Below, one piece after another: positions 1 through 64,000 of a stretch of 64,000 bases of DNA. Positions within the stretch are counted from its first letter, which is position 1, and every line of letters begins with the position of its first letter. The translations under genes were made by a program, and so were the position numbers. The DNA comes from Candidatus Latescibacterota bacterium (GTDB lineage Bacteria > Latescibacterota > UBA2968 > UBA8231), in NCBI GenBank assembly GCA_965200315.1, contig OZ241362.1:3488001-3552000 (forward strand), in the 5' to 3' direction. The notes beneath the pieces are model-generated. The model ran no database searches and was not told the DNA's origin. It saw only the letters and a list, made by a program, of their open reading frames with translations.

Positions 1-276
1 ATGAGCGGGTTGCCCAAGGAGGGTTTCGACCGCATCGACGACCGCAGGATGCTCGGCAATGGGAGCCAATCCGGGCTCGGCGATTCGGTTGCCGCTGATG
101 GTGTACTTGCCGGGCGTGGGGTACTTCAGAGAGGATGGGTACGCTCCTGCACGGGCCATTTGCTGGACGATGCTTCTCAGTTCGGAGGTCTCCTGCGAGG
201 AGACGACGTCGCGGATGATGAGGTAGCCGTTTGTGCGGTAATCGGCAATTTGTTGATTGGTCAGGGTGCTGGTCAT
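1..276 (-). CDS. PhyH/phytanoyl-CoA dioxygenase family protein, 5' part (runs off window start)
   Basis: Manual minus-strand translation from ATG 276: MTSTLTNQQIADYRTNGYLIIRDVVSSQE...EHPAVVDAVETLLGQPAH, a typical PhyH N-terminus. Not in the ORF track. Confidence 0.8.
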   Translation of the reverse strand, partial: MTSTLTNQQIADYRTNGYLIIRDVVSSQETSELRSIVQQMARAGAYPSSLKYPTPGKYTISGNRIAEPGLAPIAEHPAVVDAVETLLGQPAH

Positions 277-361
277 AATGGCCTCGCCATGTGGTAGCAG
301 CGCGAAGTTATCACTGGGTCAATAGAATGAAAAAGCTCATCTTATGCAATTACCGTCGAGA

Positions 362-390
362 TTGACCGCCTTTGGGCAGGTATCTATTAT
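362..390 (+). promoter_or_regulatory. Candidate sigma70 promoter
   Basis: TTGACC-17 bp-TATTAT upstream of the Kelch gene. Confidence 0.5.
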
Positions 391-399
391 TGCAACTTC

Positions 400-2301
400 T
401 TGAGTATTGAAACGACAGAAGATGTACTCTGCAAACGAAGAAAGCTGGTCCCCATGCTGCTTGATTCCATTTCACTCCGATTCCTCTATCGAATAGGTTG
501 CCTCATGGTCATTTCCGCCGGACTTGCCGCGGCTGATACCTTGCCCGACGGGCCGGGCCTTCTCCTCGAAGATCGCGACGGACGCGTCTATGTCGCTGTC
601 CTTGGCTCCGAAGGAATTGTCGCTCGCAACGCCTCTGATGACGCCGACACTTGGGATGTCGTCGCCGAGGGGCGCGTTGAAGGTCTGCAGATTGCTCCCG
701 ACGGGGATTTGTGGATGGCCCGCGACGACGAGGTCTTGCGCTACCCGCGCCAGGGGGGCGAGCCGGTTTCTCGGACGCCTTCCTTCCTTCTTCAAGGGTC
801 GCCGGGCCCGTTGTTGGCGACGCGCTGGGGCGACGTCTGGTGCGCCGGGTGCGGCGCCGTGCGTCGGGGCGACGCCATGTTCGAGGCCGCGCCTGCCTCC
901 CCAACCGGGTGGGAGATCGCGCCGGTGTGCGACGATCCCTTCGGCAATGTGTGGGCTATTGCTGACGATGGCCAGCGGCGGGATATCGCCGTCCTGACGG
1001 ACCAACGTCCCCACGGCTGGCAGCGCCTCGACCTGCCGGCCGATCAACTCGCTGGCTCTTGGCAGGGTGCTGTCGCCGACGATGCCGGCTTCGTCTGGGT
1101 GGCTTTAGAGGCCGCCGTCTTGCGCGTCGATCCCCGCTCGTCCGGGCCTCACCGCTCCTTTGCCAATCCCGTCGATGCCCGCATCACTGCGATTGCGCGC
1201 GGCGGCGATCAGATCGTAGTCGGCTTTGCCGATGGCAGCTTGCGCGAGCTGACTGTGAATGCCGACGGTCCGCCGGCTTGGCGGGCGATTCAGACGGGTG
1301 GCGATGGTCCGGTGCAGGCGCTGCTGCACGCCCGGTCTGGTAGTCTTTGGGTGTTGAGGGCCGGGAAAGTTCAGCGTCTCGCCGATCTTGAGCAGTCTTG
1401 GCACGAGCACTGGGACGAGCAGCCGCGAATGCCAGCGGGCAACCACGACCACATTTTTGCTCGCATCGGCGACCGCCTGTACACCGCCGGGGGCAAGACC
1501 TTTTTCGGCTGGCCCGCATCGGAGTGGGTAAATCTCGACCACGTGTGGTCCTATCACATCCCCTCGGGCACGTGGCGCGTGGAGCCGCCCTTGCTGGAGC
1601 CGGGCAAGGCCTATTCCGGTATCGCCGCTCTCGACGACGAACTCTGGCTTTTAGGGGGTCTCTTCCGCGCCGGCAGCGGGACGCAGGCGACGGCGACCGT
1701 CGAGATCTTCGATCCCCGCACGCGGCGTTATCGCCTCGGCCCGCCGCTACCGCGCAAAGCAGGCCAAGTGGTGGCCCTCACCGTCAATGACCGGTTGTAC
1801 GCCGTGGGCGGTGCCGATGACGAAGGCCCGACGGCAGAGGTCTTGAGCATCGGAGCCGGGGAGACGAGTTGGCGGATCGACGCTCCTGCGCCCGGCCCAG
1901 TGTTGCAGGCCAGCGGCTGCGTTCTGGATGGCAAGATCTACATTGCCGCGGGCCCTTCGTCCCAGTGCCCGGGTCTGTTCGTCTATGACCCCGAGCGGGA
2001 TAGCTGGAGCCAGATTGAGCACCCGTCGCGGCCTCCGAGTGCTCCTCTCTGCACGGCCTTCAACGGCAGCGTCTGGGTCATGGGAGGACGGGGAGCCGAT
2101 AGCGGCCAGACAGCGACCTTTGCCTACGCGCCGGATACCGGCCAGTGGCGTCGCGGCCCCGACCTGCCCCTGCCGGTTAGCTGGGCTGCGGCTGCTGTTG
2201 TCAACGGCCGCCTGCTGATCGCCGGTGGTGCCTACCGCGACGAGCGGGTCGGCGACTTCTTCAACAGCGATAGCGTGTTCCTGCTGCGCGAGGCTAAGTG
2301 A
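400..2301 (+). CDS. Beta-propeller plus Kelch-repeat protein, probably secreted; true start may be ATG 454 or 505
   Basis: C-terminal Kelch repeats (LYTAGG, LWLLGG, LYAVGG, VWVMGG, LLIAGG with Y/W motifs); N-terminal D-x-x-G-x-V/L-W propeller motifs; hydrophobic signal-like segment. Confidence 0.8.
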   Translation: MSIETTEDVLCKRRKLVPMLLDSISLRFLYRIGCLMVISAGLAAADTLPDGPGLLLEDRDGRVYVAVLGSEGIVARNASDDADTWDVVAEGRVEGLQIAPDGDLWMARDDEVLRYPRQGGEPVSRTPSFLLQGSPGPLLATRWGDVWCAGCGAVRRGDAMFEAAPASPTGWEIAPVCDDPFGNVWAIADDGQRRDIAVLTDQRPHGWQRLDLPADQLAGSWQGAVADDAGFVWVALEAAVLRVDPRSSGPHRSFANPVDARITAIARGGDQIVVGFADGSLRELTVNADGPPAWRAIQTGGDGPVQALLHARSGSLWVLRAGKVQRLADLEQSWHEHWDEQPRMPAGNHDHIFARIGDRLYTAGGKTFFGWPASEWVNLDHVWSYHIPSGTWRVEPPLLEPGKAYSGIAALDDELWLLGGLFRAGSGTQATATVEIFDPRTRRYRLGPPLPRKAGQVVALTVNDRLYAVGGADDEGPTAEVLSIGAGETSWRIDAPAPGPVLQASGCVLDGKIYIAAGPSSQCPGLFVYDPERDSWSQIEHPSRPPSAPLCTAFNGSVWVMGGRGADSGQTATFAYAPDTGQWRRGPDLPLPVSWAAAAVVNGRLLIAGGAYRDERVGDFFNSDSVFLLREAK

Positions 2302-2305
2302 TTTT

Positions 2306-3346
2306 TCAATGTTCCACTAAGCGTCGGGTACAGGCTAGGACGTACTCGATATCGTCTGCCTTGATGTGGCGGTGAAAAACCAAGCGCACCCGGTGCGGCG
2401 GACGGGGATGGCTCAGGATGCCGCAAGCCTTCCAGCGGTCCACCAATTCTTGGCCGCTCCAGCCCAGACGGCTGCAATCTACGGTCGCGAAATTGGTCGG
2501 GTGCGGCGGTTGAATGGATTCGAGTCCATCAATGTTGGCCAGCCCCTCGTGCAGCAATTGGGCGTGGGCTTGGTCCTCGGCTAGGCGCTCGACCATGGTC
2601 TCCAAGGCCACGATGGCCGCGGCCGCGACAATCCCGGCCTGTCGCATGGCACCGCCTAGGCGCGAGCGCACCTGCCGGGCCCGCTCGATAAACTCGCGCT
2701 GCCCGCACAACAGCGAGCCCACGGGTGCGCTGAGGCCCTTGGAGGCGCAGAACATTACTGAATCGGCGTGCTTGGTATAGGCGCGCACATCCACGCTCAC
2801 GGCTATGGCCGCGTTGAAGATGCGCGCTCCGTCAATGTGCAAATTGAGCCCGCGTTTGTGGGCGGCTGCGGCCACGGCTTCCACTTGGGCAGGCAACCAA
2901 GCCGAGCCGCCGCTCAAATTGTGAGGATTCTCAATCCACACCAGCGAGGGACGGGCGCGGTTGGGGTTGGCTTGGTCTGCGATCTCGTCCACTTGCTCGG
3001 GCCGCATGACGCCGAATTCCAGCGGCACTGCGCGCGCGGCTAGACAGGCTTCGGCCGCGGATTGGGCCCGGTAGCCGCCAAAGACGTGTGCCCCGGCCGC
3101 GTACACCACCTCGTCGCCCGGCCGCGTGTGCGCCACTAAGGCACAGCGGTTGCCCATGGAGCCAGAGGGCACGTACAGCCCCGCCTCCATGCCCACTTTG
3201 GCGGCCGCCAGTTCCTCCAGCCGATTGACCGTGGGGTCTTCGCCGTACGCGTCGTCGCCCACGGGTGCCGCCATCATGGCTGCCCGCATCGCCTCGGTCG
3301 GCCGGGTCACTGTATCGCTGCGCAAATCCACTCTTCGCTCTGTCAT
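2306..3346 (-). CDS. ltaE: Low-specificity L-threonine aldolase
   Basis: [50 protein letters not shown] motifs. Confidence 0.92.
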
Positions 3347-3463
3347 GGAATGCTCCTTTCTGTCGTGATAATTTGGGAGTTGGGGTCAAATTTCTCGCTT
3401 GAGAACTTTCTGTTCGAGTACGAACAATTAAACGCCGGCGAAACAATAGAAAAGATATAATCA

Positions 3464-4339
3464 ATGCCTACAATGACGGTGAATGGCGCGTCCATTGTAT
3501 ATGAAATTTTTGGCAAGGGACCGCTGCTGGTATGGACGGAAGGAGGGCGCTTTGGTCGCAACGAATTGAGCTATTTGGTGGCTGGCCATTTTTCTCGTCA
3601 ATACTCAGTGCTGGTTTGGGATCGGCGCAATGGGATCGGCGCGTCTGATGTTGCACTGGCGGATAGTCCGAGCTATATGACTACAGACGTAGCGGATCTT
3701 CATGCACTCCTGAGGAACTTAGCGCTAGGTCCCGCTTGTTTCGCTGGCGCGTCAGCCGGTAGCAGTTTATCGCTTTGGATGGCGCATCGATACCCAGAAG
3801 ATGTGAAGTCGCTCATTCTGTTTTCTGCACCTACTGACGATGTAGCATTGTTTAGAATAGGTGTTTACAAGCATTGTTTTAGCCTTGCAGAGATAGCGGA
3901 ACGCGGAGGTATGCAAGCCGCGATTGATGCGTCAACAGAGTCGTGGTTCTGCGAACTCGAGGGCCAATCCTCCGAACGGGGCACTTGGTTGGCGCAAACG
4001 ATCTATCGGAATCCGAGCAATCGAGCGCGCGTTTTGGCGATAGAGCCGCAGTTGTTTGCCGCAACAATGCGTCGCTGGGGCAAATTCTTCTTATCAATGA
4101 GCTGGCCCGCAGGACTGACCGAAGCGGATCTACGCTCGATTTCTTTTTCCGTTATGATTGTGCCGGGGGACGATGAAATACACCCTCGACGAAGCGCCGA
4201 GCGACTCCTAGCTCTGCTAGCGCAAGCGGAAATGATAGAGTTCCCCGCTACAGTCCCTGCGGAAGCTGCGGCGATGGAGAAGTTTTATTCCGTCTTTCCA
4301 GCGATGGATGAATTTCTGACGCGGACATTACTTGATTGA
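3464..4339 (+). CDS. Alpha/beta fold hydrolase
   Basis: GASAG nucleophile elbow, WDRRN, PGDDEIHP; lower GC than flanks. Confidence 0.8.
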   Translation: MPTMTVNGASIVYEIFGKGPLLVWTEGGRFGRNELSYLVAGHFSRQYSVLVWDRRNGIGASDVALADSPSYMTTDVADLHALLRNLALGPACFAGASAGSSLSLWMAHRYPEDVKSLILFSAPTDDVALFRIGVYKHCFSLAEIAERGGMQAAIDASTESWFCELEGQSSERGTWLAQTIYRNPSNRARVLAIEPQLFAATMRRWGKFFLSMSWPAGLTEADLRSISFSVMIVPGDDEIHPRRSAERLLALLAQAEMIEFPATVPAEAAAMEKFYSVFPAMDEFLTRTLLD

Positions 4340-5133
4340 GCGATGATAAACCTTGCATCGAGACGTGTAAACGAGCTAACGTGAAGTCGCATAAATTCAT
4401 TGACTATACATATCTGGAGATCAAGTCGCTTATTGACGGTGGGTGTTTGGCGATTGTACCCACTGGATGTACAGAGCAGCAGGGGCCACATTTGCCGGTG
4501 GATTTCGATACTTGGTTTGCGGAAGCGGTCGCCCTAGAAGCTGCACAGCACGCGGCACGCTATCACACTGTGCGTGCTTTGGTTTTGCCGACCATGCCTT
4601 TTGGACCCACGCCCGAACATCGGGGCTTTGGCTCGGGATATGTCAATATCCCACACGCTGTGCATGAACAGTACGTCTATTTCGTCCTTGAATCACTTGC
4701 AGAGCAGGGTTTTGATACTATCGTTGTCTGGCGCGGCTGCGGCGAGCATCGACTAGAGGAGGCATTGAACAGGTTTAACGCAAAATTCCGCCCTTCATGC
4801 GTGGCCTACCTTCCCTCTCTGCCTTACCATGACATTTGGTGCCGTGTAGCTGATCCAAGCGTCTTAGGGGGACACGCCGACAGTTTCACGACTTCAATCG
4901 CCCTGCATCGGCGTCCAGACACGGTCCGACTCGACAGGATCCCGTCAACTAGCTCAAGGGAGGTGGATTGGAACGATCCGCAGCTCGATTTCACGAACTA
5001 TTCAGACACTGGTGTCATAGGCGACGCGACTCAAGCGAGTGCCGAGTTGGGACACAGGCTTTGGCAAGAGGTCATATTGACCGCGGCAGCGATATTCAGA
5101 GATTGCCAAGATCAATCAATCAGCGGCCTGTAG
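4336..5133 (+). CDS. Creatininase family protein
   Basis: PTGCTEQQGPHLPVDFD, TPEH, GGHADSFTTS, TGVIGD motifs. Confidence 0.85.
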   Translation: MSDDKPCIETCKRANVKSHKFIDYTYLEIKSLIDGGCLAIVPTGCTEQQGPHLPVDFDTWFAEAVALEAAQHAARYHTVRALVLPTMPFGPTPEHRGFGSGYVNIPHAVHEQYVYFVLESLAEQGFDTIVVWRGCGEHRLEEALNRFNAKFRPSCVAYLPSLPYHDIWCRVADPSVLGGHADSFTTSIALHRRPDTVRLDRIPSTSSREVDWNDPQLDFTNYSDTGVIGDATQASAELGHRLWQEVILTAAAIFRDCQDQSISGL

Positions 5134-5158
5134 TGATCGCCTGAGAACTACCGGCCAA

Positions 5159-5395
5159 GTATTCTATAACTTTCATCGGCAGACACCCGACGAGGGAAGA
5201 GTCCGCGAAGCCATTGAACAACTGGGTGAAAATCAGGCGGGTATATTGGTGCTGCACCACGCCATCCTCGCGTTTCCGCAGTGGCAATCGTGGTCGGACC
5301 TGTGCGGCATTCAAGAGCGCAGTTTCTATTTCAAGGTTGACCAAAACCTGCATGTTGACGTCGTGAATCCGCAGCATCCCATCCTCCAAGGATTG
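5159..5395 (+). pseudogene. Internal fragment of a ThuA-like (class I glutamine amidotransferase fold) protein
   Basis: VFYNFHRQTP...GILVLHHAILAFPQW...VVNPQHPILQGL, with no proper start or C-terminus. Confidence 0.55.
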
Positions 5396-5397
5396 GC

Positions 5398-5466
5398 GAC
5401 ATCAATGCCGACCGTCTGGAGATTGCCGAGCAGATTGGCGCGGCTGAAATCGTTGTGAATGTTGCA
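5398..5466 (+). pseudogene. Short fragment of a Zn-binding alcohol dehydrogenase
   Basis: DINADRLEIAEQIGAAEIVVNVA resembles the MDR Rossmann-fold D-x-x-x-x-R-L-E-x-A-x-x-x-G-A segment. Confidence 0.5.
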
Positions 5467-5469
5467 GGG

Positions 5470-6459
5470 ATTGGTCACCCCGGTCGCCCAACCCACTACG
5501 CCTCCGTGCGAACTCCCTCCCGTGAGAAAATCCGTCACCTCTTCCCACTTGCCGTACCAATGCCCGCCCAACAACGCGGTGGAGGCGGGAAACACATCGC
5601 TGCCAAAGACCTTATCGCGGCCCCCAGCCTTCTGCACGGCGGCGCGAAATTCTCCCATGCGCTCGGCTAGTATATGGGCGCGGAACTGCACCCAATCGAG
5701 CACGGCCCCATCTTGAGCCAACAACCCCAGAAAATCCATCAAGCCCGGACGGCCCGCAGCCAAAGCCCGCACGTCGCCCAAAGTCAATTGCTGTAAGCTC
5801 TGGCGCAGGGCCAGCACGCCGCGCCGCATAGCCGCAAAATCGTAGCCCAAGCGCACGGCTTCGTCCTCGCAGTTGGCACAGCCGCAGGCCATCAGGCTGT
5901 GCACGTTGGCCGGGGCTGGATAGCGGGCGTGATCCACGTCAAAGCCGTCGATAGCGTGGCGCTGCACCGCTTCCACCAAGCAGTCGCGCGTCCACTCGTT
6001 GATCGCCTTGTGGCTCGGACACAGGCCAATGCCCCACTCCTGATAGCGCCGATCCAATAGCCGCCCCTCCAGATCGCGCAGGGCGAATTCGGGATAGACC
6101 TCGCCGCCGTAGCTCCACAAGCCGATGTGTCCCCACACCTCAATCCCCGTGCTTTTACACGCTTCGATGACGCGCTGCAAGGGCGCATCGTCAAAGCCGC
6201 TGATAATCCCGGCCACCGGCGGATAGATACCCTCTGCGCCGCGTGGCCAGGCATCGAGACGCTGACGCCAGTCTTCAAAGGGGCCCCGCTGGGCCAACTC
6301 CGCGGAGGCGCTGAAGCCCGAGGTATGGCACACCGGACTTTCGGGCATAATCGTCGTCAGGCCGACCGCGTCCTTGAGCTTTTGCAGGGATTCGGGATGC
6401 CGGGCCACGTATTCTGTCTGGCAAAACCAGATGCGGCGAGATTTATGCGTGGACGTCAT
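5470..6459 (-). pseudogene. TIM-barrel glycoside-hydrolase-like protein (GHL10-like), apparently C-terminally truncated
   Basis: ATG 6459 overlaps the NUDIX stop; GIEVWGH, LCPS, IDGFDVDHARYP; the ORF then runs into the opposite strand of the ADH/ThuA fragments. Confidence 0.55.
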
Positions 6460-7055
6460 ACGTTGTCTGGCTCCATCCAAGCGACCAACTGGCGCACGAT
6501 GCGAAAGGTTAGCCCCCACAACAGCGGCCGGCCCGGCCCCAACAGGTCAAGCGCCGGAAATGTCTGCTCTGCGCCGCGGCGTTGCAGTCGGTACTGAGTC
6601 CGCTTACCGGGATCGCGCAATGGGTCGGCCCCCACCCAAAAGACCGACTCGATCTCGTGATTGAGGACCAAGGCCGCTGGCGTCTCCAGGCAATAGACGA
6701 AGCCAGATACCACCACTGGCAACATGTGTCCGGTCAAGTCATCGACTCGGCCCCAATACTCGGCATTGGACAGATCGAGCCCGACCTCCTCCAAGGTCTC
6801 GCGCTCGGCCGCCGCTCGCGGCGACGGATCGTCTGCCTCAATGCGCCCGCCGGGAAAGGCGATATGCCCGGACCAAGGATCGTCCGGGTGCTGGGCGCGT
6901 TCGATAAAGAGCAACTGCAAGCCCTCCGGCGTCGGCCCCAAGACCACGGACACCGCGGCTCGCGTCTTGTCCGTAGCGCCGACGAGGTAGGGTTGGTGCT
7001 GAGCGAGCCTCACCTGCACCGCAGCCCAAGCGCCTAGATCCACGATCGCTTCCAA
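6456..7055 (-). CDS. CoA pyrophosphatase (NUDIX, NudL-like)
   Basis: LFIERA...SGHIAFPGG, Nudix box AAERETLEEVGL, LWGLT. Confidence 0.9.
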   Translation of the reverse strand: MEAIVDLGAWAAVQVRLAQHQPYLVGATDKTRAAVSVVLGPTPEGLQLLFIERAQHPDDPWSGHIAFPGGRIEADDPSPRAAAERETLEEVGLDLSNAEYWGRVDDLTGHMLPVVVSGFVYCLETPAALVLNHEIESVFWVGADPLRDPGKRTQYRLQRRGAEQTFPALDLLGPGRPLLWGLTFRIVRQLVAWMEPDNV

Positions 7056-7058
7056 TCG

Positions 7059-8522
7059 CTAAATGTCGTCGAAGGGATAGAGTTTGCGACCCAGCCGCTT
7101 AAAGGCCAGTTTGGCATCGGCCGGAGCGTGTACCGACGGTTCGGAGATCACTTGGATTTGGCCGGCCCACGGCTCAAAACCAGCGCGGAAATGGGCTGCG
7201 GACTTGACGCCGACATAGCGCATCTGCTTTGGGTCCAAGCCCAAAGTGCGGGAAAACGCCGTGCAAAACGGTTGCTCGCGCTTGTTCACCAACAGCACGT
7301 GTACGCCGCCTTGGCGGATGTGGGCTGAGGGCCCCATGGTGCCATCTAAGCCGGCGTACATCGGTCCGTCGTAGCGGAAGGCTCCGTCGCTCAAGGCCAC
7401 TACTTCGGCCCGCATGGCGCAAGGCTCGCCTTGTAAGGAAGACGCCTTGCCGCCCACCTCTAAATCGATCACCGCACCGACGCCCGCTTGGTGGCAAGCG
7501 GCCACGGCTTCGGGGTCGACGATGTACAGTACGCAGGCGTCTTGTAGATCGGCTGCTAAAAAAGTCCGCAATAGCCCGGTGCTGTCGCCGGGCGAACCGC
7601 CGCCGGTATTGTCGTTGCGATCGGCCAAGATCACGGGGTAGCGATCCGTCTTGTCGGCTGCTTGCAGTGCTTCTGTGGTAGAGGGCATGGCCGCCTGCCA
7701 ATCGGCCCGACGCTCCCAGAGCCAAGCGGCCAACTCGTCGGCGCAGGATTGGGCTAGGGCGGGGTCGTTGTCGGTGGCTACGTACACCGATGCACCCATA
7801 TCGGGGATGTCGGCTAGGGGGAAACAGGTGGCTATGGAGCCGCAGATCACGCCGGGCCGCGCCTCAATCCGCTGCAGGTATTCGATGGCTTGGCGCATGG
7901 GTGGATGGGCCGTCACTTGGTTCATGCCCCAGACTAGGGGCAGTTGGTGCAAGGCCATGGTCGGCCGCACGCCTTCCCGCACCATGCTCACCAGCACATC
8001 GGCGCACTCGCGGCCTCTCGGTGCCATATCGACCTCTGGATAGGTCTCCCGCCCAATCAGGACATCGGCAGTCTCGATCATGGCGTGGGAGACATTGGAG
8101 TGGATGTCCAGTTGCCCGACAACGGGCATATCTGGGCCGACTAAACGGCGCACCGCAGCCAAGATGTGCCCTTCGGCGTCGTCAATGCCCTCGGCTACCA
8201 TGGCCCCGTGCAATTCCAGTAAAACCCCGTCGATAGCACCCGCCGCTTCGATGCCGTCGAGCAGTTCGTCCACTAGCCGGTCGAAAATGGGGCGAGGTGT
8301 CGGGGCGCTGGGGAAAGCCTCGGCTAACATCGTTGGCACTGCTTCAAAGCCGTGCGCCTCGGCCCCTTCGATGAAACCGCCTATAGGCGTATTGACCCCG
8401 GTAAAGCGCTCGACGATTGCCGCACCGTGGAGATAGCTGCGCTCCCGGAAACTGTCCAAGGTGGTGGCTACGTTCGTGAAGGTACTGCTCTCGTGGGAAA
8501 TGCCTCCGATTGCTACGCGCAT
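7059..8522 (-). CDS. M81 family metallopeptidase (MlrC-like)
   Basis: MRVAIGGISHESSTF, LELHGAM, LDIHSN, YPEVD, DNTGGG, VKSAAHFRAGF. Confidence 0.9.
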   Translation of the reverse strand: MRVAIGGISHESSTFTNVATTLDSFRERSYLHGAAIVERFTGVNTPIGGFIEGAEAHGFEAVPTMLAEAFPSAPTPRPIFDRLVDELLDGIEAAGAIDGVLLELHGAMVAEGIDDAEGHILAAVRRLVGPDMPVVGQLDIHSNVSHAMIETADVLIGRETYPEVDMAPRGRECADVLVSMVREGVRPTMALHQLPLVWGMNQVTAHPPMRQAIEYLQRIEARPGVICGSIATCFPLADIPDMGASVYVATDNDPALAQSCADELAAWLWERRADWQAAMPSTTEALQAADKTDRYPVILADRNDNTGGGSPGDSTGLLRTFLAADLQDACVLYIVDPEAVAACHQAGVGAVIDLEVGGKASSLQGEPCAMRAEVVALSDGAFRYDGPMYAGLDGTMGPSAHIRQGGVHVLLVNKREQPFCTAFSRTLGLDPKQMRYVGVKSAAHFRAGFEPWAGQIQVISEPSVHAPADAKLAFKRLGRKLYPFDDI

Positions 8523-8666
8523 CTGCTGCTCCTTTCGGTTTTTTGCCCTAAAAACTTGGCCTGCGGTCATGTCCTCAATGCAAAGCCGCTTGAACTGATA
8601 TATATTTTTTGAACTGATGTTACGTAGTTTTCATATAGCCTGTGCCGCTTCCTGCCGCTCCCCGTT

Positions 8667-8720
8667 GTCATTCCCGCGCAAGAACGTCACCCCGTGCCCC
8701 GACACGGGGCAGGAATCCAG
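8667..8720. repeat. REP-like palindrome with a second palindrome nested inside it
   Basis: GTCATTCCCGCGCA...GCAGGAATCCAG interrupted by CCCCGTGCCCCGACACGGGG; a further hairpin TGCCTGC..GCAGGCA lies at 8785-8807. Confidence 0.55.
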
Positions 8721-8929
8721 CTCAACCCCTCGGCCTGTTGTCTATGGGCAGGCTCCGGCCGGCGGCTTTGCGGCGCGTTCTAGATGCCTGCTTGCGGAGC
8801 GCAGGCAGGACCGGCGGGGATACAGGGATACCATCCTGCCCGGGCAGTGCCCAAGCGGGCTGAAAGATGCGTAACATCGGTTGCAAATATAAGGCTCTAA
8901 TACTTCCATTCCCAAAGGAGCAATAATTT

Positions 8930-11302
8930 ATGCACAAGGTGGTCTATATGTCGATCTTGGCGACCTTGTTGGTCGTCTGCCCGCTAGCAGCCCAGACGGA
9001 GGCCAGCCTAAGTGGCGCAGTAACCGACGAGACTACTGGCGAGCCGCTGTTCGGGGCCACTATTCGCCTCGTGGGGACCTTGCTGGGGACCTCTACGAAT
9101 ATGAACGGTCAGTTTACATTGCCTATCGTGCCTCCGGGTGCCTATCAAGTGGAAATCAGTCTCATCGGTTATTCTACCTTCACCGATACCGTGCGGGTAG
9201 CCCCTAAAGAGAAGGCCCGCTTGGTCGTCGCCCTGACCCCCAGCCCCTTGCACATGGGCGAAATGCTGATTCATGGCGAACGGGCCTTCTCGGCGGCTTC
9301 CTCGCGGGCCGTGCGCCAATTCGACCTGCACATCCGGCCCAATCGCACGGCCCATCAGATGTTGCAACTCATGCCAGGGCTCATCATTGCCCAGCACGCT
9401 GGCGGCGGTAAAGCCGAACAGATCTTTCTACGCGGCTTTGACGCCGACCACGGCACCGATGTGGCCATTTCGGTGGATGGGGTGCCCGTGAATATGGTCT
9501 CCCACGGCCACGGGCAAGGCTACGCCGACCTGCACTTCCTCATTCCCCAAGTAGTCGAGAGTTTGGACGTCAAGAAAGGGCCGTACTTCGCCAAATTTGG
9601 CAATCTGGCTACGGCCGGGGCCATCGCCTATCACACCCGCGACCATCTCGACAACAATGCCATTCATCTCGAAGGAGGAGGTTTCAATACGGCCCAGTAC
9701 ACCATGCTCTATCAGATTCCGCTGGCCGGTCCCGAGCAAAGTGCCTATTTCGCCGGCAAGTACTATCGCACCGACGGCCCGGTCGAGCAGCCTCAGGGCC
9801 TACAGCGACTCAACATCTTCGGCAAGTACCATACTCGTCTTTCCGATCAAGCCATCCTCACCCTGACCACCAGCGGGTTCAGTTCGGCTTGGAACGCCTC
9901 TGGGCAGGTCCCCCAACGGGCAATAGACGAGGGCCTCATCAACCGCTGGGGGGCTATTGACGATTTGGAAGGTGGCATCACCGGCCGCCAAGATGTCCAA
10001 GTCAACTTCCACGTCCAAGGGACGGACCACAGTGACTTCAACCTACAGGCGTACTGGGTCAACTATCAGTTCAAACTGTTCTCCAATTTCACCTTCTTCC
10101 TCGATGATCCCGAGCGCGGCGACACCATCGAACAGACCGATGCCCGCCGGGTCGCCGGGATCAACAGCGACTATACCTTCCACCACGACTGGGGGCCCCT
10201 AGCCCATACCACCATAGGGGGCGGCCTGCGCACCGATAATGCAGCCGTGGGTTTGTGGAAAAGCCCCGATCGCCAACGCCTCGCCCCTCTGGTCGAGGCC
10301 GATGTTGTGGAGCGCAACCTGTTTTTGTGGGCCCAAGAGGAGATTGTCCTCACCCCGCGCCTGCAACTGGTGCTGGGCCTACGCGGCGATTATTTCACCT
10401 TCAATGTCGACGACCATCTCGAAGGGCACTCCACCGACTTGCCTCACGCTTCGGGCTTTGCCCAAGCCTCCATACTCAGCCCGAAAGCGTCCCTAGTGTA
10501 TAGCCCTATCCACGCCCTAGACCTTTTTGCCAATTTTGGCACCGGGTTTCACTCCAACGACGCCCGCAACAACGTCATCGACGCCCGCGCCTCGCAGATT
10601 CGTCGGGCCATACAGCGCGATGGGCGCAGCGAGGCCGATGTTGCCGCCGAGTTAGCAGAGTGGAACATCGATCCGGGACACCTCGAAGAAGGGACCTTAC
10701 CTCGGGCTGTGGGGGCCGAAACCGGCCTTCGGACCCGCTTGTTCGACCGGTTGACTTTGGGGGCGGCTCTGTGGTGGATGGACTTGGAGAGCGAATTCGT
10801 ATTTGTCGGCGATGCCGGCACCACCGAAGCCAGCGGAAAAACTCGGCGGTCGGGGCTGGATCTAGAAGCCCGTCTCCAACTGTGCTCTTGGCTGTGGGTT
10901 GATACCGACCTCAATTTTTCCCGAGGTAAGGCGGTGGACGAACCCGATGGTGCCGATAAAATTCCGCTGGCTCCCAACGGAACCTCTACTGGCGGCTTGA
11001 CTTGGCACCACCCCAATGGCTTGGAAGGCAGCTTGCGCTACCGCCATATCGACGATCGGCCCGCCAACGAGGATGGCAGTGTCACGGCTACGGGCTACAC
11101 TGTAGTCGATTTCAGCGGTGCCTATCAGCGAGGGGTTTGGCGGTTTAATTTGGGCGTAGAGAACGTGCTCAACACGACGTGGAACGAAGCGCAATTCGAC
11201 ACCGAATCGCGCCTGCGGGACGAAAAGGAACCTGTTTCCGAGATCCACTTCACCCCGGGAAACCCTATCAATATGCGGCTGGGGGTGAGTTTGCTGTTTT
11301 AA
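8930..11302 (+). CDS. TonB-dependent receptor with N-terminal carboxypeptidase-regulatory-like domain
   Basis: Signal peptide; GAVTDETTGEPLFGATI domain; plug QHAGGGKAEQIFLRGFDADHGTD; GVENVLN; C-terminal Phe; AGGAG SD. Confidence 0.92.
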   Translation: MHKVVYMSILATLLVVCPLAAQTEASLSGAVTDETTGEPLFGATIRLVGTLLGTSTNMNGQFTLPIVPPGAYQVEISLIGYSTFTDTVRVAPKEKARLVVALTPSPLHMGEMLIHGERAFSAASSRAVRQFDLHIRPNRTAHQMLQLMPGLIIAQHAGGGKAEQIFLRGFDADHGTDVAISVDGVPVNMVSHGHGQGYADLHFLIPQVVESLDVKKGPYFAKFGNLATAGAIAYHTRDHLDNNAIHLEGGGFNTAQYTMLYQIPLAGPEQSAYFAGKYYRTDGPVEQPQGLQRLNIFGKYHTRLSDQAILTLTTSGFSSAWNASGQVPQRAIDEGLINRWGAIDDLEGGITGRQDVQVNFHVQGTDHSDFNLQAYWVNYQFKLFSNFTFFLDDPERGDTIEQTDARRVAGINSDYTFHHDWGPLAHTTIGGGLRTDNAAVGLWKSPDRQRLAPLVEADVVERNLFLWAQEEIVLTPRLQLVLGLRGDYFTFNVDDHLEGHSTDLPHASGFAQASILSPKASLVYSPIHALDLFANFGTGFHSNDARNNVIDARASQIRRAIQRDGRSEADVAAELAEWNIDPGHLEEGTLPRAVGAETGLRTRLFDRLTLGAALWWMDLESEFVFVGDAGTTEASGKTRRSGLDLEARLQLCSWLWVDTDLNFSRGKAVDEPDGADKIPLAPNGTSTGGLTWHHPNGLEGSLRYRHIDDRPANEDGSVTATGYTVVDFSGAYQRGVWRFNLGVENVLNTTWNEAQFDTESRLRDEKEPVSEIHFTPGNPINMRLGVSLLF

Positions 11303-12068
11303 GAAGCGGTCTGAACGGGGCTCTCCAACATCAAAGTGCTTTAGTATCGTCTTTATCGCTTCAATGCTGTTATCTACACCTATCCAGTTGCGTTGCATTT
11401 CGTCTGCAACAGCAAGGGTTGTCCCAGAACCAGCAAAACAGTCAAGCACCATATCACCAGGATTAGAAGAAGCAGCAATAATTCTTCTAACTAATCCTGG
11501 ATTCTTTTCAGTTGGGTAGCCAGTAATTTTTATATTCTGGTTATGTGCATCGCCGAACTCCAACCATATATCCTGAACACCAACGCCCGGGTGTTTGTCG
11601 AGATAAACCTTTCTTCTTGGATTTCCGTTCTTCGACCAGCATATTTCTCCTCTCGCGTCCATTTCATCCAGCATTTCAGGCGTGTACTGCCAGTGTTTGC
11701 CTGGGGGAGGCATTTTATTCCTCCATGGCTTACCAGTTTTTCCCTTGCGCGTTCCCGGAGCATGAACAGGGACTTTCATATACTTCCGCCCAGTGCCCTC
11801 TTCGAAGTACTGGTATTCTTTTTTGCTGTCTACAGATAACGGAACAGTTTGTTTATTCCAGATATAATTATCTGTTTTGGTATAGAAGAGTACGAAATCT
11901 GCGATGTTGCCGTATGTTTTTCGCGTATAGTTTTTAGGATTACATTTCTTCCGAACAATTATATTTCTGTAGTTTTCTGATCCAAATACTTCATCCATGA
12001 TGAGTTTCATTTCAAAAATCATTTTTTCATCTAAGGGCATTGTCTTTTTTGGGGATACCGATTGCCAT
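11303..12068 (-). pseudogene. Site-specific DNA methyltransferase relic (type II, M.EcaI/BstEII-like by recollection)
   Basis: Start MAIGIPKK (ATG 12068) is joined out of frame to LDEKMIFEMKLIMDEVFG; YPTEKN and VLDCFAGSGTT are present; the catalytic DPP(Y/F) region is missing; low GC. Confidence 0.8.
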
Positions 12069-12080
12069 ATCTAATACCCT

Positions 12081-12735
12081 TTAGGAGTGTAACCAGTCCA
12101 TAGTGATACGCTCAGAGAACATTCTGAGTGTTACGACTTTCACTCTCCCAAGCCATGAATCTTCAATATAGGCGTAATCGCTTCACATTGAACCAAGAAG
12201 TAAACCTGGGCCATCGTTTAAGAATATCACTTTCACGTCTATGCCTTTTGATTCAGCATACCCGAGGATTTCACTTGCACAATCTCGATACTGACCTGTT
12301 CTATCGTCTTCTTGTGTTCCACCTCGATCAGAATCATAACGGGCCAAACCTATGGCGATTGGGTTGCCGTCGCTGAGCAATACAAAATCGACTGGACGTC
12401 CGGTTTGGGATAGTTTTCAAAAATTTCGCCAAGGGGCACGTCTTTTCCGGCACACTCTGGCCCAATAATATCAAGTTCAGAATATCCCTCTCGGATTATT
12501 GCGAATAAACGTTCTGTCAGGTCATACCCCTTCTCGCCGCGAACCTTATATTCCCAAAGAATAGCGCATAATGCCTCATCGGGCATGGGACGCGATTGGA
12601 ATGCCGACTGCACTTCGTTAATTGCACGAAAGCCTTTGCCAAACTGGTCGCATATATTTTGAGCCGCAGATTTCTTCTTCAGCATTTCTACTGGAGTTTT
12701 CGGGCTTACATATTTCCTAAATACTCGGCATAACT
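12081..12735 (-). pseudogene. Restriction endonuclease relic adjacent to the MTase
   Basis: LCRVFRKYVSP...LWEYKVRGEKGYDLT, a frame change near 12385, ARYDSDRGGTQEDDRTG, premature TGA at 12183 (GSM*SDY), natural stop 12081. Confidence 0.65.
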
Positions 12736-12976
12736 GTAACTTGCGAAACGGCTCGCACCGAGGCTGCTCCCAAGCCAACATGCCGCCTAAATCCTTGCAC
12801 CGCAAGGTGCCTTGCATCGCCTGCGAATCGTCGGCCGGCGAGCGAGCGATCTCGCCCATAAGGTCGCGGTGGCGGTCGATACTAGCGTTGAATTGGGCTA
12901 CCTCCTCGGCAGTCAGCACATCTTTGAGAACCGAATAGCCCGTCAGGTCAAAGAGGTACTTGCCGCCTGCGTTCAT
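12736..12976 (-). pseudogene. N-terminal fragment of a PhyH-family gene fused in frame to the REase relic
   Basis: MNAGGKYLFDLTGYSVLKDVL...GMLAWEQPRCEPFRKL parallels the intact 21354-22190 protein (KFLFDLQGF...GMLTWEQPHCQPFRDL). Confidence 0.75.
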
Positions 12977-13069
12977 GGCGGCTCCTTTGGAGTAAGTTAC
13001 GCTGAGAAGATGGCAAACTATCGCGCAGCAGAGTAGCCCATTGTCGCTGATTTTCCGTAATTATTGCTT

Positions 13070-14991
<1,922 letters not shown>

Positions 14992-14995
<4 letters not shown>

Positions 14996-15372
14996 AACGC
15001 AGAAACATACCGACTAGCAGCCCGTTTGGCGCAGAATTCGGTTATTCGCGCGCCGTGCGCGTGGATCGTCACGTCCACGTCGCTGGCACCTGCGCCCAGC
15101 CCCCGCACGACCAAGGCGATGCCTACGAGCAGGCCAAGGGCGCGTTGGGGATCATCGCCAAGGCGCTTGAGGAGACCGGAGCTAGCCTCGGCGATGTGGT
15201 GCGGACGGTCGTGTACATCACCGATGAAGCCCATGCCGCTGGCGTCACCCGCGCTCACCGCGAGGTGTTTGGCGCGATTTTGCCGGCCTCGACCTTGGTC
15301 GTAATAGCCGCGCTGCTAAAGCCGCACTTGGTCGTCGAGATCGAAGCGTACGCCATTTTGCCCAGCGCGTGA
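14992..15372 (+). CDS. RidA family protein
   Basis: GYSRAVR, DVVRTVVY, PASTLV, VEIEA. Confidence 0.9.
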
Positions 15373-16442
15373 ACAAAGATAGTCAGGTCCTGTCCATCGG
15401 CGTGTTGGGCTGCGGCCCCATCGCCCAATTCGCCCACTTTGAGTCGTGCATTAAGGGGCGCAATACGCGCCTGTACGCGCTGTGCGACCAAGCGCCGGAT
15501 TTAGTCGAGCGCATGGCGGCCGTTCACCAGCCGGAGAAAACCTACGCCGACTTTGCCGACATGCTCGCGGACCCGCAGGTGGAAGCGGTCATCATCGCCA
15601 CGGCCGATCCGTTCCACGTTCCGCTCAGCTTGCAGGCGCTGGCGGCTGGCAAACACGTCTTGGTGGAAAAGCCGCTGGGCACCAGCGTGGAGGAGTGCGA
15701 GGACTTGCGCCGGGCCATCGCCGACTCGGGCTGTACGCTCCAAGTAGGGCACATGAAGCGCTTTGATCCCGGCATTGCTTTTGCCCGGCAGTTCATCCGC
15801 GAGGAGATGGGGTCGCTGTTGGCCCTGAAGGCTTGGTACTGCGATTCGACCTATCGCTACACCATGACCGACAACCTCCAGCCCCTGCCGCTGCACAGCG
15901 CGGCGGCGCGCAAGCCAGCGGGCGATCCCAAGGCTGACAAGCGGTGCTACTTCATGCTGACGCACGGCTCGCATCTCATCGACCTAGCTCGCTTTTTGGG
16001 CGGCCCGCTCGCGGCCGTGCGCGGCCGATGCAAGGAGATGTTCGGGGCGTATTCTTGGTTTGTCGAAGTGGAGTTCGCCAGCGGCGGCCAAGGGCATCTC
16101 GACCTGACGGTCGCCGTGCGCATGGACTACCACGAGGGCTTTCACATTTATGGAGAGCACGGCAGTGTGGTCGGCAAGACCTACCTGCCGTGGTTTTTGA
16201 AATCCAGCGATGTCGAGTGCTTCTCCACGCGCGATGGCCAGTATCGCCGGCCGCTAGGGGCCGACGCGCATTTCTACCGCCTCCAACTCGAAGGTTTTGC
16301 CGACGTCGTCCTGCACGGTGCGCCCCAAATGGGGGCCGATGTGGAGGATGGAACCCAAACGATGCGGGCCATGGCCGCCATTGCCCGCTCGGTAGCCAGC
16401 GGCGATTGGGTCCGCTTGGCGACCGTCACCGGCGGCGTATAA
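15369..16442 (+). CDS. Gfo/Idh/MocA oxidoreductase
   Basis: GVLGCGPIA, GKHVLVEKP, GHMKRFDP, HGSHLID. Confidence 0.9.
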   Translation: MNKDSQVLSIGVLGCGPIAQFAHFESCIKGRNTRLYALCDQAPDLVERMAAVHQPEKTYADFADMLADPQVEAVIIATADPFHVPLSLQALAAGKHVLVEKPLGTSVEECEDLRRAIADSGCTLQVGHMKRFDPGIAFARQFIREEMGSLLALKAWYCDSTYRYTMTDNLQPLPLHSAAARKPAGDPKADKRCYFMLTHGSHLIDLARFLGGPLAAVRGRCKEMFGAYSWFVEVEFASGGQGHLDLTVAVRMDYHEGFHIYGEHGSVVGKTYLPWFLKSSDVECFSTRDGQYRRPLGADAHFYRLQLEGFADVVLHGAPQMGADVEDGTQTMRAMAAIARSVASGDWVRLATVTGGV

Positions 16443-16447
16443 TACCT

Positions 16448-17971
16448 ATGTCCTCAGCCAACCCTCGCTTATGGCCCCTCTACCTGCTCGGCGGCGTTGT
16501 CGTCCTAGCGCTCCTGTGGGTCTGGTTGCCCGAAGCCCCTCATCGACAGCGACAGATGATGAGCACGATGGCCGTCTTCATGCTGGCCGTTTTCTTCGCT
16601 TTGCTCTGGTTGCTCTTTGCGTCGCGGCTAGCTTGGGGCCGGCGCCTGCGCTATTTTGGCGGCATCGTCTTTGCCATTGCGCTTGGCATTGGGCTTTTTC
16701 GCATCAAGGGTATGAGCGGCGACTTCGCCCCGATTCTCGAATGGCGTTGGAGTACTGAGGGCGATGCCACCGCGGTCGAAGGAGGAGACGCAACCGCGCT
16801 CGACGCCCGCGATTGGCCGCAATTTCTCGGCCCCGAGCGCAACAACCGCCTGCGCGGCGTCCGCCTTGAGCGCGACTGGACCAAGCACTCGCCGCGCGAA
16901 ATCTGGCGTCGCCCCGTTGGCGCAGCGTGGTCTTCCTTTGCCATTGTCGGCGGCCGGGCCGTAACGCAGGAGCAACACGGCCCCGAGGAGCAGGTCGTCT
17001 GCTACGACTTGGCCACGGGCCGCAAGCTCTGGCAACACGCCGATTCGACTCGCTACGAGACCGCCATAGCCGGCATTGGTCCGCGCGCTACGCCCACCAT
17101 CGCCGGAGACCGGGTTTTCACGCTGGGTGCTACTGGGATCCTCAATTGTTTAGATCTGGCCAGCGGGGCGCTGATTTGGTCGCGGGATATTCTCACCGGC
17201 AACCAGGCGAAGGCCCATATGTGGGGCATTAGCTGTTCGCCGTTGGTTCTCGACAGCTTGGTTGTGGTCAGTGCTGGAGGCCCGGATGAGCGCTCGCTAG
17301 TGGCCTATCACCGCCAAACCGGCGCGTTTGTCTGGGGCGGGGGCGCAGACAAGGCCGGCTTCAGCTCGCCGCGTCTGGTCACTTTGGCTGGACGCGAGCA
17401 GATCTTGATCTTCAACAGCTACAGCGTCGTTGCACACGATCCGCAGAGCGGCGTTCCCCTCTGGCGTCAGCCCTGGGATCAGGTCGAATGCGTCGCCAAT
17501 CCCCTGCCTTTGCCCGGCGATCGGGTTTTGGTCTCCACCGGCTATGGCATTGGCGCCAAGCTGTACCAAGTAAACGCCGCGCCCGACGGCCGCTTGACGA
17601 GCGATGTCGTCTGGAAAAGCCCCCGGCTCAAGGCCAAGTTTGCCAACATGGTCTATCGCGCTGGTTTTGTCTATGGTCTCGACGATGGGGTGCTCGTCTG
17701 CCTCGACCCGCAAGACGGCAAGCGCCGCTGGAAGCGCGGGCGCTACGGCCACGGCCAGCTCATCCTGATAGACGATATCCTGCTAATAATGAGCGAATCG
17801 GGCGACGTGGTACTGGTCGAGGCCCGCCCGGACCGCCACGTTGAACTGGCGCGCATGACGGCCTTCGCGGGCAAAACTTGGAATGCCCCGGCCCTTGCCA
17901 CACCCTATCTGTTGGTGCGCACCGACAGCGAGGCCGCCTGCTACGAGCTGGCACTGGCAGATGGTGCCTAG
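16448..17971 (+). CDS. Membrane-anchored PQQ-like/BamB beta-propeller protein
   Basis: N-terminal TM helices, DWPQFLGPERN, GPRATP, CYDLATGRKLW-type repeats, KTWNAPAL. Confidence 0.85.
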   Translation: MSSANPRLWPLYLLGGVVVLALLWVWLPEAPHRQRQMMSTMAVFMLAVFFALLWLLFASRLAWGRRLRYFGGIVFAIALGIGLFRIKGMSGDFAPILEWRWSTEGDATAVEGGDATALDARDWPQFLGPERNNRLRGVRLERDWTKHSPREIWRRPVGAAWSSFAIVGGRAVTQEQHGPEEQVVCYDLATGRKLWQHADSTRYETAIAGIGPRATPTIAGDRVFTLGATGILNCLDLASGALIWSRDILTGNQAKAHMWGISCSPLVLDSLVVVSAGGPDERSLVAYHRQTGAFVWGGGADKAGFSSPRLVTLAGREQILIFNSYSVVAHDPQSGVPLWRQPWDQVECVANPLPLPGDRVLVSTGYGIGAKLYQVNAAPDGRLTSDVVWKSPRLKAKFANMVYRAGFVYGLDDGVLVCLDPQDGKRRWKRGRYGHGQLILIDDILLIMSESGDVVLVEARPDRHVELARMTAFAGKTWNAPALATPYLLVRTDSEAACYELALADGA

Positions 17972-18164
17972 GCGCAACGCTTCTAACAGGGAGGCCGTGG
18001 GTCAGCTCGGCGTCCTCGGGCTCGGTCAAAGCCCACTCCCTAGGACCATCCACGCTTCTTTTATCTCGCTTTTCGCTCCCCGATGCCGACGCAACCGGGC
18101 GGATTTGCCCGCTGCTCTGCCAATCGCCTTAATAGAGGGCCAAGCACTCGTAAGGAGGAAAGTC

Positions 18165-19034
18165 ATGGAAGACTATTCGCACATTCAGAAGCCAGACTTG
18201 GGCTATCGCTATGAGTTTGCCACCGACGAGCTCGACGCGATGGACAAATGCTTGGAGGCGCATGGCTTCGCGATAATTAAAGACGTACTGCCGCCGGAGA
18301 TCGTCGCCCGGCTCAAGCAGGCGGTGTGGGACGGCACGGACCCAGAGCGCACGTTGCAGCCGGGCGAAAGCCGCACGCGGCACGCTTGGATCGAGTCCGG
18401 CCCGGGTGCTTGGGAGGTGCTCGACTACGCGCCCTTCATGGACATTCACCGGCACCTGATCGGCACCGACGAGTTGACGATTCACCGCTCGGCTGCCATC
18501 ATCCGCCTGACCGGTTCCGCTCCGGTAGGGTGGCATACTGATTGGTGCGGCTATTCGACTGAGATCAAGCACTCGGGCGATGTGCTCAATCGCGGGTTGT
18601 GGCCGTCGGGTAAATGGTTTTACCTGACCGGTTCGCGGCCCGAGCACGGCGGCCTGTGCGTCATTGAGGATTCTCACGTTGAAAATTGGGAGGGGCCGGA
18701 GGGATTTTGCCTGACGGCCGACCGGCGCTCCTTCTACCCAGAAGGCACGGAGGAACGCAGCTACAACGGCTTCGACATCCCCGGCCTCGTCCCCCTTTTC
18801 ACCAATGGCGGCGACATGATCGTCTTCGCCCATCGCACGTATCACGGCGCGTTCCCCAACCGCACCGAAGAGACACGCCTCTCCTGCGGCATCGGCTTCC
18901 GCGCCCGCAGTCACCGCATCGACATCCCCTGGGAAATCCCCGAGGAAGGCCAGCGGTTTTTGGCCAACCTACCCGATCACTTGCGCCGCTATACGGATGG
19001 GTACACGAGCATCAATTTGGCGTGGCAGGGGTAG
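18165..19034 (+). CDS. PhyH/phytanoyl-CoA dioxygenase family protein
   Basis: HGFAIIKDVL, WHTD, GGLCVIEDSH, GDMIVFAHRTYHG; AAGGAGG SD. Confidence 0.85.
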   Translation: MEDYSHIQKPDLGYRYEFATDELDAMDKCLEAHGFAIIKDVLPPEIVARLKQAVWDGTDPERTLQPGESRTRHAWIESGPGAWEVLDYAPFMDIHRHLIGTDELTIHRSAAIIRLTGSAPVGWHTDWCGYSTEIKHSGDVLNRGLWPSGKWFYLTGSRPEHGGLCVIEDSHVENWEGPEGFCLTADRRSFYPEGTEERSYNGFDIPGLVPLFTNGGDMIVFAHRTYHGAFPNRTEETRLSCGIGFRARSHRIDIPWEIPEEGQRFLANLPDHLRRYTDGYTSINLAWQG

Positions 19035-19070
19035 GGACAATTCCATAAGCAAACCAAAGACAGCAAGCGA

Positions 19071-19106
19071 AGGCCCCGGTAGTATTTCTACTATCGGGGC
19101 TTTTTT
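19071..19106 (+). terminator. Rho-independent terminator
   Basis: GCCCCGGTAGTA-loop-TACTATCGGGGC followed by T6. Confidence 0.85.
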
Positions 19107-19166
19107 AATTTTCGTCTAGCTGTGTCTCACCCATGTTGGGAGTTGTTGAGACGGAGAAATTTTTAA

Positions 19167-19196
19167 TTGACAAGGGAGAAATATCCCTTTTATTAT
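19167..19196 (+). promoter_or_regulatory. Near-consensus sigma70 promoter with an operator-like inverted repeat in the spacer
   Basis: TTGACA-18 bp-TATTAT; AAGGGA (19172-77)/TCCCTT (19184-89). Confidence 0.65.
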
Positions 19197-19200
19197 TTTT

Positions 19201-19334
19201 TGTCTCCATTAAGCGTAGTGCCCGCTCTGTCGGGTCACTTGCTGAATAAAATAGCCTTTCTTCGGCACAGGGGTGGCTCCCTGGCGCCCGGCAAATAGGC
19301 AGGACTTCTCACTTCACTACGCGAGATGGAGACA
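19201..19334 (+). ncRNA. Candidate structured RNA or 5' leader of unknown family
   Basis: The two ends pair over 17 Watson-Crick bp: TGTCTCCAT/ATGGAGACA and GCGTAGTG/CACTACGC; three inner hairpins; begins at the predicted TSS. Confidence 0.5.
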
Positions 19335-19392
19335 TGGCCTGGCACCCTGCGAGGTCAGTGGCTCCTTATACCCTATTCTTGTGGAGGGAAGT

Positions 19393-19542
19393 ATGGAAGT
19401 TCTGACCAAAAGTTATCTCCCATATAATATCTCTCAAGTGGGTCAGAGCATCTGGAAACGAGGGTATCTCTTCGTCAAAAAATGCTTGACGCCAAAGGGC
19501 CAACGGGGTTTTACACAACGCTTCTTACGGGGGGTGACATGA
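19393..19542 (+). CDS. Candidate 49-aa basic leader peptide
   Basis: GGAGGG SD; MEVLTKSYLPYNISQVGQSIWKRGYLFVKKCLTPKGQRGFTQRFLRGVT; ATGA overlap with next ORF. Confidence 0.4.
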   Translation: MEVLTKSYLPYNISQVGQSIWKRGYLFVKKCLTPKGQRGFTQRFLRGVT

Positions 19543-19652
19543 GATGGTTTTTCATCTTTATCGGTACGTCCTTTATCGTGGTATTAATCGGTTTTCTTTA
19601 TAGTAAAATTGCCTCACGTCTCCTTAATAAGAAGTACAAAAAAAATGAATAG
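19539..19652 (+). CDS. Candidate 37-aa single-TM membrane peptide with basic tail
   Basis: MRWFFIFIGTSFIVVLIGFLYSKIASRLLNKKYKKNE; ATGA coupling; G-rich SD-like sequence. Confidence 0.55.
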   Translation: MRWFFIFIGTSFIVVLIGFLYSKIASRLLNKKYKKNE

Positions 19653-19740
19653 AAGGTCAATTCCCAGTTTCATCTATAACCTCTTATCCTTTTGTATCAT
19701 GTGGTAAGCCCGCACTCACCATTTCTCTAGGAGTAATCCC

Positions 19741-20874
19741 ATGGCTAAAAATAAGGCTTCGGATGATTTGCAATTTGAACCTGATCTTGGAGGTTACGAA
19801 AAAGCGTTCGAGGAATCTTTTACAAGAGAAAACGAGAAGTTTGAGGAAATCAAGAGGCAAAAATTAATTATATCAATGTACGGTAGTGTGAATAGTGGAA
19901 AATCTACCACTATCAATGCTCTTACTGGCCGCAAACTGGCCGATGTAAAGGCTGTAGCAGGTTGGACTAAAGAGATTCGGTTGTATGAATTCAGCCGAAA
20001 TGTCTATATCACCGATACACCTGGACTAGATGATGTCAACGAGGAGAATAGTGCCCGAGCACAAGAATTTGTCGAAAAGGATACAGATATCATCCTTTTC
20101 TTTTTTAACGCCAGTGTCGGTGCTTCAAAGTCCACAGTTGATGCTTATAAAGAATTACAGAAACTCGGGAAACCAATCATTCCCGTGCTGAACAAGATTG
20201 ATTCACTCACCTTTGATGAACGGGAGGAAGTGGCGGAAGATATAAAAAACAGGACGGGTGCTCGGGTTGTGTCTATCTCCGCTCGCGACAATAGCGGCAT
20301 TGACGTTTTAAACCGAAAAATAGTGGAAATGCTGGAGTCTGTGGGAAAGGAATTACTCTACCTAAAAATCTCAAAATATAAAGACGAACAAGTAGATATA
20401 TGGATAATGGGCGCAGCAACCACTGCTGCAGGCCTTGGTGCAATTCCCGTACCGGGTGCAGATATACTCCCATTAACTACGCTGCAAGTTGGTCTTGCAC
20501 TAAAGATAGCGCATGTATATGAATGCGAAGTGACTAAAAAGGATGTGATGCAATTGGTCGCCGCTACAGTAACGGGAGGGCTTGGGCGACAAGTTTATCG
20601 TTGGGGCATTCAAGGCTTGAAAGGGTTGGGGTGGCTTGGAGGACCTATTGGTGGAGGAGCTGTTATGGCTTTAGCCGCCAGCGTTGCGGCATCGGTCACT
20701 TATGGCTTTGGCCAGACGTGTAAGGCATATTACAAAAGCGGAATGGCGTTTGATTTAGATGAAGCTGGTGAGATGTTCAAAAAATATGCCGCCGTTGCCC
20801 TTTCAACTCTCCGCCTCGACGAGGGGTTAGCGGCGGCCCTACGCGCACTTTTGTCGCTTAAAAATAAATCCTAA
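19741..20874 (+). CDS. Era/HSR1-like GTPase fused to a DUF697-like hydrophobic domain
   Basis: G1 GSVNSGKST, G2 GWT, G3 DTPG, G4 NKID, G5 SA; AAGLGAIPVPGADILPLTTLQ plus Gly-rich hydrophobic helices; AGGAG SD; low GC. Confidence 0.85.
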   Translation: MAKNKASDDLQFEPDLGGYEKAFEESFTRENEKFEEIKRQKLIISMYGSVNSGKSTTINALTGRKLADVKAVAGWTKEIRLYEFSRNVYITDTPGLDDVNEENSARAQEFVEKDTDIILFFFNASVGASKSTVDAYKELQKLGKPIIPVLNKIDSLTFDEREEVAEDIKNRTGARVVSISARDNSGIDVLNRKIVEMLESVGKELLYLKISKYKDEQVDIWIMGAATTAAGLGAIPVPGADILPLTTLQVGLALKIAHVYECEVTKKDVMQLVAATVTGGLGRQVYRWGIQGLKGLGWLGGPIGGGAVMALAASVAASVTYGFGQTCKAYYKSGMAFDLDEAGEMFKKYAAVALSTLRLDEGLAAALRALLSLKNKS

Positions 20875-20937
20875 GCGTTGAAGTGCATTTTGGGCTTTCT
20901 GCGACGAGATGCCAGAGGGAATTTTAGGATTAGGCAA
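20839..20937 (-). pseudogene. hicA: Truncated HicA toxin
   Basis: TTG start overlaps the HicB stop; MPNPKIPSGISSQKAQNALQRLGFIFKRQK breaks off where GSH is expected. Confidence 0.65.
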
Positions 20938-21127
20938 GGTGCAACTCTCTCTGATGGCTTTCTGTAACTTCTTCTAAGTAGAGAGATACGGCTTCTTTGA
21001 GATTGTTAAAAGCCTCTTCCTCATCCTTGCCTTGGCTGGCTATTCCGATCTGAGGACAATGAGATACGTACAGTCCTTTTTTCTCTTTATAGATTTCAGC
21101 CGTTAGGATTGTTCCTTGTTTCGACAT
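20930..21127 (-). CDS. hicB: HicB family antitoxin (short form)
   Basis: YVSHCPQIGIASQGKDEEEAFNNLKEAVSLYLE; AAGGAG SD. Confidence 0.85.
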   Translation of the reverse strand: MSKQGTILTAEIYKEKKGLYVSHCPQIGIASQGKDEEEAFNNLKEAVSLYLEEVTESHQRELHLA

Positions 21128-21353
21128 AAGCAACTCCTTTCTTTGGGATAAGTAATTAGAACAGACTTCACCCGGCGACTCCATAGGGAGGGTGGGGTTG
21201 GGCGAATTTAGAAGGTGCTCTTTTCCTTAGCAAGTTGGGCCATTTTTCCCTTGGCAAAACCCGTGCCAAAAGCGCGGTTTTTTCGTACTAGCCCACTACC
21301 CGAGTTTTGCGTTGCGTGGGATGGATGTAGCCTGCGTAATAAGCTGACCAGAG

Positions 21354-22190
21354 CTAATCCTCGCGGCGCGGCCGGACCACAGTTTCACCGTCCGGTTCGA
21401 TGAGGGGATGGTGGTAGATGTAAGGCGGCTCGAGTACCGCCTGTTGCGCCTCGGTCAATTCCGCCACCCATGCTGGCTGCGCGACCTCGTACGTACCGCC
21501 GTCGTAGTGCAGGTACTTTGGCGTGTACCGATAGAGCAGGGCGCGGCGGTCGTGGTCCGCCTGCCACGGCAGGGTGCCGTGCAAGGTGTTCTCGCTAAAG
21601 ATGACCATGTCGCCGGCCTTCAGGGGCACTTGGTAAACGACCTCTTGGTGCTCTTCCCAAGTGGTGATTTTTGGAGGGCAGGAAAAGTTCGCCTTATGGC
21701 TGCCCGGAATGACGCAGAGGCCGCCGTCACCGGGGTTTTGGTCGTGCAGCGTGTACTGGACGACGAGCAGGCCACAGCGCATCTGGCCGTTGGAGTACGC
21801 GTAGAAGCGGGAGCCATTGAAGAGGACGTTGGTGGTGCCGTGGATGCGCAGGCCCTCGATCCCCTTGGAACCGGTGATCATAAACGGCTCGTGGTCGAGC
21901 TTCCAGCCGCGTCCGTGTAGGGTGTCGAGGTAAGGCAGGAGTTTGCGGTGTGCAAGCAGGTCGCGGAAGGGCTGGCAATGGGGCTGCTCCCAAGTGAGCA
22001 TGCCGGTGAAAATGCTGCGCTTGTTCAGCCCGGCCATGTTGCCGCTGGGATCGCCGATTGGGTCTTCGCGGCACTGGTCCCGGTTGGCGTCGAAAGCGTC
22101 GTTGAGTGCTTTGACTTCGCCCGGCGAGAGAAACCCGCGGACGACGATGAAGCCCTGCAAGTCGAAGAGAAATTTTTCAGTGTCGTTCAC
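21354..22190 (-). CDS. PhyH/phytanoyl-CoA dioxygenase family protein
   Basis: FLFDLQGFIVV, GGLCVIPGSHK, AGDMVIFSENTLHG. Confidence 0.88.
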   Translation of the reverse strand: MNDTEKFLFDLQGFIVVRGFLSPGEVKALNDAFDANRDQCREDPIGDPSGNMAGLNKRSIFTGMLTWEQPHCQPFRDLLAHRKLLPYLDTLHGRGWKLDHEPFMITGSKGIEGLRIHGTTNVLFNGSRFYAYSNGQMRCGLLVVQYTLHDQNPGDGGLCVIPGSHKANFSCPPKITTWEEHQEVVYQVPLKAGDMVIFSENTLHGTLPWQADHDRRALLYRYTPKYLHYDGGTYEVAQPAWVAELTEAQQAVLEPPYIYHHPLIEPDGETVVRPRRED

Positions 22191-22220
22191 GTCGATTCTG
22201 ACCTCCTATCAGTTGTTGAA

Positions 22221-23393
22221 TCACCCACTCCGCCCCAAGCGCACGTCCTCGGCCGCCAGCCACTCGGAGTAGGGGCGCGGCATAGGATCAGGGGCGGGCA
22301 GGCCGTTTTCGCGCCGCCAGCGCAAGAGGGGATGGGTGCGGTCCTGCTGGGGCAAACCTACTCGTTTGCCGTACGCGGCGGACTCGAAGATGCCCATCAT
22401 AATTTCTACGATGTGATGGCCGGCTTGGCCGCTGCATTCGTGTTCGCGGCCTTCGTCGAGTGCCGCGACGTATTCCTCTACATAGGCGTAGTCGTCTGGG
22501 TGGGCCGAACTCTGCGGATCGTAGCTCTCGCAGTAGATAGGCGAAAGCACTTCCCACGGTTCTCTTGCGTTGTTGAGGGCGTAGTGCGGCTGCGGCAGCA
22601 GGAACGCGCCGAGGTCCCTTTTCCAGACGAGCTGGGAGAGCACTAAGCGGCCTTCGCTGCCGCAGAATTCTATCACCGGATTGACCGAGGTGGGAAAGCG
22701 GTGTTGCAGGAGGGTTGCGGTGACGCCGTCGGCAAAGCTGAGCGTCGCCGTGATGTGCTCGCCAGCGATGGTGCCCATGCCCTGCGGCGAGGGCACCACA
22801 TCCGTCGGGGTGATGGGGCGACCAGCGGTGGTGGCCGTGGCCACGACGCTGTGGCACGGGCCGGCGACCTTGAGCATGTTGTTGATCATGTGTGTACCAA
22901 TGTTCATCAGATTGTAGCCGCCGTAGTAGTTCTTGCCGTGGCCGTGGATGTGGCGCAACTGGCCGATGCGCCCTTCGGCAAGGGCTTTGGCCACGGCTTT
23001 CATATAGACGCCGACGCGCCCTTGATGATGCACGGCGATGCGTGCGTTTTTTTTCTGGCCCTTGGCTAGCACTTCGTCGGCCTGCTGGCAATCGACGCAC
23101 AGGGGTTTTTCAATGTCGATGTGGACGCCGTATTCGAGTGTGCGTAGTGCCAGCGGGTGGTGGAATTCCGTGCCAGTGGGAATGGCGATGATGTCGGGTT
23201 GGTGCTGGCCGATCATCGCGTCTAGATCGGTGTAGCGGGCTGCGACCCCGAGTTCGTCGCCTAGGGTGTTGAGCCGGTCTTGCACGAGGTCGCAGAGAGC
23301 GACGATTTCCGTGCGGGGGTGGGCGTGGTACGCGCGTGCTGCGGCCGTGCCGCGGCCCCGGCAACCCAGTATGGCCACGCGATAGGTTTTCAT
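22221..23393 (-). CDS. Gfo/Idh/MocA oxidoreductase
   Basis: VAILGCRGRG, IEKP, NIGTHMIN. Confidence 0.88.
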   Translation of the reverse strand: MKTYRVAILGCRGRGTAAARAYHAHPRTEIVALCDLVQDRLNTLGDELGVAARYTDLDAMIGQHQPDIIAIPTGTEFHHPLALRTLEYGVHIDIEKPLCVDCQQADEVLAKGQKKNARIAVHHQGRVGVYMKAVAKALAEGRIGQLRHIHGHGKNYYGGYNLMNIGTHMINNMLKVAGPCHSVVATATTAGRPITPTDVVPSPQGMGTIAGEHITATLSFADGVTATLLQHRFPTSVNPVIEFCGSEGRLVLSQLVWKRDLGAFLLPQPHYALNNAREPWEVLSPIYCESYDPQSSAHPDDYAYVEEYVAALDEGREHECSGQAGHHIVEIMMGIFESAAYGKRVGLPQQDRTHPLLRWRRENGLPAPDPMPRPYSEWLAAEDVRLGRSG

Positions 23394-23414
23394 AGAAATC
23401 TCCTAGTCTGAGTG

Positions 23415-23443
23415 TTGGAAGTCGAGAAGTCGACGCCTATATT
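23415..23443 (+). promoter_or_regulatory. Candidate promoter, similar to the one at 24929
   Basis: TTGGAA-17 bp-TATATT followed by CGCCTCGGCGC. Confidence 0.5.
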
Positions 23444-23513
23444 GAGCGTGGTTCGCCTCGGCGCCAAAGGGTGCTGAGGTATTATAACAAAATGTGGTAC
23501 TAAGGAGAAAAAT

Positions 23514-24395
23514 ATGGGACAGTTCCACGGCGTGGTGCCGGCGATTATCAGTCCAAAAAACGAGGATGGCACCTTAAACGAAGCGGCCTTCCGCGCCACA
23601 ATGGAGTTCAATATACAAGCCGGCGTACACGGATTTTGGGTCGCCGGCGGCACTGGCGAGAGCGTCCTGCTCGACGACGAGGAAAACCAGCGCATCGCCG
23701 AAATCGCCGCCGACCAGAACGCGGGACGCACCCAAGTCATCATGCACGTGGGGGCCAACACTACGGCACGGGCCGAAAAACTGGCGGCCCACGCAGCCCA
23801 AACCGGCGTGGAAGCCGTCTGTGCGGTGCCGCCCTTTTTCTACCAAGGCGACGATGATGGCGTGGTAGCATACTATCGGGCCGTGGGGGCTGCGGCCGAC
23901 CGGCCGTTGTTCATCTACAATTTGCCTGGCTGCACCGGTCTCGATGTCGGCCCGGCCCTAATGCAGCGTCTAGTCGAGGAAGTAACCCAAACTGTCGGTT
24001 TGAAACACTCGTCGCCGATATTCGCCAATCTGCTCGAATTCGTCGGCATGGGGCTAGCCGCCTTTATCGGCAGCGGCAAGCTAATGTTGCCGGCCATGAC
24101 CGTCGGGGCTGTCGGGTCGGTTGATGGTCCTTTGTGCGCGGCCCCAGAACTGTGGATGGCCATTTGGAATGCCTACCAAGCGGGCGATTTGGCCGCCGCA
24201 AAACAAGCTCAGGAACGGGCTAATGCTTTTCACCGCACGGTGACGCAATTCGGCTATTTCGGCAGCGTCTTGGCCGTGGTCAGTCAGCGCATCGGGATGG
24301 AGTGCGGCGACCCCCGGCGTCCGTTGCGATCTGTGCGCCCCGATGAGCGCGAGACGCTGTTGGCGCAGGCGGAGGCTCTTGGGCTTAGCCGTTGA
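23514..24395 (+). CDS. Dihydrodipicolinate synthase/N-acetylneuraminate lyase family protein
   Basis: GVVPAIISP, GGTGE, PPFFY, IYNLP, GLKHS. Confidence 0.9.
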   Translation: MGQFHGVVPAIISPKNEDGTLNEAAFRATMEFNIQAGVHGFWVAGGTGESVLLDDEENQRIAEIAADQNAGRTQVIMHVGANTTARAEKLAAHAAQTGVEAVCAVPPFFYQGDDDGVVAYYRAVGAAADRPLFIYNLPGCTGLDVGPALMQRLVEEVTQTVGLKHSSPIFANLLEFVGMGLAAFIGSGKLMLPAMTVGAVGSVDGPLCAAPELWMAIWNAYQAGDLAAAKQAQERANAFHRTVTQFGYFGSVLAVVSQRIGMECGDPRRPLRSVRPDERETLLAQAEALGLSR

Positions 24396-24426
24396 GTTCG
24401 CGGGCGACGAAAAGATTAGAAAAAAT

Positions 24427-24466
24427 AAAAAGGGGATGAGGTGTGTTGAACCTCGTCCCCTTTTTT
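24427..24466. terminator. Bidirectional rho-independent terminator
   Basis: A5-GGGGATGAGG-loop-CCTCGTCCCC-T6 between convergent genes. Confidence 0.85.
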
Positions 24467-24490
24467 GCTGCCTTGCCGGTATGCAGAGCG

Positions 24491-24765
24491 CTAGTGGCCG
24501 ATGTGGTTTTTGATGCGGCCCCAAGTGGTGTATTCTATGGCGGTTCCTGTGTCGGCAAAGGAGTCTGGGTAGTTTTCGATGTCCGTGGTCAGCAGGCACA
24601 GGGCGTCGGCAGCTTGGCCTGCATCTCCCAATCGTCTTCCATGCCGTCGATGTTGATGGCGAGCGGGTCGGGAACGGTGGGCAGGAAATTGGTTAGGCCA
24701 TTGTGGCCGAAGGCAGTGCCGGTAAAGGCGACTGCGAGGATGAGCAACAGCCTTGCGCGTTTCAT
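24491..24765 (-). pseudogene. Secreted protein with C-terminal TWGRIK motif, internally deleted
   Basis: Signal peptide MKRARLLLILAVAFTGTAFG..INIDGMEDDW in one frame; ..TAIEYTTWGRIKNHIGH* in another. Confidence 0.65.
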
Positions 24766-24928
24766 CCGATCGCCTTTGCAGAGTGAACGATATGGGGTGC
24801 CCACAGAAGGACATCCATATTGTTAAGGGCAGGCTATGGAAACGATAGGGGATAGAGGGGTTTTTTGTCGAGTTTTAGCGGTTTTTCCCCGACAAAAGGA
24901 GGGGAAGCAGGTGGTCTTGTATGCTATT

Positions 24929-24957
24929 TTGGAAGGAGAGAAATCCAAACCTATATT
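24929..24957 (+). promoter_or_regulatory. Candidate promoter of the sugar ABC operon
   Basis: TTGGAA-17 bp-TATATT followed by CGCCTCGGCGC. Confidence 0.5.
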
Positions 24958-25021
24958 GAATCTGATCCGCCTCGGCGCGCCGTTGCCGAGCAAACGTTTT
25001 AACCGATAGAAAGGAACGCCA

Positions 25022-25951
25022 ATGTTTAAGACGAGGATGGTTGCGCTTGCCAGCGCACTGCTGGCACTGAATGCGCCGTTAGCCGAGGCCAAAACCTTTT
25101 ATTGGATTTCGCACGGCTCGCCCGCCGACCCGGTGTGGACCTACTTTCTGGCTGGCGCACGTCAGTGGCAACAAGATACCGGACACGAGGTCAACACGTC
25201 CTTCCACAACGGCGACGTGGCTTCCCATCAGGAGGCTGTGCGCGCTGCTATTGCCGCTGGGGCCGACGGCATTGTCACCAGCAGCCCCGACCCGGGCAGT
25301 TTGGTGCGAGTGGCCAACGAAGCCAACGAAGCCAACATACCCATCATCAACATGAACACGCCCGACCCCACCGCCAGTTTTGACGCTTATGTTGGGGGCG
25401 ACCTAGTAGCGGTCGGTCGGCAGTGGGCGCAGTACTTGGTTGACAAGGGCTTGGTCGAATCCGGCGACTTCGTGTGGTTGCCGGTGGAAGTTCTTGGCGC
25501 GACCTATGGAGTCCAAGAGGAACAAGGCGTCGCCAGCGTCTTTGAGCCGTTGGGCATCACGTGGGAAGTCACCGACGCTACCCTCGACCAAGCCGAAGTC
25601 ATCGCTCGCATGGTCGATTACATGACCGCCAACTACGACAAAATCGACGCGATCATCGGCCTCGGCGACTTGGTGACCGGCAGCATCAAGCGCGTGTTCG
25701 ACCAGTGCGGTATCGCGCCCGGGGAGATTCCGGTCGTCGGCTGGGGCAATTCCCTCGACACGACCCAAGAGGTGCTAGCCGGATACGTGAATGCCGCCCA
25801 GTGGCAAGACCCGCATGCGACTAGCTACGTGGCCCTGTCGTTGGCGGCCATGGCAGCGAGCGGCATCCCCCCGGGCTTTGACGTGATCACCGGCATGCTC
25901 TACGAGGCCGATAAGGCCCAGCTATACGACGACATCCTGTCGGGCAAATAG
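25022..25951 (+). CDS. Sugar ABC transporter substrate-binding protein (RbsB-like)
   Basis: Signal peptide; ISHGSPADPVW, GADGIV, IPIINMN, YVGGD. Confidence 0.9.
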   Translation: MFKTRMVALASALLALNAPLAEAKTFYWISHGSPADPVWTYFLAGARQWQQDTGHEVNTSFHNGDVASHQEAVRAAIAAGADGIVTSSPDPGSLVRVANEANEANIPIINMNTPDPTASFDAYVGGDLVAVGRQWAQYLVDKGLVESGDFVWLPVEVLGATYGVQEEQGVASVFEPLGITWEVTDATLDQAEVIARMVDYMTANYDKIDAIIGLGDLVTGSIKRVFDQCGIAPGEIPVVGWGNSLDTTQEVLAGYVNAAQWQDPHATSYVALSLAAMAASGIPPGFDVITGMLYEADKAQLYDDILSGK

Positions 25952-26932
25952 ATGAACGCGGCCGTACAGCGCATTCTGTCGCGCCCCGAATGCGGGCCGT
26001 TGGTCCTGCTGGTTGCCATGATCTTCGTCTTTTGGCAGCTCAATCCGGCGTTTCTATCGCCGCGCAACATCGGCAACATGCTGGCCTTCACGGTGGAGCT
26101 GGGGCTGATCGCGCTGGCCATGACCTTGCTGATGACGGCCGGCGAATTCGACCTTTCGGTCGGCTCGCTGTTCGGGTTCTGCCCGGTGCTCATGTGGACC
26201 CTGTACAACACGGGGACTGCGTCCATTGAGGTCGGCTTTATCCTCGCCTTGGGTGCGGCCGCGGCTCTCGGCCTGTGCAGCGGCCTGTTCGTCACGCGCC
26301 TGCGGATTCCCTCGTTCTTAGTGACGCTCGGCATGTTGTTGGTTGTGCGAGGCAGCGCGCTGGTGGTGACGAGCGGGTTTCCGCAGCGGACTTGGGACGC
26401 TGCCGATCTCTTGCTCGCCAAGGTGCTGGTCGGGGATTTCAACATGGCCGGCCTGCGCGTGTACATGTCGCTGTTTTGGTTTGTGGCGGCTGCGCTGTTG
26501 CTCGGCTATTTGCTGACGCAGACCAAGATGGGGAACTGGCTCCAAGCTGCGGGCGGCAATGCCGAAGCCGCGCGCGCCCGCGGGGTGGCCGTAGAGCGCA
26601 CCAAGGTCAAGCTGTTTGTCCTCTCGGCCGTCATGGCGGGTTTCGCTGGCATCATCAGTTCCATTCGCACGGCCGCGGCTAACCCCAACAGCGGCACGGG
26701 CTACGAGCTGGAGGTCATCGCCATGGTGGTGATTGGCGGGACGGCCCTGACGGGCGGGCGCGGCACGATCATCGGCACGGTGCTCGGCGTGTTCATCTTG
26801 CGTCTGATGCGCAACGGCATTGTGCTCATCGGCGTACCTGGATTGGCGTACAACATTTTCATCGGCGCGATCATCTTGGCTATGATGGCTCTGCATTCGT
26901 GGGTTGATCGTCGGCGACAGGAAAGGTACTAG
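25952..26932 (+). CDS. Sugar ABC transporter permease (RbsC-like)
   Basis: GEFDLSVGS, IPSFLVTLG, GGNAEAARARG, YELEVIAMVVIGGTALTGGRG. Confidence 0.92.
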   Translation: MNAAVQRILSRPECGPLVLLVAMIFVFWQLNPAFLSPRNIGNMLAFTVELGLIALAMTLLMTAGEFDLSVGSLFGFCPVLMWTLYNTGTASIEVGFILALGAAAALGLCSGLFVTRLRIPSFLVTLGMLLVVRGSALVVTSGFPQRTWDAADLLLAKVLVGDFNMAGLRVYMSLFWFVAAALLLGYLLTQTKMGNWLQAAGGNAEAARARGVAVERTKVKLFVLSAVMAGFAGIISSIRTAAANPNSGTGYELEVIAMVVIGGTALTGGRGTIIGTVLGVFILRLMRNGIVLIGVPGLAYNIFIGAIILAMMALHSWVDRRRQERY

Positions 26933-27201
26933 GCGATGACTACGGCACTGGTATGATTCGATTTATTCATTTTTCTGGATTAGAGATAAGCAAAAGATCG
27001 GGCACTGCTGCTCGGGTCGCATAGGGGTTTTGGGTACTCGTTTAATGACCCTCCGAATAAGCCATTTTCGTTGACGATGGGAGTTTTTCTCGTTAGAGTA
27101 CTAATTAACAAATGGCAGGTTTCGGGATGTCGGATTGTCTCTTGGCAAATTCCCGCCGTGCTCATCTGATCTTGGATTGTTGGAAGGCACAGGAGAAACG
27201 T

Positions 27202-27414
27202 ATGAAGTCAATAGACTCCTTCAAAATAGATAAGAGCGTCCTTTCAATTGTATCCCTTTCTGAAGCATCAGACGAAAGGGAATACTGGCACTCGAAAACG
27301 CCGCATGAACGCCTGGAATCCATTGAATTGATGCGGCAAATTAACTATGGCTATGATCCAACTACCACCCGACTTCAAAGAGTTCTTGAAGTTGCTCAAC
27401 TCACATCGAGTTGA
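27202..27414 (+). CDS. Small hypothetical protein of the type found upstream of nucleotidyltransferases (antitoxin-like)
   Basis: AGGAG SD; EYWHSKTPHERLESIELMRQINYGY...RLQRVLEV; overlaps the next gene. Confidence 0.65.
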   Translation: MKSIDSFKIDKSVLSIVSLSEASDEREYWHSKTPHERLESIELMRQINYGYDPTTTRLQRVLEVAQLTSS

Positions 27415-27588
27415 GTATCTGCTCTTTTGACGACAATATCAGGTGTTGGTTTTGACGCTTGTTATTCAGAACGAATTGTTGATGTGATTGATAATGTCGA
27501 AGTTCACATTATCAATCTGAAACATTTGAAGCAGAACAAGCAAGCGAGTGGCAGGCATAAAGATTTGGATGACTTACAGTACCTTTGA
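27347..27588 (+). pseudogene. Nucleotidyltransferase with central deletion
   Basis: LPPDFKEFLKLLNSHRVEYLL joined out of frame to LTTISGVGFDACY...LKQNKQASGRHKDLDDL; the GG..DxD segment is absent. Confidence 0.7.
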
Positions 27589-27624
27589 AGCGTTCTAACA
27601 TTCCTGGTTGGGTCTCCATCCGCT

Positions 27625-27648
27625 GGGAACGAGGGCGTCTCGCCCGCG
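27625..27648. repeat. REP-like palindrome
   Basis: GGGAACGAGGGCGTCTCGCCCGC; an 18/23 identical copy lies at 44190. Confidence 0.5.
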
Positions 27649-27691
27649 AAAAACGCTGAACGCCAAGGCTTCTTTGAGAGCTTATATACCG

Positions 27692-28456
27692 ATGACAGCG
27701 GCGCTAGTCCAAATGAAAAACATCAGCAAGTCCTATGGCCAAGTGCGCGCCCTCGAAAACGTCCACCTGACGGTCGGCGAGCGCGAGATCGTCGGCTTGC
27801 TCGGCGACAATGGAGCAGGTAAATCCACCCTGATCAAAATTCTTTCCGGGGCCGTCCCCGCCAGCAGCGGCGACATCTTCATCCGCGGCGAAAAAGCCGA
27901 CATCAAGAACACAGCCGACGCCATTGGCTACGGCATTGAAACCATCTATCAGGACTCCGCCCTCGTAGCGGAATTGTCCATTGCGCGGAATTTTTTCTTG
28001 GGACGCGAGCCCCTGAAAGGCCCGGCGTTTTTAGGGCGCATGGACCAAGAGGCCATGGCGAATGTGGCCCGCACCTTGCTCAAGCAGGTGGGTATTGAAA
28101 AGGACATTCCCCCGACGACGCCCATCGGTGCGCTGTCAGGCGGCGAGCGTCAATCCGTAGCCATTGCGCGGGCCATGTACTTCGATAGCGAGCTAATCAT
28201 TCTCGACGAACCGACCAACAATTTGGGCGTGGCCGAGACGCAGGGCGTCTTGCGCTTCGTCCGCAGTGCCCGCGACTCGGGCCACTCCTGCATTTTCATC
28301 GCCCACAACATCCACCACGTCTTTGAGGTCGTGGACCGGATCGTGGTGCTGCGCCAAGGCCGCGTCGTCGCCGACGACATCGACCCCAAGGAGACGACCG
28401 TTGCCGAGGTGGAGCAGGTTATTACGGGGATGGCTAGGGGCGAACCTCGCGGTTAA
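27692..28456 (+). CDS. Sugar ABC transporter ATP-binding protein
   Basis: GDNGAGKST, LSGGERQ, ILDEPT. Confidence 0.92.
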   Translation: MTAALVQMKNISKSYGQVRALENVHLTVGEREIVGLLGDNGAGKSTLIKILSGAVPASSGDIFIRGEKADIKNTADAIGYGIETIYQDSALVAELSIARNFFLGREPLKGPAFLGRMDQEAMANVARTLLKQVGIEKDIPPTTPIGALSGGERQSVAIARAMYFDSELIILDEPTNNLGVAETQGVLRFVRSARDSGHSCIFIAHNIHHVFEVVDRIVVLRQGRVVADDIDPKETTVAEVEQVITGMARGEPRG

Positions 28457-29536
28457 TCCGCGTTGTTGGCGATGGACACCTCGCCCGCCGCGGCTCGCTC
28501 CGCCAATTCGGTCGCTTCGCTCGTAGGTAAGTTGCCGTTTTCAACGATGAGTACGTTGCCGCCAATGCCGACGAGATTGGCTAGTCCCGGTGAGGCTGGT
28601 CAATTTTTCGTTGTTGTAGATGTTGAGGTCTTGGGCGATCTGTGCAAGGCTTTCCAATCCCGCCAACGTGGTGAGTTTTTCGTTGTTGTAGATGTTGAGA
28701 TTGCCGCCGACGCGGCTGAGACTGGCCAACCCGATGATGCTCGTCAGTTGCGGATTGCTGTAAATGCTCAGATCTTGGCCGACGTCCGTTAGGCTAGATA
28801 CGTCTTCAACCATGTCCAACGCGGCATTTCGCCCGATGCGCAAGCTGCCGCCAATCTCCTTTAGAGACGATACATCTTCTAGCGCAGTGAGAGACAAGTT
28901 GTCTTCGATGACGAAATCGCCGCCTACGCTGCTGAGATTCGAGAGGTCCTCTATGAGTTCAAGAGACGGGTTGAATGCGATGGTGAAGCTGCCGCTGACC
29001 GCGGTGAGGCCGAACAGGCCGTCGATATTGGCCAATTGGTTGTTGTTGTCGATGTGTGCATTGCCGCCGACCGCTTTGAGTTTGGTTAGGCCATCTACGG
29101 AGGTCAACTTGTCGTTGTGGGAGACTCTGAAGTGCCCGCCGATTGCGCTGAGGAAGGACAATCCCTCGATATCGGCGAGGTCGTCGTTGTCGCGGATGGT
29201 GACGTCTCCGCCCACGGAGGCGAGGTCGTTCAGCCCGTCAAAGCTTTTGAGGTTTTTGTTATCGTGGATGGTGAGGTTGCCGTCCACGGCGCTGAGTTGG
29301 TTCAAGCCCTCAAAAAGGGCGAGGTCTAGGCGCGTAATTTCGAGGTCGCCAGCAATGGTGTATTGGCACTTCCCTTCCTTTTCCAGCGCATCCGCGTCTT
29401 CGCGCGAGCGCACGATGCGGTCGCCCGGCAGAATGTTACCTGCACAGTCGCCGTTTGAGGTGCTATCCACGCCCGCGTCCTCGCCGCACCCGGCCAAGAC
29501 GAGCAACAAGACGAATAGGTTGGCCGCGGCGATCAA
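28453..29536 (-). CDS. Lipoprotein with about 11 tandem 24-aa leucine-rich (receptor L-domain-like) repeats; +1 frameshift near the 3' end
   Basis: LAGC lipobox; G-x-L-x-I-x-x-N-x-x-L-x-x-L-x-G-L repeats; deleting one base at 28586-88 restores GLANLVGIGGNVLIVEN...NNAD* ending 28453. Confidence 0.8.
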
Positions 29537-30777
29537 TCTAGGTACCCGAGGGCGCGCAGGCGTTCTTTGAGAATATCGGCCTCGCCGGCTGACGCATCTT
29601 GACCCTGCATCTGTTGGTAGGCGGAGCGATCTCGCAAGGCGCGATATTGCGTGCGGTAGTGGGATGGGTCAGCGCAAACTAAATCGTCGCCGTGGCGCAG
29701 GTCGCGCAGGACGTATGCGCCCGTCTGTTCATTCTCGCGGTAGAAGTGCCGCCCATCGCACAAGCACCACTCGCGGATGCCTTCGGCATAGCGCGCTATT
29801 TCCTCGCCGTCGATAGCCGTAGGCGACGTGACGCGCTCGGCGGGCAGGCGCAGATTGTCGGGGCTGAGAAAACCGATGCCGTACAGGCTGTCTAGCTCGG
29901 ATAATACCCAACGATTGGCCAACGTTGCGCTCGGCTCCAGCCAGTTTCGTCCGAACCCTTGGTAGTCAACGGGTAGGCCAGCCAAGGCCGCGATTGTCGG
30001 AAAGAGGTCTATGGCAGAAAACACCCCGTCGTGCGGAAAGGAAAATCCGCCCGGTACGTGCGCCAGCATGGGCACGTGGACCACGTTGGGATGCAATCGG
30101 TCGCCATGCGCCATAACCTCCCCACAAAACCCCTCGCCGTGATCGCCGCAGATAAAGACCGCCCACTCGTTGAGGTCGATTCGCTTGAGCAGCTCGACGA
30201 GGGAAAACTCCAGCACGTGGGTCACGGCCGCTTCGTAGTAACGCAGTGCTTCGTCCACCTGCCCGCCCGCCACCAAGTGCCCCAAATCGGGCCGATGGGG
30301 TATGTCGCCCAAGCCGTAGCCGCCATGCGTGTACCAAAAGTGGAGGAACTTAAACTGCGGTCCGCTCGGCTCGATCAGCTCGGCGCACAGGCGTTCGAGC
30401 GATCCTAAGTGCTGCTCGGTGGCCGCTGGATCAACGGGCCCGATAAAAGGCGCGAAGTCGAGGAAACGGAATACGTCCGGCCGCTCGGAAAACCCCCGGA
30501 CGCTGTACCCGGCCGCGGCAAAAACGTCGAACAGGTTGGCCACGCCGGCGAACATCTTCAGGTAGGTCTGCCCCAAAAGCCCGTGCTCAAAAGGATACAG
30601 CCCAGTGAACAGTGAGGCGTGCGAAGGGCGGGTCGCCGGCGCGGTGACAAAGTAGCGCTCGGCAAAGGCGTAATCCCGAGTCAGCAGATCGAATTTGGGC
30701 GTGTTCATCCTCGGGTTCGTCCGGCTCAGCGCATCGCGGCGCCAGCAGTCGATGGAGACAATTAGGAATTTGGACAT
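29533..30777 (-). CDS. Sulfatase-like/alkaline phosphatase superfamily hydrolase
   Basis: IVSIDCWRRD, TRPSHASLFTGLYPFEHG, GDHGE, HVPML, LRALGY. Confidence 0.85.
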   Translation of the reverse strand: MSKFLIVSIDCWRRDALSRTNPRMNTPKFDLLTRDYAFAERYFVTAPATRPSHASLFTGLYPFEHGLLGQTYLKMFAGVANLFDVFAAAGYSVRGFSERPDVFRFLDFAPFIGPVDPAATEQHLGSLERLCAELIEPSGPQFKFLHFWYTHGGYGLGDIPHRPDLGHLVAGGQVDEALRYYEAAVTHVLEFSLVELLKRIDLNEWAVFICGDHGEGFCGEVMAHGDRLHPNVVHVPMLAHVPGGFSFPHDGVFSAIDLFPTIAALAGLPVDYQGFGRNWLEPSATLANRWVLSELDSLYGIGFLSPDNLRLPAERVTSPTAIDGEEIARYAEGIREWCLCDGRHFYRENEQTGAYVLRDLRHGDDLVCADPSHYRTQYRALRDRSAYQQMQGQDASAGEADILKERLRALGYLD

Positions 30778-30837
30778 GGATTTATGGGATGGGGTAGGGG
30801 AACAGGATTTATGGGATTTTCATGTTGAATCAGCTCG

Positions 30838-32208
30838 TCAATCGAGCAGCCGTGCGTTGTACTGGCGCGGCGTATGTCGATAGCCGCCAAACCGCCCTTC
30901 TTCGAGCGGCGCGGGCGTATAGACATACACGGCATCGCCATAAGGATCGTAGAGCACTACTTCCTCGCGCCCGTCGCCGCAAACATCGGCCGGGAAGCAG
31001 TGGTACCACCCCATCTTGCCGCCGGTCGGCGCTGGCAGTTCCGGGAAGGTTGCGACCTTGTGGCCGTGGCCGTCGAAGAGGGCCGCTGGGCTGTAGAGCA
31101 AGTCCGCCTGTCCGTGGCCATTCCAGCGCACGATTTCCATGCCTGTGTTGTTGGGCGACTCATCTACTTGGAAGCGACTGAGCACCGCGCCGTCTTGCGC
31201 GACGATCATCACGTCTGCATGGTGCCCATTGTAGCGGATAGCTAATTCGCGCCCCGGTAGCTCGGGCCGCAAGTTGCCACAGCGCACCTCTTGCCCGTGC
31301 GGCACTACATCCGCCCCCAAGTGCAGCAGGCGGCGGCCGCGGCCGTCGAGCACTTGGCCGCCGCCCGAGACTATGGCGGCTGGTTCCGTTCCCCACCGAT
31401 CTACCAACACGCTGTCTGCATGGTCGCCCAGAAAGGTTTCCCACAAGACGCTTCCGTCGTGGTCGAGGCCGAAGTGCCCGCCGTTGACCTCGTCGCACCC
31501 ATCGCCGTCCAAGTCGCCGACGGCCGGAATGTACGCCGCGTGTGCTGGATAGCGATGCCACTTGCTGCGATAGTGCCACAGCACTTCGAGCCGGTCGTTG
31601 AACGCGAGGACATCGCTGCCGAGCTTGACGACAAAATCGCGTGGCTGGTCGTGCCCGGCGAAGTTGGCGATCAGCAGCCGCTGATGCACGTAGTTGGGGA
31701 TGTGCATTGCCCCATCTGCGTAGGCATTGCAGCGCGCCAGTTCCGCGGGCGCGGCGCAGTGTTTGACCGCGCCCGTGCGCCCGTCGAGGATGGCGATGTG
31801 CATGTCTACGAGGTTCCATTTGCTGGTGAGTTTTACCTCGGGATCGACGAGCAAGCAGAGGACCTCTTGCCGCCCGTCTTGGTCTATGTCGCAGATGGCC
31901 ACCGGCCCCGGGCGGTCGGGAGAAATGGTCGTGAGGCGGCCCGGCCCATCCGCGTCGAGAGCGGTGAAATCCCGATCCCCCACCGCCCACAGCGGCTCGC
32001 CGGCGAGCGAAAAGGCCCCTAGAAAGCAGGGCTTGATGCCCCCGAGGGCATTGTACACGAGGAAATCGACCTGCCCGTCTCCAGTCAGGTCGCCGATGCG
32101 CACGTCGCCGCCCACGCGCCGGCCGTTTTCGTCGGCACGGACGAATTCTGCGGGCAAGGCGCCCTTTTTGTAGAGCAGGGCCTCTGCTGCACGTATTGGG
32201 TTTTTCAC
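30838..32208 (-). CDS. FG-GAP-repeat protein, rhamnogalacturonan lyase (PL11)-like
   Basis: GDLTGDGQVDF, DIDQDGRQEV, GDLDGDGCDEV, ADVCGDGREEVV, HADS/HGQ motifs. Confidence 0.7.
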   Translation of the reverse strand: MKNPIRAAEALLYKKGALPAEFVRADENGRRVGGDVRIGDLTGDGQVDFLVYNALGGIKPCFLGAFSLAGEPLWAVGDRDFTALDADGPGRLTTISPDRPGPVAICDIDQDGRQEVLCLLVDPEVKLTSKWNLVDMHIAILDGRTGAVKHCAAPAELARCNAYADGAMHIPNYVHQRLLIANFAGHDQPRDFVVKLGSDVLAFNDRLEVLWHYRSKWHRYPAHAAYIPAVGDLDGDGCDEVNGGHFGLDHDGSVLWETFLGDHADSVLVDRWGTEPAAIVSGGGQVLDGRGRRLLHLGADVVPHGQEVRCGNLRPELPGRELAIRYNGHHADVMIVAQDGAVLSRFQVDESPNNTGMEIVRWNGHGQADLLYSPAALFDGHGHKVATFPELPAPTGGKMGWYHCFPADVCGDGREEVVLYDPYGDAVYVYTPAPLEEGRFGGYRHTPRQYNARLLD

Positions 32209-32243
32209 CGGATGGAATCCTCTTTGACTCGCCGCGACCTTTT

Positions 32244-32732
32244 TCAGTCGGCGTCGGCCAATTCTTCGAGGAAGTTGATGAAGATCGCCAGCTCGCCCTT
32301 GACCCGGGCCAAGTCGCCTGCCAGCGCTTCGACCAGCGGCCTTATCCGCTGCGGATCGAACTCAAAGGCGTAAACGTTGCGGACCACGTGGCGGAAGCGC
32401 AGATATGCGTCCAAGCGCTTTATCGTCCCCTCAGAAAACACGGGGGGCCGGATTCGCGGTAACTGGGTGGCCATTTGCCGCAGCAGCTCTTGATGCCAGT
32501 CGCTGCCTTCGGGTAGGTGTCCATCTACTTGGGCGGCTATATGGCGCAGAATGCGCTCTAGCCCCGTGTAGAAATCGTGCAAATTGAGCGCGATCGCGTC
32601 CCAATAGAGGTCGCTATCTACCGGGTCTCCTGAGGTGGCCTCCACTGCTCTGCGGACCCGCGTCGCGACCCGCTCGAGATCCTCTAATTCGCGGCGGATG
32701 CGCTCGGCGCTGACTATGTGGCGGGCGATCAC
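32244..32732 (-). CDS. HEPN/HepT-like toxin of an MNT-HEPN pair
   Basis: LHDFYTGLERI, WHQELL, YLRFRHVVRNVY; GTGA overlap with the MNT. Confidence 0.8.
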   Translation of the reverse strand: MIARHIVSAERIRRELEDLERVATRVRRAVEATSGDPVDSDLYWDAIALNLHDFYTGLERILRHIAAQVDGHLPEGSDWHQELLRQMATQLPRIRPPVFSEGTIKRLDAYLRFRHVVRNVYAFEFDPQRIRPLVEALAGDLARVKGELAIFINFLEELADAD

Positions 32733-33109
32733 AGTTCGACTCCCTCGCGCTCGATAACCGCTCTTAGAGCGGGACGGCAACAGCCCATATCGACCAAGTT
32801 CACTTCGATATATAGGTCGAGGTCCATGACCGCGCCGAGTGCCCGCCAAGTGTCCTCGGGCCGAAGGCCCCAAGCGGCGATGTCCACATCGGACCAAGGG
32901 TTGAATCGGTCCTCGTGCGCCAGCGAGCCGAAAAGCACTACCCGCTTGGCGTTAAAGCGTTCCTTTAGGAGACGGGTGGCCTGTCGCGCCAGCTCCCGAG
33001 CACGCTGACGGCGTTCTCGCAAATGCACCTTTTCGGCGAGGTGGCGTTGGCGGGCCGTTTCTCGGTAGGTGTCTAGCTCAGCGGGTGTTATTTGGGAACA
33101 GATGGGCAT
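32729..33109 (-). CDS. Minimal nucleotidyltransferase (MNT) antitoxin
   Basis: VVLFGSLA...WSDVDIA, IEREGVEL. Confidence 0.85.
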   Translation of the reverse strand: MPICSQITPAELDTYRETARQRHLAEKVHLRERRQRARELARQATRLLKERFNAKRVVLFGSLAHEDRFNPWSDVDIAAWGLRPEDTWRALGAVMDLDLYIEVNLVDMGCCRPALRAVIEREGVEL

Positions 33110-33258
33110 GGCCAAAGCCGTTGGCTGAGGAGCTACTAAGTCTAGCGAGAAATATACGCACGATGCCAACAAAAGTGAATTTGCGGCTCGATTGTCGCTT
33201 CGGGTGCCTTGCGATATATTCCGCCGACACCCAACCATGCGCCAGCGAAAGGAATGCC

Positions 33259-34215
33259 ATGTCTTTCAAGTTCGTCTTTCTGTCACCCGCCAGCGAGTTG
33301 GCCGCTGCCATGTCCGAGGCTGTCCCCACGATGGAGATCGTCCAATGCGAAACCCGCGCCGACTCCCTGGCTGCCCTTCCCACGGCGCAAGCCTGTTTCG
33401 GCACCTTGGATCCAGAGCTGTTGGCCGCAGCCGTCCAGCTCAAGTGGTTGGCCGCGCCAGCCGCCGGCCCGCCCAAGGGGTATTACTTCCCGGAACTCAT
33501 CGCCAGCGACGTGGTTGTGACCAATTTTCGCGGCATCTTCAACGACCACATCTCGGCCCATATCATGGCCTTTGTGCTCGCGCTCTCGCGCGGCATGCAC
33601 CGCTACTTTCGCGCCCAGTTCGCCGGCCAATGGCGCAGCGGCGGGGAATCGAGCCCCTCGACCTATCTGCCCGAAGCCACGGTGCTGATCGTCGGCGTCG
33701 GCGGGATTGGCGCAGAGACTGCGCGCCAGTGCAAGGGTTGGGGCATGACGACTGTTGGCATTGATCCTCGCGTTGATTCGCCGCCTCAGGGCGTTGATGA
33801 ATTATATCGCCCGGACGAGCTCGACCAGCATCTGCCGAGAGCGGATTTCGTCATTCTCACCGTGCCGCAGACGCCGCAGACCGAGGGCTTTTTCACCAGT
33901 GCCCGGTTCGAGCAGATGAAAACCAGCGGGTACTTCATCAACATTGGTCGCGGCGCGAACGTCAAGTTGGCCGACCTCGACCAAGCCCTGCGCGAGGGCC
34001 AGATCGCCGGTGCGGCCTTAGATGTGTTTGAGCAGGAGCCGCTGCCGCCGGAGCATCCGCTATGGACGGCCCCGAATTTCCTAATGACCCCGCACGTGGC
34101 TGGGGCTGGCCCTCATCTGAAAGAGCGCCGGCGCGACCTGATGGTGGATAATTGCCAGCGCTTTGCCCGCGGCGCGGCCCTGGTGAATGTGGTGGATAAG
34201 GAGAACTGGTTTTAG
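33259..34215 (+). CDS. D-2-hydroxyacid dehydrogenase
   Basis: GVGGIG, INIGRG, LDVFEQEPLP, TPHVAG. Confidence 0.92.
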   Translation: MSFKFVFLSPASELAAAMSEAVPTMEIVQCETRADSLAALPTAQACFGTLDPELLAAAVQLKWLAAPAAGPPKGYYFPELIASDVVVTNFRGIFNDHISAHIMAFVLALSRGMHRYFRAQFAGQWRSGGESSPSTYLPEATVLIVGVGGIGAETARQCKGWGMTTVGIDPRVDSPPQGVDELYRPDELDQHLPRADFVILTVPQTPQTEGFFTSARFEQMKTSGYFINIGRGANVKLADLDQALREGQIAGAALDVFEQEPLPPEHPLWTAPNFLMTPHVAGAGPHLKERRRDLMVDNCQRFARGAALVNVVDKENWF

Positions 34216-34835
34216 GGCAACGTGCCCGTGATAAGCAGGTAGGCGTCGGCTTTGACCTCGCCGTTGATTTCCCACTCTTTGAGTTCGCCGCCGAGCTTCC
34301 CAATGACCTTCTCGCTCAGCTCGTGAAAAGGCGGTCGGCCCGGATCGGCGATGATGATCTGCCCGACCTCGACCGCGACGGCCTTTTTGATCAGCTTGTA
34401 GAGCGGCGAGACCATTTCGTCCCAGAAGCAAATATCGGCCCCGATGATCAGGTTGGTTTGTCGCAGGTGTTTCTTTTTGACCTTTTCAAATTTGCAGCGC
34501 CAAGTTTCTATCTCGACTCCGTTGATCTCGGCGTGTAGCTGCAAGTAGGGAAAAACCGCCGCGTCCGCGTCCATTCCCGTGACATTGGCCGCGTGGTTTT
34601 TGGCGCAGTATATCCCGGCGAGGCCCCAACCGCAGCCGATATCCAAAACCCGCTTCTTTGGCGGCAGACCTTGGTGCGAGAGGAAGTCCATCACGCACCA
34701 ACTCGAATTCCAGAATTTGTTGCCGTGGATGCAGGGTTCGTGCTTCTTTTTTTGGGCACGCACTTGAGGGTGAGCGGCTTTGAGTACTGTGATGCCATAC
34801 GCTTGGCGCGAGGTTTTCTTTTTTTCTTTGGCCAT
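34212..34835 (-). CDS. Class I SAM methyltransferase (protein methyltransferase, Methyltransf_16-like)
   Basis: HGNKFWNSS, VLDIGCGWG, GADICFW, IADPGR. Confidence 0.8.
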   Translation of the reverse strand: MAKEKKKTSRQAYGITVLKAAHPQVRAQKKKHEPCIHGNKFWNSSWCVMDFLSHQGLPPKKRVLDIGCGWGLAGIYCAKNHAANVTGMDADAAVFPYLQLHAEINGVEIETWRCKFEKVKKKHLRQTNLIIGADICFWDEMVSPLYKLIKKAVAVEVGQIIIADPGRPPFHELSEKVIGKLGGELKEWEINGEVKADAYLLITGTLP

Positions 34836-34889
34836 TTCGCTCTGCTAGTGCCCAACGGAAAGTTAGATTTTCTCGAAGTACCCCAATCC

Positions 34890-35669
34890 TTAAAATCCCC
34901 ACACGCGCGCCGCAGTCTTTCCCATGACCCACTCGATAGCATCGCCATCGGCAAAGGCCGGGTGTTTGAGGACACCGCGTAGCGCATTGGCGTAGCCCTC
35001 TCTGCCAGCGCTGGGCGGGAAGTCGCTGCCCCACATCAGGCGTTGGACGCCAAAGGCGTCCTTGGCCATCTCGAACAGTGGTGGTACGTGGTCGAATTTG
35101 AGCGCGGGCAGCAGGCGCGGCGGGCGGGCGCAGATTTCGCCCAAACCGGGGACTTTGATGCTGGTGTTGCCGCGCTCGCCGAGTCGCAGCGCTTCAACGT
35201 AATCGGCATAGGGCGGCTCGGCAATACCCACTCCTGCGAGATGTTCGAGGATGACGTGCGTGTCGGGGCACGCATCGAGTACGTGCGAGAAGTCGCCAGC
35301 CGCGAACTGGGATGCACTGCCGATGCTTGTGACTACGAGGCCGAGCTCGCCGGCTCTGCGCCACATGTCGTAAGGCCCAGCGTTGGCGAACTGGCCACCC
35401 GGGGCAATGCGAATGCCGGCGGCCCCTTGCTCTGCGAGCTGTGTAAGATCGCCGAGTGGATCGCGCGACTCGGGATCGACGAGAACTGCAACTTTGAACC
35501 GGCTTGGTCGCTTGGTGGCTTCTTGGAGGAGGTAGGTGTTGTCGTAGGTGCCGCCGTGTTGGATGAGGACGGCCTTGTCAACGCCGTTGCGATCCATCGC
35601 GAATTCGAGCGTCTCGATAGGCTCGAACCAGTTGTTCCCGGCGTGGCAATGCGTGTCGATTATCAGCAT
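34890..35669 (-). CDS. Amidohydrolase family 2 protein
   Basis: IDTHCH, ILEHLA, LMWGSDFP. Confidence 0.88.
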   Translation of the reverse strand: MLIIDTHCHAGNNWFEPIETLEFAMDRNGVDKAVLIQHGGTYDNTYLLQEATKRPSRFKVAVLVDPESRDPLGDLTQLAEQGAAGIRIAPGGQFANAGPYDMWRRAGELGLVVTSIGSASQFAAGDFSHVLDACPDTHVILEHLAGVGIAEPPYADYVEALRLGERGNTSIKVPGLGEICARPPRLLPALKFDHVPPLFEMAKDAFGVQRLMWGSDFPPSAGREGYANALRGVLKHPAFADGDAIEWVMGKTAARVWGF

Positions 35670-35675
35670 AATAGA

Positions 35676-36095
35676 TCACTCCGCGAATGATTGTTCGCCC
35701 TTTTCTTTTTGTTTCCACTTTATCTCTGCGATTTCTTCGGCTGTCAGACGTTCTTCGTCCGTTACGATAGTCTGTTCGATGAGTTTTAGCTTCAGTTCCC
35801 GGTTAGTCAGCCACTCCCAGCGATCGGTATTTGCCGGGTGGGGATGGGGATACACATCGTCGGGACCGATGTCATCGGAAACCACATAGAGATAACCAGA
35901 CGTGACGCCATTGTGTCTAATCTTGAGCTTGTGAGATAGAGCCGCCCCTTCGTCAGACATAGAAACAAGTGAAGGTCTATGAGAGAACGCTTTAGCTACA
36001 TTTCTGTTCTGTGTGATCGAACTTCCGATTCGCAGTTTCGTCAGCTCTTGCTGAGAGCCGTGATACCACGTAAGACTGTAGTCGCAATCTGGCAT
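35676..36095 (-). CDS. Hypothetical protein, possible ADP-ribosyltransferase fold
   Basis: WYHGS, GYLYVV, WEWLTNRELKL; start uncertain (36095 or 36155). Confidence 0.55.
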   Translation of the reverse strand: MPDCDYSLTWYHGSQQELTKLRIGSSITQNRNVAKAFSHRPSLVSMSDEGAALSHKLKIRHNGVTSGYLYVVSDDIGPDDVYPHPHPANTDRWEWLTNRELKLKLIEQTIVTDEERLTAEEIAEIKWKQKEKGEQSFAE

Positions 36096-36232
36096 ACGCT
36101 TAACAGAATCCGATTTACCAGTTTGATCTATACGGAAAAGCCGTTCACAGCCCATTCCGCTCTGACGAGGTGAGCATACCGTTCTTACTTGAATATCTAA
36201 GCAGTTGAAAATGACAGGTAGGCATCATAGAA

Positions 36233-36263
36233 AAGCATCAGAGCCGGAACGATTCTGATGCTT
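36233..36263 (-). terminator. Hairpin, possible terminator
   Basis: AAGCATCAGA...TCTGATGCTT 10-bp stem; short U run on the minus strand. Confidence 0.5.
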
Positions 36264-36626
36264 AGAGCGCACTCACTGATTTTTCAATAACGCTATTTTC
36301 TGCGGAGGACGCAAGATGGCCATGCGTCTTTTGACACATCGTCGCAATCCGCAACAATTCGGGCGTAATTATAGCAATTCTAAATGATTTGCGGAGCCCG
36401 TCGTGTAGGCTTGCTATGGCGGGATGAGAAGCGTTTCTAACACGCCCTTCGGTCGGCATTGCGGATCGGTTGAGTGGCTTGGGTGTGCGGCGTATTTCGA
36501 GGGTAGGTGCCCTCGATCCCGGGGGCGTTGCGCCGCGTAAGGGCAGGGGCACCAGTCCTGTAGGATGGCTATATGACTGTCGGTGCTGAGGCTGTTGCTG
36601 ACGACTGAAATCCTTAGCTGCATCCT

Positions 36627-37040
36627 CTAACGGGTGTCGGGGTGCGAACTTCCCCCTCGGGGGAATTTGTGCAGGCCGTCAGGGATTTTAGACCACGGGA
36701 CTGCCATTTCGGTCCAGATCTCTCGGGTGGGTCGCAGAGCTTCGGAATGGTCTAGGGTGCCCGCCTTGATAAACACCGTGTCGGGGTAACGTGTGAACAA
36801 TTGCGAACCACATTCTGGGCAGAATTCGCGAATCTTTGTATGACCTTCGTCGTTCGTAGATTCGTATCCCTTGGTTTTACCGCTCAGTTGAAATGTGGAC
36901 GCTGGTACGCCAACTCCAACGTTGAAAGCGCTGCCCGTAACTCTACGGCAGTCGTCACAGTGGCAATAGGTCACGTATTGGGGCTCCGCGTCGCTTGTAT
37001 AGCTGACCGCCCCGCAAAGACACCGACCTATTAGCGGCAT
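36627..37040 (-). CDS. GFA/CENP-V family protein
   Basis: GRCLCGAV, CHCDDCRR, FCPECGS. Confidence 0.9.
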   Translation of the reverse strand: MPLIGRCLCGAVSYTSDAEPQYVTYCHCDDCRRVTGSAFNVGVGVPASTFQLSGKTKGYESTNDEGHTKIREFCPECGSQLFTRYPDTVFIKAGTLDHSEALRPTREIWTEMAVPWSKIPDGLHKFPRGGSSHPDTR

Positions 37041-37074
37041 TGGTAATCTACCTTTCCAGATGAACGAGGCCCGC

Positions 37075-37737
37075 CTACGAGCCCCCTCTTTTGACGGCGA
37101 AGAAAAATGGGTGAACCTCCTCAGGCGCGTCAACACTTCCGAACCCTCCTCCTAAGATACCTTCCTGTTCAAGCTGAAACCCGGTCTCAGTGAGAAACTT
37201 CTTGTAGGTCGAGGGGCCAAAGTTGCTCCAGTACATGGTCTCGCCGAAGAAGTCATCTTCAGTATATCCAGGGCCGTCGTCTTTCTTGGCAATTGTAAAC
37301 AGAAGGAGGCCACCGGGCCGAAGCCACTGTGCAAATCGACGAAAGAGGTTCAGATGCTCCTGTCTTGGAATGTGGAAGATGGCGTAAAAGCTGACAATTG
37401 CATCGAAGCTACAGGCGGGGAAGTCGGTCTCCATTACGTCGGCGATGAGGAATTTGGCTGTGGGGACGTTTTTCTTCGCTAGAGCTATCATGTTTGAGGA
37501 GATGTCGATCCCGGTGAGGCTAAACATCCCTGCGAGATGTCGGGCGACTGGGATACCAGCACCACATCCAACGTCGAGAACCTTTGAATTAGGGGCCAGA
37601 TGCTCAGTTATCAAGTTCAGCTCCGCTCTAGGTGTGGTACATCTTTGCCTCGCGTAATTCATCGCACACCGGTTATAGGCGGTTCTTACCAATTCCCGAT
37701 AATCGGTCTGCGGATCGGCGGCGATCTTAAATGGCAT
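37075..37737 (-). CDS. Class I SAM-dependent methyltransferase
   Basis: VLDVGCGAG, GIDIS, FDAIVSFYAIFH, LRPGG. Confidence 0.9.
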   Translation of the reverse strand: MPFKIAADPQTDYRELVRTAYNRCAMNYARQRCTTPRAELNLITEHLAPNSKVLDVGCGAGIPVARHLAGMFSLTGIDISSNMIALAKKNVPTAKFLIADVMETDFPACSFDAIVSFYAIFHIPRQEHLNLFRRFAQWLRPGGLLLFTIAKKDDGPGYTEDDFFGETMYWSNFGPSTYKKFLTETGFQLEQEGILGGGFGSVDAPEEVHPFFFAVKRGGS

Positions 37738-38196
37738 TGGTCTCTTTCCTAATCTGGATTATGCGTTCCTCTAACTTTTGCCGATGAACGTCCTTGCATC
37801 TACGAACTCGCCCGCCATGGTTGTTTACCCTAACACTCATGCGCCTACGGAAATAGGCTTATCTGGCGGCCCGTTCTTGGATATGCTCTCAAGCAGGCAA
37901 TGAAGATTGCGAGGAGCGAATTTCTCTTCAGAGCTGGCGATGGCGGCGATTGACCACGAACGGTTGGTTTGGGTAATGGCCGTTATCCGACGCGAAGGTA
38001 CTTAATCGTGTGAATAGTCGCAATCGGTCCCACGAAGCTAAAATATTCTACGTTTGTCCATTCAGCGGCGAGGGTAGAAAGACGCATCTGATTGCCCTGT
38101 GGCCCGTCGCAAAACGGTCTGGCGCATGGGTTCCTTTTTTCTTTTCTTGCCCATTTCGCTCCGCTAGGTAAAGGCTGCTAAACAAAGGATGCACTC

Positions 38197-39216
38197 ATGC
38201 TCGCAAATGATCGCCCGGTGCGCGTCGGCATCTATGGCACTGGCCGTTTCGCCAACCAAACGCACCTGCCCAACCTGAGCAAGCTCGATGGCGTCGAGTT
38301 AGTCGCCGCGAGTGATCCCAACCCGGACAATCTCGCCGCCACCGCGCAAAAGTTCTCCATCGCCCGCACCTATGAGGACCCGCAGCAGATGCTCGCGCAA
38401 GAGCAGATCGATGCACTCTATTCGATCGTGCCGGCCTTTGCGCGCACGGATGTGGAAGCTGTGGCCGCCGCGCAGGGAATCCACCTCTTCAGCGAGAAAC
38501 CGCAATCACCGAGCATGGCCGTTGCGCGGCGCATCGCCGCTGCGGTCGCCGAGGGCAGCGCGATCTCAACGGTTTGTTTTCGCGAGCGCTACCGCCCGCT
38601 CTTTCAGGAGGCCCGCCGCCTGCTCGCGGATAAGGCCGTCACCCACATCCGCTTCCAGAGCACAGCCGGTCTGCCCTTGCTCGAAGCCGAGGTTCCCGAC
38701 CCGGACAGTTGGCACTATCAGATGGACAAGAGCGGCGGCTCGGCCTTCGACTGGGGGGTACACGCCGTTGACTACGCGCGCTTTATGAGCGGCCTTGATA
38801 TTATCCAAGCGCAAGCGTTTTACCACCATCCCGCTCGGTACAACACGCCGCTGTCGTGTTCGTTTAACTTTTTGTTGGCAAACGGAGCGACTATGACCTC
38901 GACGTTCCTCGCGACCACGCCCGCCGCTCCGAGCGACGAGCCGCGCTTCACCGTTTTTTACGAGGGAGGATACTTGGCGCTGTGGATGTACGACCGAATC
39001 GAGGTCAACGGCGAGGTGGTGTACGCGCCGGATGAATTCGACCCGTGGTTTGAGCAAGATCGCGTCTTCATCGAGGCCGTGCGCACCGGCAACCGCGCCC
39101 TGCTCCTCAACGACTATGCCGACGGCCTTTATTCGCTGGCCCCGGTACTGGCGGGGTGGGAGTCGGCGCGGCGCGGCGGGGAGTTGATTGCGGTGGCCGA
39201 ATTTATGGCGAGCTAA
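38197..39216 (+). CDS. Gfo/Idh/MocA oxidoreductase
   Basis: GIYGTGRFA, SEKP, SGGSAFDWGVHAVD. Confidence 0.88.
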   Translation: MLANDRPVRVGIYGTGRFANQTHLPNLSKLDGVELVAASDPNPDNLAATAQKFSIARTYEDPQQMLAQEQIDALYSIVPAFARTDVEAVAAAQGIHLFSEKPQSPSMAVARRIAAAVAEGSAISTVCFRERYRPLFQEARRLLADKAVTHIRFQSTAGLPLLEAEVPDPDSWHYQMDKSGGSAFDWGVHAVDYARFMSGLDIIQAQAFYHHPARYNTPLSCSFNFLLANGATMTSTFLATTPAAPSDEPRFTVFYEGGYLALWMYDRIEVNGEVVYAPDEFDPWFEQDRVFIEAVRTGNRALLLNDYADGLYSLAPVLAGWESARRGGELIAVAEFMAS

Positions 39217-40070
39217 GCGTGGGTCGTATCGCGCGGCGGTGGGGGGCCGCAGGCGGGTACCGAGAGTTTTTAGGGCTTGCCCTGCCGTTGATTCTGAGCA
39301 CGGCTAGCTGGAGCATCCAGCACTTTGTCGATCGGGTCTTTCTCTCTTGGTATTCCACCGAGGCGTTGGCGGCCGCGCTACCGGCGGGCCTGGCCAACTT
39401 CACCTTCATCAGCCTCTTCATGGGCACGGCCCAATACGCCAACACGTTTGTCGCCCAATACATGGGAGCGCGGCGGCTGACGCGGGTGGGGCCGGCCGTG
39501 TGGCAAGGGGCGTACGTGGCCCTGTTCAGCGGGATCTTGGCCTTGCTGCCAGCCGCCTTTGCCGGCGAGCTCTTCGCGTTCATCGGCCACGCCCCGGACA
39601 TCCGCGCCGCTGAAGCCCAATACTTCCGCATCCTTTGCTACGGCACCGGGCCGCAGGTCTTGTCCACGGCCTTCTCGTGCTTTTTTAGTGGGCGGGGGCA
39701 GACGTGGGTGGTGCTGGCGGTCAACGTCGTGGCTATCAGCGTCAACATCATCTGCGACTACGGCTTGATATTCGGGCACTGGGGATTGCCTGAGTTGGGG
39801 ATTGTCGGGGCGGCGTGGGCCACCAATATCGGCTTGGTGGTCTCGGCTCTGTGTTTCGCGGTGCTGTTTTTGAGGCCGCGGTATCGCAGCGAGTACGCCA
39901 CCTTGCGCGGCTGGAAACCCGACCTCAAGCTGCTGTTGCGCCTGTTGCGCTTCGGCGGCCCCAACGGCGTCAGCTTCATGCTCGACATCATGGCCTTTAC
40001 GTTCTTTTTGTTTAGGCAATTAGTATTTAAGGGCTTGACTGTCCCTTGATTCTCTAGTACTTTTCTCTGT

Positions 40071-40581
40071 ATGAACAGAGTTAGACTTGGCGATATTTGT
40101 ACCGTCCGCAAGGGGGCTGCTCCGACCGCCTTTGATGGAGATATACCCTATCTGACGATGGAGTACCTTCGCGGGGAAAAAAACGAACCGCCGCTAGTCA
40201 AACCCGATTCTAATAGCCTTCTGGCGTCCGATGGAGACATCCTACTGCTATGGGATGGGGCAAACGCTGGGGACTTTATACGAGCCAAGAGAGGCGTAGT
40301 ATCTTCGACGGTTGCCCTGCTTAATCCCAATACTCAAATCGTTGATCTTGACTTTTTCTACGCAGCCTGTAAGAGAAAAAGCAACAAGAACGGGTACTAC
40401 GATCCCCCACGTACATGGGAAATCTCTTGCAACTATCCTCTTCGATCTACCCCCCCTCTCCGAACAACAAGTTATAGCGGAACTATTGGGGAAAGCCCGT
40501 CAAAGCGTTGAATTAGCCCAGCAGCTAACCGAAAAATACCGACTACAAGAAAAAGCACTAAGGAAACGTTTGATACCATGA
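40071..40581 (+). pseudogene. hsdS: Half-length type I R-M specificity subunit (one TRD plus conserved helix), frameshifted
   Basis: MNRVRLGDICTVRKG..IPYL..GDILLLWDGANAG..SST..DFFY, then in the +1 frame TGTTIPHV..LPPLSEQQVIAELL. Confidence 0.85.
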
Positions 40582-40648
40582 GAAAGCCCGTAGAAGGTGC
40601 GAACTTCTACGGGCTAAGTACTACCCCTAACCAACAGAAAGGACGACG

Positions 40649-40900
40649 ATGGCGATTGTGCCAATTACGGGGAAAAATCTCTTGCATGTACTAGCCGAGA
40701 TGGGGATAGAAAAACAATTTCAAATCTATAAGGCAGGAGAGATTCGCGTTTTGCCTGTTGAGCCGGACCCTGCTTCTCACTTTTTGCTGTCTTTCGATGA
40801 ATGCCACTATTTGATTCCTCGAAATGAGGCTCTTGTACTGGCTGATTTTTTTGCAAATTACCACCAGAACCACCCTGCTGAGGAGCAGTCATTTGATTGA
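40649..40900 (+). CDS. 83-aa hypothetical IS passenger protein
   Basis: GAAAGGA SD, ATG start; ends convergent with the transposase. Confidence 0.6.
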   Translation: MAIVPITGKNLLHVLAEMGIEKQFQIYKAGEIRVLPVEPDPASHFLLSFDECHYLIPRNEALVLADFFANYHQNHPAEEQSFD

Positions 40901-40910
40901 CTCCGTATGG

Positions 40911-41783
40911 CTACGCAAAGCAGGCCCGCAAGAAACCGTTGAAGGCGTCGGCGTCTTTGCGGTGGTTGTATTTCCAGACCGCTTCTGCTACGAACAAGGG
41001 CGACCAACCTTTCGTGTACTTATGATGCGAGCCGTACCAAGCGCGTTTGAGCAACGACCAAAAGCCTTCAATGGTATTGGTGTGTAGGGTCTTGTTGCTG
41101 GCGTCAACGTATTCCTCGGTGCGGTGGTTGACGGTGCGGTGCGGCATCAGCTTGTGAGCGTTGAAATAAACCGTGTACTCGTCCGTAATCAACGACGATT
41201 CTTCTACCTCGACAGACTGCGCGATAAAGTCCAAGACGGTCGCGGCCTTAGTGTCGTCTGGTACAGCGGCTTTGACGCGCCCCCCGCGCTGGACGGCTCC
41301 AACGACGGGCGTTTTGCCAGTACCGCGCCCGCGCTTGTTGTTGTCGTTCTTGTAGCGAGGCTTACCGCCTACATACGTTTCGTCGGCCTCGATGATGCCG
41401 CGCAGTAGGGCCTTTTCGTCCGATGCCATAGCGGCGCGAATCCGCTGTTGCATGAACCACGCGCTTTTCTGGTTGAGTTCCAGATCGCGGGCTAGCTGGC
41501 AACTCGACAAGCTCTTTTTGGCGTTGGCCATTAGCGAGATGGCCAAGAACCACTTTTGCAGCGGGATTTTGGTCCCCTGAAAAATGGTTTGGGACAAGAC
41601 ATTAAAACTAGAATGGCAGCCGTGGCAGTTCCAGCGGCCTACACGCTCATTCTCCGCTTTGCGGGCAACGTCACAATCGCCGCACAACGGGCAATAGGGG
41701 GCATTATTCCAGCGGATTTGCTCTAGATGAGCGATGCAAGCGGCTTGGTCGGGGTACTGATTGAAGATGCTTATTAGGTTCAT
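40911..41783 (-). CDS. tnpA: IS1595-family DDE transposase
   Basis: Zn ribbon CPLC..CHGC; EADETYVGGK, ITDEY, HTNTIEGFWSLLKR; AGGAGG SD. Confidence 0.96.
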   Translation of the reverse strand: MNLISIFNQYPDQAACIAHLEQIRWNNAPYCPLCGDCDVARKAENERVGRWNCHGCHSSFNVLSQTIFQGTKIPLQKWFLAISLMANAKKSLSSCQLARDLELNQKSAWFMQQRIRAAMASDEKALLRGIIEADETYVGGKPRYKNDNNKRGRGTGKTPVVGAVQRGGRVKAAVPDDTKAATVLDFIAQSVEVEESSLITDEYTVYFNAHKLMPHRTVNHRTEEYVDASNKTLHTNTIEGFWSLLKRAWYGSHHKYTKGWSPLFVAEAVWKYNHRKDADAFNGFLRACFA

Positions 41784-42464
41784 TTTCGTACCTCCTTTAA
41801 CTACTATAAAGATAGGAAAATAAAGAAGATATGGCAAGCCCTTAAATACTAATTGCCTTTGTTTATCGTGGGCCGCTTGGGGCCGATCCCACTGGCGGCG
41901 ACGAACTTGGCCTTTCACATCAACAGCCTCGCCTTTATGCCGCTCATTGGTTGCGGCATTGCCGTCTCGACGATGGTCGGCCAGTGCTTGGGGCGCGAGC
42001 AGCCCGAAGCGGCCGAGTACTGCACGTGGTCGGGCTTGCACTTGGCTATGCTGTACATGGGGACGATGTCCGTGGGCTACGTGTTGGTGCCGGAGTTTTT
42101 CCTCGCGCCTTTTGGCGAGGAAAAAGACGCCAACTTTGCGGTCGCGCATCAGATCGCCGTGGTCTTGCTGCGCTTCGTGGCTCTGTATTGCGTCTTCGAC
42201 GCCGCCTATATAGTCTTCGCGGCGGCCCTGAAGGGCGCGGGCGACACCCGTTTCGTCATGTGGCTCTCGATCTCGCTGGCTTGGGCGATCATGGTCGTGC
42301 CGTCTTTCGTCGCCCTAACTTATTTCGACGGGGGGCTATACCTGATATGGATCTTTTGCTGCGCGTATATATGCGTCTTGGGCGTGGCTCTCTATTTGCG
42401 CTTTCGCACGGGCCGTTGGCAGAGTATGCGGGTTATTGAACGGGCGGATGAGCGTGGGTGAACC

Positions 42465-43451
42465 CTACAGCGGCTTGGCTACGGCTAAGCCCGTTCCCAC
42501 TTCTGACACGCGATTCCACCCCGATCCTCTGAGACCGGCATAGATCATGTAATAGGTCCCATTGATCGCAAACACCTGTGGGGTCAGGAGGCCGTCTCGA
42601 TCCCAAGCATCGGCATCGGTCGCAGGCGTGAAGATTGGGTTGTGTGGGTTGGGTTCAAAGGTGCGGAAGTCGCGCGTACGGACGTGCCCAATGGTCCAGA
42701 CCTTGCCGTCGTAGCCGCCGTAGAACAGATGGAAGTAGCGCGGCCCCTTGAGGATTTCGGCTTCGCGCACACCATAGCGGTCCCACGCCTGTCCCGAGCC
42801 GCAGAACACGGGGTTGGCGGGATTTTTGGTGACTTTCGCTGGGTTGCTGGTCGGTGCGGTGGCGTGACAAATGGTCGGCACGTTGTAGAGGATATCGCGC
42901 CGTGCCGGTGGCGCTGGCGACTCGCCGGTATAGACCATGTGAATGACGTTGCCCGCCACGGCCACGGAGGGATGGGAAGAGCCGTGTTGCTCGTGCGCTC
43001 CGCCGACTGCAACTACCGGTTCATTGCCAATCCGCGTCCACGCTCCAAAATCGCCGGCGCTGACTAGCAGGCCGGTCTGTTTGCGGCGGGGCTTGTCCTT
43101 GCCTTGGGTGCCGAGATAATAGGCATAGTAGCGCTGGTCGGCGGGATTCCAGAACGGAAATGGGTATTCCACGCCGTGATTGTCGAATCCGTCTGCGGAA
43201 GGCAGGAGTATGGGATTGCGCTGGTCGTGCGTCACCTCCGTAGGGTCGGAGACTGGCGCAGAGCTGTGCATGTGTACCCAGCTACCATCTCCTCCCTTTT
43301 TGGCCCATAGATAATGCACGGTGTCGGACACGACGATGGCGTGACTGGCAGCCGCCCACGCGGGTGGTGCGCAGTATAGCAGCGGCTTCTCGGCGGTGAG
43401 CCGCTCGAAGCGGGCGAATGCTGCAAATGGGATTGGGTCGTTGGTGTTCAT
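42465..43451 (-). CDS. Five-bladed beta-propeller glycoside hydrolase-like protein (GH32/43/117/130 type)
   Basis: Repeated NP(I/V)(L/F)....WD motifs, YYAYYLG, FHLFYGG, YYMIYAG. Confidence 0.7.
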   Translation of the reverse strand: MNTNDPIPFAAFARFERLTAEKPLLYCAPPAWAAASHAIVVSDTVHYLWAKKGGDGSWVHMHSSAPVSDPTEVTHDQRNPILLPSADGFDNHGVEYPFPFWNPADQRYYAYYLGTQGKDKPRRKQTGLLVSAGDFGAWTRIGNEPVVAVGGAHEQHGSSHPSVAVAGNVIHMVYTGESPAPPARRDILYNVPTICHATAPTSNPAKVTKNPANPVFCGSGQAWDRYGVREAEILKGPRYFHLFYGGYDGKVWTIGHVRTRDFRTFEPNPHNPIFTPATDADAWDRDGLLTPQVFAINGTYYMIYAGLRGSGWNRVSEVGTGLAVAKPL

Positions 43452-43486
43452 AGCGGCTACTAGGTGATTACTATCTCGCCATCAAG

Positions 43487-43717
43487 CTACCTATTCGGCA
43501 CCTTCTCATGCAACTGCTCATATGCCTCATATACGTCCTCTGGATCGGGAACAACCGGCATTGTGCGAATCCGACCGTGTGCATACCAATTCCGAAACCC
43601 GAAGTATCCCTTGGTCGCCGAGCAAACCCTCCGAAACTCCTCGTCGATGCCGCTGAATCCACCGTCGTACAGGTTTCTCGTATCTGCGCTCTCGCCTCGC
43701 AAATTCCCACTCGTCAT
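43487..43717 (-). pseudogene. Fragment bearing an HEPN-like RxxxxH motif
   Basis: YFGFRNWYAHGR; short, with no convincing N-terminus. Confidence 0.45.
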
Positions 43718-43735
43718 TTTCTATATGCAGCAGCA

Positions 43736-44032
43736 TTACGAGAAGGGGACCGCCCGAGACCACAGAGCACCTATAATAAAACGCCCGACTGGTCTAAAGG
43801 TGAGAATCTGGCTGTCTAAAAAGATAAGTCGTAGAAATCGGGCTTCGTAATCCCCAAGCTGGTCTTCCCGGATCGGGATATTCCCTGACTGAATCTCCAG
43901 CCAGTTTTTGTCTTCAAGAGGCTGCAACCACTCAGTTATCCTCGACATCAGCTTTTCGCAGTTGGCTATCCATTCCTGACGAACTTCTACATGTTTAGTC
44001 GCCGCCCTGCACCACTTCCGCTGCATCCGCAC
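43736..44032 (-). pseudogene. Hypothetical protein fragment
   Basis: Low-GC ORF with protein-like composition (EVRQEWIANCEKLMSRITEWL..IREDQLGDYEA..FRPVGRFIIGA); ragged ends. Confidence 0.45.
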
Positions 44033-44180
44033 GGCTACTCACAAGTACATCCAGAATTACAACGACTGCGACGAACTCTACGACCTCGGGCAAGACCCCG
44101 ACGAGTTGCACAACATCGCCACCGCTGCTCCTGATGTGGTGGCCGATCTTACGCGCCGCTTGCGCCGCCGTTTGGGCTGA
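44016..44180 (+). pseudogene. C-terminal fragment of a sulfatase
   Basis: FRCIRTATHKYI..DELYDLGQDPDELHNIA..LRRRLG*. Confidence 0.75.
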
Positions 44181-44189
44181 GGCGGCACC

Positions 44190-44213
44190 GGGGGCGCGAG
44201 CGTCTTGCCCGCT
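44190..44213. repeat. REP-like palindrome
   Basis: GGGGGCGCGAGCGTCTTGCCCGC, related to 27625. Confidence 0.5.
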
Positions 44214-44233
44214 CAGCGAGCCAAAGGCGGCCC

Positions 44234-44935
44234 CTACGGTTGGTTTGCTTTCCAGACTTGGTATTCGGCCAAGGTCTGCTCGTCGGGGGGATAGGTGCCG
44301 ACGATACTGGCTCCGGCGCGGATTTTCTCGGTGATGAAGCGCTCCTTTTTCTCCATCTCCTCGGCCTCGACAGCGACTTCTGAAGCCAGATGCGCGGGTA
44401 GGACCACAACCCCTTCTCCGTCGCCGACGAGGATGTCGCCGGGGAAGACCGCCACGCCGCCGCAGGCGATGGGCACTTGGATTTCGCTGGGGTGGTGGAT
44501 GGTTTTGTTGGTATGGGCGTTCATGGCCGCCGCGTAGGCCGGCAACCCCGAGGCGGCGATGGTCGGCGAGTCGCGGTAGGCTCCATCGGTGACGATCCCC
44601 GCGCAGCCCCGCACTTGCAGGCGCGCCGCTAGGATGGATCCCATTGTCCCGGCGCGGGTGTCGCCGCGGGCATCAATGACGAACACGTCGCCTGCGGTTA
44701 TCTGCTCAATGCCGATCCGCTGCACGTCTTTCAAGTTGTCCAAAGGAACCTCGTCGAGGTCTTCGCGTGCGGGGATGTAGCGCAGGGTAAAGGCCCGGCC
44801 GACCATCTGCATGTCGGGCGCGAGGGGCGCGACTTGGTGCATAAACGTGTTGTGTAGTCCCTTGTTGCGGAGCACGGACGTCAGGGTCGCCGTGCTAGCC
44901 ACTTTTAGTTTTGCGCTCAGTGCGGCAAAATCCAC
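44234..44935 (-). CDS. RraA/HMG-aldolase family protein
   Basis: VGRAFTLRYIPARED, GIVTDGAYRD, PGDILVGDGEGVV. Confidence 0.9.
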   Translation of the reverse strand: MDFAALSAKLKVASTATLTSVLRNKGLHNTFMHQVAPLAPDMQMVGRAFTLRYIPAREDLDEVPLDNLKDVQRIGIEQITAGDVFVIDARGDTRAGTMGSILAARLQVRGCAGIVTDGAYRDSPTIAASGLPAYAAAMNAHTNKTIHHPSEIQVPIACGGVAVFPGDILVGDGEGVVVLPAHLASEVAVEAEEMEKKERFITEKIRAGASIVGTYPPDEQTLAEYQVWKANQP

Positions 44936-44947
44936 AATTCGCTCCTT

Positions 44948-46006
44948 TCAGCGTATTTGCCCGCGGGCGTCAACCGGCCAGACGGCTTCCACGCGGCCGC
45001 CGCGCACGGCAAAAATCTGGTCGTGTTCGTTAAAACAGGGGCAGGGATGAACCGGCAAGACCTGCACCTGTTCGCCGATTTGGGGCTTGTCGTCGCAGGC
45101 TGATAGATCGACCTGTCCGTGTTCCTCCGAGGCCCCGCAGAAGATGGCTTGGGGGTACTCGACGATGTAGCCCATGACGGACGAGCCGTCCTCCTCGCGA
45201 TAGACTGCTGCGCTGAGCGACTTGCTGCCCCCGTCGAGGATGGCGCGGTCCGTGGCTGGTCGGCTGACCACGGTCATCAGCACCCGGCCAGCGCACTGGC
45301 CGACGCTGTGGGTCCCTCTGCGGAGATGGCCGACGCCGCCGACTGGGTACTCGCCGGCCCGGTACTCGGTCAGCTCGGGAATCTCGTGCGCCATAAACGC
45401 GCCCGGGGTGCTGCCGCCGCTGACGATGGGATGCGGCAGGCCCTGGCGGTCGAAATGCGCGAGCGTCTCTTGGATTAGCGGCCGCATGTCTGGAGTCGCC
45501 GGCATGGACATGATGCCGCGGAGTTCGATGTTGGGGGCTTGAGCGATTTTTTCGCCTAGGGCCGCCGCGGCCGCGGGCGATCCTACGCCCGTGCGTCCGC
45601 GGTCGAGTTCGACGACCACGCCCACGGTGACGTCCGCTTCCGCCGCGGCCGCGGCCAGCCCTTGCACGGTGTATTCAGAATCGGCCGCCACGGTCAGCCG
45701 GGTGTCTCGCGCCAGCGCAGCCAGCCGCGCCAGCTTTTGCGCCCCGATGATGTTGTAGGGAATCAGGATGTCGCGACCGACCCCGCCTTCCGCCATGACC
45801 TCGGCTTCCCCGAGCTTCTGGCAGGTGATGCCGATTGCCCCGCGCCGCATTTGCATATGGGCGATGGCTACGCACTTGTGGGTTTTGATGTGGGGCCGCA
45901 GGCCAATGCCGTGCTCGTCAAAGTAGCGTTGGTAGCGGTCGAGGTTGTCCTCCAAGCCGTCGAGATCGACGACGAGGGCGGGCGTGTCGAGGTCTTCTAA
46001 GCGCAT
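44948..46006 (-). CDS. D-threonine aldolase/DSD1 family PLP enzyme
   Basis: LDTPALVVD, LRPHIKTHK, SGGSTP, DGGSK, SEEHG, PVHPC. Confidence 0.9.
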   Translation of the reverse strand: MRLEDLDTPALVVDLDGLEDNLDRYQRYFDEHGIGLRPHIKTHKCVAIAHMQMRRGAIGITCQKLGEAEVMAEGGVGRDILIPYNIIGAQKLARLAALARDTRLTVAADSEYTVQGLAAAAAEADVTVGVVVELDRGRTGVGSPAAAAALGEKIAQAPNIELRGIMSMPATPDMRPLIQETLAHFDRQGLPHPIVSGGSTPGAFMAHEIPELTEYRAGEYPVGGVGHLRRGTHSVGQCAGRVLMTVVSRPATDRAILDGGSKSLSAAVYREEDGSSVMGYIVEYPQAIFCGASEEHGQVDLSACDDKPQIGEQVQVLPVHPCPCFNEHDQIFAVRGGRVEAVWPVDARGQIR

Positions 46007-46108
46007 AGTGGCCTTTCCTGCATGAAGGTGGAAATCGCCGCGATAAAATAGCAAACCAATCCCGCCGCAGAAATTGACGCGCTTAGGTCCCTTGCCTTTT
46101 GTTGCAAG

Positions 46109-46633
46109 ATGCCCATCGATCTCCAACCCTCCACGCCCGTCTCATTAGTCTGCGCAGTATTGGCCGATTCCGCAGAGACGCTCGCCGCCGCCAAAGAACG
46201 CCTCGCCGAATACTTCGGTCCTCTGCGTACAGCAAGTGCGACCTACGACTTTGATTTCACCGCGTACTACGAAGCGGAAATGGGTGCGGGGCTGTGCAAA
46301 CAGCTCGTGTGCTTTGCCGAGCGGATTGACCCCGCCGAGCTGGCGGGCGTCAAGGCGCAGACCATGGCACTGGAGCGGGCGATGAGCCAAGGGCGGTGCC
46401 GCCGCGCCAATATCGACCCAGGACTGCTCTCAATCGAGAGCTTAGTGTTGGCTACGACCAAGTGCGCTGGCCACCGGGTGTGCATTGCCCCGCAGCTCTA
46501 CGCCGAGGTGACCCTACTCTATCAACGGGGGCGTTACCGGCCTCTCGAATGGACGTATCCCGACTATCGGGGGGACGCGGTGCAGCGGTTCTTGCTCGAA
46601 GTGCGGCCTTGGTTGCTGGCAGTGCGCGACTGA
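46109..46633 (+). CDS. DUF4416 family protein
   Basis: FTAYYEAEMG, RRANIDPG, LVLATTK, WTYPDY. Confidence 0.85.
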   Translation: MPIDLQPSTPVSLVCAVLADSAETLAAAKERLAEYFGPLRTASATYDFDFTAYYEAEMGAGLCKQLVCFAERIDPAELAGVKAQTMALERAMSQGRCRRANIDPGLLSIESLVLATTKCAGHRVCIAPQLYAEVTLLYQRGRYRPLEWTYPDYRGDAVQRFLLEVRPWLLAVRD

Positions 46634-46635
46634 GG

Positions 46636-47766
46636 TCAGCCCCGCTCGCTGAGCGCGACAAACGCGCGGTGTTCCGGCCCGGTGTAGATGTGGTTGGGGC
46701 GGATGAGCCGGTTGGCGTCGTGCTGTTCGACTACGTGCGCCGCCCAGCCCACCACGCGGCTGGCCACGAAGATGGGGGTGTAGAGCGGGATCGGGATACC
46801 CATCATGTAGTAGGTGTACGCGCACGAGAAATCGACGTTGGGGAAGATACCTTTTTCGCTCATCATCGTCGCTTCGATCACGTCGGCTAGGTCGGGCCAC
46901 TTGGTGTCGCCGATGGCGGCGGCGATCTGCCGGCCAACCTTCTTCATCGTCGGGACCCGCGAGTCGCCGCTTTTGTATTCCCGATGTCCAAAGCCCATGA
47001 TCTTCTTCTTTTGCGCCAGCGCGTCCAGAACCCACTGCTCGGCTGCTGCGGGCGAATCTACTTCTAGGAGCATCTGCATGGCCGCCTCGTTGGCCCCGCC
47101 GTGCAAGGGGCCGTGCAGGGCACCGATGGCCGCGGTTATAGCGGCGTATAGGTCGGCGAGCGTCGAGGCCACGACCCGTGCGGTAAACGTGGAGGCATTG
47201 TACCCGTGCTCGGCGTAGAGGATCAGCGAAGTATTCATGGCCTCTACTTCGTACGCGAGCGGTTTTGCGCCGCGCAGCATGTAGAGCAGATTGGCCGCGT
47301 GGTCTAGCTCGGCGTCGGGGGCTACCGGCTCTAGGCCCTGTGAGAAGCGATAGCCGTAGGCGAGTGCGGTGGGAATTTTGGCCAGCAAGCGCACGGCCTT
47401 GCGCACGTTGGCATCGTGGCTGTTGTCGGGGGTCTCGGCATCGAAAAACGCCAAAGACGATACCGCAGTACGCAACAGGTCCATGGGGTGGGCGTCCGCC
47501 GGAGCGGAACGCAACAGGGCGACCACCGGGCCGGGCAGGTCGCGCTGGGAGCGCAGTTGTTGGTTGAATACCGCCAATTCGGCGACCGTCGGCAGCTCGC
47601 CGTAGAGTAGCAAGTAGGCGACCTCTTCGTAGGAGGCGTTTTCGGTCAGTTCGACTAGGTCGTAGCCGTGTAAGATCAGGCGGTTGATATCGATATCGAT
47701 GCGCGAAAGGGCGGACTCGCCGGCGATGACGCCTTCGAGGCCGGGACTATAGGATTTGTCGGTCAT
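46636..47766 (-). CDS. prpC: 2-methylcitrate synthase/citrate synthase
   Basis: GLEGV, YAEHGYNASTF, GPLHGGAN, GFGHREY, FPNVDF; next to prpB. Confidence 0.9.
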   Translation of the reverse strand: MTDKSYSPGLEGVIAGESALSRIDIDINRLILHGYDLVELTENASYEEVAYLLLYGELPTVAELAVFNQQLRSQRDLPGPVVALLRSAPADAHPMDLLRTAVSSLAFFDAETPDNSHDANVRKAVRLLAKIPTALAYGYRFSQGLEPVAPDAELDHAANLLYMLRGAKPLAYEVEAMNTSLILYAEHGYNASTFTARVVASTLADLYAAITAAIGALHGPLHGGANEAAMQMLLEVDSPAAAEQWVLDALAQKKKIMGFGHREYKSGDSRVPTMKKVGRQIAAAIGDTKWPDLADVIEATMMSEKGIFPNVDFSCAYTYYMMGIPIPLYTPIFVASRVVGWAAHVVEQHDANRLIRPNHIYTGPEHRAFVALSERG

Positions 47767-47821
47767 GCTGTAGGTCTCTCTATGGAAAGTGTTGGTCGTG
47801 GGCGAATTTGAGGCTAATAAT

Positions 47822-48733
47822 TCAGCGGTTCCCTCCGTTCGCTGGAAAGCGGTCGGCCAATGCGGCGTCGAGCCGGGTGTACTCGTCGTAGCCGAGTAGT
47901 TCGTAAAGTTCCGCTCGCGTCTGCATCTGCCCGAGGGATCCTTCTAAAGTGCCCTTTTCCTTCAGTTCGCGGAACAGCCCTTCGACGGCCTTCATCATGG
48001 TGCGGAACGCGCTCATAGGGAAAATCACGAGACGGTATCCCATGGCGGCGAACTCCGCGACCGATAGGTACGGCGATTTGCCGAATTCGGTCATGTTGGC
48101 CAGCAGCGGGCCTTTGACCTGCTCGGCGTAGCGGGCGAATTCCTCGGTGCTCTGCATGGCCTCGGGAAAGACGGCGTCCGCACCGGCTGCCAAGTAGCGC
48201 AGGCCGCGCTCGACGCTCTGCTCAAAGCCCTCGATGGCGCGGGCGTCGCAGCGGGCGATGATCACAAAGTCTGGGTCTTGCCGCGCCGCGCAGGCCGCTG
48301 CGATCTTGCGCTCCATTTCTTCGACCCCGATCAGGGCCTTACCGTCGAGGTGGCCGCAGCGCTTGGGCATGACTTGGTCTTCTAAGTGCAACCCGGCCAA
48401 GCCCTCGCGCTCGTAAGCACGCACCGTGCGCATCACCTGCCAGACCTCACCAAACCCGGTGTCTGCATCGCAAATGCAGGGCACTTGCACCGCGTTGGCA
48501 ATGTAGCCGGCTTGGCGCGCCATTTCGTCCATGCCCAACAAGCCGACATCTGGATAGCCGGCCGTGCCGTTGGCCAGCCCAGCCCCAGAAATGTACACGG
48601 CCTCAAACCCGGTGCGCTCGGCCAGCATGGCCACGGGCGCGTTAAAGGCCCCGGGCAAGGTCAGGGGCTTCTCGGCCATCAGGCGGCGCAAGGCGTGCGG
48701 CTTGGACTCGGCGGGTGCGGGGTTGAGTAGCAT
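47822..48733 (-). CDS. prpB: Methylisocitrate lyase
   Basis: DADTGFG, LEDQVMPKRCGHLDGK, LANMTEFGKSP. Confidence 0.95.
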   Translation of the reverse strand: MLLNPAPAESKPHALRRLMAEKPLTLPGAFNAPVAMLAERTGFEAVYISGAGLANGTAGYPDVGLLGMDEMARQAGYIANAVQVPCICDADTGFGEVWQVMRTVRAYEREGLAGLHLEDQVMPKRCGHLDGKALIGVEEMERKIAAACAARQDPDFVIIARCDARAIEGFEQSVERGLRYLAAGADAVFPEAMQSTEEFARYAEQVKGPLLANMTEFGKSPYLSVAEFAAMGYRLVIFPMSAFRTMMKAVEGLFRELKEKGTLEGSLGQMQTRAELYELLGYDEYTRLDAALADRFPANGGNR

Positions 48734-48736
48734 GGC

Positions 48737-50017
48737 TCAGGCGAGAGGGATGGTGGCTTCGCGCTCCGGCCCTACGGAAATCAGGGAGACCGGCGCACGG
48801 CTCAGTTCGGCGACCCGCTTCACGTAAGCCTGCGCTCGCGGCGGCAGATCGTCGAAACAGCGGGCGGCGGTAGTCGGAGCGCACCAACCGGCCATTTCTT
48901 CATAGATCGGCTCGCATTGGTCGAGAACCTGCGGGTCGGCGGGGAATTCATCCAGCACTTGGTCGCCGCAGCGGTAGCCAATGCCCAGCTTGAGGTGCTC
49001 GCATTGGTCGAGTACGTCGAGTCGGGTCAGGGCGATGCTGGTCAGGCCGTTGATGCGGGCCGCAACCCGCAAAATGGCGGCGTCGAACCAGCCACAGCGC
49101 CGCGGCCGGCCCGTGGTGGCTCCGTACTCGCGGCCCAAGGCGCGCAAACGCTCGCCTTCTTCTCCCAGCAATTCGGTGGGAAAAGGCCCGTTGCCCACCC
49201 GCGTGGTGTACGCTTTGGCCACGCCGATGACCCCGGTGATCCGCGTGGGACCGATGCCCGCGCCGGTGCAGGCTCCACCCGCCGTGGTGTTCGAGGAGGT
49301 GACGTAGGGATAGGTCCCGTGGTCGATGTCGAGCAAGGTCCCTTGTGCCCCTTCGCAGAGGACCGTTTTGCCTTGGTCGAGGGCTTGGTTGAGCAAGACC
49401 GAGGTGTCGGCGACATAAGGGGCGAGCCGCTCGCCGTAGCTGATGTACGCGTCGATGATGGGGCTGGCCTCTAGCGGCTCTTGGCCGAATACCTTGGTCA
49501 GGATTTCGTTTTTGGCGCGGATGCTGGCCCGCAGCTTGTCGCGCAACCGCGCCGGGTCGCACAAATCCATGACGCGCACCCCGTGGCTGCGCTCGACTTT
49601 GTCGCGGTACGCCGGACCGATGCCGCGGCCGGTCGTGCCGATGGCGACGCTGTTTTCGCTCTCTTCTGCGGCCTTTTCCAAGACCTTGTGATAGGGCATG
49701 ACGACGTGGGCGACTTGGCTGAGAAAGAAGCGGCCGGCCACTGAAAAGCCCTTGGCCTCCAGCTCGGCGATCTCATTGAGCATGGTGGCTGGATCGACGA
49801 CTACCCCGTTGCCCACCACGCAGGTTTTACCCTCGTGCATGATGCCCGAGGGAATGGCGTGGAAGATGAACTTCGTGTCGCCAGTGACAACCGTGTGTCC
49901 GGCGTTGGCCCCTCCTTGATAGCGCACCACCAAGTCGGCTGCGGACGTGAGGTAATCGACGACTTTGGCCTTGCCCTCGTCGCCCCACTGCGCTCCTAGT
50001 ACTATGTTTGCGGGCAT
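48737..50017 (-). CDS. purA: Adenylosuccinate synthetase
   Basis: GAQWGDEGK, GGANAGHT, GATTGRPRRCGWFD. Confidence 0.98.
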   Translation of the reverse strand: MPANIVLGAQWGDEGKAKVVDYLTSAADLVVRYQGGANAGHTVVTGDTKFIFHAIPSGIMHEGKTCVVGNGVVVDPATMLNEIAELEAKGFSVAGRFFLSQVAHVVMPYHKVLEKAAEESENSVAIGTTGRGIGPAYRDKVERSHGVRVMDLCDPARLRDKLRASIRAKNEILTKVFGQEPLEASPIIDAYISYGERLAPYVADTSVLLNQALDQGKTVLCEGAQGTLLDIDHGTYPYVTSSNTTAGGACTGAGIGPTRITGVIGVAKAYTTRVGNGPFPTELLGEEGERLRALGREYGATTGRPRRCGWFDAAILRVAARINGLTSIALTRLDVLDQCEHLKLGIGYRCGDQVLDEFPADPQVLDQCEPIYEEMAGWCAPTTAARCFDDLPPRAQAYVKRVAELSRAPVSLISVGPEREATIPLA

Positions 50018-50032
50018 TGTGTACTCCCGTGC

Positions 50033-51613
50033 TTAAAGACTGACTTGTTTGGCCCAGGAGATGTACTCCCTGGAGAGAATATCGTCAACTACGTCGGGGG
50101 TAATCGGCTCATCGACGTTGAGGATGGTCAAGGCTTGGCCACCCATTTGGCGGCGTCCGCACGACATTTGGGCGATGTTGACGTTGTGGCTGCCCATGAC
50201 CGTGCCGATTTGGCCGATGATGCCCGGGACATCGTCGTTGATGTAAAAGAGCATGTGCCCCTCTGGAACGGCGTCGAAAATGTACTCGTCGAGATGCACG
50301 AGACGCGGGTCGCTCTTGCCGAAGATCGTGCCCGCGAGCAGGCGCTGTCCCTTGTTGGTGTGATAGACCACGGTGATAAGGCTGGCGTAGTCCTCGTGCT
50401 CGCTGCTGATCCGCTCATCGACTTGCACGCCGCGCTCTTGCGCGAAAAGAAGCGCATTAACCACGTTGACTGCCGCATCCGAGATGGTCTCCATAATGCC
50501 CTTGAGTACGGCCGAGGTCAGCGGCGAGGTCGGGTAGGCGGTGATGTCGCCTTGGTATTCGATGGTGATGCGCTCTAGCTGTCCCGCGCCGAGCTGGGCT
50601 TGTAGGCGACCTAGCCGCTCGGCCAGCACGAGGTAGGGCTGTAGTTTGCCGTGGATTTCGGGATCGACCGAGGGCGCGTTGACCGCGTTGCGAACGACGC
50701 GCCCCATCAGCACGTCGCCGACCTGCTCGGCCACCTGCAAGGCGACGTTGGCTTGGGCTTCCTTGGTGGAGGCCGCCAAGTGCGGTGTGCAGATTACGCG
50801 GTCGTCAACCAAAAGGTCCACGAGGGCCGGCGGCTCCTCCTCGAAGACGTCTAGGGCGGCACCAGCGACCTTGCCCGAGTTCAAGCCGCGCAGGAGGGCG
50901 GCTTCGTCAATGATGCCGCCGCGGGCGCAGTTGATTAGATAAACCCCGTCTTTGCACTGCGCGATCTGGTCGTCGGAAATCAGGTGCCGGGTCTGGTCGC
51001 TAAGATGGGTGTGGACCGTGATGAAATGTGCGGCAGCGTAGATTTCGTCGAGGGACGCCAGATGTGCGCCGTAGGAAAGGGCCATCTCTTGACCGATGTA
51101 GGGATCGTAGCCGAGGACCTTCATGCGAAAGGCCGCGGCGCGCGCGGCCACCTCCCTCCCCACTCGGCCCAAGCCGATTACGGCGAGGGTCTTGCCGGCT
51201 AGCTCGACGCCGACGAATTGGCCTCGCTCCCACAGCCCCTTTTTAAGCGAGGACGTGGCCTGCGGGACGTGCCGCGCAAGGGAGGCTATGAGCGCGAAGG
51301 TGTGCTCGGCGGTCGAGAGGGAATTGCCGCCCGGAGTGTTCATGACGATGACGCCGTGGCGCGTTGCTGCCTCTACGTCGATGTTGTCGAAGCCCGTGCC
51401 AGCGCGGCCAATGACCCGGAGGCGTGTCGCAGCGGCGAGGACTTCGGTCGTCACCTTGGTTGCGCTGCGCACGACGAGTCCTTCGTAGTCGCCGATGCAG
51501 TCTAGGAGTGTGCGCGGCGACAATCCACTGCACACATCTACTGAGATCCCGTCGTTGGCTTCGAGAATCTCGACGCAGCGGGGGTCCATCTTGTCGCTGA
51601 TCAGTACTTTCAT
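50033..51613 (-). CDS. serA: D-3-phosphoglycerate dehydrogenase (long form)
   Basis: VRSATKV, GRAGTGFDNID, NCARGG, TPHLAAST, ASB and ACT domains. Confidence 0.96.
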   Translation of the reverse strand: MKVLISDKMDPRCVEILEANDGISVDVCSGLSPRTLLDCIGDYEGLVVRSATKVTTEVLAAATRLRVIGRAGTGFDNIDVEAATRHGVIVMNTPGGNSLSTAEHTFALIASLARHVPQATSSLKKGLWERGQFVGVELAGKTLAVIGLGRVGREVAARAAAFRMKVLGYDPYIGQEMALSYGAHLASLDEIYAAAHFITVHTHLSDQTRHLISDDQIAQCKDGVYLINCARGGIIDEAALLRGLNSGKVAGAALDVFEEEPPALVDLLVDDRVICTPHLAASTKEAQANVALQVAEQVGDVLMGRVVRNAVNAPSVDPEIHGKLQPYLVLAERLGRLQAQLGAGQLERITIEYQGDITAYPTSPLTSAVLKGIMETISDAAVNVVNALLFAQERGVQVDERISSEHEDYASLITVVYHTNKGQRLLAGTIFGKSDPRLVHLDEYIFDAVPEGHMLFYINDDVPGIIGQIGTVMGSHNVNIAQMSCGRRQMGGQALTILNVDEPITPDVVDDILSREYISWAKQVSL

Positions 51614-51621
51614 AGCCCTCT

Positions 51622-52215
51622 TTAGGTTGCGTTGCCAGCGAGTGCCTCGGCGATCCACCCTGTAATGTCGTCCTGCCCGCGGCCATTGACTGCCGAGAAC
51701 GGCGCGAAGGAAAGGCCAGCGAGCGATCCTTGGTCATCGAGCTGGTTGAATAGGTGTTGCAGCTTGTTGCGCGACAGTTTATCCGCTTTGGTAAAGACCA
51801 GCAGAAAAGGCTTATCAAGGGTGCACAAATGGTCAATCATCTGCCGGTCCAAATCGGTGGGGCCGTGCCGGGCATCGATGAGCTGCAACACCGCGCATAA
51901 TGCTGCGCGATTGGCCATGTAGCTACGGATGAGCTGGCCGAGCTGCAAGCGCAAGCCCACGCCGCCGCGCACGTACCCGTAGCCAGGCAGATCGACCAAG
52001 TAGAACTGCTCGTTGGCTAGGTAGTAGTTCAACTGTTGGGTCTTACCGGGTGTAGTGCTGGTGCGCGCCAGCTTCTTGCGCTGCACCAACCTGTTGATCA
52101 GGGAGGACTTGCCGACGTTGGAGCGACCCACTAAGGCGATTTCAGGCAAGCCATCCTTGGGCAGATCGGCCGTGCGGACAGCGCCAATTTTGAATTCGAC
52201 CGAGGAAAAGCGCAT
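51622..52215 (-). CDS. engB: Ribosome biogenesis GTPase YihA/EngB
   Basis: GRSNVGKSS, PGKT, DLPGYG, TKADK. Confidence 0.96.
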   Translation of the reverse strand: MRFSSVEFKIGAVRTADLPKDGLPEIALVGRSNVGKSSLINRLVQRKKLARTSTTPGKTQQLNYYLANEQFYLVDLPGYGYVRGGVGLRLQLGQLIRSYMANRAALCAVLQLIDARHGPTDLDRQMIDHLCTLDKPFLLVFTKADKLSRNKLQHLFNQLDDQGSLAGLSFAPFSAVNGRGQDDITGWIAEALAGNAT

Positions 52216-52231
52216 CGCCGGGGCTTGAGAA

Positions 52232-53482
52232 TTAGGCGCGTTTGCGCCGCATCTCTTCGTCTTCGCTGCTGTACTGCTCGATCCCTCTATCGATCATCTC
52301 GCCCGTAACTTGCAGGCGCGTCACGCCCTCCTGAGAGGGAATGTCGAACATGATGTCCATCATGGCCTGCTCCAAGACGGAGCGCAGGCCGCGGGCCCCA
52401 GTGCCCTTGTGAACGGTCAAGGCCACTATTTTGCGCAGGGCGTCCTCGGTGAACTTGACCTCGACCCCGTCCATGGCGAAGAGCCGCTGCGACTGCTTGA
52501 TGATGGCGTCGTGCGGCTCGGTGAGGATGCGAAACAAGTCGTCCTCGGCGAGCTCGTCCATGGTGGTGATTACTGGTATGCGGCCGACAAATTCGGGGAT
52601 CATGCCGTAGGCGAGCAGATCTTCGGGCTGTACCAGCGGCAATACGTCTGGGGTGTCAGAGTCGTGCTCGTCATCGCTGTCGGCTCCAAAGCCCATGGTG
52701 CGCTTGCCGACCCGTTGGCTGATGACCTTGTCCAGCCCCTCGAAGGCTCCGCCGCAGACGAAGAGGATGTTGCGGGTGTTCATCTGAATCATCGGCTGCT
52801 CAGGGTGCTTCCGGCCTCCCTTGGGCGGGATGTTGGCAGTGGTGCCCTCTAAAATTTTGAGCAGTGCTTGCTGCACACCCTCGCCTGACACGTCGCGGCC
52901 GACCGAAGGCGTGGCACTCTTGCGGGCAATTTTGTCAACCTCGTCGAGATAGAGGATGCCCTTTTCAGCGCGGGGCACGTCGTAATCGGCCGCTTGCAAA
53001 AGGCTCACGAGGATATTTTCCACGTCCTCGCCCACGTAGCCAGCTTCGGTGAGAATGGTCGCGTCGGCAATGGAGAAGGGGACTTGCAGAAACTTTGCCA
53101 GCGTTTTGGCCAGCTCGGTCTTGCCAGTGCCGGTGGGGCCGATGAGCATTACGTTGCTTTTTTCGAGCTCCACCTCGTCTAAGTCAACTTTGGTGCGAAT
53201 GCGCTTGTAGTGGTTGTACACGGCGACCGCGAGGATTTTCTTGGCCCGCTCTTGGGCGATCACGTATTCGTCGAGAAAATCCTTGATTTGGCCCGGCTTG
53301 GGCATCTCTGCGGTCTCCCAGGGGAGGGTCTTTTGCCGCTCCTCGGCGAGGACGTCGTTGCACAGCTTGACGCACTCGTTGCAGATGTGGACCTGGGGGC
53401 CGGTTATGATCTTGTCAACTTGGTTGTGGCTGCGCCCGCAGAACGAGCAGCGCGGATCGCTTTGGGGGGGCCGACGGCGCAA
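52232..53482 (-). CDS. clpX: ATP-dependent Clp protease ATP-binding subunit
   Basis: CSFC..CNEC zinc finger, [30 protein letters not shown]. Confidence 0.98.
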
Positions 53483-53491
53483 AACAAGCTC

Positions 53492-54100
53492 CTAGATTGG
53501 GGAAGGGGCTACCTCGACGCGCGATGGAGCGATGATCTCGTCGATGATGCCGTATTCGACGGCTTCTGCTGCCGACATGAAAAAATCGCGCTCGGTGTCG
53601 CGCTCAATGCGCTCCAGCGGCTGCCCAGTACACTCGACTAATACCTCGTTGATCTGCTGGCGCATGGCAATGATCTCGCGGGCATGGATTTCCATGTCGG
53701 CCGCTTGGCCGCCAATTCCGCCCATGGGCTGGTGCAGCAAGACGCGGGCGTTGGGCAGGGCTTGGCGCTTGCCTTTGGTGCCGCCGGCCAACAGTATAGC
53801 CCCCATGCTGGATGCTTGGCCGATACAGATCGTGGATATGTCGGCGGCCACGTACTGCATGGTGTCGTAGATGGCCATGCCTGCCGAAATCAGCCCGCCA
53901 GGGGTATTGAGATAGAGCGCGATGTCCTTTTTGGGATCTTCAGAAGCAAGAAAAAGTATCTGGGCGATGATGAGATTGGCGATCGCATCGTTGATCGGAG
54001 TGCCGGCGAAGATGATGCGGTCCTTGAGCAGTCGCGAGTAGATGTCGTATGAGCGCTCGCCTCGGCCGGTCTGTTCGATGACCATTGGAATCAGCGACAT
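53492..54100 (-). CDS. clpP: ATP-dependent Clp protease proteolytic subunit
   Basis: [28 protein letters not shown]. Confidence 0.98.
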
Positions 54101-54103
54101 GAT

Positions 54104-55345
54104 TTATACCTTTTCCTCTTGGATTTCGGCTTTGGCAATGAGCAAGTCAAAGACCTTTTGGTCTTCCAACTCTCGCCGCAATTCTTCCGAGTCTTGCGAG
54201 TTGGCAGGTTGGACGCTAGCGCGAGCGGCGGCGAATTGGGCAAGTTCTTCGTCGGTTACTTCGACCCCGGCTTGTTGGCGTACGCTTTCGAGCAGCAGAT
54301 AGCTCTTGAGCTGGCGCGTGGCTTGGGTGCGCTCTTCGTCGCTGTGGCTGTGGTCGTGGTCGTGATCGTGATCAGCGTGCTCTCGTTCGAGCGAGTCGAG
54401 GTAGTTATCGACCATGCTGTCGGGCAGTTCAAAGTCGTTTTTTAGGATGAGCTGGCTGATCAACTCGCTGCGCAGGCGCTGCTGGGCCATGTATTCCCAG
54501 CGCTGTTGGATCTGCCCGCTGAGGTGCTCCTGCAAGTCGTCGAGGGTCTGGAACTGTTCGCCGAGGTCCTTGGCGAACTCGTCGTCGAGCTCAGGCAGGG
54601 TGCGCTCGCGCACCTCGTGGGCTGCTACTGAGAAATGCGTGGTCTGGCCGGCGAGCTGTTCGTTGGGTAGATCTTCTCGGTAGGCGAAGCGGACCTTGCG
54701 CTCTTCGCCAGCGCTCATGCCAACGAGGGCCTCTTCAAACTCGGGGCTGAGGGCGTTTTCGTCGCCGATGAGGATATGGCGCTTCTCGTACTTGTCGCCA
54801 ATGAAGGGCAAGCCGCTGTCGTCGAGGCGCTGCAAATCCGCGACGAGCACGTCGCCCTTGGCCAACGGCCGCTCGACGACGCGCTCAGTGGCGTGGCGGC
54901 GGCGCAACTCTTCTAGATGCTCGCCGATTTCCTCGTCCGCCACCTCGTGTACCATGCGGGTGGCGGCGAGCTTTTCGTAGTGCTCGGCTTCGATCTCGGG
55001 CCAGATGTCGAAAGCCGCGGTGAACGTTAGGCTGCCTCCCGGCTCGTGGTCGAGTTGGGAGATTTTGGGTGGTGCGGCCGGTCGCAGGCCGGCCTCGCGC
55101 GTGGCTTCTTCTAGTAGCGAGGGGAGGAGATCGCCGAGGACTTCGCCGCGGATGGAACTGCCCAAGCGCGCCGCGACGATTCTGAGCGGCACTTTGCCCT
55201 TGCGGAAGCCTGGGAGCTCCAGCCGCTTTTGGTAGCGTCGCAGGGCCTTATTGACGGCGTCGTCGATGCGCACGGCCTCGACTTCAACGGCTAGCTCGCG
55301 TGCCCACTGGCCCTTTTCTGTGACTTGAGTCTTCACGAAACGCAA
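54104..55345 (-). CDS. tig: Trigger factor
   Basis: PGFRKGKVP ribosome-binding motif, ELDDEFAK; tig-clpP-clpX order. Confidence 0.96.
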   Translation of the reverse strand: MRFVKTQVTEKGQWARELAVEVEAVRIDDAVNKALRRYQKRLELPGFRKGKVPLRIVAARLGSSIRGEVLGDLLPSLLEEATREAGLRPAAPPKISQLDHEPGGSLTFTAAFDIWPEIEAEHYEKLAATRMVHEVADEEIGEHLEELRRRHATERVVERPLAKGDVLVADLQRLDDSGLPFIGDKYEKRHILIGDENALSPEFEEALVGMSAGEERKVRFAYREDLPNEQLAGQTTHFSVAAHEVRERTLPELDDEFAKDLGEQFQTLDDLQEHLSGQIQQRWEYMAQQRLRSELISQLILKNDFELPDSMVDNYLDSLEREHADHDHDHDHSHSDEERTQATRQLKSYLLLESVRQQAGVEVTDEELAQFAAARASVQPANSQDSEELRRELEDQKVFDLLIAKAEIQEEKV

Positions 55346-55400
55346 CCTTTACAAGGCTAGGGCGCACCGCCAAATCGCAGGCAGTGCGCTCGTTTATTCA

Positions 55401-55487
55401 TGGTGCGAAAGGGGGGACTCGAACCCCCAAGCCCTTGCGGGCACTAGATCCTAAATCTAGCGCGTCTGCCAGTTCCGCCACTTTCGC
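55401..55487 (-). tRNA. tRNA-Leu (anticodon TAG)
   Basis: GCGAAAG acceptor stem, CTAGA-TTTAGGA-TCTAG anticodon arm, long variable arm, GTTCGAG T-loop, encoded CCA. Confidence 0.97.
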
Positions 55488-55579
55488 TATACCGGATACA
55501 GCATCGCAATGCGAAAATTTGCGCCAAGGAGGGTTATAGCCCAAGCGCGAAGGATAATATCAGGATTTATACTACCGGG

Positions 55580-56953
55580 TCAAGGGATTTGCCAAGCGTC
55601 CATGCGGCTCTCAAGGTGGGCGCGCAGCTCGGCTGTGGGCACCCGCTCTTGGGCCATGGTGTCGCGAGCGCGCACGGTGACGGTCTGGTCCGCTAGGGTA
55701 TCCGAATCGACCGTTAGGCAGAACGGCGTTCCCACCTCGTCCATGCGCCGGTAGCGGCGGCCGATCGCGCCGCCTTCGTCGTAAAAAACCCGCATGTAAG
55801 GCCGGAGGTCCTCGGCGATTTGCCGGGCGACAGCGGGCATGCCATCGCGTTTGACGAGGGGCAATACCGCCGCTTTGAGCGGCGCAATGCGCGGGTGAAA
55901 GCGCATTACCACCCGGGTCTCGCCCCGGACCTCTTCCTCGTGGTATGCCTCGACTAAGCAAGCCATTAGTGTGCGGCTGGCCCCTATTGAGGTTTCTACT
56001 ACGTAGGGCACGAACTTGGTGCGTTGTTCCTCATCGAAGTACTTGAGCTGTTTGCCCGAGAATTTTTCGTGCTGCGACAGGTCGTAGTCGCCGCGATTGT
56101 GGATGCCCTCGATCTCACCCGGGCCAAAGGGAAACTCGTACTGGATGTCGAAGGCGGCGCGGGCATAGTGGGCTAGTTCGTCGCCTTGGTGTTCGTGCCA
56201 GCTCAGCTTGCGTTCGGGCAGGCCGATGTGCGCGAACCACTTCCAGCGCTCCTCGCGCCAATAGTCAAACCACTCGTCTTGGGTGCCCGGCGCGACGAAG
56301 TACTGCATCTCCATCTGCTCGAACTCCCGAGTGCGGAAGAGGAAGTTCTTGGTGTTGATCTCGTTGCGGAATGCCTTGCCAATCTGGGCGATCCCAAAGG
56401 GCAGCTTCTGGCGAGTCGCCGCCTGCACGTTGAGGTAGTTGACGAAGATGCCCTGCGCCGTCTCCGGGCGGAGAAAGACCCGCGCACTGTCGTCTTCAAG
56501 CGGGCCAACGAAGGTCTTGAACATCAAGTTGAATTGCCGCGGGTCGCTCAGCTCGTTGCCCTTGGGGCTTTTGATGTTGCGCTCGCGGAGTAGCGCACCC
56601 ATCTCCTCGGCGCTCAGCCCCGCTACGTCTATGCCGTTTTCTTCGAGGAGCTGGTCGAGCCGAAAGCGCTCGTTGGTCTTGCGATCTTCGACCATGGGGT
56701 CGGTAAAGCTCTCGACGTGGCCCGATGCCTCCCACACCCGCTGATTCATGAGGATGCTGGCGTCGATGCCCTCCACATCCTCTCGGTAGGTCATGGCCTT
56801 CCACCAGACCTCTTTGATGTTGCGCAACAGCTCGACGCCCAAAGGACCGTAATCCCAGCAGCCGTTGAGGCCGCCGTAGATTTCCGAGCTTTGGTAGATG
56901 AAGCCTTTGCGCTTGCACAGGGATACTAGTTTTTCCATTGCGTCGTCGGACAT
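55580..56953 (-). CDS. glyQS: Glycine--tRNA ligase, homodimeric (eukaryote/archaea-type)
   Basis: SEIYGG, DYGPLG, LRPETAQG, FRTREFEQME, IGRRYRRMDEVGTP. Confidence 0.97.
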   Translation of the reverse strand: MSDDAMEKLVSLCKRKGFIYQSSEIYGGLNGCWDYGPLGVELLRNIKEVWWKAMTYREDVEGIDASILMNQRVWEASGHVESFTDPMVEDRKTNERFRLDQLLEENGIDVAGLSAEEMGALLRERNIKSPKGNELSDPRQFNLMFKTFVGPLEDDSARVFLRPETAQGIFVNYLNVQAATRQKLPFGIAQIGKAFRNEINTKNFLFRTREFEQMEMQYFVAPGTQDEWFDYWREERWKWFAHIGLPERKLSWHEHQGDELAHYARAAFDIQYEFPFGPGEIEGIHNRGDYDLSQHEKFSGKQLKYFDEEQRTKFVPYVVETSIGASRTLMACLVEAYHEEEVRGETRVVMRFHPRIAPLKAAVLPLVKRDGMPAVARQIAEDLRPYMRVFYDEGGAIGRRYRRMDEVGTPFCLTVDSDTLADQTVTVRARDTMAQERVPTAELRAHLESRMDAWQIP

Positions 56954-56969
56954 GAAAATCTCCAGTGAG

Positions 56970-57749
56970 TTAGACGGGTAAAGCGGCCTTGTTGAGGCCA
57001 TCGAGAAAGTCGAGCGATTTGAGTCGGCTGTGCTCGCCCCCGTGGTGTTCGAGAAAGCCGCGCAAAGCCATGCGGATCTCGCCGCGCTGGGAAGGGGCTT
57101 GGGGGAGAGCCGCCTTGCTGTAGGTTCTAAGCCCTTGGAGGACGGTGAGAAAGCGCAAGCTGCGCTGAGCTAAGCGCACTCCATTCCCGGGTCCGCAGGC
57201 CGTGCACAGGCCGCCGCCAAGGGCCGCGCTGAACCACGACGAGGGGCCGACTAGATTGCGTCGACAGGTAATGCACTGGCGCAGCTCTGGGCGGTAGCCG
57301 AGGGCTGCGGCCGCACGTAGCTGGAAGTACCAGAATAGCGATTCGACCTGCTCTGGCTCCACTTCGGCAAGCCCGTGCAACACCCCGGCTAGGCATTGAT
57401 AGAGCCGGGAGTTGCCCTCGCCTTCGATCGTCAGGCGATCCACTAGCTCGCAGGCGGCGCTGCCAAAGGAAAGTCGCTCTAGGCTTTGCGATAAGTCGGG
57501 CGCTGGTTTGAGCAGAGTGCATTCGCTCAGGGTTTGCAGGTCGCGGGTCTCTTTGACGTAGCAGACGGCTTGGACTTCACTCATCAAGCCGAGCGCGGCT
57601 CCGAAACGGCTCTTGGGCTTGCGAGCACCTCGGGCCATGGCCTTGAGCTTGCCATACTCCTGAGCATACAGCGTCACTAGGCTACTGGTCTCGCCCATGC
57701 GCATAGTGCGCAGTACGATGGCGCGCGTTTTGACGATAGTGCGCGGCAC
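56970..57749 (-). CDS. recO: DNA repair protein RecO
   Basis: AIVLRT..GETSSLV, ARGARKPKSRF, CITC..CTAC. Confidence 0.93.
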   Translation of the reverse strand: MPRTIVKTRAIVLRTMRMGETSSLVTLYAQEYGKLKAMARGARKPKSRFGAALGLMSEVQAVCYVKETRDLQTLSECTLLKPAPDLSQSLERLSFGSAACELVDRLTIEGEGNSRLYQCLAGVLHGLAEVEPEQVESLFWYFQLRAAAALGYRPELRQCITCRRNLVGPSSWFSAALGGGLCTACGPGNGVRLAQRSLRFLTVLQGLRTYSKAALPQAPSQRGEIRMALRGFLEHHGGEHSRLKSLDFLDGLNKAALPV

Positions 57750-57753
57750 AGCG

Positions 57754-58035
57754 TCACTCGCCTTCTTTTGTAGGCAGGGGGATGACCACCTCGCCCGGCT
57801 TGACCAAGCCGAGGTCTTCACGTGCGACTCTTTCGATGAAATCGATGTCGCTTTCGAGCAGTTTTAGCACTTGGCGCAAGCTGTCTGTTTCAGCTTCTAG
57901 TTGTTGCACCTGCGCTTCCAACTCCGTTAGGGTCTTCTCTTCCTGCCACACCTTGTAGAACAGCCCATTGCCAAAGGCCACGTAAGCCACCAGAGCGAAG
58001 AAGGCGATCAGCAAGAGCTTAGCTGTCTTAGTCAT
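57754..58035 (-). CDS. Septum formation initiator (FtsB/DivIC family)
   Basis: TM helix, FGNG, coiled coil, IERVAREDLGLVKPGE. Confidence 0.88.
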   Translation of the reverse strand: MTKTAKLLLIAFFALVAYVAFGNGLFYKVWQEEKTLTELEAQVQQLEAETDSLRQVLKLLESDIDFIERVAREDLGLVKPGEVVIPLPTKEGE

Positions 58036-58042
58036 GTCGATT

Positions 58043-59188
58043 TTAGAATAAGACGAGGTCGTCGCGGTGGATGACTTCGCGGGCGGGGCGGCCCAATGCA
58101 CTGGCGACTTCGGGCGAGCTCATGCCCAATATGCGGCGCAGCTCAGAGGACGAGTAGCGGCACAAGCCCCTCCCCAGCTTCTCGCCGCGCTCGCCAATCA
58201 CCTGTACCACATCGCCCGCGTCAAACTCGCCCTCGCAGGAGACGACCCCTACTGGAAGCAGGCTCTTGTCCTGCTCGGCAATGGCGCGTTGGGCCCCGCG
58301 GTCAATCACCGCATTGCCGCGACACTGGCTGGCAAAACCGATCCAGCGATGCCGGCTGTTGAGCTTGCGGCCAGTCGGCAGAAAGAGCGTCCCTTGCTCG
58401 CGGCCGGCGAGGATGTGGTGCAAGCGGTGTTTGCGCCCGTGCGCGATGACCACCATTTCGCCGCAGGCCATCAAAAGCCGAGCGGCTCGCAGCTTAGTCG
58501 CCATACCGCCACTGCCGCGCCCGTCGAGCGAGCGACCAATCATCCCCTCTAGGTCGAGGCTGTCTTGGCTTACTTGGTTTACTAGCTTGCCTTCGGGGCC
58601 GTGCGGACCGAAGGCGTGGTACAGCCCCTCGACATCCGAAAACATGACCAACATATCCGCCCGAATCAGGTTCGTCACATAAGCAGCAAGCATATCGTTT
58701 TCTCCGAGCTGACGGCGGAGTTCGGCAACGGCGACGCTGTCGTTTTCGTTGATTAGGGGCACGGCCCCATAGGCAAAGAGGTTGCGAAAGGTGTTTTCGA
58801 GATTTACGTAGCGATGGCGGTCGCCGAGGATGTCCTCGGCGGTTAAGAGCACTTGGCCGATGGGTACTCCGCAGCGGTGAAATTTGTCCTTGTAGATATC
58901 CATCAACAGGACTTGGCCGATGGCCGCGAGGGCTTGTAGTTGGGCGATGTTGTCTGGGCGTCTGTCCAATTCCATCCGCCCCATGCCCGCGGCCACCGCT
59001 CCCGAGGTGATGATCGCTACCTCCAATCCCTGTGAGCGCAATTCGGCTACGTCTTCGACGAGTTGGGTGACGACCTCGTCGTCGAGCTTGTGGCACCGAG
59101 TGGTCAGGGAGCTACTGCCGATCTTGACTACCAGCCGCTGCACTTCGCTCATCAGTGCCGGCCGCGACACTTCGGTTGCCTCGGTCAC
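58043..59188 (-). CDS. proB: Glutamate 5-kinase
   Basis: VVKIGSS, TSGAVAAG, INEND, GGMATK, PUA domain. Confidence 0.97.
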   Translation of the reverse strand: MTEATEVSRPALMSEVQRLVVKIGSSSLTTRCHKLDDEVVTQLVEDVAELRSQGLEVAIITSGAVAAGMGRMELDRRPDNIAQLQALAAIGQVLLMDIYKDKFHRCGVPIGQVLLTAEDILGDRHRYVNLENTFRNLFAYGAVPLINENDSVAVAELRRQLGENDMLAAYVTNLIRADMLVMFSDVEGLYHAFGPHGPEGKLVNQVSQDSLDLEGMIGRSLDGRGSGGMATKLRAARLLMACGEMVVIAHGRKHRLHHILAGREQGTLFLPTGRKLNSRHRWIGFASQCRGNAVIDRGAQRAIAEQDKSLLPVGVVSCEGEFDAGDVVQVIGERGEKLGRGLCRYSSSELRRILGMSSPEVASALGRPAREVIHRDDLVLF

Positions 59189-59958
59189 TGGCGCACCGTG
59201 ACTCCGCGCTCGCGCAGAAAGCTCTTAACTTCGGGGATAGAGTAATGCTGGAAGTGGAAGATGGAGGCCGCCAGCGCGGCGCTGGCCTCGCCTTCGGTCA
59301 GCACCTTGTGGATGTGGTCGAGGTTGCCGGCGCCGCCCGAGGCGACGATGGGCACATCCACGTGGCGCGCCACTGCTTGGTTTAGCGCGAGGTCGTACCC
59401 AGCGCGCGTCCCGTCGGCGTCGATGCTGTTGAGCACCAACTCGCCCGCTCCGCGATCGACGAGAGCTTCTACCCACTCTAAGGCGTCGATGCCGGTAGCT
59501 TTGCGGCCGCCGTTGATGTACAGCTCCCACGATGGCGGCTCGCCGGGCGCGGTTGGACGCCTGAGCGCGTCGATAGCCGCGACAATGCACTGCGAGCCGA
59601 AGCTCTCCGCGCTTTGGTTGATGATTTCCGGCGAATACACATGGGCCGAGTTGATCGAGACCTTATCGGCACCGGTCTTGAGAATGTGGCGCACATCCGC
59701 AAAGGTGCGAATGCCGCCGCCGACCATTAGAGGAATGAATACTCGCTCGGAGACTTGGCGCACGAGATCCATGACGATGGCGCGGCCATCGGCCGAAGCA
59801 GTGATGTCGTAGAAGACGAGCTCGTCTGCACCCTCGGCGTCGTAGCGTGCAGCTAGCTCGACGGGATCGCCGGCGTCGCGGTCGGCCGAAAAGCGTACTC
59901 CGCGCACGTTGCGGCCATTTTTGACATCTAGACAGGGAATGATTCGCTTGGCGAGCAT
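59185..59958 (-). CDS. hisF: Imidazole glycerol phosphate synthase cyclase subunit
   Basis: MLAKRIIPCLDV, GADELVFYDI, ASGGAG, AASIFH. Confidence 0.98.
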   Translation of the reverse strand: MLAKRIIPCLDVKNGRNVRGVRFSADRDAGDPVELAARYDAEGADELVFYDITASADGRAIVMDLVRQVSERVFIPLMVGGGIRTFADVRHILKTGADKVSINSAHVYSPEIINQSAESFGSQCIVAAIDALRRPTAPGEPPSWELYINGGRKATGIDALEWVEALVDRGAGELVLNSIDADGTRAGYDLALNQAVARHVDVPIVASGGAGNLDHIHKVLTEGEASAALAASIFHFQHYSIPEVKSFLRERGVTVRQ

Positions 59959-59965
59959 AATCTCT

Positions 59966-60568
59966 TCAGCTCAGGCGTGCGAAGTTGTCGAGAAGGCGCA
60001 AGCCGTGGACTTGGCTCTTTTCTGGATGAAATTGTACTCCAAAGACGCGGCCGTTCCCGGCGACTGAAGTGTAGTCAATCCCGTAGTCGGTCGTGGCGAC
60101 GCAATCGTCTTTGTTTTTGTTGACCACGTAATAAGAATGCACAAAATAGAAAAAACTTCCTTCGGGTACGCCCCCTAAAAGCGAGACCTTGCGCTTGATG
60201 GCGATTTGGTTCCAGCCGATCTGTGGCACTCGCTCGGTAGGCGGGAAACGCACGCATTTGCCCGGCAGGATTCCGAGGCCGCGATGCCTCCCCATTTCCT
60301 CGCTTTCCTCGAACATGAGCTGCAATCCCACGCAGATTCCCAAGAAGGGTTTGTCAGCCGCGATGCCCTCGGCGATGGCTGCATCCCAACCGGCGGTCTG
60401 CAAGTTGTGCATGGCATCGCCAAAGGCCGCGTCGCCGGGCAGTACGAGATGCGTGGCCGCGCTTAGGCGCTCGGGGGCTTCGACGATCTCGGCTTCATAG
60501 CCAAGGAATTCAAAGGCTTTCTGTACGCTGCGCAGATTGCCCATGCCGTAGTCGATGACTGCAATCAC
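59966..60568 (-). CDS. hisH: Imidazole glycerol phosphate synthase glutaminase subunit
   Basis: DYGMGNLRSV, GICVG, YFVHSY, QFHPEKS. Confidence 0.98.
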   Translation of the reverse strand: MIAVIDYGMGNLRSVQKAFEFLGYEAEIVEAPERLSAATHLVLPGDAAFGDAMHNLQTAGWDAAIAEGIAADKPFLGICVGLQLMFEESEEMGRHRGLGILPGKCVRFPPTERVPQIGWNQIAIKRKVSLLGGVPEGSFFYFVHSYYVVNKNKDDCVATTDYGIDYTSVAGNGRVFGVQFHPEKSQVHGLRLLDNFARLS

Positions 60569-61371
60569 GACTGCCCCAGCTCAGCGGAGCGCTCGGCTGC
60601 GGCCAACACGGTGCTGATCAGAGCGTCGCGCAGGCCCTTTTCTTCTAGCTTGTGCAGCCCGGCAGCCGTAGTGCCGCCCGGCGAAGTAACTTGGTCCCTG
60701 AGCACGGCCGGATGCTCACCGCTTTCGAGCACGAGGTGCGCGGCACCGAGCAGAGTTTGTGCGGCGAGTGTCAATGCGGTTTTGCGCGGTAGGCCGGCGC
60801 GTACGCCGCCGTCGGCGAGAGCCTCGATGACGGTGTAAGCCCAAGCCGGGCCGCTGCCGGAAAGTCCGGTAACGGCGTCCATGAGACTTTCGGCGACCTC
60901 GACTGTAGTACCGACTAAGTCGAAGAGAGACCGCACTTGCGCCACCTGCTCTGCGCTGGCAGCGCGACCCGTGCAGAGAGCGCAAGCCGCACCCCTGATC
61001 CTCACCAGCGTCTGCGGCATGACGCGCACCACGGGGATTTGTGCAGGCAGTAGCTCTTCGAGTCGGGCAGTCGATACGCCGGCCATGAGCGAGACGACAA
61101 TCTGCTGGGTGCTAAAATGCGTGGCTAGCGCCTTCAATACGGGATCGGCCACTTGCGGCTTGAGCACCAAAATCACCAAGTCCTGACCGCGAACCGCATC
61201 TGCTGAGTCCGCGCTGGTGTGGACGCCCAACGCCGACAAGCCTTCGAGGGCTTCCGGCCTGATGTCGGCCGCGGTTATCTGACCCACAGGAAGTTGACCA
61301 ACCAAACCCTCGATCAGCGCCCGCCCCATGTTGCCGGTACCCACAAACCCCAATTTGCTCTTTTCGATCAT
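60565..61371 (-). CDS. proC: Pyrroline-5-carboxylate reductase
   Basis: GTGNMG, LKPQ, SGSGPA, VTSPGGTT. Confidence 0.97.
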   Translation of the reverse strand: MIEKSKLGFVGTGNMGRALIEGLVGQLPVGQITAADIRPEALEGLSALGVHTSADSADAVRGQDLVILVLKPQVADPVLKALATHFSTQQIVVSLMAGVSTARLEELLPAQIPVVRVMPQTLVRIRGAACALCTGRAASAEQVAQVRSLFDLVGTTVEVAESLMDAVTGLSGSGPAWAYTVIEALADGGVRAGLPRKTALTLAAQTLLGAAHLVLESGEHPAVLRDQVTSPGGTTAAGLHKLEEKGLRDALISTVLAAAERSAELGQS

Positions 61372-61658
61372 TAATTTTTAGACCTCAAAATACGACAAAT
61401 TCCAAGCGCAAAAATTAAAATGCCCGTTTTCGCAAATTATGTCAAACGCCTCTAGGGAGGGCATTTTCCCCTATGAAGAAGCTACATTTTTGCTTGACTT
61501 ATACTGCCCTCGTACTATATTGAAAAGACTAATGTTGTAGCTGCACAAAACGGGTAGAATCGGCCTTAAATTTCACGAGGCGAAAGAGGCCGAGAAACCA
61601 AATTCTTAAACAACCCCCTTTCGTGGGTTTTACCCCTACAGCCAAAGGAGAACTTTTT

Positions 61659-62048
61659 ATGGCGAAGAAGAAACCTGTTGCCAAGAAGAAGGCCGCTGGC
61701 AAGAAGAAGGCTGCTCCTGAGAAGGCCGCTGGCAAGAAGAAGGCTGCTCCTGAGAAGGCCGCCGCCAAGAAGAAGGCTGCTCCTGAGAAGGCGAAACGCA
61801 AGCCCAATCCCGCTTTCATGAGGCCCTTGCAGCCCGACGCCGCCCTAGGGGCTATAGTCGGTAACAAGCCCTTGCCGCGTACTCAGATTACCAAGAAAAT
61901 CTGGGCGTACATCAAGAAGAATGGTCTGCAAGACCAGAAAAACAAGCGCATGATTAATGCCGACGACAAGCTCAAAGCCATCTTCGGCGGTGCGAAGAAA
62001 GTGAGCATGTTTGACTTGCCCAAACGAGTTAATGAGCATGTGGAATAG
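61659..62048 (+). CDS. SWIB/MDM2-domain protein with a histone H1-like Lys/Ala N-terminal tail
   Basis: KPNPAFMRP..LPRTQITKKIWAYIKKNGLQD..INADDKL..VSMF; AAGGAG SD. Confidence 0.92.
   Translation: MAKKKPVAKKKAAGKKKAAPEKAAGKKKAAPEKAAAKKKAAPEKAKRKPNPAFMRPLQPDAALGAIVGNKPLPRTQITKKIWAYIKKNGLQDQKNKRMINADDKLKAIFGGAKKVSMFDLPKRVNEHVE
61701..61792 (+). repeat. 33-bp in-frame tandem repeat, about 2.8 copies (KKKAAPEKAAG)
   Basis: AAGAAGAAGGCTGCTCCTGAGAAGGC begins at 61701, 61734 and 61767. Confidence 0.9.
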
Positions 62049-62085
62049 TTACTCCTGAGCAAGACATCATAGTCTAGTGCCATTG

Positions 62086-62120
62086 GAGAGGGATCCCCAG
62101 CGGGGAGTCCCTCTCTTTGT
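62086..62120 (+). terminator. Probable terminator hairpin
   Basis: GAGAGGGATCCCC-loop-GGGGAGTCCCTCTC followed by TTTGTT. Confidence 0.65.
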
Positions 62121-62138
62121 TACATTACCCTCGCGTCT

Positions 62139-63191
62139 ATGACCCCTGAATTTGTTGAGCTAGTTCTAGCCGTTAGCGTCGTCCTCGTCGTATCCTGTGT
62201 TTGTTCGCTCTTGGAAGCTGCGCTCTATTCGCTGCCGGCCAGTCAGATCGAAATGCTGGCCGACCAAGGGCGCACTTCGGGCAAGATCCTCAAGAGCTTG
62301 CACGCGGATATCCAGCGCCCCATCTCGGCCATCCTCACGCTGAATACCTTGGCCCATACTGGCGGAGCTGCCATTGCCGGTGCCGCCTTTGTCGGAGTAT
62401 TTCCGCGGACTTGGGAGACGTACTTTATCATCGCCTTCTCGCTGGCGGTACTCATCTTTACAGAGATTCTTCCCAAGACGGTAGGCGTGGTGCATGCCCG
62501 CGTTCTCGCTCGGTTTATAGCTCGCCCGATCCAATGGCTGGTATGGCTGTTTGCGCCCTTTATTTGGCTCAACAAATTCATCGTTCGGCTCATAACCGCT
62601 GGGGCGCCCGATGTGCCGGAGGTCGTGCCGGAAGAGATTGAGATTATCGCACGGATGAGCCGCCGATCCGGTGCCATTTCCCACGACCAAGAGCGCGTCA
62701 TCCAAAACATCCTCAAGCTCGACGAATTGCGCGCCCGCGATATTATGACCCCGCGCACAGTAGTCCACTGTCTAGACCGCGACTTGACCTTGGCCGAGGC
62801 CCGCCAGCAGTCCGGTAGCTGGTCTCACAGCCGGGTGCCCCTCTATCAGGAAGAGCGGGAAAACATCGTCGGCTTGGTGCTGCGGCGCGATGCGTTCAGT
62901 GCCTTGGCCGATGGCCGCGACCAAGCCAAGCTATATGAGGTTGGCCGTTCCATCCATGCGGTGCCCGAGTCGGCGCGGGCCAGCCGCCTACTCGAAGAAT
63001 TCATCCAGCGGCGCGAGCACCTTTTTGCCGTCGTCGATGAATACGGTGGATTCGCTGGCATCGTTACCTTGGAGGACGTGATTGAAGAAATCGTCGGTCA
63101 GGAGATTGTCGGCGAATTCGATCCGGCCGTCGATATGCAGGAGCGTGCGCGGCAGGAGCGCCAAGACCTGACCGACTCAGCACCAGAATGA
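62139..63191 (+). CDS. CNNM/DUF21-CBS domain (hemolysin family) membrane protein
   Basis: CSLLEAAL, AILTLNT, EILPK, IMTPR, HSRVP, VDEYGG..VTLEDVIEEIVG. Confidence 0.92.
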   Translation: MTPEFVELVLAVSVVLVVSCVCSLLEAALYSLPASQIEMLADQGRTSGKILKSLHADIQRPISAILTLNTLAHTGGAAIAGAAFVGVFPRTWETYFIIAFSLAVLIFTEILPKTVGVVHARVLARFIARPIQWLVWLFAPFIWLNKFIVRLITAGAPDVPEVVPEEIEIIARMSRRSGAISHDQERVIQNILKLDELRARDIMTPRTVVHCLDRDLTLAEARQQSGSWSHSRVPLYQEERENIVGLVLRRDAFSALADGRDQAKLYEVGRSIHAVPESARASRLLEEFIQRREHLFAVVDEYGGFAGIVTLEDVIEEIVGQEIVGEFDPAVDMQERARQERQDLTDSAPE

Positions 63192-63267
63192 GGTCGCCTG
63201 TTCAGCGCGTCTTTTTTTGCCTAAGTTTTTACTCGCTGTCTAAGTACCCGACCGTAGCGTGGTCTGG

Positions 63268-63338
63268 GATGCTTCGCTTTGCTCAGCATGACAACCGGGG
63301 TGTCGGCACCGGTCCTGTGGAGCGGAGTCGAAGTATCT
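63268..63338. repeat. Inverted pair of REP-like elements
   Basis: GATGCTTCGCTTTGCTCAGCATGACA and degenerate inverse GTCCTGTGGAGCGGAGTCGAAGTATCT. Confidence 0.55.
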
Positions 63339-63444
63339 TAATAGATCCGCAGATGGACGCAGAATCTATTGTGTAACGTCCGTTGAAGTACTGTCGGGTA
63401 CTTAGCTCGCTGTTAAACCCTCTCAAAAGGAGTATTTACGGACG

Positions 63445-64000
63445 ATGAAAGCGCTCGTCGCGCTCGCGGACGGCACTGTCTTTGAGGGCCGTGCCCTGGG
63501 CCGCGGGGGTGAGTGCCTCGGCGAAATGGTCTTCAATACTAGCATGACCGGCTATCAGGAGATTCTCACAGACCCCTCCTATGCCGGCCAGATTGTCACC
63601 ATGACGTACCCACTCATAGGCAACTACGGGATCGCGCCCGAAGACGATGAATCAGCGCGGCCCCAAGTTAGCGGCTTCCTGATGAAAGAGTGCTCTCGTC
63701 TGCCGAGTAGCTGGCGGGCGCGCCAGAGTCTGCCCGAATACCTCGAAGAGCACGGCGTTTTGGGCATCGAGGGCATCGATACCCGCGAATTGACCCGGCG
63801 AGTGCGCATCAAGGGCGTGATGGACGCCGCCATTTCCACCACAGACCTCGACCCGGACAGCTTAGTCGAAAAGGCGTGTGCTTGGCCGGGGTTGGTCGGT
63901 GTGGACATGGTAGCCGCCGTTAGCTGCTCTGCGCCTTACGTCGAAAGCCCCCAAGCCCCGCGCTTCCACGTCGTTGCCCTAGACTACGGAATTAAGCGCA
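63445..64000 (+). CDS. carA: Carbamoyl-phosphate synthase small subunit (partial, runs off window end)
   Basis: MKALVALADGTVFEG..GEMVFNTSMTGYQEILTDPSYAGQIVTMTYPLIGNYG..GIDTRELTR; AAGGAG SD. Confidence 0.97.
   Translation, partial: MKALVALADGTVFEGRALGRGGECLGEMVFNTSMTGYQEILTDPSYAGQIVTMTYPLIGNYGIAPEDDESARPQVSGFLMKECSRLPSSWRARQSLPEYLEEHGVLGIEGIDTRELTRRVRIKGVMDAAISTTDLDPDSLVEKACAWPGLVGVDMVAAVSCSAPYVESPQAPRFHVVALDYGIKR

Follow-up and report, generated by a model that had tools for sequence, protein, structure and literature searches.

A segment of about 1.74 kb with low GC content, located in the 64,000-nt stretch of DNA analysed here (the window), is a horizontally acquired insertion that broke a resident hicA gene and spared the neighbouring hicB. 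Two units of separate origin were probably joined in this one recent mosaic insertion, which replaced the 3′ half of hicA. The first unit is a structured RNA with its own promoter, termed R1. The second appears to be a horizontally spread two-gene cassette encoding a single-pass membrane peptide and a fusion protein, in which an Era-like GTPase is followed by a hydrophobic helical domain of the DUF697 type, and it would here stand under a borrowed leader.

The insertion and its site

The features of the insertion site are as follows:
19069..19104, + strand: intrinsic terminator of the upstream PhyH gene (16-pair stem and T run)
19106..20849, + strand: inserted low-GC mosaic segment, absent from congeners
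20850..20937, − strand: hicA relic, recognised from the intact hicB-hicA in congener G007 and from the X19 loose end
20930..21127, − strand: intact hicB-like antitoxin gene, 65 aa from ATG 21127, with a 65-aa homologue in G007

The flanks of 19106-20849 were directly adjacent to each other in the congeners G001, G002, G003, G006, G012 and others, and in G007 and G008 the site of the insertion was occupied by hicB-hicA. Homology to G007 stopped at 19105 and restarted at 20850. Contigs of run X19 diverged after 19113 and before 20850, and the loose end at 20850 was hicA sequence of the G007 type. The abutting flanks, the hicB-hicA filling the same site and the hicA sequence of the X19 end together identify the segment as an insertion. 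Its GC content of 0.39-0.49, compared with approximately 0.62 in the flanks, agrees with the low-GC island described in the first-pass annotation. The hicBA relic placed beside the island was also recovered. The hicB-like gene is whole, with weak Pfam matches to DUF7387 and HicB_lk_antitox (E 0.008) that were both below cut-off, whereas hicA retained only its N-terminal approximately 29 codons and the remainder was replaced by the insertion. An intact hicA beside hicB, as in a HicAB toxin-antitoxin system, was accordingly not found, the hicA homology to G007 stopping at 20850.

The terminator that had been reported upstream of the locus is genuine and belongs to the PhyH gene; it is resident DNA outside the insertion, and a homologous terminator hairpin was also present in G007. 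No convincing terminal inverted or direct repeats were detected at the ends of the insertion. A 15-nt inverted match between 19159-19173 and 20851-20865 was noticed and may have arisen by chance.

The separate origin of the two units is based on two alignments. The blastn homology to GTPase loci of Latescibacterota spanned only 19524/19547-20778/20788, and 19150-19325 was 89% identical to the R1 copy of genome G080, which precedes a different gene.

The R1 RNA family

The elements of R1 are located as follows:
19167..19196, + strand: sigma-70-type promoter of the R1 unit, TTGACA-18-TATTAT (score 11/12)
19201..19365, + strand: R1 structured RNA (window copy 122.5 bits with the R1 model)
19201-19220 / 19315-19334, + strand: long stem
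19229-19237 / 19335-19343, + strand: P1, sRNA-Xcc1-like
19240-19245 / 19296-19301, + strand: P2a
19254-19256 / 19290-19292, + strand: P2b
19268-19283, + strand: inserted hairpin
within 19201..19365, + strand: 3′ hairpin, overlapping the 3′ strand of P1

The 134-nt self-closing RNA of the earlier description was reproduced, as 19201-19334 folded with an MFE of −59.6 kcal/mol (z = −3.55) and an equally good fold was obtained in 2 of 200 shuffles. It is one copy of a multi-copy family, R1, which numbers approximately 250 copies in all, occurred six times in the source genome and was carried by 71 of the 132 genomes of the class. In the phylum R1 was found in 61 of 151 genomes, and outside the class only one family has it. 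The family and its pairings are real: 92.4% of the cells were paired in 47 distinct sequences, and the observed level of covariation was reached by 0 of 500 shuffles. The paired cells amounted to 95.5% for P1, 96.2% for P2a and 99.3% for P2b, with covariation. Duplexes of cognate long-stem strands had a mean of −31.9 kcal/mol compared with −19.5 ± 5.0 for non-cognate strands, and the cognate strand was the best partner in 22 of 36 copies. The 3′ hairpin overlapping P1 was present in most of the 14 R1 copies that were folded.

The reported promoter TTGACA-18-TATTAT also withstood comparison. The whole region held 2 promoter-like sites relative to 3.0 ± 1.4 in shuffles, i.e. no excess. The weight of the promoter comes from related copies of the RNA: in 29 of 36 a TANNNT lies 3-11 nt ahead of the first pair of the stem, and 23 of the 36 have a TTGACA-like box in addition. 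The expected transcription start at approximately 19201-19204 is a prediction and would lie at the foot of the covarying long stem of about 20 bp. An attC or MITE reading of the R1 inverted repeat was dropped because sequence changes in the stem covary and a promoter accompanies every copy. An Rfam search at the RNA of the window gave no match, no tRNA or tmRNA was found, and the R1 core motif was not found in viral contigs. A literature search combining Latescibacter and riboswitch returned no title or abstract opening concerning R1.

R1 precedes many unrelated genes, mostly for exported or membrane proteins. By a crude hydropathy rule applied to related genomes, 17 of 32 de-duplicated ORFs downstream of R1 had an N-terminal hydrophobic segment, as compared with 19.5% of 1,984 control ORFs from the source genome. 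R1 may be a two-state cis-acting leader in which the long stem with the 3′ hairpin alternates with P1 and a local P3 hairpin, and would in this way control how strongly the downstream genes are expressed. As a counterpoint to switching, the long stem and P1 share no bases, so they could coexist as a pseudoknot.

The peptide-GTPase cassette

Downstream of R1 the following features were distinguished:
19273..19542, + strand: 89-aa ORF (49 aa from the internal ATG 19394), unsupported as a gene
19430..19502, + strand: copy, 73-75% alike, of a dispersed non-coding motif of congeners of about 70 nt (hairpin and GCTTGACGCCAAGG-like box)
19539..19652, + strand: gene of the membrane peptide MRWFFIFIG... 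(37 aa, one membrane pass), the partner conserved with the GTPase
19609..19707, + strand: 32-aa ORF overlapping the 3′ end of the peptide gene, unsupported as a gene
19653..19740, + strand: spacer between the peptide and GTPase genes; TATAAC/TATAAT box, conserved, at 19675-19680 and ribosome-binding site AGGAG at 19729-19733
19741..20874, + strand: GTPase-DUF697 gene, 377 aa, from Pfam, alignments and predicted structure

Three overlapping small ORFs including a transmembrane peptide had been proposed between the RNA and the GTPase. All three exist and overlap, and judged by its conservation the 37-aa peptide is a real gene, but tblastn gave no support for the other two. The 89-aa ORF, the stop of which overlaps the ATG of the peptide (ATGA), had no Pfam, NCBIfam or PADLOC match, its tblastn matches were found only where it overlaps the R1 RNA, and its frame was lost in locus L045. 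The 32-aa ORF was matched only in the closest DNA relative (L015/L130), and its length and ends varied among relatives. In the reading 19482/19539-19652 only the 37-aa frame had relatives. A tRNA identity for 19430-19502 was rejected by tRNA searches. The peptide was detected in 15 of 34 loci examined, and in L128; it precedes the GTPase-DUF697 gene in loci of Latescibacterota, of the Caldilineae type and of Clostridium. Its length varied from 33 to 59 aa across cassettes, a G-x-x-Y motif at the membrane edge was invariant (Gly18 and Tyr21 in 12 aligned sequences), and differences in the coding sequence of relatives were mostly in third codon positions. For an ORF of 116-182 aa located upstream of the peptide in family f2, a GIY-YIG label given from likeness by eye was dropped because no Pfam match was found at E ≤ 1e-6.

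Of the AT-rich Era-like GTPase with a DUF697-like tail, the GTPase part, of TRAFAC type, was borne out by a match of 63.6 bits to MMR_HSR1 (PF01926, cut-off 21.9), and the tail scored 25.8 bits (E 1e-5) with DUF697 (PF05128), just under the Pfam gathering score of 27.7. Most relatives of the GTPase carried a precomputed PF05128 match, and the atlas features gave 0.91 to DUF697 clusters. The G domain at approximately aa 42-185 is followed by a long helix and a helical hydrophobic domain up to approximately aa 356, and GSVNSGKS (G1), DTPG (G3) and NKID (G4) were invariant in 28 relatives. The predicted model had a pLDDT of 81. Its best matches in the fold search, Era, MnmE and EngB, explain the G domain only, and matches to IRG, mitofusin and IniA (rmsd 13-22 Å) were uninformative on the tail. 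A predicted complex of the peptide with residues 186-356 scored 0.04 relative to a mark of 0.32, which counts neither way. Contacts of the DUF697 domain with the membrane or the peptide might be governed by the GTPase cycle. In the spacer, the TATAAC box is a possible internal promoter.

It is highly improbable that the copy in the window has lost its function and is decaying after a transfer event. Such decay would fit the last approximately 27 codons of the GTPase, which are junction sequence ending in 25 nt of antisense hicA, the ribosome-binding site of the peptide, which is replaced by a G-run, and the patchwork sequence of 19371-19538. Against it, all 44 columns invariant in 28 relatives were kept and the ORF is open to its stop, the tail beyond aa ~350 was variable in relatives as well, and parts of the gene were covered by RNA-library contigs.

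Promoter, RNA, peptide and GTPase were indeed all in one orientation, and the first-pass annotation had taken them for a single module. As a co-evolved module this failed, since homology at the DNA level with GTPase loci in relatives began only at 19524-19547, and R1, which fronts unrelated genes, was present in one of 41 GTPase loci taken from other genomes and metagenomes and absent from the remaining 40. Of the two elements, homologous GTPases have only the peptide conserved upstream, the exceptions being three of the eight genomes of the class with the cassette (the window, G032 and G118), in which R1 was found on the same strand within approximately 1.6 kb upstream of the GTPase. R1 and the cassette are not wholly independent, and by rough arithmetic this co-occurrence is far above the expectation from R1 density.

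RNA-library contigs bridged the R1 core and the peptide ORF (X5 19230-19591, X7 19238-19641), a weak hint of their co-transcription, and the + strand of 19190-19741 contained no terminator-like site. Neither X5 nor X7 had a contig on 19104-19204, and the GTPase was covered piecewise (X5 19677-20359, X7 19812-20078) at a lower contig depth than 19230-19641. Because these data are assembled contigs, which cannot rank expression or show ends, no inference on the start site, a second start in the spacer or relative levels was made from them. The bridging contigs have their left ends within the RNA, at 19230 (X5) and 19238 (X7), rather than at the start that was predicted. The letters at these loose ends resemble sequencing adapter, and might reflect an RNA end where the Xcc1-like core begins.

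One integrated module, with a structured leader and a coupled ORF that gate a toxic membrane peptide in the manner of hok/mok and with the GTPase as effector or modulator, would agree with the bridging contigs, the terminator-free + strand, the three genomes with R1 upstream of the cassette and the ATGA overlap at the start of the peptide, a 36-aa ORF with ATGA overlap onto the peptide being also present in G118. Apart from the rarity of R1 at GTPase loci elsewhere and its position before many other genes, it is opposed by the poor conservation of the 89/49-aa upstream ORF, by the peptide genes of relatives, which carried strong ribosome-binding sites of their own and were free of an overlapping ORF, by the minus strand opposite 19200-19740 (including the peptide), which held no promoter-like site, and by the peptide itself, which was always found with the GTPase and never alone. 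We consider such a module quite unlikely and prefer a cassette of separate origin behind a borrowed leader.

The 162 relatives of the GTPase were patchily distributed across phyla at 45-77% identity, and a relative was not found in viral contigs. The cassette was present in 8 of the 132 genomes of the class, its GC content was below that of the host in the Latescibacterota loci, and the copy in G081 had lost the G1-G3 region. In a scan of 101 ORFs, the neighbours of the cassette were mostly defence, toxin-antitoxin or mobile genes. They included GmrSD (L016, L025, L026, L027), WYL regulators (L022, L023, L031), BrnT/BrnA (L030, L070), HEPN/RES, RadC and HIRAN (L011), an IS240 transposase (L018) and, among the scanned cassette loci, AbiEii or DUF6088. 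Four loci (L010, L012, L013, L021) were flanked by ordinary metabolic genes. The cassette may be a GTP-controlled membrane-acting accessory in conflict or membrane stress and not a housekeeping function. A broader reading would make R1 a class-wide family of promoter-proximal switching leader RNAs, a signal-sensing, expanded and pseudoknotted descendant of the sRNA-Xcc1 fold with a regulon of exported and membrane proteins, and would also make the peptide and GTPase-DUF697 a new conflict system acting at the membrane, for anti-phage defence or addiction, that was repeatedly placed under R1; this combination is rather unlikely.

Comparison with known systems

The module could not be assigned to a named system, as had been stated before: PADLOC has no model for the cassette and gave partial G-domain matches only. 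Its LeoBC and LeoA profiles matched the G domain (E 8e-16 and 2e-14), the matches being confined to residues 29-169 with profiles of 559-601 positions, and a second dynamin-like gene, as in Eleos (LeoA/LeoBC), was not found in the island. The dynamin-like defence GTPases (Eleos LeoA/LeoBC, IniA, BDLP) resemble the cassette in its predicted membrane-associated GTPase and its defence-like neighbourhoods. The protein of the window differs in being one short 377-aa chain without stalk or paddle, and only approximately 130 residues of the 559-601-position profiles were matched.

The proposed analogy to hok/mok or the c4-icd-ant locus was not upheld, the ATGA overlap being the sole tested feature in its favour. 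In common with hok/mok and other type I toxin-antitoxin loci, a small hydrophobic single-pass peptide is located behind a long folded leader and an overlapping upstream frame. Unlike such loci, the present one yielded no antisense RNA gene and its overlapping frame lacks conservation; what is conserved across phyla is the peptide in company with the GTPase, and the leader is a generic one used by many genes.

The sRNA-Xcc1 (RF02221), 88 nt long, comes from integron cassettes of Xanthomonas campestris and has so far been treated as a small trans-acting RNA of these cassettes. In its sequence and predicted pairing the R1 core resembles this RNA: both have a 9-bp GC-rich closing helix P1 (GUCGGG... 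/ ...CCCGGC) followed by ACCC, and a P2 stem interrupted by the conserved internal loop AAUA(A/C)AAUA / (G/A)AAUA, given for RF02221 as AAUAcAAUA / GAAUA. Both are located directly upstream of a gene on mobile DNA. The window had no match to RF02221 at E ≤ 1 or E ≤ 10. One match of 28.1 bits, aligned end to end, was obtained among eleven relatives, namely in the second copy in L052. In 61 family genomes no match exceeded the gathering score of 53 bits; the best (33.7 bits, site L081) was at a site that R1 also matched (49.9 bits). R1 differs in being below this cut-off wherever tested, in an insertion of approximately 32 nt with an extra hairpin inside P2, in the approximately 20-bp long stem pairing a 5′ extension with the P3 region, in a promoter of its own that lies some 30 nt farther upstream, and in the 3′ hairpin. 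In the available excerpts of the respective reports, sRNA-Xcc1 lies upstream of symE in Xanthomonas cassettes (10.1101/2025.06.18.660453) and of an ORF6N gene in APSE phages (10.1101/2020.03.17.996009), and was mapped as a discrete 88-nt RNA (PMC2996969), whereas the RNA-library contigs at the R1 locus, which cannot show ends, continued for approximately 400 nt. R1 would thus be an expanded relative of sRNA-Xcc1 that brings its promoter along and has two long-range pairings with covariation; it was found in hundreds of copies before genes for envelope proteins. These properties point to a cis-acting leader and make the mechanism of the family testable.

A close parallel to the domain make-up is YcjX-YcjF of E. 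coli, a DUF463 NTPase and a DUF697 membrane protein, in which a P-loop NTPase is likewise tied to DUF697 and a link to membrane stress exists. Excerpts of the cited studies describe ycjX-ycjF as adjacent genes that 32 of 81 operon structures place within or next to psp operons (PMC3041696), and as induced by phiX174 infection (PMC8125068). By this likeness the cassette could be a housekeeping-type membrane-stress factor, a fused and Psp-linked analogue with incidental defence-like neighbours, and a DUF1232 membrane protein upstream in L019, L032 and L067 would be in line with this. We find this improbable in view of the rare and patchy occurrence of the cassette, its low GC content, its insertion here into a toxin-antitoxin locus and the G081 copy lacking G1-G3. 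The preferred cassette, sporadic and probably horizontal, differs from the vertical YcjX-YcjF also in having an MMR_HSR1 domain of the Era/EngA type and not DUF463, in being fused and not adjacent, and in the added small membrane peptide. In the excerpts returned by a full-text literature search, no paper about DUF697 function surfaced. The GTPase-DUF697 proteins are widespread and unstudied, and a peptide conserved with the GTPase in defence and toxin-antitoxin surroundings offers a starting point for the function of DUF697, including that of YcjX-YcjF in E. coli.

Insertion into the hicBA locus

The features of the locus are listed by window position.

19069-19104: terminator with a 16-pair stem
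19167-19196: promoter TTGACA-18-TATTAT, score 11 of 12
19201-19365: R1, the promoter-linked structured RNA
19273-19542: small ORF
19482/19539-19652: overlapping small ORF, the 37-aa TM peptide gene from 19539
19609-19707: overlapping small ORF
19741-20874: GTPase-DUF697 ORF, 377 aa, MMR_HSR1 match of 63.6 bits
20930-21127: hicB, 65 aa, intact

The GC content falls from about 0.62 to 0.39-0.49 across 19000-21500. In congeners (G001, G002, G003, G006, G012, G014 and others) the PhyH flanks adjoin, with 19032 beside 21344, and in G007 and G008 the site is occupied by hicB-hicA alone. Homology between G007 and the window extends up to 19105, resumes over 20850-21137 and continues from 21334. The hicA gene, intact in G007, ends in the window after ...GFIFKRQ at 20850, and the GTPase ORF takes its final eight codons and its stop from antisense hicA. 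Contigs of X19, an RNA-library run from a separate study, carried G007-type sequence up to 20850 and diverged after 19113. The island is an insertion into the hicBA locus, and the G007 homology limits together with the X19 divergence points delimit the inserted segment to approximately 19106-20849. About 197 bp located 5′ of hicB (21138-21333) are present in the window and absent from G007, where hicB adjoins the flank.

The insertion is a mosaic. By blastn against 23 GTPase loci, DNA homology to the Latescibacterota loci was confined to 19524/19547-20778/20788, which takes in the peptide ORF and the spacer along with all of the GTPase except its final ~27 codons. Identity over the full homologous span was 72.6-78.7% in L010-L013 and L021, and L015 gave a two-piece match. 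The relatives of the promoter and RNA are different ones: 19150-19325 is 89% identical to a site in the congener G080 that precedes another gene. The 168 bases between the RNA unit and the cassette homology are a patchwork, with no protein relatives found outside their overlap with the RNA. The locus combines a promoter-leader of an expanded, sRNA-Xcc1-like family with a peptide/GTPase-DUF697 cassette; both units are conserved and unexplained, and both merit experiments. All features listed in the first-pass annotation (terminator, promoter, self-closing RNA, small ORFs, GTPase-DUF697 and low GC) were confirmed, and its interpretation was partly supported: the RNA stems, peptide and GTPase are real parts, but they do not make up one new module; two units of separate origin are joined here.

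Within this patchwork, the stretch 19430-19502 is a 73-75% copy of a dispersed, non-coding motif of ~70 nt, also found in L120-L122 near position 1500. The motif, which consists of an imperfect hairpin with AAAAACGCTTGACGCCAAGG-like sequence behind it, is multi-copy in congener genomes (three in G005, two in G013) and is no tRNA. A second low-GC island at 10862-12400 (GC 0.42-0.43) holds a minus-strand ORF with a DNA-methyltransferase-like motif (FAGSGTT...), which as listed overlaps the end of the TonB-type receptor ORF next to it. This island, too, resembles inserted foreign DNA and may be what is left of a restriction-modification system. A third low-GC patch (27000-27500, GC 0.44), between two ABC-transporter genes, holds a 100-aa ORF (27112-27414) with no family assigned.

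The R1 leader family

The self-closing fold at 19201-19334 (-59.6 kcal/mol, z -3.55) was equalled by 2 of 200 shuffles, and an Rfam scan of the window RNA gave no match. By DNA search, 12 of the 61 family genomes had R1 copies. A covariance model trained on 16 copies found six sites in the window's own genome and sites in 71 of 132 class genomes (at most 14 per genome); in the phylum, 61 of 151 genomes had sites, in one family only outside the class. The core reads GUCGGGUCAcyUGCUGAAUAAAAUAGCC ... GGGGUAGCUCCC ... CCyGGCrAAUAGGCAG ... GGCCCGGCaCCC.

The second R1 copy in locus L052 aligns end to end to Rfam sRNA-Xcc1 (28.1 bits). This alignment defines P1 (19229-19237 with 19335-19343), P2a and P2b flanking a conserved internal loop, and an inserted hairpin. 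R1 fails on score as a member of RF02221. Site L081 is matched by both RF02221 (33.7 bits) and the R1 model (49.9 bits), which argues for distant homology. In the literature, sRNA-Xcc1 is an 88-nt RNA (PMC2996969). It is located 5′ of symE in Xanthomonas cassettes (10.1101/2025.06.18.660453) and, in APSE phages, 5′ of a gene for ORF6N (10.1101/2020.03.17.996009).

The R1 family and its pairings are established. Across 47 distinct sequences 92.4% of the cells were paired, and P1, P2a and P2b reached 95.5-99.3% with double changes present. None of 500 shuffles reached the covariation, the alignment itself being fitted to the model; in an independent MAFFT alignment the structure was 79.7% paired vs 73.1% for MFE-type nesting. 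The long stem noted in the first-pass annotation is also real: duplexes of the 5′ flank with its own variable region averaged -31.9 kcal/mol vs -19.5 ± 5.0 for mismatched partners, and the cognate was the top partner in 22 of 36 copies. The long stem takes up the 3′ half of the would-be local P3 hairpin, and an extra hairpin just 3′ of P1 shares P1 3′-strand bases in most of 14 folded copies. This sharing of bases suggests that R1 may adopt two states or a pseudoknot.

In 29 of the 36 copies a TANNNT box ended 3-11 nt 5′ of the first stem pair, and 23 of the 36 also had a TTGACA-like box. With a sigma-70-type promoter immediately upstream, promoter and RNA form one portable unit. The ORFs 3′ of R1 are diverse, often starting 30-45 nt past the element. 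An N-terminal hydrophobic segment was present in 17 of 32 de-duplicated downstream ORFs vs 19.5% of 1,984 control ORFs from the window's genome (binomial p 2e-5, with related genomes and a crude rule).

The peptide and GTPase-DUF697 cassette

A large protein search gave 162 GTPase relatives, the best from Latescibacterota (75-77% identical) and further ones from Clostridium, Neobacillus, Flavobacterium, Chryseobacterium, Caldilineaceae, cyanobacteria and others; none was found on viral contigs. The cassette is accessory in distribution, with the GTPase in 8 of 132 class genomes and its gene lower in GC than the surroundings in Latescibacterota hosts. G1, G3 and G4 are among 44 columns invariant in 28 sequences. 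In the predicted structure (pLDDT 81) the G domain is followed by a helix of 47 residues and then by a hydrophobic helical domain; solved structural relatives (Era, MnmE, EngB) were found for the G domain only, as were NCBIfam matches. The DUF697 match of 25.8 bits is below the cut-off of 27.7, and by Atlas features the tail falls among DUF697 clusters (score 0.91). A degraded cassette in the same genus (L015/L130) has an intact peptide gene and a GTPase without its first ~118 residues (G1-G3).

The first-pass annotation proposed a check of whether the upstream stem and the TM micro-ORF are conserved in homologs, and conservation holds for the latter: a single-pass peptide of 33-59 aa lies 5′ of the GTPase in 15 of 34 loci, plus L128, whereas R1 was found in one of 41 loci from genome and metagenome collections (L011). 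The peptide occurs in all Latescibacterota-class loci, five Caldilineae-type loci, the Clostridium locus L016, L064 and L073; the Flavobacteriia, Neobacillus and cyanobacterial loci among the 34 yielded none. In three of these peptide-less loci (L019, L032, L067) a DUF1232 membrane protein is encoded upstream instead. The peptide is conserved, with Gly18 and Tyr21 invariant, ribosome-binding sites of GAGGAG or AGGAGG in the relatives and differences mainly at third codon positions (6, 8 and 22 at the three positions, window vs L010). The two other small ORFs (19273-19542 and 19609-19707) had no support from comparison with relatives. The 88-nt peptide-GTPase spacer retains an AGGAG site as well as a TATAAC/TATAAT box, and may hold an internal promoter.

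For the neighbour survey 183 ORFs were chosen, of which 101 were scanned against Pfam.

Pfam matches near cassette loci
GmrSD: L016, L025, L026, L027
AbiEii or DUF6088: cassette neighbours
WYL regulators: L022, L023, L031
BrnT/BrnA: L030, L070
HEPN/RES, RadC, HIRAN: L011
IS240 transposase: L018

Most of these neighbours are of defence, toxin-antitoxin or mobile-element types. At the island itself PADLOC gave nothing beyond partial matches of the G domain to LeoA and LeoBC. In family f2 (L124-L126, L129) a HTH_3 (HigA-like) gene of 96-98 aa overlaps the GTPase ORF 3′ end by ~60 nt. Flavobacteriia loci carry a second MMR_HSR1 GTPase (L019, L032) and a RecD-like helicase (L019, L067) 3′ of GTPase-DUF697, and may be part of a larger multi-gene system. 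A standalone DUF697 gene is reported to lie with toxin-antitoxin genes on an oral Treponema mobile-element amplicon (PMC9137128).

Linkage, expression and possible function

In three of the eight GTPase-bearing class genomes, R1 is located no more than ~1.6 kb upstream of the GTPase and on its strand: the window's, G032 (locus L011, ~1.25 kb with a 226-aa ORF between) and G118 (locus L128). With ~250 R1 sites in ~730 Mb this is, by our own arithmetic, far above chance, and the intervening genes differ from one of these genomes to the next. On more than one occasion, it therefore seems, the cassette was put behind the R1 leader, like many membrane-protein genes. The order in L128 (G118:C146, 26-1404) is DUF1232 membrane protein, R1, a lipoprotein-like ORF of 36 aa with its stop in an ATGA overlap with the TM peptide start, peptide and GTPase. 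In L052/L111 DUF1232 is again found with R1, lying 3′ of a copy, and in L019, L032 and L067 it stands immediately 5′ of the GTPase; the trio is a recurring one.

The stretch is present in two metatranscriptome runs of one study. Contigs 19230-19591 and 19238-19641 span the RNA core to the peptide ORF start, and the GTPase is partly covered by others. This hints weakly that transcription runs from R1 on into the peptide gene, as the contigs carry no ends, strand or level and RNA libraries can contain DNA. R1 would act in cis on the genes that follow it, as a leader with two states. The peptide might anchor or partner the DUF697 domain in the membrane, an interaction that would be gated by GTP binding and hydrolysis, and the cassette may serve in conflict or membrane stress. 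As a functional analogue, the YcjX-YcjF pair of E. coli comes closest: an NTPase and a DUF697 protein tied to the Psp response (PMC3041696, PMC8125068).
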